NCBI RefSeq assembly: GCF_008065095.1
Contig: NZ_CP042911.1
Coordinates: 990,001 to 1,022,000 of the forward strand
DNA length: 32,000 nucleotides
Direction: 5' to 3'
Source of the DNA: Gemmata obscuriglobus
Lineage (GTDB): Bacteria > Planctomycetota > Planctomycetia > Gemmatales > Gemmataceae
The notes under the pieces were generated by a model. That model worked only from the letters and a program-made list of their open reading frames with translations. It was not told the origin of the DNA and did not search any database. Each line of letters opens with the position of its first letter. Within the stretch, counting starts at the first letter, position 1. The position numbers were made by a program, and so were the translations under genes. Positions 1 through 32,000 of the stretch are shown here, piece after piece.

Positions 1-386
1 CCGCGACGCACCTGGCGGCCCGCGCGATCGGCGCGGCGTGCCGGGCGCCGCACATGCGCCCCGACGGCCCGCGCCGGGTGCTCCTCACCGGCGGCGGGGT
101 GCGGAACGGGTTCCTGTGGCAACTCGTGGCGAAGCAGTTCGCCGGGGGCGTCGAGCGAGCCGACGCGGCCGGTGTGCCCGCGCTGACGCGGAACGCCGCC
201 GCCGCTGCCGTACTCGCCGCGCTAACGTGCGACGGCGTGCCCGGCAACCTGCCCCTCCTCACGGGCGCGGCGGGGGGCCGGTTACTGGGGCAGATCTCGC
301 CCGGCGACGGCCGGAACTGGGCGCGGTGCTCGGCGTGGCTCGCGGATCAGACGGGCGATTACCCGCGTGCGAACCGGGCCGCGTGA
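1..386 (+). CDS. anmK: anhydro-N-acetylmuramic acid kinase, C-terminal fragment (5' end lies outside the window)
   Basis: Frame 3 is open from the window edge to TGA at 384-386. The translation ...VLLTGGGVRNGFLWQLV...DGVPGNLPLLTGAAGGRLLGQISPG matches the conserved C-terminal GGG-x-N and PGNLP-x-x-TGA segments of AnmK as I recall them. GC3 is high. Confidence 0.7.
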   Translation, partial: ATHLAARAIGAACRAPHMRPDGPRRVLLTGGGVRNGFLWQLVAKQFAGGVERADAAGVPALTRNAAAAAVLAALTCDGVPGNLPLLTGAAGGRLLGQISPGDGRNWARCSAWLADQTGDYPRANRAA

Positions 387-402
387 CCCACGGGGCGAAC
401 GC

Positions 403-1323
403 ATGCCGGATAACCACTACGATCAGGCGAGTCGGTTCGCGGCCCGTCTCGACGCCGCAGCGTTCCTTGCGTGGCTGCTCAACCTGCCGGCCGCCGAGTT
501 CGGGTTTCGCGGCTGGCTTGATACGCGAGGCGTGCCGTTTCCGGGCGCCCCGGACCGCACATCCGATACAGTTGCGCATCTCACACGTGCCGATGAGGCC
601 GGTGTGCCGTGGCTCGTCGCGATCGAATTCCAGACGAAACCCGATCCAGAAATGTTCGGCCGGTTACTGGGCTACTTATCCGAGCTGTGGATGGAGCGGA
701 AACCGGATGCCGAGCGCGGGAGCCGCTTTCACCTCGGCGCGGCGGTTGTTAACCTGACCGGTAACGGGCTCGCATCACGTGCGATGAACTGGCCCGCGGC
801 GGGGCTGCTCACGCAACTGGCCGTCGCCGAGCGCAACCTCGCGAGCGAATCGGCCGCCGACCTGCTCGCCGGAATCGAATCCGGGCGCTGGTCGCGGGTG
901 CTACTACCGTGGGCGCCGCTTATGGCCGGCGGCGATCAGCCCGACCTCATCGACTACTGGAAAGCGCTCGCGGAAGCTGAGCCAAACACCCGGCGCAAGA
1001 GCGAAATTGGCGGGCTGGCGCTGGTGTTCGCTGAGAAGGCGAGCGGCCGGGACACGTGGCAACGGAAACTGGAGGGCTGGAACGTGGAAGAATCCGCTCT
1101 GGTAAACAGTTGGATCGCCCGCGGCAAGGAGATCGGCAGGGAGATCGGCAGCGTCGAAGCGGCGCGGCGGACCGTATTGAGACTTGGGGCGAAGCGGTTC
1201 GGCGGGGCGACACCGACCGTGAGCATGGCGATTCAAACGATGTCGGATCACGGGCGATTAGAACGCATTATCGACCGCATCTTCGACGCGGCGAGCTGGG
1301 ACGATCTGCTTACCACGGAGTGA
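403..1323 (+). CDS. Rpn-family / PD-(D/E)XK nuclease-like putative transposase with C-terminal DUF4351-like domain
   Basis: ATG at 403 (MPDNHYDQASRF...) is preferred over the upstream start at 367. The N-terminal half has a restriction-endonuclease-like pattern (D..VAHL ... WLVAIEFQTKPD). The C-terminal segment GKEIGREIGSVEAARRTVLRLGAKRFGGATPTV...IQTMSDHGRLERIIDRIFDAASWDDLL has the DUF4351 pattern (R.L..RFG ... LE.L.....A.S..DL). Assignment is from memory of the family. Confidence 0.55.
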   Translation: MPDNHYDQASRFAARLDAAAFLAWLLNLPAAEFGFRGWLDTRGVPFPGAPDRTSDTVAHLTRADEAGVPWLVAIEFQTKPDPEMFGRLLGYLSELWMERKPDAERGSRFHLGAAVVNLTGNGLASRAMNWPAAGLLTQLAVAERNLASESAADLLAGIESGRWSRVLLPWAPLMAGGDQPDLIDYWKALAEAEPNTRRKSEIGGLALVFAEKASGRDTWQRKLEGWNVEESALVNSWIARGKEIGREIGSVEAARRTVLRLGAKRFGGATPTVSMAIQTMSDHGRLERIIDRIFDAASWDDLLTTE

Positions 1324-1326
1324 CGG

Positions 1327-2262
1327 TCAGCCCACGAGCTTCCGCGCGAGCACCACCGCGCCCGTTACCGGGGCGTCCACCACGCCCACCGGTCCTGGGG
1401 TCACCCCGCAGGACCGCAGCTCGCTCAGGAACCGCTCGCGGTACGCCGCGTTCTGGACCACCAGCCCGCCCGTCAGCGCCACCGGCACACCCTCGGTCGG
1501 CAACCCGCCGGCCCGCACCGCGCCGGCCGCCGTTTGCGCGAGTTCGCGCGTCTCCTGCTCGAAAATGCTCCGCGCCGTTGCGTCACCGGACGCGGCGGCG
1601 GCCAGAACCAGCGGCGCCAGCGCCGCGATCGCCGCCTTGTCCCACTTCCCCCGGTACACCGCGGGGATGAACTCCCGCGGGTCGCTCGATCCGAGTTCCT
1701 TCAGTAGCACCGGCAGCAGCGCCGTCGGCTCCCCGATGCCGTCGGCGGCGCGGCACGCGGCGCGCAACCCGAGCAGCCCCGTCCGGAACGCGCTCCCCTC
1801 GTCGCCGAGCAGGTAGCCCCAACCGCCGGCGCGGGCGTCGCGGCCCTGCGCGTCGAGCGCGAACGCGATCGAGCCCGTTCCGGCGATCACCGCCAGCCCC
1901 CACCCGTCGGGCGTCCCGGCGGCGAACAGCAGCGTCGCGTCGTTCGCGACGCTCACCTTGTCGGCGAGCTGAGCGAGGTCGGCCCACCCGAGGATCACGT
2001 CCGCCCCTTCGGCGCGGTCCACCCCCGCGAGGCCGAGCGTCGCCGCCGCGACCGGCCGCCGCGACACCCCGGCGGCCTTGAACGCGCCCACGACCGCCGC
2101 GTTCAGCTCGTGAAGGGCCGACGTGACACCCACCGCCTGAATGTTCGACGGCCCGCCCTCGCCGCGCCCCAGCTCGGCGCCCGTGCGGGCGTCGGCCAGC
2201 ACCGCAATCGTCTTCGTCGCCCCGCCGTCGATGCCGATGACCAGAGGTTGCGCGTCGGTCAT
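1327..2262 (-). CDS. BadF/BadG/BcrA/BcrD-type ATPase, N-acetylglucosamine kinase-like
   Basis: The start is ATG (CAT at 2260-2262), giving MTDAQPLVIGIDGGATKTIAVL (the DGGxTKT phosphate-1 motif). It also has VIAGTGSIAF, GGWGYLLGDEGSA and LTGGL motifs typical of this ASKHA sugar-kinase family. The rest of the 1025-aa ORF in the track is a high-GC read-through artefact. Confidence 0.8.
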   Translation of the reverse strand: MTDAQPLVIGIDGGATKTIAVLADARTGAELGRGEGGPSNIQAVGVTSALHELNAAVVGAFKAAGVSRRPVAAATLGLAGVDRAEGADVILGWADLAQLADKVSVANDATLLFAAGTPDGWGLAVIAGTGSIAFALDAQGRDARAGGWGYLLGDEGSAFRTGLLGLRAACRAADGIGEPTALLPVLLKELGSSDPREFIPAVYRGKWDKAAIAALAPLVLAAAASGDATARSIFEQETRELAQTAAGAVRAGGLPTEGVPVALTGGLVVQNAAYRERFLSELRSCGVTPGPVGVVDAPVTGAVVLARKLVG

Positions 2263-2287
2263 GTGGGTTCCGCAGATGTCAGGCAGC

Positions 2288-2314
2288 AAAAAAGGGCGGC
2301 CGCGGTAACGGCCG
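2288..2314 (-). terminator. candidate intrinsic terminator downstream of the peptidase gene
   Basis: On the minus strand, CGGCCG (2309-2314) pairs with CGGCCG (2297-2302) around a 6-nt loop. It is followed by CCC and a T6 run (A6 at 2288-2293 on plus). The stem is short. Confidence 0.4.
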
Positions 2315-2411
2315 TAAGGGTGGGTCCGGGAACGCCCCGGCGCGCGTGCCGGGCCTCGTTCGTGTCTTCCTTTTGTGCTCGGCGCGCTTCCGTGCGGCCA
2401 ACACTTTTCTT

Positions 2412-4820
2412 TTATTTCTTCGCGCCCTTCACGTACCGGTCGAACCACGCGATCTGCTCGTACAGCACGTGCCCGATGGACTCGCGCGCGGCGTAACCGT
2501 GGTCCTCGTGCGGGAGCAGCACCAGCCGCACCGTACCCCCGGCGCCGCGCACCGCCTGGTACATCCGCTCGCTCTGCACCGGGAACGTGCCCGGGTTGCT
2601 GTCGGCGGCGCCGTGGATCAGGAGCAGCGGCTCCTTGATCTTGTCCGCGTAGTAGAACGGCGACATCCGGCCGTACACCTCGGGCGCCTCCCAGAACGTG
2701 CGGCGCTCGTTCTGAAACCCGAACGGGGTGAGCGTCCGGTTGTACGCCCCGCTCCGCGCGATCCCCGCCTTGAACAGGTCGCCGTGCGCGAGCAGGTTCG
2801 CGGTCATGAACGCGCCGTAGCTGTGCCCCATCACCCCGACCCGCGCGGGATCGACGCCGAGTTCGGCGGCCTTGTCGAGCGCCGCCTTCGCGTTCGCGTT
2901 GAGCTGGTCCACGAAGTTGTTGTTCGCGGTTTCCGGCGGCCCCACGATCGGCATGGACACTTCCATCACCGCGTACCCCTGGGTGAGGAAGAACAGGTGC
3001 GAGTACCCGCTCACGGCGGTGAACCGGTGCGGCGACCCCGTCACCTGCCCCGCGGTGTCGGCGGACGCGAACTCCACCGGGTACGCGTAAAACACCCCCG
3101 GCACCTTCTCGCCGTCCTTGTGGCCCGGCGGCAGGTGCAGCGTGAACGAAATGGCGGTGCCGTCCGCCCGCTTCGTGGTCACGAGCTGCTTCTTCGCCTT
3201 CCGGAGTTCCGGCGCGGGGTCGGCGTTCGTGGTCAGCGGCTTCTCGTGCGGGCCGTCGCGGAAGAAGTAGTTCGGCGGCTCGCTCACGGACTCGCGCCGG
3301 ACGAGCAACTTGGTCCCGGTGCCGTTCAGCACCCGGACGACCTCTTCGTAACTCCCCTCCGGGCAGTGGAACAGGCGCTCCGCCTTCTGCGTCCGGAGGT
3401 CGTACCGGTCGAGGAACGGGCGGTCGCCCTTCGGGCTCGCCCCGTCGCCCTTCATGAAAATGGTGTCGCCCGCCGGGTCGCCGGCGGTGCGGATCACCGA
3501 GTGCCCGCTCGGGAGCTGGCGCAGCAGCGGCGCGCCGGGGTCGCCGTACCGGTCCTGCACCGAGCGCTCGAACAGCAGCTTCGGCTCGTCCGCGAGGACC
3601 GGGCTGCTCGCCGCCAGGAACGTGCGGCCCCACTTGCGGTCGCGGTCGTAGTCGCGGACCAGCATCCGGTTGCCGGTGGGGAAGAAGTCGAGCCCCGCGA
3701 ACCGGTGCTCGACCTTCATCAGCTCGGTGCCCGTGACCGCCTCGCCGCCGACGGTCGCGGTGACGATCGCGTCGCGGTGCGGGACCTTCTTCTTGGGGTC
3801 GCCGTCGTCCCGCGCCTCGGCCCAGATGAGCGCGTGCGGCAGGGTCGGGACCCACCGGATCGCGCGGGGGCCGGTCGGCACGCCCTCGATCGGCACCTTG
3901 TCCTGGAGCGGCAACTCGGCGACGGTCGCGGACCGCTCCCCGCTCGACTTGAACACCTCGACGGCCCGCGGGAACGCGGTGTACGGGTGCAGGTACGAGA
4001 ACGGCTTCTGCGCGCGGAACGCCAGGACGAACTGGCCGTCGGGCGAGGGGTCGGAGCCGATGTTGATCGCCGGCCGCCCCACGTTCCGGACCGTCGGGTT
4101 GCCGGGCTCCCCGCTCACCACCGCGAGCTGCGAGGTGCAGTAGTACTCGAACAGGGCCGCGTCGTGCGGGTCTTTCAGGAGGTCCTGGTAGGTGCGCACG
4201 GGCGCCGCCGTGCCGCCGCTCTCTTGCACCACGGGGCCGACGGGCGCGGCCGGGGGCCGGGGGGCCTCGCCGCGCCCGTCGGGCACCAGTTGCACGAGCA
4301 GCGACCGCCCGTCGGGCATCCACTGGACGGACGAGCCGACCGCCGCGCTCAGCCGCACGCCCTTCACCGGTTCGAGCTTCGGATCGTCGAGCGCGCACAC
4401 CCACAGCTCGATGCCCGCGTCGGTAAAGTTCTCCACCGCGAACCGCTTCCCGTCGGGCGCCCAGAGGGGGAACCCGATCCGACCGTGTTCGGGCAGGGCG
4501 AGCGCCTTCGGCTCCCCGCCGGTGACCGGCAGCAGGGCCAGCCCGGTGGCCCGCGCCGGGCGGGCGGGGCCGTTGGTCTTGGGGTTGATGCGCAGCCCCG
4601 CGAGCCGCAGCATCGGCGCCGCGACCTCTTCAATCGAGGGGTAGCGGGCGGTCTGCACCAAGAGGATGTGTTCGCCCGTGGGCGAGACCGAGAGGCCCGG
4701 GGGGGCGGGCGCGTCGAGGATGTCGAGCACCGCCTGCGGCGGCTTCTGGTAGCCGTCCTGACCGAACGCGTCTACGGAACTGAACAACACGAACACCCCG
4801 CACAAGAACGCACGCAACAT
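2412..4820 (-). CDS. S9 family serine peptidase (prolyl oligopeptidase / acylaminoacyl-peptidase-like), secreted
   Basis: The ORF is 802 aa with an N-terminal signal-like segment MLRAFLCGVFVLFSSVDAFGQ and a long beta-propeller-like N-terminal region. The C-terminal alpha/beta hydrolase carries the GHSYGAF nucleophile elbow, LLIHGAADSN (Asp) and PHEDHGY (His). Confidence 0.85.
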   Translation of the reverse strand: MLRAFLCGVFVLFSSVDAFGQDGYQKPPQAVLDILDAPAPPGLSVSPTGEHILLVQTARYPSIEEVAAPMLRLAGLRINPKTNGPARPARATGLALLPVTGGEPKALALPEHGRIGFPLWAPDGKRFAVENFTDAGIELWVCALDDPKLEPVKGVRLSAAVGSSVQWMPDGRSLLVQLVPDGRGEAPRPPAAPVGPVVQESGGTAAPVRTYQDLLKDPHDAALFEYYCTSQLAVVSGEPGNPTVRNVGRPAINIGSDPSPDGQFVLAFRAQKPFSYLHPYTAFPRAVEVFKSSGERSATVAELPLQDKVPIEGVPTGPRAIRWVPTLPHALIWAEARDDGDPKKKVPHRDAIVTATVGGEAVTGTELMKVEHRFAGLDFFPTGNRMLVRDYDRDRKWGRTFLAASSPVLADEPKLLFERSVQDRYGDPGAPLLRQLPSGHSVIRTAGDPAGDTIFMKGDGASPKGDRPFLDRYDLRTQKAERLFHCPEGSYEEVVRVLNGTGTKLLVRRESVSEPPNYFFRDGPHEKPLTTNADPAPELRKAKKQLVTTKRADGTAISFTLHLPPGHKDGEKVPGVFYAYPVEFASADTAGQVTGSPHRFTAVSGYSHLFFLTQGYAVMEVSMPIVGPPETANNNFVDQLNANAKAALDKAAELGVDPARVGVMGHSYGAFMTANLLAHGDLFKAGIARSGAYNRTLTPFGFQNERRTFWEAPEVYGRMSPFYYADKIKEPLLLIHGAADSNPGTFPVQSERMYQAVRGAGGTVRLVLLPHEDHGYAARESIGHVLYEQIAWFDRYVKGAKK

Positions 4821-5037
4821 GGCTGCCCTCCCGAACGTCGTTCAGGCAGTATACTGAGGCGTTAGAAACCCACCCCCGGCTCTCCCGAGTGGGAGAGGTG
4901 GCGCCGCGAACAGCCCGACGCGAGACCCCGGCGCCAACGTTTTACCCCGGCGGTGCCCCTCCCTGAAGAAGGGCACGCCTCACCTCCGCGGGAGGCCGGG
5001 GCGGGTTCCGTTCGGACCTCTCACCCCACACCCCGCC

Positions 5038-6060
5038 ATGAAACTCACCCGCCTGCTCGCACTCCTCGCCCTGCTCGCGGCGCCGCCGTTGGCCCGCGCC
5101 GAAGACAAACCGATCGTCCTCGACGGCGGCGCCGGCCCCGGGAAGGGCAAGCACGTCGTCCTCGTCAGCGGGGACCAAGAGTACCGCTCGGAGGAGGCGA
5201 TCCCGCAGCTCGCCAAGATCCTCTCGAAGCACCACGGGTTCAAGTGTACGGTTCTGTTCACGGTGGACCCCAAGGACGGCACCGTCAACCCGAACATCAG
5301 CAACGTTCCGGGCCTCGACGCGCTCAAGACGGCGGACCTGTTCGTCGTCTTCACCCGGTTCCTCAAGCTGCCGGACGACCAGATGCAGCACATCGCCGAT
5401 TACATCGACGCGGGCAAACCGGTGGTCGGGCTGCGGACCTCGACGCACGCGTTCAACGACATCCCGAAAACGAGCCCGTTCGCCCGGTTCAACAACGGCA
5501 GCGGGGCGCCGGGTTGGGAGGGCGGGTTCGGCAAGCGGGTGCTGGGCGAGAAGTGGGTCGCGCACCACGGCGCCCACGGCAAGGAGGGCACCCGCGGGGT
5601 CGTCGTGAAGGGGCAGGAGGGGCACGGCATCCTGAAGGGCGTCGCGCCCGGCAGCGTCTTCGGCACCACGGACGTGTACACCGTCACGCTCCCGCTGCCC
5701 GACTGCACGCCGCTCTTGCTGGGCGAGGTGACCGAGACCCTGAAGCCGGACTCGCCCGCGGTGAAGAACAAGAAGAACGATCCGATGATGCCGGTCGCGT
5801 GGACCAAGGCCTACAAGGCCGCGGGGGACAAGACCGGGCGCGCGTTCACGACCACAATGGGCGCGTCGCAGGACCTGGAGTTCGAGGGGACCCGCCGGCT
5901 GATCGTGAACGGGTGCCTCTGGGCCGCCGGGCTGGAGGACAAGATCCCCGAGAAGGCGAACGTGGACCTCGTGGGCGAGTACAAGCCCACGCCGTTCCGG
6001 TTCAAGGGGACCGCGGAGTGGGTCAAGCAGCCGGTGAAGCCGGCAGACCTAGTGAAGTAG
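5038..6060 (+). CDS. ThuA-domain protein (trehalose-utilisation-like), secreted
   Basis: The ORF is 340 aa with signal peptide MKLTRLLALLALLAAPPLARA. The segment HVVLVSGDQEYRSEEAIPQLAKIL...ADLFVVFTRFLKLPDDQM...DAGKPVVGLRTSTHAF resembles the ThuA class-I glutamine-amidotransferase-like fold family. GC3 is high. Confidence 0.7.
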   Translation: MKLTRLLALLALLAAPPLARAEDKPIVLDGGAGPGKGKHVVLVSGDQEYRSEEAIPQLAKILSKHHGFKCTVLFTVDPKDGTVNPNISNVPGLDALKTADLFVVFTRFLKLPDDQMQHIADYIDAGKPVVGLRTSTHAFNDIPKTSPFARFNNGSGAPGWEGGFGKRVLGEKWVAHHGAHGKEGTRGVVVKGQEGHGILKGVAPGSVFGTTDVYTVTLPLPDCTPLLLGEVTETLKPDSPAVKNKKNDPMMPVAWTKAYKAAGDKTGRAFTTTMGASQDLEFEGTRRLIVNGCLWAAGLEDKIPEKANVDLVGEYKPTPFRFKGTAEWVKQPVKPADLVK

Positions 6061-6075
6061 TTCGGACCGGACCCG

Positions 6076-6114
6076 TTCCGTGCGGCGGGGCGGCCGGCGC
6101 TCCGCCGCACGGAA
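6076..6114 (+). terminator. hairpin downstream of ThuA-like gene 1
   Basis: TTCCGTGCGGCGG (6076-6088) is the exact reverse complement of CCGCCGCACGGAA (6102-6114), with a 13-nt loop. It starts 16 nt after the TAG stop. There is no clear T-tract. Confidence 0.45.
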
Positions 6115-6678
6115 TGGGGTTCCGCGGCGCGCGGTGCCATCAGTCGTGTGATGGACAAGATTCCCCCACCGATCGCCGGCTTCCCCTCCGGACCGCGTCC
6201 GCCATCCGCCCGGACGGCGCCGCAACGAGGCTCCCGTACCGCACGTGGGTGCCCCGCTGGGGCGCAGACGGGACATTCGCTGACGGTCGACTGCTCACGG
6301 GCTACCCGTTCGCTGGGCGGTCGCTACCCACGAATTTTCAGCCCGAACCGCATGTGGAGCGGCGGAACGAGCGGAGCGAGGTCCCGGCGTCGCATCTCTA
6401 TCGCGACGCAAATGCTTGCCAGGACGGCGATTGCAAGAATAAGCCGGCGCGACCGGGAACGCGCGGGCGGTTCTCGCAGCCCGTTCGTGGCGTGCGCACC
6501 GTTGTGCCACAAAAGGGAGCCGCGAGCCCCGCTGCCAGTGGATCCGGGCCGCGCAACCTCTTGCAGTCGCTGCACCTTCCCGCTCCGGCCAGTTCTTCAG
6601 CCCCGGCCCGAAATCCTGTGCTACGGTTCCCCTAGTTCGTTCGCACCCGCTACCCCTCCGCACGACGGGGCACGCCCG

Positions 6679-9600
6679 ATGTCTGTTCGTTTCGAAGCCC
6701 AGGTCGAGCCGATCTCGGGCTACAAACTGCTCGACCGACTCGGCGCCGGCGGGTTCGGCGAGGTGTGGCGCTGCGAGGCCCCTGGCGGCATCTTCAAGGC
6801 CATCAAGATCATCCACGGCGACCTGCGGTCCCGGGACAACGACTTGGTGCGGTACGCCGAGCAGGAACTCAAGTCCCTCAAGCGGGTCCAGCAGGTGCGG
6901 CACCCGTACCTGCTCGCGCTCGACCGGTACGACATCGTCGACGGCCGGCTCATGATCGTGATGGAGCTGGCCGACTGCAACCTGTGGGACCGGTTCCGCG
7001 AGTGCCGCGACCGCGGGCTCCCGGGCATCCCCCGGGACGAGCTGCTCCAGTACATGACCGAGATCGCCGAGGTGCTGGACCTGTTCAACGACCAGTTCCA
7101 GCTCCAGCACCTGGACATCAAGCCGCAGAACCTGTTCCTCCTGTACAACCACGTGAAGGTGGCCGACTTCGGGCAGGTGAAGGACCTCCAGGGGCTGATG
7201 GCGGAGGTGACCGGCGGCATCACCCCGGTGTACGCCGCCCCCGAGACGTTCGACGGGGTCATCACCCGCTACTGCGACCAGTACAGCCTGGCCTGCGTGT
7301 ACCAGGAGCTGTTGACCGGGGTGCGGCCGTTCGACGGCAGCAGCATGAGCCAGTTGCTCATGCAGCACCTGAACCTGCCGCCGAACCTGACCCCGAGCCC
7401 GCCGAACGACCGGCCCGCGCTCGCGCGCGCGCTGTCCAAGAAGCCCGAAGACCGGTGGCCCAACGTCGCCTCGCTGGTCCGCTCGCTCGCCGGCGCGCCG
7501 GCCCCCTCGGGCGTCTTCCCGAAGTACCCCGCGGCGGACAACGACACGCCCACGATGATCGGCCTGCCGCCCAACATCGCTCCGCCCGGCGCGGCGGCGG
7601 CGGCGCTAGTGTCGGTCGCGGACGACACCCCGTCGCGCGGCGGCGAGATCTACGGCCCGGTGTTCACCCCGGCCCCGCCGGAACTCGGCGGCGACGGCCC
7701 GCTCCAGCCCGCGATCGTCATCGGGCTGGGGAACGCCGGGCTGCGGGTGCTCCAGCGGCTCCGGTTCGAGCTGCACGAGCGGTACGGCCCGCCCGCGACC
7801 ACGCCGGCGCTCCGCACGCTGTACATCGACACCGACCCGGACGGCCTGGAGGAGGCCGGGCGCGAGCGGTTCGGCGACCGGCTCGCCGCCCTCGGCAGCG
7901 ACGAGGTGTTCCCCGCCCGGCTGAACCGGGCCGGCCACTACCTCAAGCCGCGGTTCAACGGCCGCTCGCTCACCGAAGGGTGGTTCGACCCGCAGCTCCT
8001 GTACAAGCTCCCCCGCAACCCGCTCACCCTCGGGGTGCGGCTGTTCGGCCGGCTCGCGTTCCTGGACCACTACCGCTTCATCATGGCGAAGGTGCAGGCC
8101 GAGATCGACGCCGCGGTGGCCCCCGACGCGCTGCTGCTCACGGAGGCGCGGACCGGGCTGAAGCGGCGCACCAACCGGCCCCGGGTGTACGTCGTCGCCG
8201 GCACCGGCGGCGGCACCGGCGGCGGCATGTTCCTCGACCTGGCGTACGCGGTGCGCAGCCGGCTGAAGCGCATGGGCTACGACCGCCCGGACGTGCGCGG
8301 GCTGATGGTGGTCCCGCCCGCGGACGCGACGCTCACTTCGCCGCAGGCGCTGGGCAACACCTACGCGGCCCTCACCGAGCTGAACCACTACAGCCGGCCC
8401 GACACGGTGTTCACCGCCCACTACGACGAGCGCAGCGGGTTCGTGAAAGAGACCGACGCGCCGTTCGCGCGGTGCTACCTGCTGCCCGGGCCGGCGGCCG
8501 GCCCCAGTTCCCCGCCGGGCTCGGGCGTCAGCCCGGTGGCGCGGCGCACCCCAACGAACATCCCGAACCCGGGCGCGCGCCCCCGGCCCGGCTCCGGGGC
8601 GGCGAACAAGCCGGGGTCGCGGGTGATCTCGCTCGCGGCCCAGCGCACCCCGGACCCGAGCGCCGCCCTGTCCGCGCTCCGGCCGTTCGGCGACGCGGCC
8701 GAGCGCATCCGGCTGGACCTGTTCGCCCAGGTGGGGCGGGCCGCGGACGAGGCCCGGGCCGCCGAAGAACACGACCGGGACGAGCGGCCCCGCGGGGTGA
8801 CGGTCGGGGCGTTCGGCATCGCGACGTTCGACTGGCCCCGGGCCGAGGTGGTGTCCCGCACCGCCGCGACGGTGGGCCGGGCGCTGCTCAAGCGGTGGGC
8901 CGCCCCGGACCTCAAGCGGGTGCGCGAGCAGATGCCCGGCATCGCGGCCCAGCGGTGGACCCAGCTCGGGCTGGACCCCGACACGATACTCGGGCACCTT
9001 CAGTTCGCCGCCGAACAGGCGGCCGGCGGGAAGATCGACGAGCGGGCGGCCGCGGCCACCGAGCCGCTGGTCCCGCGCGGGTGGCTGAACCGGCTCCCGG
9101 AGCCCACCCAGGTGGGCGTCGCCCTCGACACCATCAACCGGCTGCTGGGACCGCCCGCCGCCGCGCTGAAGCGCCCGCTCACCGCGCTCGAGGAGGCGGT
9201 CGCCAAGGCCGCCGCGGACGCCGCCGCGTCGTTCGCCCTCGACCTCCGCACCCTCGCGCCCGTTCTGGTCGACGACGCCGAGTTCCGGCTGGCGGGCACG
9301 GAGGAGCTGTTCCGCCAGTTCCTCGCGACCACCGACCGGCTGATCGAGCGGTACACGCAACTGGCGGCCGAGCTGGACGCGAAGGCGGTGAGCGGGTTCG
9401 AGTGCCTGTCGCACTACGCCCACTACCAGCGGGGCATGTGGAAGCCGAGCGCCGCGGAGCTGACCGACGCGCTGCGCCTGTACCCGCGGGCGCGGTTCCA
9501 GGCGGTCACCTTCCGGCAGCTCGTCGGCGCCTACCAGACCGTCCGCGACACGCTGAGCGAGCAAGTCGCGGACGTGGCGGTGGCGCGGCAGCGGATGGCG

Positions 9601-10275
9601 GCCGCCGCGGCGAGCGTGCCGGAGGAGCCGCCGGAGCCGCCGGTGTCGCTGCGCCGGCTCATGCCCGCCGGGTGCGTCAGCCTCGGCGACGCCGTGGACC
9701 GGTTCCTGAAGGTGCTCACCGACGCGGACCTGGCGGAGATCGACCGCCGGGTGCAGGCGGTGCTGGAGCCGGAGACCGGCGGGCTGTTCCAGGTGTGCCT
9801 GAACTCGTCGGCGGGCGTCGAAGGGGTCATCGCGGTGGTGTTCGAGGAGACCCGGCTGCACCTCGACCGGCGGCTCGGCGAGGTGGGGCTGGCGGCGATG
9901 TTCGCCGAGCGGTTCCGCACCCCGCAGCAGGCCGAACGCGCGATCGAGCAGGCGTACCAGGAGGCCGAGCCGGCGTGGGTCGGCAACGGCCCGTGGGCCG
10001 GCTCGGAGGTGACCGTCCTCGCCTGCCCGGCCGGGGCGTCGGGCGAGGCCCTGCGCGAGCTGGCCCGGCGCGCGATCCCGGTGGCCGGGCTCCCGATCGC
10101 GGAGAGCCGCGACGACCTGACCATCTACCGCGAGTGGGCGTCGGTGCCGCTGGCGGCGCTGCCGCACCTGGGGCCGGCCGCGGCCGACGCGTACCGGACG
10201 ATCCCGGAAGTCGCCCAGTGCAGCGCGCACGCCCGGCTCGACGTCACCGCCTGGCTCGACGTGGACGCGCCCTGA
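6679..10275 (+). CDS. Ser/Thr protein kinase fused to a tubulin/FtsZ-like GTPase domain and a long helical C-terminal region
   Basis: I prefer ATG 6679 (MSVRFEAQVEPISGYKLLDRLGAGGFGEVW), because the in-frame upstream extension to 6148 has poor GC3 and an Arg/Ser-rich nonsense-like translation. Kinase motifs are GAGGFGEV, FKAIKII, HLDIKPQN, VADFG and VYAAPE. Downstream come IVIGLGNAG (nt 7723-7740) and VVAGTGGGTGGGMF (nt 8197-8226), the latter matching the tubulin signature [SAG]GGTG[SAT]G. The protein is 1198 aa from 6679. Confidence 0.85.
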   Translation: MSVRFEAQVEPISGYKLLDRLGAGGFGEVWRCEAPGGIFKAIKIIHGDLRSRDNDLVRYAEQELKSLKRVQQVRHPYLLALDRYDIVDGRLMIVMELADCNLWDRFRECRDRGLPGIPRDELLQYMTEIAEVLDLFNDQFQLQHLDIKPQNLFLLYNHVKVADFGQVKDLQGLMAEVTGGITPVYAAPETFDGVITRYCDQYSLACVYQELLTGVRPFDGSSMSQLLMQHLNLPPNLTPSPPNDRPALARALSKKPEDRWPNVASLVRSLAGAPAPSGVFPKYPAADNDTPTMIGLPPNIAPPGAAAAALVSVADDTPSRGGEIYGPVFTPAPPELGGDGPLQPAIVIGLGNAGLRVLQRLRFELHERYGPPATTPALRTLYIDTDPDGLEEAGRERFGDRLAALGSDEVFPARLNRAGHYLKPRFNGRSLTEGWFDPQLLYKLPRNPLTLGVRLFGRLAFLDHYRFIMAKVQAEIDAAVAPDALLLTEARTGLKRRTNRPRVYVVAGTGGGTGGGMFLDLAYAVRSRLKRMGYDRPDVRGLMVVPPADATLTSPQALGNTYAALTELNHYSRPDTVFTAHYDERSGFVKETDAPFARCYLLPGPAAGPSSPPGSGVSPVARRTPTNIPNPGARPRPGSGAANKPGSRVISLAAQRTPDPSAALSALRPFGDAAERIRLDLFAQVGRAADEARAAEEHDRDERPRGVTVGAFGIATFDWPRAEVVSRTAATVGRALLKRWAAPDLKRVREQMPGIAAQRWTQLGLDPDTILGHLQFAAEQAAGGKIDERAAAATEPLVPRGWLNRLPEPTQVGVALDTINRLLGPPAAALKRPLTALEEAVAKAAADAAASFALDLRTLAPVLVDDAEFRLAGTEELFRQFLATTDRLIERYTQLAAELDAKAVSGFECLSHYAHYQRGMWKPSAAELTDALRLYPRARFQAVTFRQLVGAYQTVRDTLSEQVADVAVARQRMAAAAASVPEEPPEPPVSLRRLMPAGCVSLGDAVDRFLKVLTDADLAEIDRRVQAVLEPETGGLFQVCLNSSAGVEGVIAVVFEETRLHLDRRLGEVGLAAMFAERFRTPQQAERAIEQAYQEAEPAWVGNGPWAGSEVTVLACPAGASGEALRELARRAIPVAGLPIAESRDDLTIYREWASVPLAALPHLGPAAADAYRTIPEVAQCSAHARLDVTAWLDVDAP

Positions 10276-10284
10276 GTAAAGCCG

Positions 10285-10506
10285 CGAAGAAGATGAAGAG
10301 GATTGGCCGCAAAAAAGCACAAAGGGCACAAAAGAAAACCGAAGAGGAAGACAGAAGAGGATCGGCCACAAAAAAGCACAAAGGGCACAAAAGGGAACCA
10401 AGGACCAAAGCAGAGGAGTGAGTTCAACACATTTCTGCTGTCTTCGTCCTGGTTTTCTTTTGTGCCCTTTGTGCTTTTTTGTGGCCGATCCTCTTCTCTT
10501 CTTCGT
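10285..10506. repeat. 60-bp repeat family: two direct copies plus one inverted copy, A-tract/CACAAA-rich
   Basis: The three copies are copy 1 at 10295-10353, copy 2 at 10354-10413 and copy 3 (inverted) at 10438-10496. The first 40 nt of copy 2 (GAAGAGGATCGGCCACAAAAAAGCACAAAGGGCACAAAAG, 10354-10393) is the exact reverse complement of 10457-10496, and copy 1 matches it at 38/40. The outer flanks CGAAGAAGATGAAGAG (10285-10300) and CTCTTCTCTTCTTCG (10491-10505) are also inverted. The whole block fills the gap between two convergent genes. Confidence 0.85.
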
Positions 10507-10519
10507 GCCCAATCCGCTC

Positions 10520-13267
10520 TTACCCGAGGGTCACTTCGATGCCGCTCATGTCCTCGTGCGCCAGGCCCAGCGCGATCCGCGCGAACACCTCGTCGCGGGT
10601 CTTGTTCCGGGTCTCGTAGTCCTTGAGGAACCACCAGAACCGGTACTCCACGACCTTCACGCTCCCCTTCTGGGTGTACCGCAGCACCGTCACCCCGTTC
10701 TCGGCCGACACGTTCTTGCACTGCCCCACCGCCGCGCGGATCACGCCGATCACCTTGCCGGCGTCTTTGTCTGTGCTCACGGTCACCGCGAGGGTGTCGT
10801 AAGTCTCCGTGCCCTTCGACAGGTTCTCCAGCGCCGACTCCGTGACCTTCCGGTTCGGTACGCTGAACACCAGCCCGCTGGAGGTCTTGAGGGCGGTCGA
10901 GCGCCAGGTGATGTCGACCACCCGGGCGGCCTCGATGTCGCCGAGCCGGACCACGTCGCCGACCTGGAACCGGCGCTCGGCGAAGATGACGACCGACCCG
11001 AGCACGTCGGCGATCATCGGCCGGGCGGCGAGCGCCACCGCCAGCGCGCCGATCGCCAGCGCGATCACCAGCGCCGTCACGTCGTACCCCAGCACGCTGA
11101 GGGTGAGGGCAACCGCCGCCCCCCAGGTGGCGGCCCGCACCCCGCGGCGCAGCACCGCCAGCACCGGCGACGGGTTCCCCGCCGCGTCGGTACCGCCCCG
11201 CATGCCCCGGCGCAGGGTCAGCAGCACAACCGCCGGCAGGATCAGCGCGCCGAGTAGGATCAGCCCGACCTTGATGCCGGTGGCCCGCAGCCCGCGGAGC
11301 CGGGCGTCCTGGAGTTCGGCCCGGGCACGACCGATCTCGCCGCCGCCCGCCGGGAGCTTGCTCTGCTGGGCGAACTTCGCGGGCTCGGGCGCCGCGTTCC
11401 CGGTCAGGGCTTCCACCCGCCGCGCCGCCGCGGCGGCAACGGCGCTCAGCCGGGCGGCCTCGTTCTGGTAAGTGGCCGCTTCGGCGCGCAGCCCGTTGGG
11501 AGTAAGCTGCCCGCTGAGCCATTCGTCCCACCCGCGGGTCTCTGCGGTCGCGTTCGCGCGCCGCGCCAGAACCGCGCGCAGCTTCGCGGCGTCGGCGGCC
11601 TCGCGCGTCGTGAGGTCCACGAGCTGGTCGATGACCTCGCGCTGGCGCTTCAGGTTGTCGGCCCGCTCGTCGGCGTCGACCAGCTCGCGGTAGTACGCGG
11701 CGAGCAGCTCCGCCGCCCCCAGCGCGGGCTTCGAGCGGTCGAACGCCAGCGCCCAGTCCCACTCGCCGGCCTCGCGGGCGAGCCGCTCGGCGGCACGCTG
11801 GTCGAGCCGCTTCTGCTCCGCCTCGGTGCGGTCCTTGTACGCGAGCGCGAGGTCGGTCCCGAGCTTCTGGAGCTCGTTGAGCAGCGCGAGCCGCTCGGAC
11901 ACGCGGGCGTGGAGCTGCGCGGTGAGGTTCTTGACGTTGTCGGCGTCGGCGTCGGGCTTGCGGAGGGCGTCGCGTTCCTGGCGCAACTCGGCCAGGGCTT
12001 GTGCCGCCTCGTGGGCGTCGCTCTCCAGGGCGGCGCGGCCGACGCTCGTGCTCGCGTCCGGCGCTTTCGCAGGGTCCAGGTCGCCGGCCGCGACGCGGCG
12101 GCCGATTTCCGTCGAGATCAGCCCCAGGCGCGTCACCGCACGACGGGCGGCATCAAGGGTGGTGGCGTAAGCGACGGTCTTTTTCTCCAACTCGTCCAGC
12201 GCCGCCGCGAGCGCCTTCTCCTTGTCGGCCCGCTCGTCGGCGGTGCGAAGCCGGGCCGCCATGTATTGCTGTGCCGCCGTGAGCTTTTCCACCGCCTTCG
12301 GTAGTGGGGTGGTCGTGTCGAACGGAGCCGCACCGGCCGGCGGGAGCGGCTCCTTGACCCAAGCGACCACGGCCCGCGCGTCGCGGACCGCGGCGCGGTC
12401 CGCGTGGAAGTCGCGGGCGTCCCCGACGGCCGCAGCCGTCTTCTCGGCCAGCACCTGACGGAGCCCGGCGATCTCGTCCGCGAGCCGCTGCGGGTTCATC
12501 AGGCGAATCTGGCTCTCGTACTGCGCCGTCGCGGTTGCGTCGGTTTGGGCGCCTTTCAGAGCCTCGACTTTCGCTGCGGAGCCGGTCACCGCGGCTCGGG
12601 CGTCGGCAAGTTCCTTCTCCAGCGCGCCGAGATCGCTTTTGGCCTTTTCGGTAGCCGTTTTTGCTTCTTGTGTGCGCGTCTTGAGTTGAGCGGCCGCGGC
12701 GTCGAGCTGCTGCGGCGCGATCGCGTTGGGCAGGTCGCCCGCGCCCGCCTTTACGGCCGCCGTCGCCGTAGCCTTCAACCGGAAGAGGAGGTCGTCCGCG
12801 GCCTGTGCGACACGATCGAACTCAGCACCCGCGCCGCCGACCGCGAGCAAGGCCGAATGAACGGCCTCGAGCGCACGCACGCGGGCGGTGAGGTAATCGC
12901 CCCGGGCCTGTTCGGCCTTGATCGCCGCGTCGTCGGGCTGGAGCGAGAGCGGCCCGGGCGCCGGCGGCTTGAGGTCGGTGACCTGCTGGCGGGCCTTGGT
13001 CGCGTCTGCGACGCGAAGGGTGAGGCGCCCGTGGGCCACGTCCACCGCGCCCTTGTGCCCCACCCACTCCTGCGCGAGCCGCTCGGCGAGCGGTTTCAGT
13101 TCGTCGGCGGTGCGGCCCGTGAGCTGGTCCCCGAACGCCTTGCGCCCCTGCGCCGGGTCCGGTTTGGGAGGCGCGTTCTTCTGATCGTTCGATCGGCCCG
13201 CGCCGGCCGACAGGCAGACGGCGGCGATCAGGAGAGGAGCGGCGAGGCGAATCCGGGTGGGGAGCAT
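10520..13267 (-). CDS. mechanosensitive ion channel family protein (MscS/MscK-like) with long N-terminal coiled-coil domain
   Basis: The ORF is 915 aa with signal-like MLPTRIRLAAPLLIAAVCLSAGAG, followed by about 600 aa that are Ala/Glu/Lys/Arg-rich and helical. TM helices and an MscS core follow (PMIADVLGSVVIFAERRFQVGDVVRLGDIEAARVVDITWRSTALKTSSGLVFSVPN). Confidence 0.8.
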   Translation of the reverse strand: MLPTRIRLAAPLLIAAVCLSAGAGRSNDQKNAPPKPDPAQGRKAFGDQLTGRTADELKPLAERLAQEWVGHKGAVDVAHGRLTLRVADATKARQQVTDLKPPAPGPLSLQPDDAAIKAEQARGDYLTARVRALEAVHSALLAVGGAGAEFDRVAQAADDLLFRLKATATAAVKAGAGDLPNAIAPQQLDAAAAQLKTRTQEAKTATEKAKSDLGALEKELADARAAVTGSAAKVEALKGAQTDATATAQYESQIRLMNPQRLADEIAGLRQVLAEKTAAAVGDARDFHADRAAVRDARAVVAWVKEPLPPAGAAPFDTTTPLPKAVEKLTAAQQYMAARLRTADERADKEKALAAALDELEKKTVAYATTLDAARRAVTRLGLISTEIGRRVAAGDLDPAKAPDASTSVGRAALESDAHEAAQALAELRQERDALRKPDADADNVKNLTAQLHARVSERLALLNELQKLGTDLALAYKDRTEAEQKRLDQRAAERLAREAGEWDWALAFDRSKPALGAAELLAAYYRELVDADERADNLKRQREVIDQLVDLTTREAADAAKLRAVLARRANATAETRGWDEWLSGQLTPNGLRAEAATYQNEAARLSAVAAAAARRVEALTGNAAPEPAKFAQQSKLPAGGGEIGRARAELQDARLRGLRATGIKVGLILLGALILPAVVLLTLRRGMRGGTDAAGNPSPVLAVLRRGVRAATWGAAVALTLSVLGYDVTALVIALAIGALAVALAARPMIADVLGSVVIFAERRFQVGDVVRLGDIEAARVVDITWRSTALKTSSGLVFSVPNRKVTESALENLSKGTETYDTLAVTVSTDKDAGKVIGVIRAAVGQCKNVSAENGVTVLRYTQKGSVKVVEYRFWWFLKDYETRNKTRDEVFARIALGLAHEDMSGIEVTLG

Positions 13268-13442
13268 GGTGTCTCGCGCGTGCGGTTCGGGTGCAACATC
13301 CGCGGCACGGTGAGTTTAGTTACTCGCCGGCGCCGCCGGAAGTGGCCGGGCGGTTGCGGTTGCGTGTTTCGCACCGGTTCGCTATGCGCCGAGCGAAATA
13401 CGTTCCAGTTCGGTACGAACTCCGGCCCGAGGCGGTTTAAGG

Positions 13443-15299
13443 ATGAGGCGAGTCCGCCGCTCCCTGTTCGCGTGCGCGGTTGCGGTTTCAGGAGCCGCGG
13501 CCGGGTGCAGCACTGCGGACACGTTCCTCGACCGCCCCGCCTCGACCGCCCGCGGGCAACTCCAGACGCGGCCCGGTACAACCGGCATCGCGTCACCGCC
13601 CAAATCGTTGAGCGCCGGTAAACCTCCCGCCGTGAATGCGGCGCCGCCGCTGGAGCCCGCGGACAGGCCGCTCCCGATCAACCTCGCCACGGCGCTCCGC
13701 CTGTCGAACGCGCGCCCGTTAGACGTGCAGATCGCCGGGCAGCAGGTGGCCGCGGCGGCGGCGGTGTACGACCGCGCCCGGGTGCTCTGGCTGCCGAACG
13801 TCTCGCTGGGCACCGACTACTTCGCGCACACCGGGCCGCAGCAGAACTTCGCCGGGGAGTTGGTGAAGTCGAACCGGAACACGTTCATGGCCGGGTTCGG
13901 GCCGAACGTGGTGTTCTCGTTCTCGGACGCCGTGTACGCGCCCCTCGCCGCGCGCCAGGAGCTGCGCCTGCGGCAGGCCCAGCAGCAGAGCGCCGCCAAC
14001 GATTCTACGCTCGCCGCGGCCGAGGCGTACTTCGGGATCCAGCAGGCGCGGGGCGACCTGGCCGGCGCGCTGGCCGCCGAGGCCCGCGCAGAGGAACTGG
14101 CCCGCAAGACCACGGAACTCACGAAGGGGCTCGCGCCGCCCGCCGAGGAGCACCGGGCGCGTGCGGAACTCGGGCGCCGCAAGATCGCGGTGGCCGCGGC
14201 GCGCGAGCGCTGGCGGACCGCCAGCGCCGAACTCGCCCGCGTCCTGCGACTGGACGCCGCGGCGGTGGTCGAGCCGGCGGAGCCTGCGTTCCTGCCGGTC
14301 ACGGTGATCGACCCGACCGTCGCCGTCGACGACCTGATCCCCCTCGCCCTCTCCACCCGTCCCGAACTGGCGGGCAACCAGGCGCTCGTTCAGGCGACGC
14401 TGGCGCGGCTGAAACAAGAGAAGATCCGCCCGCTGGTGCCGAGCCTCGCCGTTCGGAGCGTGTCCACCAACCCCAGCGGCTCGCTGGGCTACGGGACGTT
14501 CGGCGGCGGGCGCTCCGGGGACCTGAAGAACTTCGACGGCCGGTTCGACATCGACGTTCAGCTCCTGTGGGAGTTCTCGGCGCTGGGGCTCGGGAACCGG
14601 GCGCGGGTCCACGAGCGGCGGGCGGAGCACGAACTGGCGACGCTCGAGCTGTTCCGCACGCAGGACCGCATCGCGGCGGAGGTGGCGACGGCGTTCGCCC
14701 AGGTGCGTGCGGCGGCCCTGCGCCTGAACGCGGCCGAGCCGGCGCTCCGGGAGGCGATCGAACTCGTGCAAAAGAGCACGGAGGGGCTGGGCCAGACGCG
14801 ACGGGTCGGGGACGCGCTCACGCTCGTGGTCCGCCCGCAGGAGGCGGTGGCGGCGGTGCAAGCGTTCGCGCAGGCCAGCACCGACTTCTTCGCCGCCGTG
14901 GCCGACTACAACCGCGCCCAGTTCCGGCTGTACCGGGCGCTCGGGCACCCGGCCCAGTGCCTCGCCGGAGCGGTGACCCCAGCCGCGGCCGCAACGACCG
15001 AGCCGCCGGGCGAGGGGCAGCCGCGGATGAATGCCCCCGCGCAACCGGAGCCGCTCCCGGTCGTTCCAAGTGTGAGGGCCGAGCCGCCGGTCTCGGTCGT
15101 CGCCCCGCCTGCGGCGCCGGAACTCAAGGTGCCCCTACCGGACGTGGCGCCTCCGTTGCTCTCGCCAAAACCGGCGGTGCCGCTGCCCGTGCAGGAGTGG
15201 GTTTCGGTGCCGGGGGCTCCTTTGCCGCCCGAAAATCGTTCCCCGGTGGTGATCGAGGAGGCGCGCGAGGTTGTACCGAAAGTGCCGGACGGGAAATAA
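13443..15299 (+). CDS. TolC/NodT-family outer membrane efflux protein (lipobox) with Pro-rich C-terminal tail
   Basis: The ORF is 618 aa. MRRVRRSLFACAVAVSGAAAGC looks like a lipoprotein signal. LPINLATALRLSNARPLDVQIAGQQVAAAAAVYDRARVLWLPNVSLGTDY and the repeated helical/coiled segments are typical of TolC-family proteins. The last ~100 aa are Pro/Val/Ala-rich. Confidence 0.8.
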   Translation: MRRVRRSLFACAVAVSGAAAGCSTADTFLDRPASTARGQLQTRPGTTGIASPPKSLSAGKPPAVNAAPPLEPADRPLPINLATALRLSNARPLDVQIAGQQVAAAAAVYDRARVLWLPNVSLGTDYFAHTGPQQNFAGELVKSNRNTFMAGFGPNVVFSFSDAVYAPLAARQELRLRQAQQQSAANDSTLAAAEAYFGIQQARGDLAGALAAEARAEELARKTTELTKGLAPPAEEHRARAELGRRKIAVAAARERWRTASAELARVLRLDAAAVVEPAEPAFLPVTVIDPTVAVDDLIPLALSTRPELAGNQALVQATLARLKQEKIRPLVPSLAVRSVSTNPSGSLGYGTFGGGRSGDLKNFDGRFDIDVQLLWEFSALGLGNRARVHERRAEHELATLELFRTQDRIAAEVATAFAQVRAAALRLNAAEPALREAIELVQKSTEGLGQTRRVGDALTLVVRPQEAVAAVQAFAQASTDFFAAVADYNRAQFRLYRALGHPAQCLAGAVTPAAAATTEPPGEGQPRMNAPAQPEPLPVVPSVRAEPPVSVVAPPAAPELKVPLPDVAPPLLSPKPAVPLPVQEWVSVPGAPLPPENRSPVVIEEAREVVPKVPDGK

Positions 15300-15415
15300 G
15301 CGATATTTTCCGATGGCCGATTCGATGTTGATTTCATAGCGGCTTTTTGGCATGCTGAAATCCGGGCACTGAGCCCGTGTCGAAATGTCGGAACCGAACG
15401 GAGGATTCGACGGTC

Positions 15416-15958
15416 ATGTGGAACCCACCCCCTGAGCACCCGCTGCGGCGGCTGTTTGCGGGGCTCGCCGAACACGCCTTCTTCTCCCATCTCGGCGTGG
15501 CCGACCCGCCCCTGACTGATTACCTCTCCTCGCTGCTCACCCGGTTCATTCACAACGACGCCGTGTTCCGACTGCGCGGCGACGGCGGTCAACCGCTCAC
15601 CGAGCTGACCGACATGGTGGTCGAAGCCGCGCGCCTCCCGGCGGGCGGGCGCACCCAGTGCGACTACTACCGCCACATCGGGGACTTCGCGCTGTTCTGG
15701 ACCGGGGTGTACCCGGAGGCCGTCGAGCGGATGCGGGCGCGGGCGTGCAAGGACGCGTTCGTGAACTACACCGCCCAGGGCAAGCGCGGGTACATGCTCA
15801 CCAGCCGGCTCGAAGAGGAGCGGCACCACGACGAAGAGGCCGGGCTGTTCCGCCGGCTGAGCGACCAGTTCGAGGTGTGCGCGCTGGGGCTGCGGAAGGT
15901 GCGCGAGGAGTGGGAAGAGATGCGGTCCGCGCCGCCAGGTGGCGGGGTGATCGGGTGA
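15416..15958 (+). CDS. hypothetical protein (180 aa), no domain recognised
   Basis: ATG 15416 is preceded by GGAGGA (15400-15405). GC3 is high. The translation is MWNPPPEHPLRRLFAGLAEHAFFSHLGVADPPLTDYLSSLLTRFIHNDAVFRL...; I recognise no family. Confidence 0.6.
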   Translation: MWNPPPEHPLRRLFAGLAEHAFFSHLGVADPPLTDYLSSLLTRFIHNDAVFRLRGDGGQPLTELTDMVVEAARLPAGGRTQCDYYRHIGDFALFWTGVYPEAVERMRARACKDAFVNYTAQGKRGYMLTSRLEEERHHDEEAGLFRRLSDQFEVCALGLRKVREEWEEMRSAPPGGGVIG

Positions 15959-15966
15959 CCGGCGCG

Positions 15967-16245
15967 AACGGCCCGCACGCCGAAACGTGCGGGCCGTTGT
16001 GCTGCGTCGGGTTGCGTCTACTTCTCGACCCGGTTCGCGGAAGGCTCACGGCACCGCCGGGCTGAATTCACCGGCGCCCGGTGCGGAACCACGACCTACG
16101 GGGTTGTACCAGCCCGCACCGGGCGCCGGTGAATTCAGCCCGAAAGCGGTGCTGGAACAGCCTTCCCCGAGTTGTGTGCGAAGCCATTCGCTCGGCCGAC
16201 GCAACATCGGCCTGCTGCAAGGCAGCGAGCTAAACGCGAACCCGA
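15967..16245. ncRNA. structured repeat element, copy A (four hairpins H0-H4; transcribed strand unknown)
   Basis: H0 is 15967-15998 (13-bp perfect stem). A conserved TACTTCT lies at 16019-16025 and GCTCACGG at 16044-16051. H2 is 16051-16152 (7+3+26 bp stem with a 3-nt bulge and a 27-nt apical region). H3 is 16194-16212 and H4 is 16214-16226, followed by a conserved GAGCTAAAC tail. It is homologous to copy B, with compensatory changes (see findings). Confidence 0.65.
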
Positions 16246-16285
16246 TGCACGCACTTTAACCGCACCCCGCGCGGGCCGCAAGCGG

Positions 16286-17158
16286 CTACTTCTTCGCCGG
16301 CGCGGGCTTCAGGTACTTGGGCAATTCAGACGGGTCCAGATCGACCTTCGCGCCCTCCTTGGGCACGTCCACGCCCGCGGCCCAGAGGATGCCGTTCACC
16401 AGCAACCGCCGGTAGCCCTCCTCCGCGAAGCTGGCGTGCAGGTGCGCCCCAGTAAACGTGAACGCCCGCCCGCCCTCGGGCCGCTCGTAGGTCCACGCGA
16501 CCACGTCCTGCCCGCCGGTAGGTTTGGCGGTCGTCTTCGGGTTCCACGTCCGCAGGACCGGCGTCACGCCCTTCATGCCGGCAACGAACGTGTTCTTGAA
16601 CAAATAGCCGTCGTCGATCTTGAACGGCTTCACCCCGTTGCACACCGGGTGTTCCGGGAACCTGTCGAACGTCGTGACCCAGTGGGCGCGCTCGCCGGCA
16701 CCCTTCTCCCACGCGCCGCCGCTCCACTCCCGCGCCTTGGCGCCGAAGTCCTTTGGGTAATCGGCCGTCTGGTGGAACTGCACGAGCCCGGCCTTCGCGT
16801 CCATCAGCTTTTGCACCTGCGCGAGCCGCTCGCCCTTGAGCGCCTGGTGCTTCTCGGCCCCGTCGAACAGGAACACGACCGCCTTGGCGTTGTCGAGCGT
16901 GTCGGCCTTCTTGGGCCAGTCGAGCGCGAGCACGGGCGCGACGTTCGGGGTCTGCTTCAGCAGGTCCGCAAGAACCGCGCAGTTCGCGACGTAGTCGTGT
17001 TCGCCGGCCTTGTAGTAGTTCGAGCCGGCGATCAGGACGATCTTCGTCGCTTTCGGGTCGGCGGGCGGCTCGATCGGCGGGGCGTTTTTGGGCGGGTCGG
17101 CGGCCGCCGCGAGTGCGGGCATGATGAGCGCGGCGGCGAGGAGAGTGGCGTAGCGCAT
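16286..17158 (-). CDS. ThuA-domain protein, secreted (paralogue of 5038-6060)
   Basis: I prefer the ATG (CAT at 17156-17158) giving MRYATLLAAALIMPALAAAADPP as a signal peptide. KIVLIAGSNYYKAGEHDYVANCAVLADLL...AKAVVFLFDGAEKH...GLVQFHQTADYP is ThuA-like. GC3 is high. Confidence 0.75.
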   Translation of the reverse strand: MRYATLLAAALIMPALAAAADPPKNAPPIEPPADPKATKIVLIAGSNYYKAGEHDYVANCAVLADLLKQTPNVAPVLALDWPKKADTLDNAKAVVFLFDGAEKHQALKGERLAQVQKLMDAKAGLVQFHQTADYPKDFGAKAREWSGGAWEKGAGERAHWVTTFDRFPEHPVCNGVKPFKIDDGYLFKNTFVAGMKGVTPVLRTWNPKTTAKPTGGQDVVAWTYERPEGGRAFTFTGAHLHASFAEEGYRRLLVNGILWAAGVDVPKEGAKVDLDPSELPKYLKPAPAKK

Positions 17159-17215
17159 GAGTGGGGTTCCGAGAGGTGAAACCGCCCGAGCGTAACACAC
17201 GCACCGCAGAAACGA

Positions 17216-17490
17216 AACCGGGAAGGCGATCGCCTTCCCGGTTCGCGTGTCGGCCGTCGTTTACTTCTGAACCTGTGGTGCGGAGCGCTCACGGCACCGC
17301 CGGCGGCCCCCGCCGGTGGGGCCGTGCAGAACCACGAGCGGCGGGGTTCTTCCAGGCTGCACGGCCCCACCGGCGGGGGCCGCCGATAGCGGTGCTGGAA
17401 CAGCGCTCCCCGCGCGGGGTGTGAAGGCAGAAGCTCGGACGACGCAACATCGTCCTGTCGCAGAGCGACGAGCTAAACCGACGGACCGAC
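17216..17490. ncRNA. structured repeat element, copy B
   Basis: H0 is 17216-17243 (a 28-nt perfect palindrome, AACCGGGAAGGCGATCGCCTTCCCGGTT). TACTTCT lies at 17262-17268 and GCTCACGG at 17287-17294. H2 is 17294-17395, the same 102-nt length as in copy A. H3 is 17437-17455 and H4 is 17457-17469, followed by the GAGCTAAAC tail. Orientation is the same as copy A. Confidence 0.65.
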
Positions 17491-17551
17491 AAGCTTCGTT
17501 CGGAGTTTCTGGTTGTGCGGTGAGCGCACATCTCGCGCAGGGCGGGAGACT

Positions 17552-17749
17552 TTACGCTTTCAGTTCGACCGGGCGGCGCCAGCGGCGGAAGTCACGGATG
17601 CCGGCGTAGATGCCGTAGCTCATCATTCCGAGCACGAACACCGCGACGGCCGCGAAGATGGCGTGCTCGGTCATCCCGTCCGGGTAGTCGCGGCCGTTGA
17701 TCTCGACTTTGAAGAAGGCCTCCGCGTGGTGCGCGAACAGGCTCAGCAT
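17552..17749 (-). CDS. small hypothetical membrane protein (65 aa)
   Basis: The translation MLSLFAHHAEAFFKVEINGRDYPDGMTEHAIFAAVAVFVLGMMSYGIYAGIRDFRRWRRPVELKA has one clear TM helix followed by a basic tail. Nearly every codon ends in G/C, as in the confident genes. It is divergent from the histidine kinase gene. Confidence 0.55.
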   Translation of the reverse strand: MLSLFAHHAEAFFKVEINGRDYPDGMTEHAIFAAVAVFVLGMMSYGIYAGIRDFRRWRRPVELKA

Positions 17750-17940
17750 GGTTCACTCCGTGCGTGGGGTGCGTGGCAACGGGATCAGTTTCGGCGGCCG
17801 GAAGGCCGGTGTCAACGCCGCGGGGGCAATTCGAGCGGCCGGGGCCGAAAAGCTCGCTTCTCATACCGTCCCGGGTGCGCGCCCTTTCAGCCCGCGGGAT
17901 AAAATGGGTGCCGGGCCGTGACAGCCGTTCGAGGGGCGCG

Positions 17941-19404
17941 ATGAACCAGTTCCTGTTCGCCCGGTCCTCGTGGCCGTTCGTGGTGCTCGGCGGGTTGCTC
18001 GCGGCGGCCTGCCTCGCGAGCACTTGGTACATCAACCGGCTCCAGAGCGACCTGGCGCGGGCGGTGCGGCACGACGCGGCGCGGATGGAAGCGGCGGACG
18101 AACTCCAGGTGCAACTGCGGCACCTCCGGTTCCACTCCGTTGTGTGCGCCGCCGACCCGACGGGCGCGCGGCGCGAGGTCGTCCGGCACGACACCGCACA
18201 GGCGGACGCCGCGCTCGCTGCCATCCGCGCCGACATCACCGCGGAGGACGCGGAGCTGCTCGCGGTCATTGAGTCCGACTACGCGACGTACAAGCAGCAG
18301 CTCGGCTCCGGCGGGTCACCGGAGCCGATCACAAACCTGACCGAACTGGTCCGGTGGTCGGACGCGCACCCGATGCGCGGTCTGCTTCAGCCGTGCCGCG
18401 AACTGTCCGACCGGCAGCGCGCCCGAATGGACGCCGGACTGGCCCGGAGCGAGACCGACACCGCGTGGGCCGGGCGGGTGCTGCTGGCGCTCGGCTCCGC
18501 GGGGGCGTTCGGCGGGCTCGTGACCGGGTACGCGACCGCCCGCGGGCAGCGGCGGCGGGCCGCGCAACTGTCGGTCCGGGTGCGTGCGGTTCAGTCACAA
18601 CTCGACCAGGAGGTCGGCGCGCTGTCCGTGGACCCGCCGCCCGCCGACCTGGGCGAACAGTTCGACCGCGTGGTGGAGCGGGTGACGGAGGTGTGCCGGC
18701 GGTTACAGGACCAGGAGCGCGACCTGCTGCGGGCGGAGCAACTGGCCGCGGTGGGGCGGCTCGCGGCCGGCGTCGCTCACGAGGTGCGGAACCCGCTCAC
18801 CGGGATCAAGCTCCTTGTGGAGGGGGCACTGCGGTCCGAGAGCCCGGCGTCACTCACGTCCGAAGACCTGGACCTGATCCGCCAGGAAATCGTGCGCATG
18901 GAGCGCACGGTGCAGGGGCTGCTCGACTTCGCCCGCACCCCGCCGCTGGAGTGCCGACCGCACGACCTCCGCGTGCTGGTGTCCGAGGCGGTGAACCGCG
19001 CCCGCGCCCGGGCGGAGCGCAAGCCCGTGGCCGTGAAGGTCGAACTGGCGGCCGCCCCACTGCCGGTCTCCGCGGACCGCGACCAGATGCTTTCGCTGCT
19101 CACGAATTTGCTATTTAATGCCGTTGACGCGACGCCCACGGGCGGAAACGTTTCGGTGCGCGTCGAAGGCACGCCGGACGGCCCCCCGACCGTAACCGTG
19201 AACGATTCCGGTCCGGGAATCGCTCCGGAGGCGATGGGGAAGCTGTTCACCCCGTTCGCGACCACGAAACCGACCGGGACCGGGCTCGGGCTGACCGTCG
19301 CCCGCCGCATCGCCCGCGACCACGGCGGCACGCTCACCGCCACCAACCGCCCCGAGGGCGGCGCCGCGTTCACACTCACGCTCCCGAGGGGAAGGGGAGG
19401 GTGA
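17941..19404 (+). CDS. sensor histidine kinase (two TM segments, HisKA + HATPase_c)
   Basis: ATG 17941 gives MNQFLFARSSWPFVVLGGLLAAACLASTWYI. A second TM is AWAGRVLLALGSAGAFGGLVTGYA. It carries an H-box (LAAGVAHEVRNPLTGI), N-box (LLTNLLFNAVDA), G1 (NDSGPGI) and G2 (GTGLGLTVAR). Confidence 0.85.
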   Translation: MNQFLFARSSWPFVVLGGLLAAACLASTWYINRLQSDLARAVRHDAARMEAADELQVQLRHLRFHSVVCAADPTGARREVVRHDTAQADAALAAIRADITAEDAELLAVIESDYATYKQQLGSGGSPEPITNLTELVRWSDAHPMRGLLQPCRELSDRQRARMDAGLARSETDTAWAGRVLLALGSAGAFGGLVTGYATARGQRRRAAQLSVRVRAVQSQLDQEVGALSVDPPPADLGEQFDRVVERVTEVCRRLQDQERDLLRAEQLAAVGRLAAGVAHEVRNPLTGIKLLVEGALRSESPASLTSEDLDLIRQEIVRMERTVQGLLDFARTPPLECRPHDLRVLVSEAVNRARARAERKPVAVKVELAAAPLPVSADRDQMLSLLTNLLFNAVDATPTGGNVSVRVEGTPDGPPTVTVNDSGPGIAPEAMGKLFTPFATTKPTGTGLGLTVARRIARDHGGTLTATNRPEGGAAFTLTLPRGRGG

Positions 19405-19463
19405 GAGGCGTATGCGCCCGCGGTTGTACTCCTCACCTCCGCTCCCCACGCGCGCTGAATGCC

Positions 19464-20897
19464 ATGCCAAAGCTCCTGGTCATCGACGACGAGCCGATCA
19501 TCTGCCACTCGTTCCGCCGGGCCTTCTCGGGGCCGGACGTGGAGGTGCTCACCGCCGGGAGTGTTGCGGAGGGGTGGGCGGCCGTCGGACGCGACCGGCC
19601 GGACGTCATCGTTACCGACCTGCAACTCCCCGACGGCACCGGGCTCGATTTGTTCGAGAAGGTGCGCGCCGCCGACCCGCGGCGCCCGGTGGTGGTCATC
19701 ACCGCCTACGGCACGATGGAAACCACCATCGAGGCCATGAAGCGCGGGGCGTTCGATTACCTCACCAAGCCGGTCGACCTAGCGCAGATGAGCGCCGTTT
19801 TGGGGCGGGCGTTCGAGGCCGCGCGGCTGATGCGCGAGCCGGCGGCGCTGCCCACCGACCCGGGCGAGGACCGGATCATCGGGCGCTCGCCGGTGATGCA
19901 GGAGATGTGCAAACTGATCGGCCGCATCGCGCCGCAGGACGCGAGCGTGCTCATTCTGGGCGAGAGCGGCACCGGCAAGGAACTGGTGGCGCGGGCGATC
20001 TACTCGCACTCGAAGCGGGCCGACCGGCCGTTCCTGGCGATCAACTGCGCGGCCATCCCCGACACGCTCGTGGAGAGCGAGCTGTTCGGCCACGAGCAGG
20101 GGGCGTTCACCGGCGCCGAACGGCAGCGGGTCGGGAAGTTCGAGCAGTGCGGCGACGGCACGCTGTTGCTCGACGAGATCGGCGACATGCCGCTGGCGGC
20201 GCAGGCGAAGATGCTGCGCCTGCTCCAGGACCAGACGTTCGAGCGGGTCGGGGGGAGCCAGGCCATCGCGACCCGGGTGCGCGTGCTGGCGGCGACCAAC
20301 CAGCACCCCGAAAAGCTGATCGCCGAGGGGAAGTTCCGGCACGACCTGTACTACCGGCTGAAGGTGGTGACGATCCACGTGCCGGCCCTGCGCGACCGGC
20401 GCGAGGACATCCCGGAACTGGCGCACCACTTCCTGTTCCGCTACGCGCGGGAGGCGAACCGCGACGTCCGCGGGTTCGTGCCGGAGGCGCTCGACCTGCT
20501 CCAGCGGGCCGACTGGCCGGGGAACGTGCGCCAGTTACAGAACTGCGTCCGTGCCGCGGTGTATCAGACCGTCGGGCACGTCCTCGCGCCGGCCGATCTT
20601 CCCGGGTTGGTCGCTCCGGGCGCGACGCCTGCGGGAGTACCAACCGCGGCGGGCGCCGCACCGTTCGACCTCGGTGGCACCATCGAAGCGATGCTCCAGG
20701 ACGGCGCCGGGGACGTTCACGCCCGGGTGACATCGCTGGTCGAGCGCGAGCTGCTGACCCGGGCGCTGCGGCGCACGCACGGGCACCAGGCGCAGGCGAG
20801 CGATCTGCTCGGGATTAACCGCACGACACTTCGCACGAAGCTCCGCGAGTTGGGCATCACGCTCGACAAGGTCGTTGCCGACGCACCCGCGGAATGA
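19464..20897 (+). CDS. sigma-54-dependent response regulator (NtrC family: REC + AAA+ + Fis-type HTH)
   Basis: MPKLLVIDDEPIICHSF...PDVIVTDLQLPDGTG is the receiver domain. The AAA+ domain has GESGTGKE (Walker A), ELFGHEQGAFTGA (the GAFTGA sigma-54 contact loop) and GTLLLDEIGD (Walker B). The C-terminal ASDLLGINRTTLRTKLRELGI is the HTH. Confidence 0.9.
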   Translation: MPKLLVIDDEPIICHSFRRAFSGPDVEVLTAGSVAEGWAAVGRDRPDVIVTDLQLPDGTGLDLFEKVRAADPRRPVVVITAYGTMETTIEAMKRGAFDYLTKPVDLAQMSAVLGRAFEAARLMREPAALPTDPGEDRIIGRSPVMQEMCKLIGRIAPQDASVLILGESGTGKELVARAIYSHSKRADRPFLAINCAAIPDTLVESELFGHEQGAFTGAERQRVGKFEQCGDGTLLLDEIGDMPLAAQAKMLRLLQDQTFERVGGSQAIATRVRVLAATNQHPEKLIAEGKFRHDLYYRLKVVTIHVPALRDRREDIPELAHHFLFRYAREANRDVRGFVPEALDLLQRADWPGNVRQLQNCVRAAVYQTVGHVLAPADLPGLVAPGATPAGVPTAAGAAPFDLGGTIEAMLQDGAGDVHARVTSLVERELLTRALRRTHGHQAQASDLLGINRTTLRTKLRELGITLDKVVADAPAE

Positions 20898-20900
20898 ACG

Positions 20901-20935
20901 CTGCGGAGCGCCGCCGGGACGGTCACGCTCCGCAG
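20901..20935 (+). terminator. hairpin just after the response-regulator stop codon
   Basis: CTGCGGAGCG (20901-20910) is the exact reverse complement of CGCTCCGCAG (20926-20935), with a 15-nt loop. There is no T-tract. Confidence 0.35.
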
Positions 20936-21159
20936 AGAAAACACGCGAGCCGCTTCGCGGGCGGGCTCGCGCCAGGATCGGCGATTCGCAATAGAACTCG
21001 CCGAGCAAAGGCGGTCGGGACGGGCCGCGGTCCCGGGAACGCACGGGTATGTTTCATGCGGCGAAATATTCTCCGCCGCGGTGAAGCTCTCGTCGTCGAT
21101 TCGTTCTCGCTCGCACCTATCGCGCACTAATCTTCAGTGATTTCGACCTTTCGACCTCA

Positions 21160-21175
21160 CGGCACGTCTGTTGCT
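21160..21175 (+). promoter_or_regulatory. sigma-54 (-24/-12) promoter for the RND efflux operon
   Basis: cGGCACGtctgTTGCT matches the consensus TGGCACG-N4-TTGCW at every position except the leading T, with correct GG-N10-GC spacing. It lies 51 nt upstream of the adaptor ATG (21226), directly downstream of a sigma-54 activator gene. A tandem TTCGACCT TTCGACCT sits immediately upstream (21142-21157). Confidence 0.65.
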
Positions 21176-21225
21176 GTGCGCCTCACCCTTTAAATACTCG
21201 CACGTCACCGGAAGCGGATACTGCC

Positions 21226-22614
21226 ATGAGTTCACACCCCTCGTCGTTGTTTCGCCGCTCGCGCCTCGTGCTGCTCGCGCTCGCCGCGGCGGGAGGTGGG
21301 GCCGGCGTCTGGTTCGCCACCCGCGCCAAGCCGCTGTCGGCCGGTGAGGGACCGACCGCGGGCGTCACGAAGCCCGCGGTGAGCGTCGAGGTGATCCACC
21401 CCCGCGCCGGCGGAATCGATCGCGTGTGCGTGCAGCCCGGCACCGTCGAGCCGTTCCAGTCGGCCGATTTGTACTCCAAGGTGTCGGGGTTCCTCGCGGA
21501 ACAAACGGTCAACATCGGCAGCCGGGTCCAGAAGGGCGACGTGCTCGCCCGGATCGCGGTGCCCGAGCAGGAGAAGCAGGTGGAGCGCGACCGCGCCCGG
21601 CTCAACGCCGCCGAGGCGAAGGTGCGGCAGGTGGAAGCGCACGTCCTGGCGGCCGAGTCGGAAGCCAAGTCGGCCGACGCGTCGGTGGCGCTGGCGAAGG
21701 CGATGGTCCGCGCGAAGGGCTCGTACCGGCAGTACCGCGAGAAGCAGCTCACGCGGTACAAGGACCTCGCCAAGCAACAGGCCATCGAGCCGCGCGTGGT
21801 GGACGAGCAAGAAGACTTCTTCCTCTCCGCCCAGGAAGCCGAGAACGAGGCGAAGGAGTCGGTCAACGCCGCGACCGAGCGCGCCGCGACCGCCCGCGCC
21901 AAGATCACGCAGGCCAAGGCCGACCTGGAACAGGCGAAGGCCGAGGTCGGTGTGGCCCAGGCGGAACTGGGGCGCGCCGAGGTGCTCCTCAATTATACCG
22001 CGATCCGGTCGCCGTACACCGGCGTCGTCACCCGGCGCTCGTTCCAGGTCGGCGACTTCATCCGGTCCGCGGACCAGGGGGGGGCGGTCCCGCTCCTGTC
22101 GGTCGAGCGCACCGACCTCATGACGGTCGTCGTGCAAGTGCCCGACCGCGACGTGCCGCTGGTCAACACCGGGGACCCCGCAGTGCTGGTGATCGACGCC
22201 CTCGGCGGGCAAGTGTTCGACACCCGCGGGGTGTCGCGGTGCGCCGAGTCCGAGGACACGGCGACCCGCACCATGCGCACGGAGATCGACGTGCCGAACC
22301 CGGACGGGCGGTTGCGCCGCGGGATGTACGGCCGGGTCACGCTGAAGCTCCAAACCGGGGCCGCGGACGCGGTCCGCGTCCCGACCGCGGCGGTGGTGAG
22401 CCGCTCCGGCACGAACCACGGCGCTGTGCGCGTCGTCCGCGGCGACCACGTCGCCACGCTGCCGGTGACCCTGGGCGCGGACAACGGCGTGGAGATCGAG
22501 GTCGCGGCCGGTCTGTCCGCCGCGGACCAGGTCGTGCTCCGCGCGAGTGGCGCGGTCGAGGACGGCACCGCGGTCGCGGTCGCGGGGGCCGCCGGCCCGG
22601 CCGGCGGGCACTGA
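21226..22614 (+). CDS. efflux RND transporter periplasmic adaptor subunit (MFP/HlyD family)
   Basis: The ORF is 462 aa with TM anchor LVLLALAAAGGGAGVWFA, then a lipoyl-like segment, a long alpha-hairpin (EKQVERDRARLNAAEAKVRQVEA...AKADLEQAKAEVGVAQAELGRAEV), NYTAIRSPYTGVVT and a beta-barrel region. This is the typical adaptor layout. Confidence 0.85.
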   Translation: MSSHPSSLFRRSRLVLLALAAAGGGAGVWFATRAKPLSAGEGPTAGVTKPAVSVEVIHPRAGGIDRVCVQPGTVEPFQSADLYSKVSGFLAEQTVNIGSRVQKGDVLARIAVPEQEKQVERDRARLNAAEAKVRQVEAHVLAAESEAKSADASVALAKAMVRAKGSYRQYREKQLTRYKDLAKQQAIEPRVVDEQEDFFLSAQEAENEAKESVNAATERAATARAKITQAKADLEQAKAEVGVAQAELGRAEVLLNYTAIRSPYTGVVTRRSFQVGDFIRSADQGGAVPLLSVERTDLMTVVVQVPDRDVPLVNTGDPAVLVIDALGGQVFDTRGVSRCAESEDTATRTMRTEIDVPNPDGRLRRGMYGRVTLKLQTGAADAVRVPTAAVVSRSGTNHGAVRVVRGDHVATLPVTLGADNGVEIEVAAGLSAADQVVLRASGAVEDGTAVAVAGAAGPAGGH

Positions 22615-22647
22615 CCGCCCGCCAAGTTCGCGCTCGTTGACGCGCAC

Positions 22648-22669
22648 GCGGCGGGCTCAGGCCCGCCGC
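22648..22669 (+). other. intercistronic hairpin between adaptor and pump genes
   Basis: GCGGCGGGC (22648-22656), TCAG, GCCCGCCGC (22661-22669) form a perfect 9-bp GC stem with a 4-nt loop and no T-tract. It could be an mRNA stability or processing element. Confidence 0.35.
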
Positions 22670-22710
22670 TCGCCTCGCCCCGCTCGCACCAATCGCCCCA
22701 CACGGACCCG

Positions 22711-25700
22711 ATGAACCCACTGATCCGGTTCTCGCTCGGCAACCCGCGCGCGATCACCGTGCTGATGCTCACCATCGCCATCGGCGGCGGGGCGGCGCTC
22801 GGCAGCATCCCGGCCGACATCCTCCCGGTGTACAAGGCCCCCGCGGTGCAGGTGCTCACGTTCTACGGCGGCATGTCGGCCACCAACGTCGAGTCCGGCA
22901 TCACCGCCCGCACCGAGCGGTGGGTCGGGCAGGCGGCCGGCACCCGGCGCCAGGAGTCGCGGTCCATCGTCGGCGCCAGCATCATCCGCAACTACTACTC
23001 CGACGACACCGACCCGAGCGCGGCCCTCACGCAGGTGAACTCGCTCTCGACGGCCGCCATCCCGAACCTGCCGCCCGGCACCCTGCCGCCCGTCGTGCTG
23101 CCCTACGACCCGACCTCGTCCACCCCGGTCGCGATCGTCGCGCTCAACAGCAAGACGCAGGGCGAGTCGGTGCTGTTCGACACGGCCCGGTACCAGGTGC
23201 GGAGCATGATCATGTCCGCGCCGGGCGCGAACGCGCCGGTGGTGTACGGCGGGAAGGTGCGCACCGTGCTGGCGTACCTGGACCGGCAGGCGATCCAGGC
23301 CCGCGGGCTCTCGCCGCTGGACGTGATGGACGCCCTCGACCGCTCGAACGTGTTCCTCTCCACCGGCGGCGCGAAGTTCGGCGGCGTGGACTACGCGCTC
23401 GACTCGAACTCCATGTACGACCTCATCGACCGCATGGGCGACGTGCCCATCCGGGCCGGGCGGGACGGGCAGATGGTGTTCCTGCGCGACGTGGCCCAGC
23501 CGCGCGACAGCAACATCATCCAGACCAACATCGTCCGCGTGGACGGGCGCCGGCAGGTGTACATTCCGGTGTACCGGCAGCAGGGGGCGAGCACCCTCGG
23601 CGTGGTCAACAACCTGCGCGGCGACCTGCCGGAGATGAAGGACCGGCTCACGACGCCCGACGTGGACCTGAAGCTGGTGATGGACCAGTCGGTGTACGTT
23701 CAGAGCGCCATTCACAGCCTCGCCGAAGAGGGCGTGCTCGGGGCCGTCCTGTGCTCGCTCGTCATCCTCCTGTTTCTGGGCGAGTGGCGCATGACCGTCA
23801 TCGCCGTGCTCACGGTGCCGGTGGCGGTGCTGGGGGCGGTGGCGTGCCTGTTCGGGGCGACGCAAACCATCAACGTGATGACGCTCGCCGGCCTCGCGCT
23901 CGCCATCGGGCCGCTGGTGGACAACGCCATTGTGGTGCTGGAGAACACGCACCGGCACCTCGGGCTGGGGGCCAGGCCGAGGGAAGCGGCGTTCTTCGGC
24001 GCCAGCGAGGTGGCGCTGCCGGCGCTCGCGGCCACGCTCTGCACCCTGCTCGTGCTGCTCCCGCTGGCCCTGATCCCGGGCCTCGGGCCGTTCCTGTTCA
24101 AACCGATGTTCCTGGCGGTCGCGTTCGCGATGGTGGTCGCGTACCTGGTGTCCATGACCTTCGTCCCGACCCGCTGCGCGGCGTGGATGCGGCACCACCC
24201 GCACCCCGGCCCGGTCGAAACGCACGAGACCGACTACCAGCACAAGAACGAGCACGAGACGCCGCCCGCCCGCGGTCCATGGGGGCTCCTGTTCGAGAAA
24301 TGGGAATCGTTCCTTGATGGCGTTTTCAAAGGGTACGCCACGCTCCTGACGGCGGTGCTCCAGGCGCGCGTGCTCGTCATCGGCGGCGCGTTCGCACTTT
24401 TGGCCGCAGTCGTGGTCCTGATCGGCCCGCACCTGCGCCAGGAGTTCTTCCCCGAGGTGGACGCGGGGTCGTTCGAGGTGTACGTCCGCGCCGGCTCCGG
24501 CACCCGCATCGAGGTGACCGAGGGCTACGTCGAGGCCGTCGAGAAGTACGTGAAGCAGGTCACCGGCAACGACCTCGAACTGGTCATCAGCGAACTGGGC
24601 CTCACGGCCGACTGGTCCGCGGCGTTCACCCCCAACAGCGGGCCGATGGACGCGGTCGTGAAGGTGCAGCTCAAGCCCGACCGGGTGAAGTCGGCGCAGC
24701 AGTGCGTGGCGGCGCTGCGGGGCGGGTTCGCGACCGACCCGGAGTTCGAGCGGTTGCTGCAAGAAACCTATACGCGCAAGACGGCGGCGCAGGAACTGCC
24801 GGACGGGGTGGCGCCGTTCTCGCGGGTGAACCTGGAGTTCGCGTTCGACTCGGGCGGGCTGATCCGGTCCGCGATGAACGAAGGGAAGTCCACCCCGCTG
24901 AACGTGAAGGTGACCGGCAAGAACCTGGAAAAGAACCGCCGGGTGGCGGAGAAGATCCTGGCCGAGGTGCGCGCCGTGGACGGCGTCGTGGACGCGCGGA
25001 TCGTGCAGCGGCTCAACTACCCCGGGTACGTGATCGAGGTGGACCGCACCAAGGCCGCGTCGCTCGGGCTGAACCAGTCGGAGGTGATGAAGAACGTGGT
25101 CGCCGCGTTCAACTCCAGCGTGCAGTTCAACAAGAAGAACTTCTGGTTCGACCCGGTGAGCCACAACCAGTACTACGTCGGCGTGCAGTACCCCGAGGGC
25201 GACGTGACCTCGCTGGAAACGCTGCTCGACATCCCCATCACCAGCCCGACGCAGAAGAAGTCGGTGAGCCTGCGCACGATCGCGACGATCCGCCCCACCC
25301 GGTCGCCGTCGGAGATCGTTCACACGAACCTACAGCCGACGATCGACCTGACGATGGGCGTCGCGGGCCGCGACCTCGGGCACGTCGCGGAGGACGTAAA
25401 CAAGGTGGTGGCGAAGTTCGGTAAAGAGCGAAAAGCGGGCGGGTGGACCCCGTTCGACCCGGACGAGCAAGAGCCGAAGCCGATGGAGGGCGCGAAGGTA
25501 ACGCTCTCCGGCGAGTACGAGAAGATGCAGACCACGTTCAAGTACCAAGCGATGGGGATGGCCGCCGCGGTGGTGCTGATCTACTTCCTGCTGGTCGCGC
25601 TGTTCCGGTCCTACGTCATCCCGGTGGTGGTGCTGTCCGCCGTGCCGGTCGGGGTGATCGGGGTGGTGCTGGTGCTGTTCGTGACCGGCACCGCCCTGAA

Positions 25701-26067
25701 CATCCAGTCGCTGCTGGGGGTGATCTTCATGGTGGGCATCGTGGTGTCGAACACGGTGCTGCTGACCGACTTCGCGATCAACCTGCAAAAGGCCGAAGGG
25801 CTGACCGCGAACGAGGCGATCAAGCGGGCCGGGGCGATCCGGGTGCGCCCGGTGGTGATGACCGCGATGGCGACGTTCTTCGCGCTGATCCCGATGGCGC
25901 TCGGTCTGGCGAAAGGGAGCGAGGCGAACGTGCCGCTGGGCCGGGCGGTGCTCGGAGGGCTGGTGGCGGGGCTGTTCACGACGCTGTTCGTGGTGCCGTG
26001 CGTGTACTCGCTGCTCGTGCCCGATCGGCCCGGTGACAGTGGTGATGAGGAGCCGACCGCGGCGTAA
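22711..26067 (+). CDS. efflux RND transporter permease subunit (AcrB/HAE-type)
   Basis: The ORF is 1118 aa. MNPLIRFSLGNPRAITVLMLTIAIGG, two large periplasmic loops each followed by TM bundles, and conserved-looking TM4-type segments (LAGLALAIGPLVDNAIVVLEN; VIFMVGIVVSNTVLL) are typical of RND pumps. Confidence 0.9.
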   Translation: MNPLIRFSLGNPRAITVLMLTIAIGGGAALGSIPADILPVYKAPAVQVLTFYGGMSATNVESGITARTERWVGQAAGTRRQESRSIVGASIIRNYYSDDTDPSAALTQVNSLSTAAIPNLPPGTLPPVVLPYDPTSSTPVAIVALNSKTQGESVLFDTARYQVRSMIMSAPGANAPVVYGGKVRTVLAYLDRQAIQARGLSPLDVMDALDRSNVFLSTGGAKFGGVDYALDSNSMYDLIDRMGDVPIRAGRDGQMVFLRDVAQPRDSNIIQTNIVRVDGRRQVYIPVYRQQGASTLGVVNNLRGDLPEMKDRLTTPDVDLKLVMDQSVYVQSAIHSLAEEGVLGAVLCSLVILLFLGEWRMTVIAVLTVPVAVLGAVACLFGATQTINVMTLAGLALAIGPLVDNAIVVLENTHRHLGLGARPREAAFFGASEVALPALAATLCTLLVLLPLALIPGLGPFLFKPMFLAVAFAMVVAYLVSMTFVPTRCAAWMRHHPHPGPVETHETDYQHKNEHETPPARGPWGLLFEKWESFLDGVFKGYATLLTAVLQARVLVIGGAFALLAAVVVLIGPHLRQEFFPEVDAGSFEVYVRAGSGTRIEVTEGYVEAVEKYVKQVTGNDLELVISELGLTADWSAAFTPNSGPMDAVVKVQLKPDRVKSAQQCVAALRGGFATDPEFERLLQETYTRKTAAQELPDGVAPFSRVNLEFAFDSGGLIRSAMNEGKSTPLNVKVTGKNLEKNRRVAEKILAEVRAVDGVVDARIVQRLNYPGYVIEVDRTKAASLGLNQSEVMKNVVAAFNSSVQFNKKNFWFDPVSHNQYYVGVQYPEGDVTSLETLLDIPITSPTQKKSVSLRTIATIRPTRSPSEIVHTNLQPTIDLTMGVAGRDLGHVAEDVNKVVAKFGKERKAGGWTPFDPDEQEPKPMEGAKVTLSGEYEKMQTTFKYQAMGMAAAVVLIYFLLVALFRSYVIPVVVLSAVPVGVIGVVLVLFVTGTALNIQSLLGVIFMVGIVVSNTVLLTDFAINLQKAEGLTANEAIKRAGAIRVRPVVMTAMATFFALIPMALGLAKGSEANVPLGRAVLGGLVAGLFTTLFVVPCVYSLLVPDRPGDSGDEEPTAA

Positions 26068-26113
26068 GAGCCGCTCCCCGCCCGTTTTAAGGGGCGGGGA
26101 GCGGCTCTTACGC
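26062..26113. terminator. bidirectional terminator-like hairpin between convergent RND and MFS genes
   Basis: GCGTAAGAGCCGCTCCCCGCCC (26062-26083) is the exact reverse complement of 26092-26113, giving a 22-bp perfect stem with the 8-nt loop GTTTTAAG. The RND TAA stop (26065-26067) lies inside the left arm, and the MFS stop (26117-26119) is 4 nt beyond the right arm. Confidence 0.6.
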
Positions 26114-26116
26114 CCG

Positions 26117-27634
26117 CTACGCGATCTTCTGCTCCGGCGCCGTCGCTTCCGGTGACGCCGGGGGCTTCGGCTCCGCGGTTGCGGGCGTTTCGTCCTTCGG
26201 CTCTGGCAGCATGAACGATGCGATCAGCGCGACAGCGTACACCGCAGCCCCGATAATGGCGGCCGCGGTCGCCACCCGCAGCGGGTTCTTCTCCGGACCC
26301 TCGCCCTGGAGGAACAGCGTCGACAGGAACTCCGTGTTCAGTGTCGCGGCCATCGTGCCGAACATGCGCCCGCCCACGTTGGTGGCGAACGCGCTACCGG
26401 TGCCGCGCAGGTGCAGCGGGAACACCTTCGGCAGGTACTCGCTGACGTAGCTGAACTGCGCCACCGTCATCAGCCCGCAGAAGAACACCGCGATCGAGAA
26501 CAGCACGAAGTTGCCCTGGTACAGCACCAAGTAGGTGAGCGGGAACAGGACGAGCCCCGGGAGCAGGAACGAGCGGATCAGCATCCGGCTCGAAACGTAC
26601 ACCACCAGCACCGCGAACAGGATGCGGCCCAGGAGCCCGCCGACCTCTTGCCACCGCTGCATCTCCCCGCGCTTCTCGTTGATCACGGTCGGCACGGCCG
26701 ATTTCGCCGCGGCCAGTTTCGCGTTGGCCGCCGCGTGCTCGGGCGTGTCGGCCTTCGTGCCCTTGAGTTCGGCGGTCGCGGCCTTCACGCGGTCCGGGGT
26801 TTCTTTCCGCACCTCGTTCACCGCGGGCAGCCCGGCGGCCATCACGAGCGGTCCCAACTGCAGCGCGCCGAACGCCGCCGCGTACCCGCACGCCGACAGC
26901 ACCGTGGTCACGATCGTGGTGCGCCGCAGTTCCGGCGAGAACAGCTCACCGAGGCTCGGGCGCTTCAGCGTGCCGGCCGCCTTGCGGGCCTTCCACACCC
27001 GGCTCTCGGGGACGAACGGCATGAACAACAGGATCAGCGCGCCGGGCACCAGACCCGTGAGCAGCGTGTACCGCCACGCGGCCGGCGCGATGCCGACCTT
27101 GTTGAGCCACGGCAGCCCCTCCGGGTGCGCTTTCAGGTCCGCGACGATCTCGTTGAACACCTCCGTCACGAGGATGCCGCCGAGCGACGCGAACGCGAGC
27201 GTCCACCCGATCGCGCGCTCGCGCTGGCGCTTGTCCTCGAACAGCTCCGCGAGCCACGCCACCGCCGCAACCGCCTCCACGCACACGCCGATGAACGTGG
27301 TGCAGCGGAACAGCACCAGGTGCCACAGTTCGGTACTGTAGGCCGCGGCGACCGGCGACAGCGAGTACACGAGGATGCTGCCGACCATCACCGTTTTGCG
27401 CCCGAACCGGTCCACCATGAACCCGCCGAGCAGCCCGAACACCCCGCCCGCCAGGGCCGCGATCCAGAGCATCCGGCCGCCCCACTGGCGCACCGCGTCG
27501 GACGTCTGTTCGACGTGCAGCAGCTCGGCCACCGCCTGCGCCCCGATCACGGGGAACATGAGCAGCTCGTAAGTATCGAACAGGAACCCGATGGCGGCGA
27601 CGATCAGCACGAGCCAGCGGACGAGCGGGGACAT
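26117..27634 (-). CDS. MFS transporter
   Basis: I prefer the ATG (CAT at 27632-27634) giving MSPLVRWLVLIVAAIGFLFDTYELLMFPVIG. There are multiple hydrophobic helices, an MFS-like DRFGRK motif after TM2, and a long charged central loop. The upstream part of the 570-aa ORF is Arg/Pro-rich and unlikely to be coding. Confidence 0.8.
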   Translation of the reverse strand: MSPLVRWLVLIVAAIGFLFDTYELLMFPVIGAQAVAELLHVEQTSDAVRQWGGRMLWIAALAGGVFGLLGGFMVDRFGRKTVMVGSILVYSLSPVAAAYSTELWHLVLFRCTTFIGVCVEAVAAVAWLAELFEDKRQRERAIGWTLAFASLGGILVTEVFNEIVADLKAHPEGLPWLNKVGIAPAAWRYTLLTGLVPGALILLFMPFVPESRVWKARKAAGTLKRPSLGELFSPELRRTTIVTTVLSACGYAAAFGALQLGPLVMAAGLPAVNEVRKETPDRVKAATAELKGTKADTPEHAAANAKLAAAKSAVPTVINEKRGEMQRWQEVGGLLGRILFAVLVVYVSSRMLIRSFLLPGLVLFPLTYLVLYQGNFVLFSIAVFFCGLMTVAQFSYVSEYLPKVFPLHLRGTGSAFATNVGGRMFGTMAATLNTEFLSTLFLQGEGPEKNPLRVATAAAIIGAAVYAVALIASFMLPEPKDETPATAEPKPPASPEATAPEQKIA

Positions 27635-27887
27635 TCCGGCGGCGCCGGGAGCGGGTAACGACACGGACAACTCCTTGGGGAGCGGGGGCGGTGGCCCCCG
27701 TGGCAGCGCGCATGCGGTGCGGTGGCGCGGGGCGGGCGGGACAGGGTTGAGCGTAGGCTGACGGCCGCGGGGCGGCAACGCGGCGCGGTTGCCTCTTGCG
27801 TTCGCCCGCGCGCGGCGTAACCATGTCACCGTCCCGCCATCGATTACCCGCCGGGACGTTCCCCCTTACAGTTTGGAGCACGTGACG

Positions 27888-28526
27888 ATGCGCCTCCCGA
27901 ACCTCTCCCGCGCCAGCGCCCTGGTCGCGGCGGCCCTCTTCGTCGCGCCCGCCGTCCGGGCCGACGACACCTCCGAGTTCCTCAACCCGGACAACTGGGA
28001 GGGCCGCGCCGACATCTGGAAGATCGACGCCAGGGCCAAGAGCGTGACCGGCGAGACCAAAGAGGACCCCAAGTACAACACGTTCCTCTGCTCCAAGGCG
28101 AAGTACGGCGACTTCGAGCTGACGTGCAAGGTGCGGCTGGTGAACGCGGTCGGCAACAGCGGTTTCCAGGTCCGCAGCGAGCGGTTCGACAAGGAGGGGG
28201 ACAAGCAGTCGTTCCGCGTCCGCGGGCCGCAGGTGGACATCGGCAAGGGGTACTTCGGCGGGCTGTACGGCGAGGGCGTCGGCGGGTACCTGCTGAAGCC
28301 GAAGAAGGACGCGGCCAAGCCGGCCGAGGTGAACGACTACAAGATCGTGGTGAAAGGCAACCACGTCACCGTGACGCTCAACGGCGAGGTCACCGTCGAC
28401 GAGGAGTTCCCGGACAACAAGGGCAAGAACCCGGCCCCGAAGGACGGGATCATCGCGTTCCAGGCGCACGCCGGGCCGCCGATGAAGGTCGAGTTCACGG
28501 ACATCAAGTTCACGAAGCTGAAGTGA
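27888..28526 (+). CDS. DUF1080-domain protein (3-keto-disaccharide hydrolase-like), secreted
   Basis: ATG 27888 gives MRLPNLSRASALVAAALFVAPAVRA as a signal peptide. ...YGDFELTCKVRLVNAVGNSGFQVRS...NDYKIVVKGNHVTVTLNGEVTVDE...GIIAFQAHAGPPMKVEFTDIKFTKL matches the concanavalin-like DUF1080 pattern I recall. Confidence 0.75.
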   Translation: MRLPNLSRASALVAAALFVAPAVRADDTSEFLNPDNWEGRADIWKIDARAKSVTGETKEDPKYNTFLCSKAKYGDFELTCKVRLVNAVGNSGFQVRSERFDKEGDKQSFRVRGPQVDIGKGYFGGLYGEGVGGYLLKPKKDAAKPAEVNDYKIVVKGNHVTVTLNGEVTVDEEFPDNKGKNPAPKDGIIAFQAHAGPPMKVEFTDIKFTKLK

Positions 28527-28676
28527 CCCGGCGCGACCGCGCGGGCGCAAGGGCACGACCTGACGAACGGGCCGTGCCCGGTCCGCGGCGGCTTGATTCG
28601 GTGTGACTCGGAATCAATGTTGAAGTGACCGCTTCACAGAACGTGAGCGGGCTCGCGTGAGATGGGCGAAAGGTGC

Positions 28677-28895
28677 TCAGCCGGTGCCGTCGGTCTCGTC
28701 CGGTTGGCCGCCGTTCGTCACCGCCGGGGCCTTGGCCCCGTGGATCGCGTCGTACACTTCCTGCCGGTGAACCGGCACGTCCTTCGGGGCCGCGATGCCG
28801 AGCCGCACCTTGTCCCCGCGGATCTCTACCACCGTGATGACGATGTCGTTGTTGATGACAATCGACTCGTTTTTTTTCCTGGACAGCACGAGCAT
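28677..28895 (-). CDS. csrA: carbon storage regulator CsrA (RNA-binding translational regulator)
   Basis: MLVLSRKKNESIVINNDIVITVVEIRGDKVRLGIAAPKDVPVHRQEVYDAI aligns along its length with the canonical CsrA sequence (MLILTRR.GE...IGD.I.V.V......VR.GI.AP..V.V.R.E.Y). A ~20-aa tail follows. A GGAAAG Shine-Dalgarno-like motif lies upstream. Confidence 0.9.
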   Translation of the reverse strand: MLVLSRKKNESIVINNDIVITVVEIRGDKVRLGIAAPKDVPVHRQEVYDAIHGAKAPAVTNGGQPDETDGTG

Positions 28896-29292
28896 TGGTG
28901 TTTATCTTTCCGTGGGTGAAAACCGATCGGTGCGAGGCACCGAACCCTATTCCCAGGCCCTTCAACGGCCAACCACCACGCCAGACGGGCGTGTGAGGCC
29001 GTGAACTAAACACCTCGCGGGCGAACGATAAAACGCGGAAGCGGTGGAAAAAGGCGTCAGAATTGCGCGGGCCGTCGGCGCACATTCTGTTACGCTTCCA
29101 CTGTAAAAGCGGGTAAGATGCGCCGTCAAGGAGCAATGTGTCCGTTTGTGACACATTTTTCACTTTTTTAGCTCACGAGAAGTGCGTCCGACGACTGGCT
29201 GCGAGCTTCGGGAACTCGCGAATGTGTCATTTCACGTGATGTGTGTGACTATCTGGTGCCGCTCCAGTTGTCCGCGCCCATTAAGGTCCCAT

Positions 29293-29352
29293 CCGCCTGC
29301 TGACACAGGCGGTTCGACCATGACTTGTCGAACCGCCTGTGTCAGCAGGCGG
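29293..29352. repeat. 60-bp nested perfect palindrome downstream of the HEAT-repeat gene
   Basis: CCGCCTGCTGACACAGGCGGTTCGAC (29293-29318) is the exact reverse complement of GTCGAACCGCCTGTGTCAGCAGGCGG (29327-29352), with an 8-nt spacer. Each 26-nt arm itself contains CCGCCTG-N6-CAGGCGG. Confidence 0.85.
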
Positions 29353-29390
29353 GTGGCGTGGGCAGTCAACTAACCTGAAGCGACGGAACC

Positions 29391-30425
29391 TCACGGCCCG
29401 CCGGCCGGGCCTACGCTCTCCGGCGGGACCGGCGGTAGCGCGCGGTAGTAGTCGGCAACCGACCGCACCGTCGGGTGCATGTCCGCGTCCGCAACCCGGC
29501 CGACCCAGATCGGCATCGGCAGCTTCCGCCCGCGCGCCAGTTCGACCATCACCCGCGCCGCGCCGGCACGCACCGCGGGCTCCGGGTCGCGGCTCAGCCG
29601 GTCGAGCCACTGCTCCGGGTCGGCAACGTCGTGGTCGTAACGCAGGTCCAAAAGCAGTTTCAGCCGCTCGGTGGCGTCCGGGTGCGTGAGCCGCCGGCCG
29701 AGCGTGATCTCCACGTCCGTGCGGTCGCGGGTGACCAGCGCGTCGTGACACACCCGGCGCACGCCCGGGTCCGGGTCGTGGAGCCACTTGAACAGTTCGT
29801 CGTCGCGCAGCACCTCCTCGCCGTCCGCCGAGCCGGCGACCGCGAACAGGCTCGCGCTCCGCACCGCCGGCTCCGGAGACGTGAGCAGCGGCACCACCTC
29901 GGCCCGCAGCCGGATCTCGGGGTGGATCGCGATCTTGACCGCCGCCAGTTGCACGTCCGGTTCCGGCGCCTTCAGGCACTCCGCGATGATCGCCCGGCAC
30001 CGGTCGGCGTAGGCCCCGCCGGTGCGGTTCAGAACCGTCGGCACGAGCCGCAGCACCCCCGCCTTCCCTTCCGGACCGCAGGACGGGTACGCCTCGATCA
30101 CCGTCGCGCAGATGGTCACCGCCCGCGTGTCGCCGTCGGGCAGCGCGCTCAGGTGCCGGTCGAGCGCCCCGACCGCGGCGGCGCGGGCCGGCTCGTTGCC
30201 CGTCTTCACGCACTCGACGAGCCGCCCGAACCCGGGGGCGCCGTAAGTCACCAGGGCGTCGGCCCACTGGTCGCGCTCCTGGTCCGTGCCGACCGTGCGG
30301 AGCTGCTGGGCCGCGTACCGCGCGCGGATCACCGAGGCGTTGAACGCCGCCCACACCCCGACGACCGTCAGGGCTGTCAGCACCAGCCCGGCGGCGCGAA
30401 CGGTCCACTTCTTCGGGGGCGTCAT
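29391..30425 (-). CDS. HEAT/ARM-repeat protein with N-terminal membrane anchor
   Basis: I prefer the ATG (CAT at 30423-30425) giving MTPPKKWTVRAAGLVLTALTVVGVWAAF. It has repeated ...P.VR..A...L helical motifs (EPARAAAVGALD, SPEPAVRSASLFAV, DPDPGVRRVCHDAL, DPEPAVRAGAARVM, DMHPTVRSVA) typical of HEAT repeats. Confidence 0.65.
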   Translation of the reverse strand: MTPPKKWTVRAAGLVLTALTVVGVWAAFNASVIRARYAAQQLRTVGTDQERDQWADALVTYGAPGFGRLVECVKTGNEPARAAAVGALDRHLSALPDGDTRAVTICATVIEAYPSCGPEGKAGVLRLVPTVLNRTGGAYADRCRAIIAECLKAPEPDVQLAAVKIAIHPEIRLRAEVVPLLTSPEPAVRSASLFAVAGSADGEEVLRDDELFKWLHDPDPGVRRVCHDALVTRDRTDVEITLGRRLTHPDATERLKLLLDLRYDHDVADPEQWLDRLSRDPEPAVRAGAARVMVELARGRKLPMPIWVGRVADADMHPTVRSVADYYRALPPVPPESVGPAGGP

Positions 30426-30642
30426 GGCTCTGGCTCCTCCAACTGCGCGCGACTGTGGGGCGCGCCGGCAGACTGCGTGCGCCGCGGAGGGTACCCCGGC
30501 CCCCGGCAACCGGGCAAGAGCAACCGGCCCTGGTAACCGGAATTACTGATGCCGCGGCCCCGCGGCGCTCGATCTTGACTCGGGCCGCAGGCCGCGGTTC
30601 CGCGCGAACCGCCATTTCCGGGCGTCACGGACGAAGGTGCCC

Positions 30643-31386
30643 ATGAATCGAACAGCCAAAGCGTTCAGTGTGTTGCTCGGCGGGCTCGCCGGCGGTGTGG
30701 CGGCCGCTGAACCGCCGGCGATGTCGGCCGCGGTCCCCGGCGCGGCCCCCGCCGCGCCGGCGCTGCCCAACACCGCCGGGCCGGTGCGGGTCCGGCTCGC
30801 CGACGTGGTCCACGCGGACTACCGCGACGCCGTCATGAGCGTCGTGAACAAGCCGACCGTGTCCACGAAGGCCACGGCCCCGGACCTGATCTGCACGGCC
30901 ACCATGTACGAGTGGCTGTTCGATCACCCGGACCGGGTGGCGCTGGCGTGGCAGCGGCTGAAGGTGCCGGCGGTGCCGATTACCGACGCCGGCAACGGGC
31001 TGTTCTCGTGGACCGACGAGCACGGCAGTGAGGTGGTGTGGCGCACGGTCGGCACGTTCCGGGACGGGCGCGTGTGGTACGCCACCGGGAAGGTGAAGCC
31101 CGGCCCCGCCACGCCGTCGGTCCCGGTGAAGGCGGTCGCGGTGCTGTCGCACCCGCAAAAGGCGGCAAAGGACGGGGTGGCGTCGTTCAGCACCAGCGTG
31201 CAGCTCTTCCTGGTGAGCGACAGCCGGGCCGCGAACCTCGCGCTGCGGCTCCTGGGGCCGGCCGCGCCGAAGGTGGCCGAGCAGGGCGCCGAACAGTTCC
31301 TGGAGTTCTTCAACGGCGTCGCGAACTACGTGCAGAAGAACCCCACCAAGGCCGACGCGCTGCTGGCACCGCCCGGGAAAAAGTAG
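30643..31386 (+). CDS. hypothetical secreted protein (247 aa)
   Basis: ATG 30643 gives MNRTAKAFSVLLGGLAGGVAAA, a signal-like segment, preceded by GAAGG. GC3 is high. I recognise no family. Confidence 0.6.
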   Translation: MNRTAKAFSVLLGGLAGGVAAAEPPAMSAAVPGAAPAAPALPNTAGPVRVRLADVVHADYRDAVMSVVNKPTVSTKATAPDLICTATMYEWLFDHPDRVALAWQRLKVPAVPITDAGNGLFSWTDEHGSEVVWRTVGTFRDGRVWYATGKVKPGPATPSVPVKAVAVLSHPQKAAKDGVASFSTSVQLFLVSDSRAANLALRLLGPAAPKVAEQGAEQFLEFFNGVANYVQKNPTKADALLAPPGKK

Positions 31387-31492
31387 CGCCGCGTCGTAAT
31401 CGCGTGAAATCTTCTCTTTTTGAGTTGAACCGAGTAATACGCCCGTTATCTTGATCCTCACGCCGTCTAATTTCGGGCGTGAGGGTTACATC

Positions 31493-32000
31493 ATGTCATT
31501 CAATGCACGCCGGGCCGGTTTCACGCTGATCGAACTGCTGGTGGTGATCGCGATCATCGCGATCCTCATCGGCTTGCTGCTTCCCGCCGTCCAGAAGGTG
31601 CGCGAAGCGGCGGCGCGGTTGAAGTGCAAGAACAACATGAAGCAGATCGGGCTGGCGCTCCACAACTACCACGACCGCAACAACGCCCTGCCCCCGGGGT
31701 ACTCGACGCGGGTGGTGAGCGGGGTGGAACAGGGCGCCGGGTGGGGTTGGGCCACGTTCCTGCTCGATGACCTCGAACAGGGCAACGTGCGGCGCCTGAT
31801 CGACACCAACACCGCGATCGGCGCGACCGCTCACGCGACCCCACGCACGCAAGTGCTGCCCGTGTTCTTGTGCCCGTCGGACGAGCGGATCGGCACGTTC
31901 ACCACGTCCGGGGCGAACCCCACCACCGTGGCGCACGCGAACTACGTCGGGGTGTTCGGCACCAACGAACCCGACGAAACCGTGAACGCCCCGAGCGCGG
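31493..32000 (+). CDS. DUF1559-domain protein with prepilin-type N-terminal cleavage/methylation motif (3' end outside the window)
   Basis: It is not in the ORF track because it runs off the window. From ATG 31493 the frame is open to the edge. [61 protein letters not shown] is the classic type IV pilin-like leader plus DUF1559 start, which is abundant in Planctomycetota. Confidence 0.85.

Follow-up and report, generated by a model that had tools for sequence, protein, structure and literature searches.

A kinase-fused FtsZl1 protein with a highly diverged tubulin/FtsZ-like domain in Gemmata obscuriglobus

The stretch of Gemmata obscuriglobus DNA analysed here, 32,000 nucleotides long and hereafter called the window, contains a gene in which a Ser/Thr kinase appears to be joined to a tubulin/FtsZ-like domain, which raises the question of whether the two are genuinely parts of one protein and what such a protein might do. 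The coding sequence lies on the forward strand, as do all features described below, and runs from position 6679 to 10275, translating without interruption into 1198 amino acids followed by the stop codon. The GC content by codon position within this interval is 0.74/0.50/0.98 and the codon bias continues through the whole fusion gene. The reading frame is open further upstream to position 6148; however, the GC content of 6148-6678 is flat across the codon positions (0.64/0.72/0.71) and the N-termini of the homologues start at the ATG at 6679, to which the consensus of 45 homologues, MxVRIExQAEPIPGYRLLDRLGSGGFGEVW, is aligned, and this segment is therefore read as non-coding. It forms part of a 618-nt spacer (6061..6678) that separates the start codon from the ThuA-like gene upstream and in which no match to an Rfam family was found. 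The closest protein is P0001 of Gemmata algarum JC673 with 99% identity. No transmembrane segment is present in the fusion protein, which is almost certainly soluble and cytoplasmic, in agreement with the literature, where the tubulin-like domain is found only in the cytoplasmic kinases of planctomycetes.

The N-terminal part of the protein (6715..7500, residues ~13-274) is a Hanks-type Ser/Thr kinase domain. The Pfam Pkinase profile matches residues 15-228 with an E-value of 3.3e-26 and a score of 92.7 bits, above the cut-off of 31.7, and the NCBIfam models of PknB-type kinases extend over residues 15-274. The original prediction had described a complete kinase of the non-RD kind, and all of its motifs were located where they had been placed: the glycine-rich loop GAGGFGEV (residues 22-29, nt 6742-6765), the AIK motif with the VAIK lysine (residues 41-43), the catalytic loop HLDIKPQN (residues 144-151, nt 7108-7131), the DFG (residues 163-165) and the APE (residues 187-189). 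AEQELK, which contains the αC glutamate element, was located as well. The catalytic motifs are nearly invariant among 45 homologues and the HLD is retained in 84 of the 90 kinase domains from divergent family representatives. Judged by these motifs, the kinase is apparently catalytically competent and non-RD. The domain is followed by a Pro/Ala-rich and presumably flexible tether (7501..7695, residues ~275-339) with 13 prolines and 11 alanines in 66 residues, which is so poorly conserved that its consensus in a 46-sequence alignment is almost entirely "x".

The tether leads to the proximal part of a tubulin/FtsZ-like nucleotide-binding domain, which comprises the elements from S1-T1 through S6 (7696..8502, residues ~340-608). 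The Pfam Tubulin_2 profile (PF13809) matches residues 346-603 with an E-value of 9.2e-34 and a score of 117.7 bits, above the cut-off of 27, covering profile positions 1-268 of 356, and a precomputed PF13809 annotation is carried by all of the homologues listed; the expected pair of a Pkinase and a tubulin-type match is thus found in the protein. The proposed T1-like loop lies within the sequence AIVIGLGNAG (residues 345-354), its core GLGNAG occupying exactly nt 7723-7740 (residues 349-354) and aligning with GVGGGG of FtsZ and GVGQCG of CetZ, while the proposed T4 signature is GGGTGGG at nt 8206-8226 (residues 510-516), aligning with the GGTG of the CetZ and FtsZ chains in the PDB. Both loops are conserved over 20 relatives down to 33% identity, with G351 of T1 invariant, and a T4 loop of the GGTG[SG]GM type is kept in most of the divergent family representatives. 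The distance between T1 and T4, originally considered typical of tubulin and FtsZ, is about 160 residues and in fact exceeds that of either, which can be attributed to the family-specific inserts described for FtsZl1. The resemblance to the canonical superfamily is distant at the sequence level. The Tubulin/FtsZ GTPase profile PF00091 stays below its cut-off of 33 with 12.6 bits (E-value 0.16, in the T4 region only), and there is no Pfam match to FtsZ_C. The family profile finds only marginal CetZ and FtsZ matches among PDB sequences (E-values 0.3-3.9), in which T1, T2 (DTD versus NTD) and T4-H5 are nevertheless aligned in the correct register, and an hhalign alignment with Escherichia coli FtsZ covers S1-T1-H1-S2-T2 and stops at T2.

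An AlphaFold2 model of residues 330-1198 (869 residues), which covers the tubulin-like domain and the C-terminal region, has a pLDDT of 87 and a pTM of 0.80, with pLDDT mostly above 90 in the proximal tubulin-like part at residues ~340-608. The top 50 Foldseek matches in the PDB are all tubulin, γ-tubulin, OdinTubulin, FtsZ or TubZ, with E-values from 5e-5 to 9e-4, a probability of 1.00 and 265-399 aligned columns, so that the structural similarity to tubulin, FtsZ and TubZ anticipated for the C-terminal two-thirds is borne out, although the TM-scores on the target are modest at 0.28-0.48 with the predicted model as the query. Phage FtsZ and tubulin likewise rank highest in a library of viral structures. 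A Rossmann-like nucleotide-binding fold of the tubulin/FtsZ type is therefore almost certainly present in the predicted structure, in a highly diverged form.

The Pro/Gly/Ser-rich stretch that had been placed after the GTPase domain turns out to lie inside it. This segment (8503..8649, residues ~609-657) appears disordered, with pLDDT below 50 at model residues 280-328, is variable in length and is missing from many relatives, and in paralogues that do not have it the Tubulin_2 match extends through profile positions 351-355 of 356. The stretch is a lineage-specific insertion within the Tubulin_2 domain, a point which is added by the present analysis. In close orthologues it holds the small conserved islands RTPxxIPxP and PGSR. 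Ser/Thr-Pro sites are concentrated in both disordered segments of the protein and are possible phosphoacceptors. Beyond the insertion, the distal part of the Tubulin_2 domain (8656..8901, residues ~660-741) consists of a pair of helices, a conserved strand with WPR at its end and a last helix, which in model numbering correspond to residues 331-353, 355-370, 379-389 and 392-412, respectively, all with high pLDDT; of the WPR residues, P720 does not vary and W719 and R721 hardly do. The order of elements past S6 in the model is helix-helix-loop-strand-helix, which is only a partial counterpart of the H7-T7-H8-S7-H9 arrangement. Neither a T7-type catalytic loop nor the C-terminal domain of FtsZ and tubulin could be identified in the alignment, in the model or by hhalign, which ends at T2. 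The loop at the topological position of T7 is the most variable region of the alignment, and the only semi-conserved acidic pair sits in GRxADExR. T7 and the C-terminal domain likewise escaped identification in the study of Makarova & Koonin (2010; PMC2875224). As a T7-type loop cannot be identified, polymerisation-coupled GTP hydrolysis of the canonical kind should be regarded as putative.

The remainder of the protein (8902..10272, residues ~742-1198) is a family-specific C-terminal region, predicted to form a bundle of very long helices, 30-54 residues each in the AlphaFold2 model, followed by a small α/β subdomain with terminal strands. No PDB entry matches this region in Foldseek at an E-value of 0.001 or below, which makes it, as modelled, a helical region of about 450-540 residues that has no detectable structural relative; this is likewise a point added here. 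In each of the 86 full-length representatives it is conserved alongside the tubulin-like domain. The pTM of 0.80 implies a fixed mutual arrangement of the two parts, and according to the model the helical region almost certainly packs with the tubulin-like domain as one unit.

More than 100 independent clusters of full-length homologues from isolates and metagenomes are colinear with the protein, about 1200 residues long and aligned over 100% of the query, and the order of kinase, tubulin-like domain and C-terminal part is preserved in every one of the 86 full-length representatives at 27-55% identity. Together with the pTM, this conservation suggests that the three parts constitute one functional unit. 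The predicted union of a kinase and a tubulin/FtsZ-like domain in a single 1198-residue protein is therefore upheld by Pfam matches to both domains, by the predicted fold and by the colinear homologues. The protein is almost certainly a member of the kinase-fused planctomycete branch of FtsZl1 (Pfam Tubulin_2). The architecture was rightly called unusual by textbook standards, but it is already known and is common among planctomycetes: a planctomycete subgroup of FtsZl1 with an N-terminal protein kinase was described by Makarova & Koonin (2010; PMC2875224), the fusion was noted again by Santana-Molina et al. (2023; PMC9871819) and Odelgard et al. (2024; PMC11032199), and it is reflected in Pfam as well as in the protein names used by NCBI, where the homologues are entered as "tubulin-like doman-containing protein". 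Within the Gemmataceae the gene is a vertically inherited, well-conserved orthologue with 50-80% identity, and divergent paralogues occur in tandem in Fimbriiglobus and Zavarzinella. Its neighbours in the window are the ThuA-like gene and genes for an MscS-like channel, an OEP-family protein and an S9 peptidase, with efflux components among them; across six long loci no flanking gene is conserved, except for the MscS-like gene within Gemmata. The vWA, separate kinase, diverged P-loop GTPase and OmpA-like operon partners, which are typical of FtsZl1 without defining the family, are absent from the neighbourhood. The surroundings of the gene offer no support for the suggested cytoskeletal or membrane-remodelling role, a speculation already voiced in 2010, and no published test of GTP binding, hydrolysis, assembly or kinase activity was found in the literature for any FtsZl1 protein.

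The reading that we favour, with a probability of roughly 45% for its two components taken jointly, is that the protein is a kinase-fused FtsZl1 and that GTP-controlled self-association is coupled to the tethered kinase. GTP would occupy the conserved T1/T2/T4 pocket, and its binding would govern the self-association of the tubulin-like and helical module into oligomers or filaments, which need not adopt the geometry of FtsZ. Assembly would bring the tethered kinases together, allowing mutual phosphorylation of the disordered, Ser/Thr-Pro-rich loops or phosphorylation of bound clients, and this could in turn feed back and tune the assembly. The fusion would thereby hard-wire a partnership that elsewhere is presumably made by separate neighbouring genes for a protein kinase and FtsZl1, protein kinases being often included in the FtsZl1 operons of bacteria and archaea (Makarova & Koonin 2010; PMC2875224).

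A possible, if doubtful, alternative is that the tubulin-like domain acts as a nucleotide switch, a GTP-binding module that would toggle the kinase and at most dimerise, forming no filament, by analogy with Roco/LRRK2, in which one polypeptide likewise contains a guanine-nucleotide-binding domain and a protein kinase. Non-RD kinases are not regulated by phosphorylation of the activation loop in the usual way, and the kinase, being non-RD, would accordingly require another control input, which such a switch could supply. That no T7-like acidic motif could be identified, and that the C-terminal domain of FtsZ appears to have no more than a vestigial equivalent, points in the same direction, and FtsZl1 proteins that do not form filaments were also considered by Makarova & Koonin (PMC2875224). 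On the other hand, the large conserved region of very long helices resembles an assembly or scaffolding element more than part of a simple switch, and the analogy with Roco is one of architecture alone, the GTPase folds being unrelated. To our knowledge, moreover, self-assembly is a property of all tubulin/FtsZ superfamily members characterised so far. Another reading, in which the protein substitutes for FtsZ in the FtsZ-less Gemmataceae and forms a constriction or bud-neck apparatus with the kinase as a timer, seems unlikely. The literature records that the Planctomycetota have no FtsZ and lists FtsZl1 among their division or cytoskeleton candidates, and the conservation of the orthologue across the Gemmataceae would fit; yet the gene lies outside any cell-wall or division gene cluster, next to ThuA-like, MscS-like and efflux genes, and the several deeply diverged paralogues, as well as the patchy distribution of FtsZl1 among bacteria that do possess FtsZ, argue against a single core role in division. 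No localisation or knockout data for the fusion protein were found.

It is quite improbable that the protein is part of a conflict or anti-phage system, in which a kinase effector of the abortive-infection type would be linked to a nucleotide-dependent sensor. The PADLOC models of the defence kinases mad6, PD-T4-6, MkoA and Stk2 do match, with E-values down to 1e-35, as does the NCBIfam MAD6 model with 2.6e-15, and the vWA, kinase and GTPase genes of FtsZl1 operons elsewhere recall conflict systems. These matches are, however, confined to the generic kinase domain at residues ~8-317, leaving the tubulin-like and C-terminal parts unmatched, and MAD6 scores 56 bits, far below its cut-off of 460; no defence, partner or mobile-element genes flank the gene in the window, and family-wide conservation at 50-80% identity is unlike that of sporadic defence islands. 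About as improbable is a planctomycete-specific, self-regulating cytoskeleton, in which the deeply diverged paralogues, tandem in Fimbriiglobus and Zavarzinella, would co-assemble into GTP-dependent heteropolymers in the manner of α/β-tubulin through a non-canonical, T7-less interface, with the kinases phosphorylating the disordered loops to drive the dynamics. If true, the FtsZ-less Gemmataceae would have in it the force-generating or scaffolding element that is otherwise missing for their budding and the invagination of their membranes. An artefact, by which a frameshift in sequencing or assembly merged a kinase gene with an FtsZl1 gene, is rejected as having next to no probability: the more than 100 colinear full-length homologues remove it, and the domain order shared by 86 of 86 representatives and the continuous codon bias weigh against it as well. 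The only prompt for such a reading was the low-complexity linker between the domains, and no support for it was found.

Among known systems, Roco/LRRK2 is a functional analogy only, since the Ras-like Roc-COR and tubulin/FtsZ folds are unrelated, the domain order is reversed and there is no homology. PknB-type and StpK7-type models recognise the kinase domain with E-values of about 1e-21, and it contains all of the catalytic motifs, whereas the scores fall well short of the equivalog cut-offs (77 against 450 bits), and the protein is cytoplasmic, non-RD and fused to FtsZl1 and lacks a transmembrane helix and a PASTA domain. With FtsZ, CetZ, TubZ and the tubulins (PF00091) the protein has in common the fold predicted for its nucleotide-binding domain, but it has about 70 extra residues between T1 and T4, no recognisable T7 loop and no FtsZ_C or Tubulin_C, and adds the kinase and the helical extension; it differs from the canonical division FtsZ also in its neighbourhood, which is free of division and cell-wall genes. 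The closest counterpart is the planctomycete FtsZl1, with the same kinase, FtsZ-like domain, GGGTG-type T4, T1-T4 inserts, long helical region and α-helical C-terminus in the same phylum. Compared with other FtsZl1 proteins, the Gemmata-type orthologues have in addition the disordered Pro/Gly/Ser insertion, which is about 50 residues long, and nothing essential differs.

The protein encoded at 6679-10275 on the forward strand, an unbroken translation of 1198 residues followed by a stop codon, joins a Ser/Thr kinase to a tubulin/FtsZ-like domain of the FtsZl1 (FtsZ-like 1) family, and at the domain level the original prediction of such a fusion was right. Pfam places Pkinase at residues 15-228 (E 3.3e-26) and Tubulin_2 (PF13809), the profile of FtsZl1, at residues 346-603 (E 9.2e-34, 117.7 bits vs a cut-off of 27), with no match to the classical Tubulin/FtsZ profile PF00091 (E 0.16). 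Judged from sequence, the relationship to tubulin and FtsZ is very remote: as a single query, the tubulin-like region retrieved nothing relevant from the PDB chains, and a 20-sequence family profile gave three matches, all CetZ or FtsZ, at a marginal E of 0.3-3.9 and in register at T1 and S4-T4-H4-S5-H5 of the tubulin/FtsZ fold. Alignment of the family profile to E. coli FtsZ with hhalign paired the elements S1-T1-H1-S2-T2 and set the invariant DTD of the family opposite the NTD of FtsZ.

The fold itself is confirmed by a high-confidence predicted structure. The AlphaFold2 model, calculated from a 46-sequence alignment and covering residues 330-1198, has a mean pLDDT of 87 and a pTM of 0.80, and its sole disordered segment comprises model residues 280-328. 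Of the 58 PDB structures matched by Foldseek at E <= 0.001, the best 50 are all tubulins, gamma-tubulin, OdinTubulin, FtsZ or TubZ (E 5e-5 to 9e-4, probability 1.00, 265-399 aligned columns, target TM-scores 0.28-0.48), and three of the top four matches in the viral library, a phage FtsZ, a tubulin and a cell-division protein, likewise have a probability of 1.00. The Tubulin_2, Foldseek and family-profile matches thus all point to the tubulin/FtsZ fold, and the supposition that no profile or structural similarity to it exists is contradicted. No transmembrane segment is found in the protein.

All motifs named in the original prediction were recovered at their positions in the translated protein. 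In the kinase these are GAGGFGEV (residues 22-29), AIK (41-43), the HLDIKPQN catalytic loop (144-151), DFG (163-165) and APE (187-189), and in the tubulin-like domain the T1 loop GLGNAG (residues 349-354, nt 7723-7740) and the T4 loop GGGTGGG (residues 510-516, nt 8206-8226). The predicted start codon, ATG 6679, also holds, since the N-termini of 45 homologues align there. The in-frame opening reaches back to GTG 6148, but a longer ORF from that codon is ruled out by these N-termini and by the codon-position GC content, which is flat from 6148 to the start (0.64/0.72/0.71) vs 0.74/0.50/0.98 within the gene. The upstream spacer (6061-6678, 618 nt) is unusually long, and its non-coding open frame runs into the gene; nowhere in the window, this spacer included, was an Rfam family matched.

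The top match among the roughly 5.8 billion proteins searched is a Gemmata algarum JC673 protein of 99% identity, the window corresponding to contig_122 of the JC673 genome, and the best 120 homologues listed are mostly about 1200 residues long with 100% query coverage, a few being partial; nearly all carry Pkinase and Tubulin_2 annotations. When the tubulin-like and C-terminal parts alone were used as the query, 2879 clusters (50% identity) were found at E <= 0.001, 409 of them at E <= 1e-30. Within the top 148 clusters, every protein of at least 1000 residues (86/86) runs from the kinase through the tubulin-like part to the C-terminal part, while those shorter than 1000 residues look like contig-end fragments. 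A frameshift joining two separate genes, the alternative raised earlier, is therefore excluded by more than 100 colinear homologues and the uniform order of parts. Among family representatives, 84 of 90 kinase domains retain HLD, and the T4 loop is mostly of the GGTG[SG]GM type. Fimbriiglobus and Zavarzinella carry tandem kinase-Tubulin_2 gene pairs (5180-8899 and 8900-12556 in locus L014; 5255-8749 and 8867-12433 in locus L016) that are colinear over their full length and about 34% identical, and in Frigoriglobus a third, divergent copy lies at a distance of about 4 kb; kinase-Tubulin_2 genes lie at 8924-12598 (+) and 16460-20083 (-) in locus L008. The family therefore comprises several ancient paralogous lineages.

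Two details of the predicted architecture have to be revised. The Pro/Gly/Ser-rich stretch (8503-8649 on the forward strand, residues ~609-657), taken previously as the boundary after the tubulin-like domain, is a disordered insertion inside it according to pLDDT, alignment and profile. In relatives and paralogues without the insertion, the Tubulin_2 match extends to profile positions 351-355 of 356, the insertion varies in length or is missing across the family alignment, and the confidently modelled segment that follows it consists of two helices, a strand ending in a conserved WPR and a further helix. In the 46-sequence consensus, close orthologues keep RTPxxIPxP and PGSR islands in the otherwise variable insertion, and residues 624 and 657 mark Thr-Pro sites; a role as short linear motifs or as phospho-acceptor sites is possible. 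The T1-T4 spacing, previously called typical, is ~160 residues, family-specific inserts making it longer than in FtsZ or tubulin.

After the WPR segment, a region of ~450 residues is predicted to form a bundle of very long helices (30, 45 and 54 residues) and then a small alpha/beta subdomain. Residues 659-1198, modelled separately with a pLDDT of 88, gave no Foldseek match to the PDB at E <= 0.001, so that this large C-terminal region is, as modelled, without a structural relative there; the best hits, helical bundles of ClyA-family toxins (E about 0.01), had an RMSD above 30 Å and were taken as generic long-helix resemblance. A T7-type loop could not be identified in the family alignment, in the model or by hhalign against E. 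coli FtsZ, where the alignment ends after T2, and conservation across the family is lowest in the loop that occupies the topological T7 position. While FtsZ has a four-stranded C-terminal domain, the model has one strand there. The failure to identify T7 agrees with the account of Makarova & Koonin 2010 (PMC2875224), in which T6-H7 and later elements of FtsZl1 could not be aligned and the family might either use a novel mechanism of assembly or not assemble.

The kinase-FtsZl1 gene stands alone in its locus. On its upstream side a 618-nt spacer separates it from a ThuA-like gene, an MscS-like channel gene is convergent downstream, and further neighbours encode an S9 peptidase, an OEP-family protein, a histidine kinase with an NtrC-type regulator and an RND efflux system. 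Across 19 related loci the MscS-like gene is the only conserved neighbour, within Gemmata only, and no other conserved operon partner was found; vWA, GTPase and OmpA partners are absent beside the gene. The two ThuA-like (PF06283) genes, 5038-6060 (+) and 16286-17200 (-), are less than 11 kb apart and enclose the kinase-FtsZl1, MscS-like and OEP-family outer-membrane genes and a small gene (15359-15958) that has no Pfam match. In three non-Gemmata loci a PQQ_2 (BamB-like) beta-propeller gene directly follows the orthologue (L006 5964-7349; L008 12623-13954, with another upstream at 6862-8685; L009 4756-6078), and none is present beside the gene in the window. The intergenic region 10295-10497 between the convergent genes contains two adjoining direct copies of a 59-nt A-rich unit (10295-10353 and 10354-10412, 83% identity) and a third, inverted copy, giving a hairpin whose 48-nt arms (10353-10400 / 10450-10497) show 96% complementarity. 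The core 24-mer of the unit occurs only here in the window and at a matching site in the G. algarum locus L007, and in none of the other 18 loci; the element probably serves as a bidirectional terminator or represents a small repeat element. Matches to defence kinases in PADLOC and NCBIfam cover the generic kinase domain only, far under their cut-offs, and membership in a defence system was rejected.

The kinase catalytic apparatus is intact and conserved, as is the T1, T2 and T4 nucleotide-pocket signature; the tubulin-like and helical parts are predicted to form a fixed unit, and the disordered segments are flexible and bear Ser/Thr-Pro sites. We tentatively propose, with a probability of roughly 0.45, that GTP controls self-association of the tubulin-like/helical module, which would concentrate the tethered non-RD kinases for trans-phosphorylation, and that this phosphorylation would in turn feed back on assembly. 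The main rival, a somewhat doubtful one by our estimate, is a non-polymerising nucleotide switch that would control the kinase by a logic analogous to that of Roco proteins, and the failure to identify a T7 loop speaks for it. A dedicated role in division or budding appears unlikely, and a role in a conflict system more improbable still; neither draws support from the gene context, as no division or defence genes are found in the neighbourhood, and the GTP-controlled assembly of tethered kinases remains our preferred reading.

For planctomycetes, which divide without FtsZ, a conserved member of the tubulin superfamily that carries a kinase of its own makes a reasonable candidate component. Such an architecture is not new, and among Planctomycetota it is fairly common: the kinase-fused planctomycete branch of FtsZl1 goes back to Makarova & Koonin 2010, the N-terminal kinase of planctomycete Tubulin_2 proteins was noted again by Santana-Molina et al. 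2023, among the partner domains exclusive to cytoplasmic Ser/Thr kinases in Planctomycetota the tubulin-like domain is the commonest (Odelgard et al. 2024), the Gemmata massiliana genome paper counts FtsZl1 among division and cytoskeleton candidates, and NCBI names several orthologues 'tubulin-like doman-containing protein'. Literature searches found no experimental study of any FtsZl1/Tubulin_2 member. The predicted structure, the in-domain insertion, the orphan C-terminal region, the failure to find T7 and the tandem paralogue pairs are added here, and they narrow down the experiments on polymerisation, if any, of FtsZl1 proteins. As the candidate was already described in 2010, the window holds no new kind of system; separate kinase genes are frequent in FtsZl1 operons (Makarova & Koonin 2010, PMC2875224), and the fusion is the Rosetta-stone version of such kinase-FtsZl1 gene neighbourhoods seen elsewhere.

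Follow-up and report, generated by a model that had tools for sequence, protein, structure and literature searches.

The closest known likeness of the RNAs described here is provided by the msr-msd transcripts of Ec86 and Mx162. Retron RNAs comprise one to three msr hairpins and one long msd hairpin, and the priming guanosine resides in a conserved AGC, which marks the inner end of the stem formed by the 5' and 3' termini (PMC6868368). Retrons have also been described as possessing ‘two opposing G residues' (PMC7736814). The stems of known msd hairpins usually contain mismatches or wobbles, and mismatched msDNA stems are harmful through the titration of MutS (PMC6868368). In canonical retrons the reverse transcriptase (RT) is encoded in the same transcript, and a retron is a single locus. 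In contrast, the RNA genes reported in this study occur as dozens of dispersed paralogues per genome, with no RT within 4-8 kb of the copies, although their transcripts display the landmarks of a retron RNA in the same order.

Copies A and B, located in the 32,000-nucleotide stretch of Gemmata obscuriglobus DNA that was analysed (the window), are two paralogues in a large RNA gene family of Gemmata-like bacteria. A genome scan for their homologues identified at least 120 loci, ~113 of those listed being from Planctomycetota; of these loci, 96 full-length copies, each with longer flanks, were retrieved. A single genome, that of Gemmata sp. IIL30, contains at least 17 copies. All copies were recovered by nhmmer over the sampled loci and the window (123 matches, 107 of them long), the homologues (more than 110) belonging to Gemmataceae and related Planctomycetota with a mean scaffold identity of 78%. 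Synteny across genera is seen at several loci. Copy A occurs in the window and at locus L042, is decayed in L031 and is missing from L096 and L103. In the window a single gene lies between the two copies. The conserved blocks GCTCACGGCACCGCCGG and AGCGGTGCTGGAACAGC consist, as the initial annotation noted, of the same letters in both copies, and exact repeats of these blocks are found nowhere else in the window.

The family is new and previously undescribed. The whole window returned no match to Rfam 15 at the gathering score, and none of the 22 matches at E<=10 on both strands was to a retron RNA family; these represent miRNA-precursor and unrelated sRNA models aligned to the bare hairpin far under threshold, generic noise that leaves intact the earlier view that the element lies outside named families. 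Literature searches on RNA families of Gemmata and Planctomycetes, and on natural multi-RNA retrons, found nothing relevant. Planctomycetota, as a phylum name, is absent from the retron census (PMC7736814), and a literature search gave no report of retrons in this phylum. BLAST of the whole element against plasmids and phages produced no match. A single 17-mer matched IMG/VR 12 times, in each case by chance inside coding sequence, and two-anchor patterns were therefore used instead.

The element was originally read on the plus strand, an assignment that does not hold. The promoter, the terminator and the wobble preference seen in the short hairpins and terminal stem rule out a plus-strand RNA; judged by these sequence signals, the functional transcript is the minus strand of the window, a stand-alone RNA gene of ~250 nt. 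The promoter consensus, in RNA orientation, is TTGCGn-N17-TAnnnT. The pattern TTGnnn-N16-18-TAnnnT occurs in this orientation in 51 of 92 copies, compared with 2 on the other strand (2.5 expected); the end of the -10 hexamer lies at a fixed distance of 20-24 nt upstream of UUAGCUC, and A-rich upstream elements are evident in some copies. In copy A the -35 hexamer TTGCGG (16276-16281, minus strand, as are all features of the RNA given below) and the -10 hexamer TAAAGT (16253-16258) are separated by a 17-nt spacer, and the predicted start, at ~16246-16248, coincides with the beginning of the terminal stem's 5' arm. No clear promoter was found upstream of copy B, which starts ~60 nt past the stop of a minus-strand 65-amino-acid ORF (17552-17749). 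On the 3' side, in RNA orientation, most copies display a GC hairpin followed by a U-run; a crude count of terminator-type hairpins with U-runs gave 37 copies in RNA orientation versus 21 in the opposite one. The intrinsic terminator of copy B spans 17205-17243, with the hairpin at 17216-17243 followed by the minus-strand sequence UCGUUUCUG. The hairpin H0 of copy A (15967-15998), previously regarded as part of the element, occupies the family position of the terminator and is located outside the folded core, and its AAC...GTT ends are not a motif that the copies share. Unlike most family members, copy A has no U-run after H0 on the minus strand; this hairpin may have a second role as the terminator of the convergent plus-strand ORF 15377-15958. 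A cis-regulatory leader or riboswitch is ruled out by the unrelated contexts of the copies and by the presence in most of their own terminators. A few orthologue groups read on into the downstream gene.

Folding of copies A and B yields -198.6 and -197.6 kcal/mol, respectively (z = -13.2 and -12.9), values that none of 200 shuffles equalled. In an alignment of 56 homologues 92.3% of cells are paired, compared with 71% in shuffles, and 55 of 83 pairs show changes on both sides, with 0 of 500 shuffles matching the observed values; RNAalifold independently obtained the same fold. The proposal that selection acts on secondary structure and not on sequence, initially based on two copies, is thus upheld across the family. 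The fold is closed by a terminal stem of ~14-20 bp that was absent from the earlier description. In copy A the 5', a1-like arm (16231-16248), which ends in UUA, pairs with the 3', a2-like arm (16003-16020). The inner five pairs of this stem are conserved or covarying and its outer part covaries between subfamilies, while the column pair 21/236 displays RNA-type wobble, being U·G in 33 copies, U-A in 15 and C-G in 7. Directly after the last terminal-stem pair, A23-U234, comes the AGC motif (16229-16231 in copy A), in which A23, G24 and C25 are invariant (56/56) and G24 lies opposite the invariant G233, again in 56/56 copies. We regard the G at 16230 as the candidate guanosine for priming (branching).

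The msr-like three-way junction of copy A (16190-16230) comprises a GCUC/GAGC stem, P5 (5 bp, 3-nt loop) and P4 (6 bp, invariant 7-nt loop UGUUGCG). These helices are 98-100% paired, even though their sequences change: the P5 pair 29/39 is C-G in 25 copies, U-A in 25 and G-C in 6, and the P4 pair 44/58 is A-U in 26, G-C in 18 and C-G in 11. The 45-nt segments 16191-16235 and 17434-17478 do, as had been reported, exhibit 8 differences, consisting of three compensatory pairs and two loop changes. The long, msd-like arm (16036-16169) contains ~55 base pairs in total, interrupted by a bulge and internal loops. It is built from conserved basal helices, a UUU bulge (16143-16145), the variable helix and a conserved apical core (16087-16113), which contains an 8-nt bulge and the short helix AACCCCG...CGUGGUU; an A·C mismatch is present at 16153/16050, and the pairing register of the apical tip is ambiguous. 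The conserved single-stranded linker CAGGUC-AGAAG (16021-16035), of which columns 222-225 and 230-233 are invariant or almost so, ends at the opposing G, 16021. In copy B the equivalent features are the 5' arm of the terminal stem (17474-17491), the msr-like domain (17433-17473) with its candidate priming G at 17473 in the AGC 17472-17474, the long arm (17279-17412; helix 17357-17384/17302-17329, core 17330-17356, UAU bulge 17386-17388) and the region 17246-17278, which contains the linker, the opposing G at 17264 and the 3' arm (17246-17263).

Nearly every copy differs in the distal part of the long hairpin, over 28-29 bp. In copy A the RNA 5' strand of this helix, GGGCUGAAUUCACCGGCGCCCGGUGCGG (16114-16141), is the perfect complement of the 3' strand (16059-16086), and the 26-nt arms recognized at the outset are indeed perfect reverse complements both in copy A (16061-16086 with 16114-16139) and in copy B (17304-17329 with 17357-17382). 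It had been stated that the arms of A and B have ~10 of 26 positions in common; the low sharing is evident, but the count is 9 of 26. Ungapped identity between the two copies is 73% outside the variable arms and 35% inside. Across the family 28 of the 29 pairs show covariation that includes all four Watson-Crick types, 99.1% of cells are paired, and G·U accounts for 3 of 1624 cells (0.2%). Stem length is fixed: the anchors are separated by 87 nt in 73 of 95 copies. The ~16 compensatory substitutions originally envisaged in the long stem did not build up step by step; this segment is a hypervariable cassette, and syntenic orthologues with 92% identical scaffolds contain unrelated stems. Conversely, stem families are common to unrelated scaffolds and to different genomes, and some copies carry unmatched arms. 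Gene conversion or recombination among the paralogues best accounts for the turnover of stems; arm-to-arm correction, or selection against mismatches, would bring back perfect pairing. The arms are rich in internal palindromes (GAATTC, GCATGC, TGCGCA and TGGCCA, among others). With respect to restriction-site avoidance, the palindromes enriched in the arms differ from those depleted in the sampled genomes (Spearman +0.26 over mixed species). A search of metagenomes for near relatives of one of the loci returned only the same contigs and one near-identical contig with the same stem.

Wobble pairs indicate which strand of each domain is constrained. In the inner pairs of the terminal stem and the msr-like helices G·U outnumbers A·C by 56 to 7, favouring the transcript strand, whereas in the conserved helices of the long arm the respective numbers are 3 and 18 (12 A·C without the ambiguous tip pairs 154-162 and 155-161). 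The A·C mismatch at columns 101/204, found in 55 of 56 copies, would be a G·T on the complementary strand. The difference between domains gives a Fisher p of 5e-10, or 1.3e-5 without the dominant column, and the 89-copy set agrees, although these p-values are optimistic because the sequences are related. The long-arm asymmetry reflects few events (12 versus 3 outside columns 101/204). Folding energies display the same division: the RNA strand is favoured for the terminal stem in 54 copies versus 16 and for the msr-like domain in 71 versus 17, while the complementary strand is favoured for the long arm in 77 versus 11. In the tip register chosen by RNAalifold the pair 155-163 is G·U in 33 copies, G-C in 15 and A-U in 6; if that register is right, the apical tip pairs RNA-style. 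Overall, these counts point to the cDNA-like complement in the long arm and to the transcript strand in the other domains. G·U pairs are normally tolerated in RNA helices under selection, and the near-lack of G·U in the variable stem is unlike ordinary RNA helices.

We consider it plausible, if somewhat short of probable, that the family RNA works as a retron-like template that is copied into DNA hairpins. By analogy with retrons, a putative RT encoded elsewhere in the genome would bind the conserved msr-like domain, the three-way junction being the presumed protein-binding part, and would prime from the 2'-OH of the AGC guanosine, at 16230 in copy A and at 17473 in copy B. Reverse transcription is predicted to start at the opposing G (16021 in copy A), and the long arm would be copied into a single-stranded DNA hairpin of ~150 nt. 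The predicted cDNA has plus-strand polarity, would run from ~16020 (5'-TTCTCGACC...) and would be branched to G16230; the long-arm wobble polarity lends indirect support to the production of such branched msDNA. Known retron cDNAs range from 48 to 163 nt, and the ~148 nt predicted for the family falls inside these limits. Dozens of paralogues would thereby generate a set of DNA hairpins distinguished from one another solely by the 28-29-bp stem. The RT, the cDNA and the function of the cDNA are the parts of this retron-like reading that we infer.

The comparison on which this reading is based proceeds in the order a1 arm, AGC, opposing G, short msr hairpins, long msd hairpin and a2 arm, which is alike in retrons and in the family. 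The 8-30 nt of complementarity between the 5' and 3' ends of retron RNAs has its counterpart in the terminal stem. At the level of sequence the AGC with its candidate priming G is present in 56 of 56 copies, and the UUAGC context matches the CCCUUAGCGAG of Ec86. The opposing residues are represented by G233 facing G24, also in 56 of 56, although G24 might be no more than the base at which the GCUC/GAGC junction stem begins, a position that is G-C in 49 of 56. Whereas retron msr regions contain one to three hairpins with stems of ~7-10 bp and loops of 3-10 nt, the stems of P5 and P4 are slightly shorter, the number of hairpins and the loops being as in retrons. The long arm, with its ~55 base pairs, corresponds to the single msd hairpin with a 10-50-bp stem, but is atypical of known msd hairpins in being hypervariable between paralogues, fixed in length and free of mismatches.

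It should be emphasized, however, that in retrons the RT is located just downstream in the same cassette, whereas here a terminator or an unrelated gene follows. No match was obtained when the Ec86 retron RT was compared by phmmer with six-frame translations of ~860 kb around 114 copies and of the window, and a scan for RT motifs around the copies and in the window found none. A database search with the Ec86 RT, which was not aimed at Gemmata, returned 904 matches, of which the best 120 are all proteobacterial retron RTs. If each genome contained one RT-linked ‘master' copy, a few would be expected among the ~114 copies, and none was found. The lack of a retron RNA family among the 22 Rfam matches at E<=10 also weighs against the retron-like reading. 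As there is no RT beside any copy the enzyme would have to act in trans, of which RTs are capable. With respect to other neighbours, recombinase, HUH and integrase genes do not recur beside the copies, and the window contains no integrase. No neighbouring protein is recurrent either, the only large clusters being spurious ORFs that read through the element. One orthologue group adjoins prophage terminase genes and an ABC-3C defence gene.

It could be argued that the molecule is an RNA-only regulator or decoy, perhaps a descendant of a retron RNA, that is never reverse-transcribed and in which the double-stranded RNA hairpin is the working part. We regard this as possible but less likely than reverse transcription. 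The duplex might, in line with the RNase III substrate suggested initially, be cut by that enzyme to a small duplex with strands that serve as antisense or guide RNAs, or might bind or titrate a double-stranded RNA-binding protein, with the scaffold positioning processing or binding. Stand-alone genes with their own promoter and terminator and no RT nearby are consistent with such a role, as is a duplex of at least 36 bp with a strictly fixed stem length, for which the conserved 3-nt bulge and apical core could act as rulers. The arm families common to several genomes are those expected of a specificity determinant, and the apical tip is RNA-style in the register of RNAalifold. Difficult to reconcile with an RNA end product are the 0.2% G·U in the variable stem and the excess of A·C over G·U in the conserved long-arm helices, unlike the rest of the RNA. 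In addition, internal palindromes are odd for guide RNAs, and the arms have no significant match elsewhere in the 833 kb of sampled genomes, in which alignments were at chance level (14-18 nt, and one imperfect alignment of 23 nt).

A more specific form of the retron-like reading, which we consider unlikely as it stands, is that Gemmataceae possess a natural ‘retron library'. A single RT acting in trans would serve the dozens of scattered template-RNA genes, which would be strongly transcribed. The resulting single-stranded DNA hairpins, with hypervariable, mismatch-free and palindrome-rich stems shuffled between paralogues by gene conversion, would provide double-stranded DNA baits or sensors against sequence-specific enzymes of invaders. 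The targets of such baits would include invader methyltransferases, nucleases and DNA-binding anti-defence proteins.

That the stems are captured foreign DNA, retained as an inverted repeat and used as a hairpin guide against phages or plasmids, is improbable. Such a spacer-like memory is suggested by hypervariable stems of fixed, spacer-like length (28-29 bp) in a constant scaffold, by their turnover between related loci and by the orthologue group beside the terminase and ABC-3C genes. However, a joint search with 88 arms over 50,697 phage genomes produced no match at E<=1, and three arms had no exact match in IMG/VR, negatives that are weak because the databases contain few Planctomycetota phages. 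Similar arms in different genomes and scaffolds, together with many palindromes, are also unlike random protospacers, and there is no acquisition machinery near the copies.

Finally, a DNA-level element (a miniature transposon, a REP-like palindromic repeat or a recombination-site hairpin serving as single-stranded DNA for an HUH transposase or integron-type integrase) whose transcription is incidental is very improbable, since the many dispersed copies, bounded by terminal inverted repeats and enclosing a long perfect palindrome, the Watson-Crick-only variable stem expected of DNA, the patchy presence of copy A and the cassette-like placement of two copies around one gene are countered by a promoter and terminator at fixed positions within the unit, by terminal inverted repeats that vary and covary with RNA-type wobble and are therefore not conserved transposase-binding ends, by the lack of a recurrent transposase, HUH or integrase gene nearby, by the retention of the same loci across genera, by filled and empty sites that reveal no target-site duplication, and by the absence of plasmid or phage matches. 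The MITE alternative raised in the initial annotation fails on the variation and covariation of the terminal repeats and on synteny; MITE and REP elements in general are ruled out on the same two grounds, as well as by the missing target-site duplication and the 78% scaffold identity.

If the retron-like reading is true, this would be the first natural case of many template RNAs served by an RT encoded elsewhere. Retron RNAs would then, likewise for the first time, exist as a multigene family in which the ‘cargo' stem is under diversification, which bears on what the DNA part of a retron recognises, and a scaffold already tested by evolution and tolerant of arbitrary 28-29-bp stems would be useful for retron-based DNA production and editing. 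Should the library proposal also be true, the hairpins would form an innate and diversified repertoire of nucleic acids for which no bacterial precedent has been described. If the retron-like reading fails, a large, selected and highly structured RNA family in a poorly studied phylum still stands, and under either reading a hypervariable, fixed-length, Watson-Crick-only helix calls for a new mechanism. More generally, helix-by-helix counts of wobble polarity can show on which strand of a structured element selection acts.

Comparison with other known systems places the family in context. Similar to integron attC sites and IS200/IS605 subterminal hairpins, which recombinases read as single-stranded DNA, the elements retain structure while sequence varies, and two of them flank one gene. 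The family unit, however, is ~250 nt in length and multi-helix, has its own promoter and terminator and no integrase or TnpA nearby, and displays conserved sequence at the tip and base of the hairpin together with a separate three-way junction; the AAC/GTT ends belong to unrelated terminator hairpins. An integron attC or cassette, defined by a 57-141-nt imperfect palindrome with R''/L''-L'/R' boxes beside an integron integrase and attI, is argued against by this unit size, the different architecture and the lack of an integrase in the window or among recurrent neighbours. Eukaryotic pri-miRNAs and shRNAs also present a variable, near-perfect hairpin of fixed length on a constant scaffold in many paralogues, whereas the family is bacterial, almost lacks G·U and scores far below the Rfam gathering threshold. 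Engineered retron libraries, or ‘multitrons', resemble the family, as envisaged in the retron-like reading, in combining one msr scaffold, many msd cargos and one RT in trans. Multitrons are synthetic and their cargo consists of editing donors in place of the loop; in the Gemmata-like family the variation is natural and resides in the paired stem.

Copies A and B each fold with an energy of ~-198 kcal/mol (z ~-13, no shuffle being equally good), and their 26-nt arms are, as the initial annotation stated, perfect reverse complements within each copy (16061-16086 with 16114-16139 in A; 17304-17329 with 17357-17382 in B). The low sharing of arm sequence between the two copies also holds, the figure being 9 of 26 positions rather than the ~10 first given, and the 45-nt 3' segments do differ at eight positions, six of which make up three compensatory pairs. 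The minimum-energy folds contain in addition an outer closing stem that had been missed (16003-16020 with 16231-16248 in copy A), the sequence of which differs between A and B while pairing is kept. An 83-pair structure was tested on a gap-free alignment of 56 copies in RNA orientation (256 columns). Pairing held in 92.3% of cells; shuffles gave 71.1%, and sliding the partners gave 35-44%. Changes on both sides were present in 55 pairs, and none of 500 shuffles reached the observed values. RNAalifold, run independently, gave essentially the same fold, with 77 pairs, 47 of them showing compensatory changes.

Read 5' to 3', the RNA comprises a terminal stem followed by an invariant AGC; a three-way junction built from a GCUC/GAGC stem and the hairpins P5 and P4, the latter capped by the invariant loop UGUUGCG; next a variable linker; then a long arm whose features are conserved helices at the base, a 3-nt bulge, an A·C mismatch (alignment columns 101/204, in 55 of the 56 copies), a variable helix of 28-29 bp and a conserved apical core; and a conserved single-stranded linker that ends in an invariant G and leads into the 3' arm of the terminal stem. 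A non-canonical apical pair (columns 153/163; 16101/16091 in copy A) covaries: the RNA strand has C·U, U·C or A·C there, and the complementary strand correspondingly G·A, A·G or G·T. The copy at one locus, L108 (its minus strand, near 3359-3616), has a ~60-nt hairpin-forming insertion inside P5.

Most copies carry TTGCGn-N16/17-TAnnnT, read as the reverse complement of the window plus strand; the motif was found in 51 of 92 copies, whereas the other strand has 2 and shuffles predict 2.5; some copies have an A-rich upstream element. The end of the -10 precedes the conserved UUAGCUC by 20-24 nt, which would place the transcription start at the base that opens the 5' arm of the terminal stem. In copy A the putative promoter lies on the minus strand (-35 TTGCGG, 16281-16276; 17-nt spacer; -10 TAAAGT, 16258-16253). 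For copy B no clear promoter is apparent. About 60 nt upstream of it on the minus strand ends a 65-codon ORF (17552-17749) that encodes a hydrophobic segment, lacks both a Pfam match and a homologue at the other loci, and may be the source of copy B transcription. A generic promoter consensus scanner, tuned to TTGACA/TATAAT, flagged neither promoter. In most copies the 3' arm is followed by a GC-rich hairpin and then a U-rich run (by a crude count, 37 copies in RNA orientation versus 21 in the opposite one). The placement of promoter and terminator thus indicates that each copy is a stand-alone RNA gene on the window minus strand, and H0, the outer hairpin previously assigned to the element, is instead the terminator of that gene.

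A ThuA-like protein gene on the minus strand separates copies A and B, an arrangement repeated at L031, a locus from another genome. Further neighbours encode an outer-membrane efflux protein, a histidine kinase and a sigma-54 activator, and the window contains no recombinase or reverse transcriptase (RT) gene. Elsewhere in the window are a 1375-aa ORF with a Ser/Thr protein kinase domain and a bacterial tubulin-like (Tubulin_2) domain (6148-10275, plus strand) and a gene for a 72-aa CsrA-family RNA-binding protein (~28677-28895, minus strand), called on contigs identical to that stretch. Copy A is present in the window (15959-16285) and at L042, and decayed at L031 (4555-4799), while at L096 (~2551-2628) and L103 (~1379-1400) the same pair of convergent genes has no copy between them; comparison of filled and empty sites revealed no visible target-site duplication. 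Copy B orthologues at L031, L096 and L103 run directly into the ThuA start codon without a terminator; in the window a terminator hairpin (17205-17243) intervenes. A paralogue in six genomes (L032, 197-3739; L038, 1944-5411; also L036, L049, L062 and L122) has an A-rich UP-element promoter, lacks a terminator and reads directly into a conserved gene whose product (~1094 aa) has HEAT repeats and a BRCT domain; the protein could be a functional partner, or the promoter could simply be shared. One orthologue group of the RNA gene lies within proviruses predicted in IMG/VR. At L141 (1255-1510, equivalent to the L035 locus of Gemmata sp. IIL30) it adjoins the gene for a phage terminase small subunit and has genes for ABC-3C 'MC2' and an AAA_23 ATPase close by, and at L140 (3133-3406) a terminase large-subunit (gpA) gene is alongside and the long arm, including its base, has diverged. 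The RNA gene might be a phage integration site, like tRNA genes.

A two-anchor DNA pattern, searched in one genome per species, matched at least 120 loci. About 113 among the 120 matches listed are in Gemmataceae and other Planctomycetota, the hosts among the matches listed being Gemmata sp. IIL30 (at least 17 loci in this one genome), G. algarum, Frigoriglobus MAGs and MAGs labelled Isosphaera or Singulisphaera; the remaining seven, from unrelated phyla and with odd spacings, look like chance matches. With the family profile, nhmmer returned 123 matches in the collected loci and the window, exactly two of them in the window, and the plasmid and phage collections contained no match. The initial view that this is no named RNA family was borne out, as Rfam gave zero matches at gathering score and, at E<=10, only miRNA-precursor models matching the bare hairpin. 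The family is not represented in Rfam 15, and our literature search found neither a description of it nor a natural example in which many retron RNAs are served in trans.

The non-Watson-Crick cells of the symmetric pair list change polarity between domains. The terminal stem and the short msr-like helices have 56 G·U and 7 A·C cells, whereas the conserved helices of the long arm have 3 G·U and 18 A·C, the mismatch at columns 101/204 being additional to the 18. Where the RNA strand has A·C, its complement has a G·T wobble. The difference is significant (Fisher p = 5e-10; 1.3e-5 without one dominant column), although the sequences are related and independent events are fewer than cells, and an 89-copy set and folding energies agree with it. 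Without the tip pairs, for which RNAalifold prefers a register with RNA-style pairing (pair 155-163), the long arm has 3 G·U to 12 A·C. In the variable helix (columns 112-140 with 168-196), 99.1% of cells are paired and only 3 of 1,624 are G·U. Because polarity reverses within 250 nt, a uniform mutational bias cannot account for the switch. It can arise if selection acts on the transcript in one part and, in the long arm, on the complementary strand, and such complement-strand polarity there is what a reverse-transcribed msd predicts. It could be argued that these are hairpin RNAs that function as RNA only, which would suit both the stand-alone genes and the ruler-like features of the hairpin; this explanation, however, leaves the missing G·U and the reversed polarity unexplained, and we consider it less likely.

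Within the variable helix 28 of 29 pairs covary, all four Watson-Crick types occurring at similar frequency; 56 of 89 copies have no mismatch over 29 bp, and the anchor-to-anchor length is 87 nt for 73 of 95 copies, with another 11 deviating by no more than 1 nt. The initial annotation ascribed the divergence of the long stem to ~16 compensatory substitutions. Arm similarity is, however, uncoupled from similarity of the scaffold (the copy minus its variable arms), mean arm identity being 0.31-0.36 in every scaffold-identity class, and arm families recur across unrelated scaffolds and genomes (for example L060/L076/L112/L046, L023/L047/L101 and L026/L083/L061); exchange of whole cassettes is thus the better description. 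The syntenic orthologues L032 and L036 have scaffolds 92% identical, a nearly identical non-coding flank including the terminal stem, and unrelated arms (26% identity), and six orthologues located upstream of one conserved gene display six different stems. Identical arms occur at L069 and L117 of one MAG; a few copies (L019, L065, L104, L109 and L118) contain two unrelated arms and appear to be recombinant, the crossover falling in the conserved apical core; and a few others (L020, L033) have lost the distal hairpin. Paralogues may exchange stems by gene conversion; copying of one arm from the other, or selection, would then restore or preserve perfect pairing. The variable arms of the copies (in the window, for example, 16059-16086 in A and 17302-17329 in B) are enriched in internal inverted repeats (mean best stem 5.19 versus 3.85 in shuffles) and, ~two-fold, in 6-bp palindromes (110 versus 52.7 expected), among them GCATGC (12 versus 0.83) and GAATTC (8 versus 0.19), restriction-site-like hexamers (GAATTC, GCATGC, TGCGCA, TGGCCA, ACCGGT) being up to ~40-fold over shuffled expectation. 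This enrichment did not correlate with genomic hexamer avoidance in a genome sample of mixed species. The fixed stem length is suggestive of a spacer-like memory, but none of 88 arms matched a phage genome and none of three matched IMG/VR, collections in which viruses of these hosts are poorly represented, and the palindrome-rich arm families recur, making such a role very improbable. A DNA-level mobile or recombination element is more improbable still, given variable and covarying terminal repeats, a built-in promoter and terminator, synteny across genera and no transposase found at the loci.

The preferred reading, a retron-like RNA, draws also, and independently of the polarity, on the base of the terminal stem. 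A23, G24 and C25 are invariant, and G24, directly after the last terminal pair A23-U234, faces the invariant G233 in all 56 copies; it may be, more simply, that G24 opens the junction stem. Ec86 has the same local sequence, UUAGC. The predicted cDNA would have plus-strand polarity and extend from window ~16022 rightwards, 5'-TTCTCGACC... At the loci of ~114 copies no RT (the window included) and no other recurrent neighbouring protein was found, a terminator or an unrelated gene, not an RT, lies 3' of the RNA, and a protein search seeded with the Ec86 RT yielded only proteobacterial relatives among the matches listed. Retron template RNAs are described in the literature as having complementary 5' and 3' ends of 8-30 nt, one to three short msr hairpins and one long msd hairpin (PMC6868368, PMC7736814), a conserved AGC that holds the priming G where the end-pairing stem finishes on its inner side (PMC6868368), and two opposing G residues (PMC7736814). 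The family has all of these features: pairing ends, the AGC, opposing Gs, msr hairpins and a long msd-like hairpin. Retron membership entails an RT in the same cassette, which the family does not have, and we therefore propose that its RNA 'works like', not 'is', a retron RNA, a proposal that is plausible but tentative. There is a real chance that the family is something further removed. What we rate as new is an RNA of retron type that is nevertheless dispersed, multi-copy, RT-less in cis and endowed with a diversified stem.
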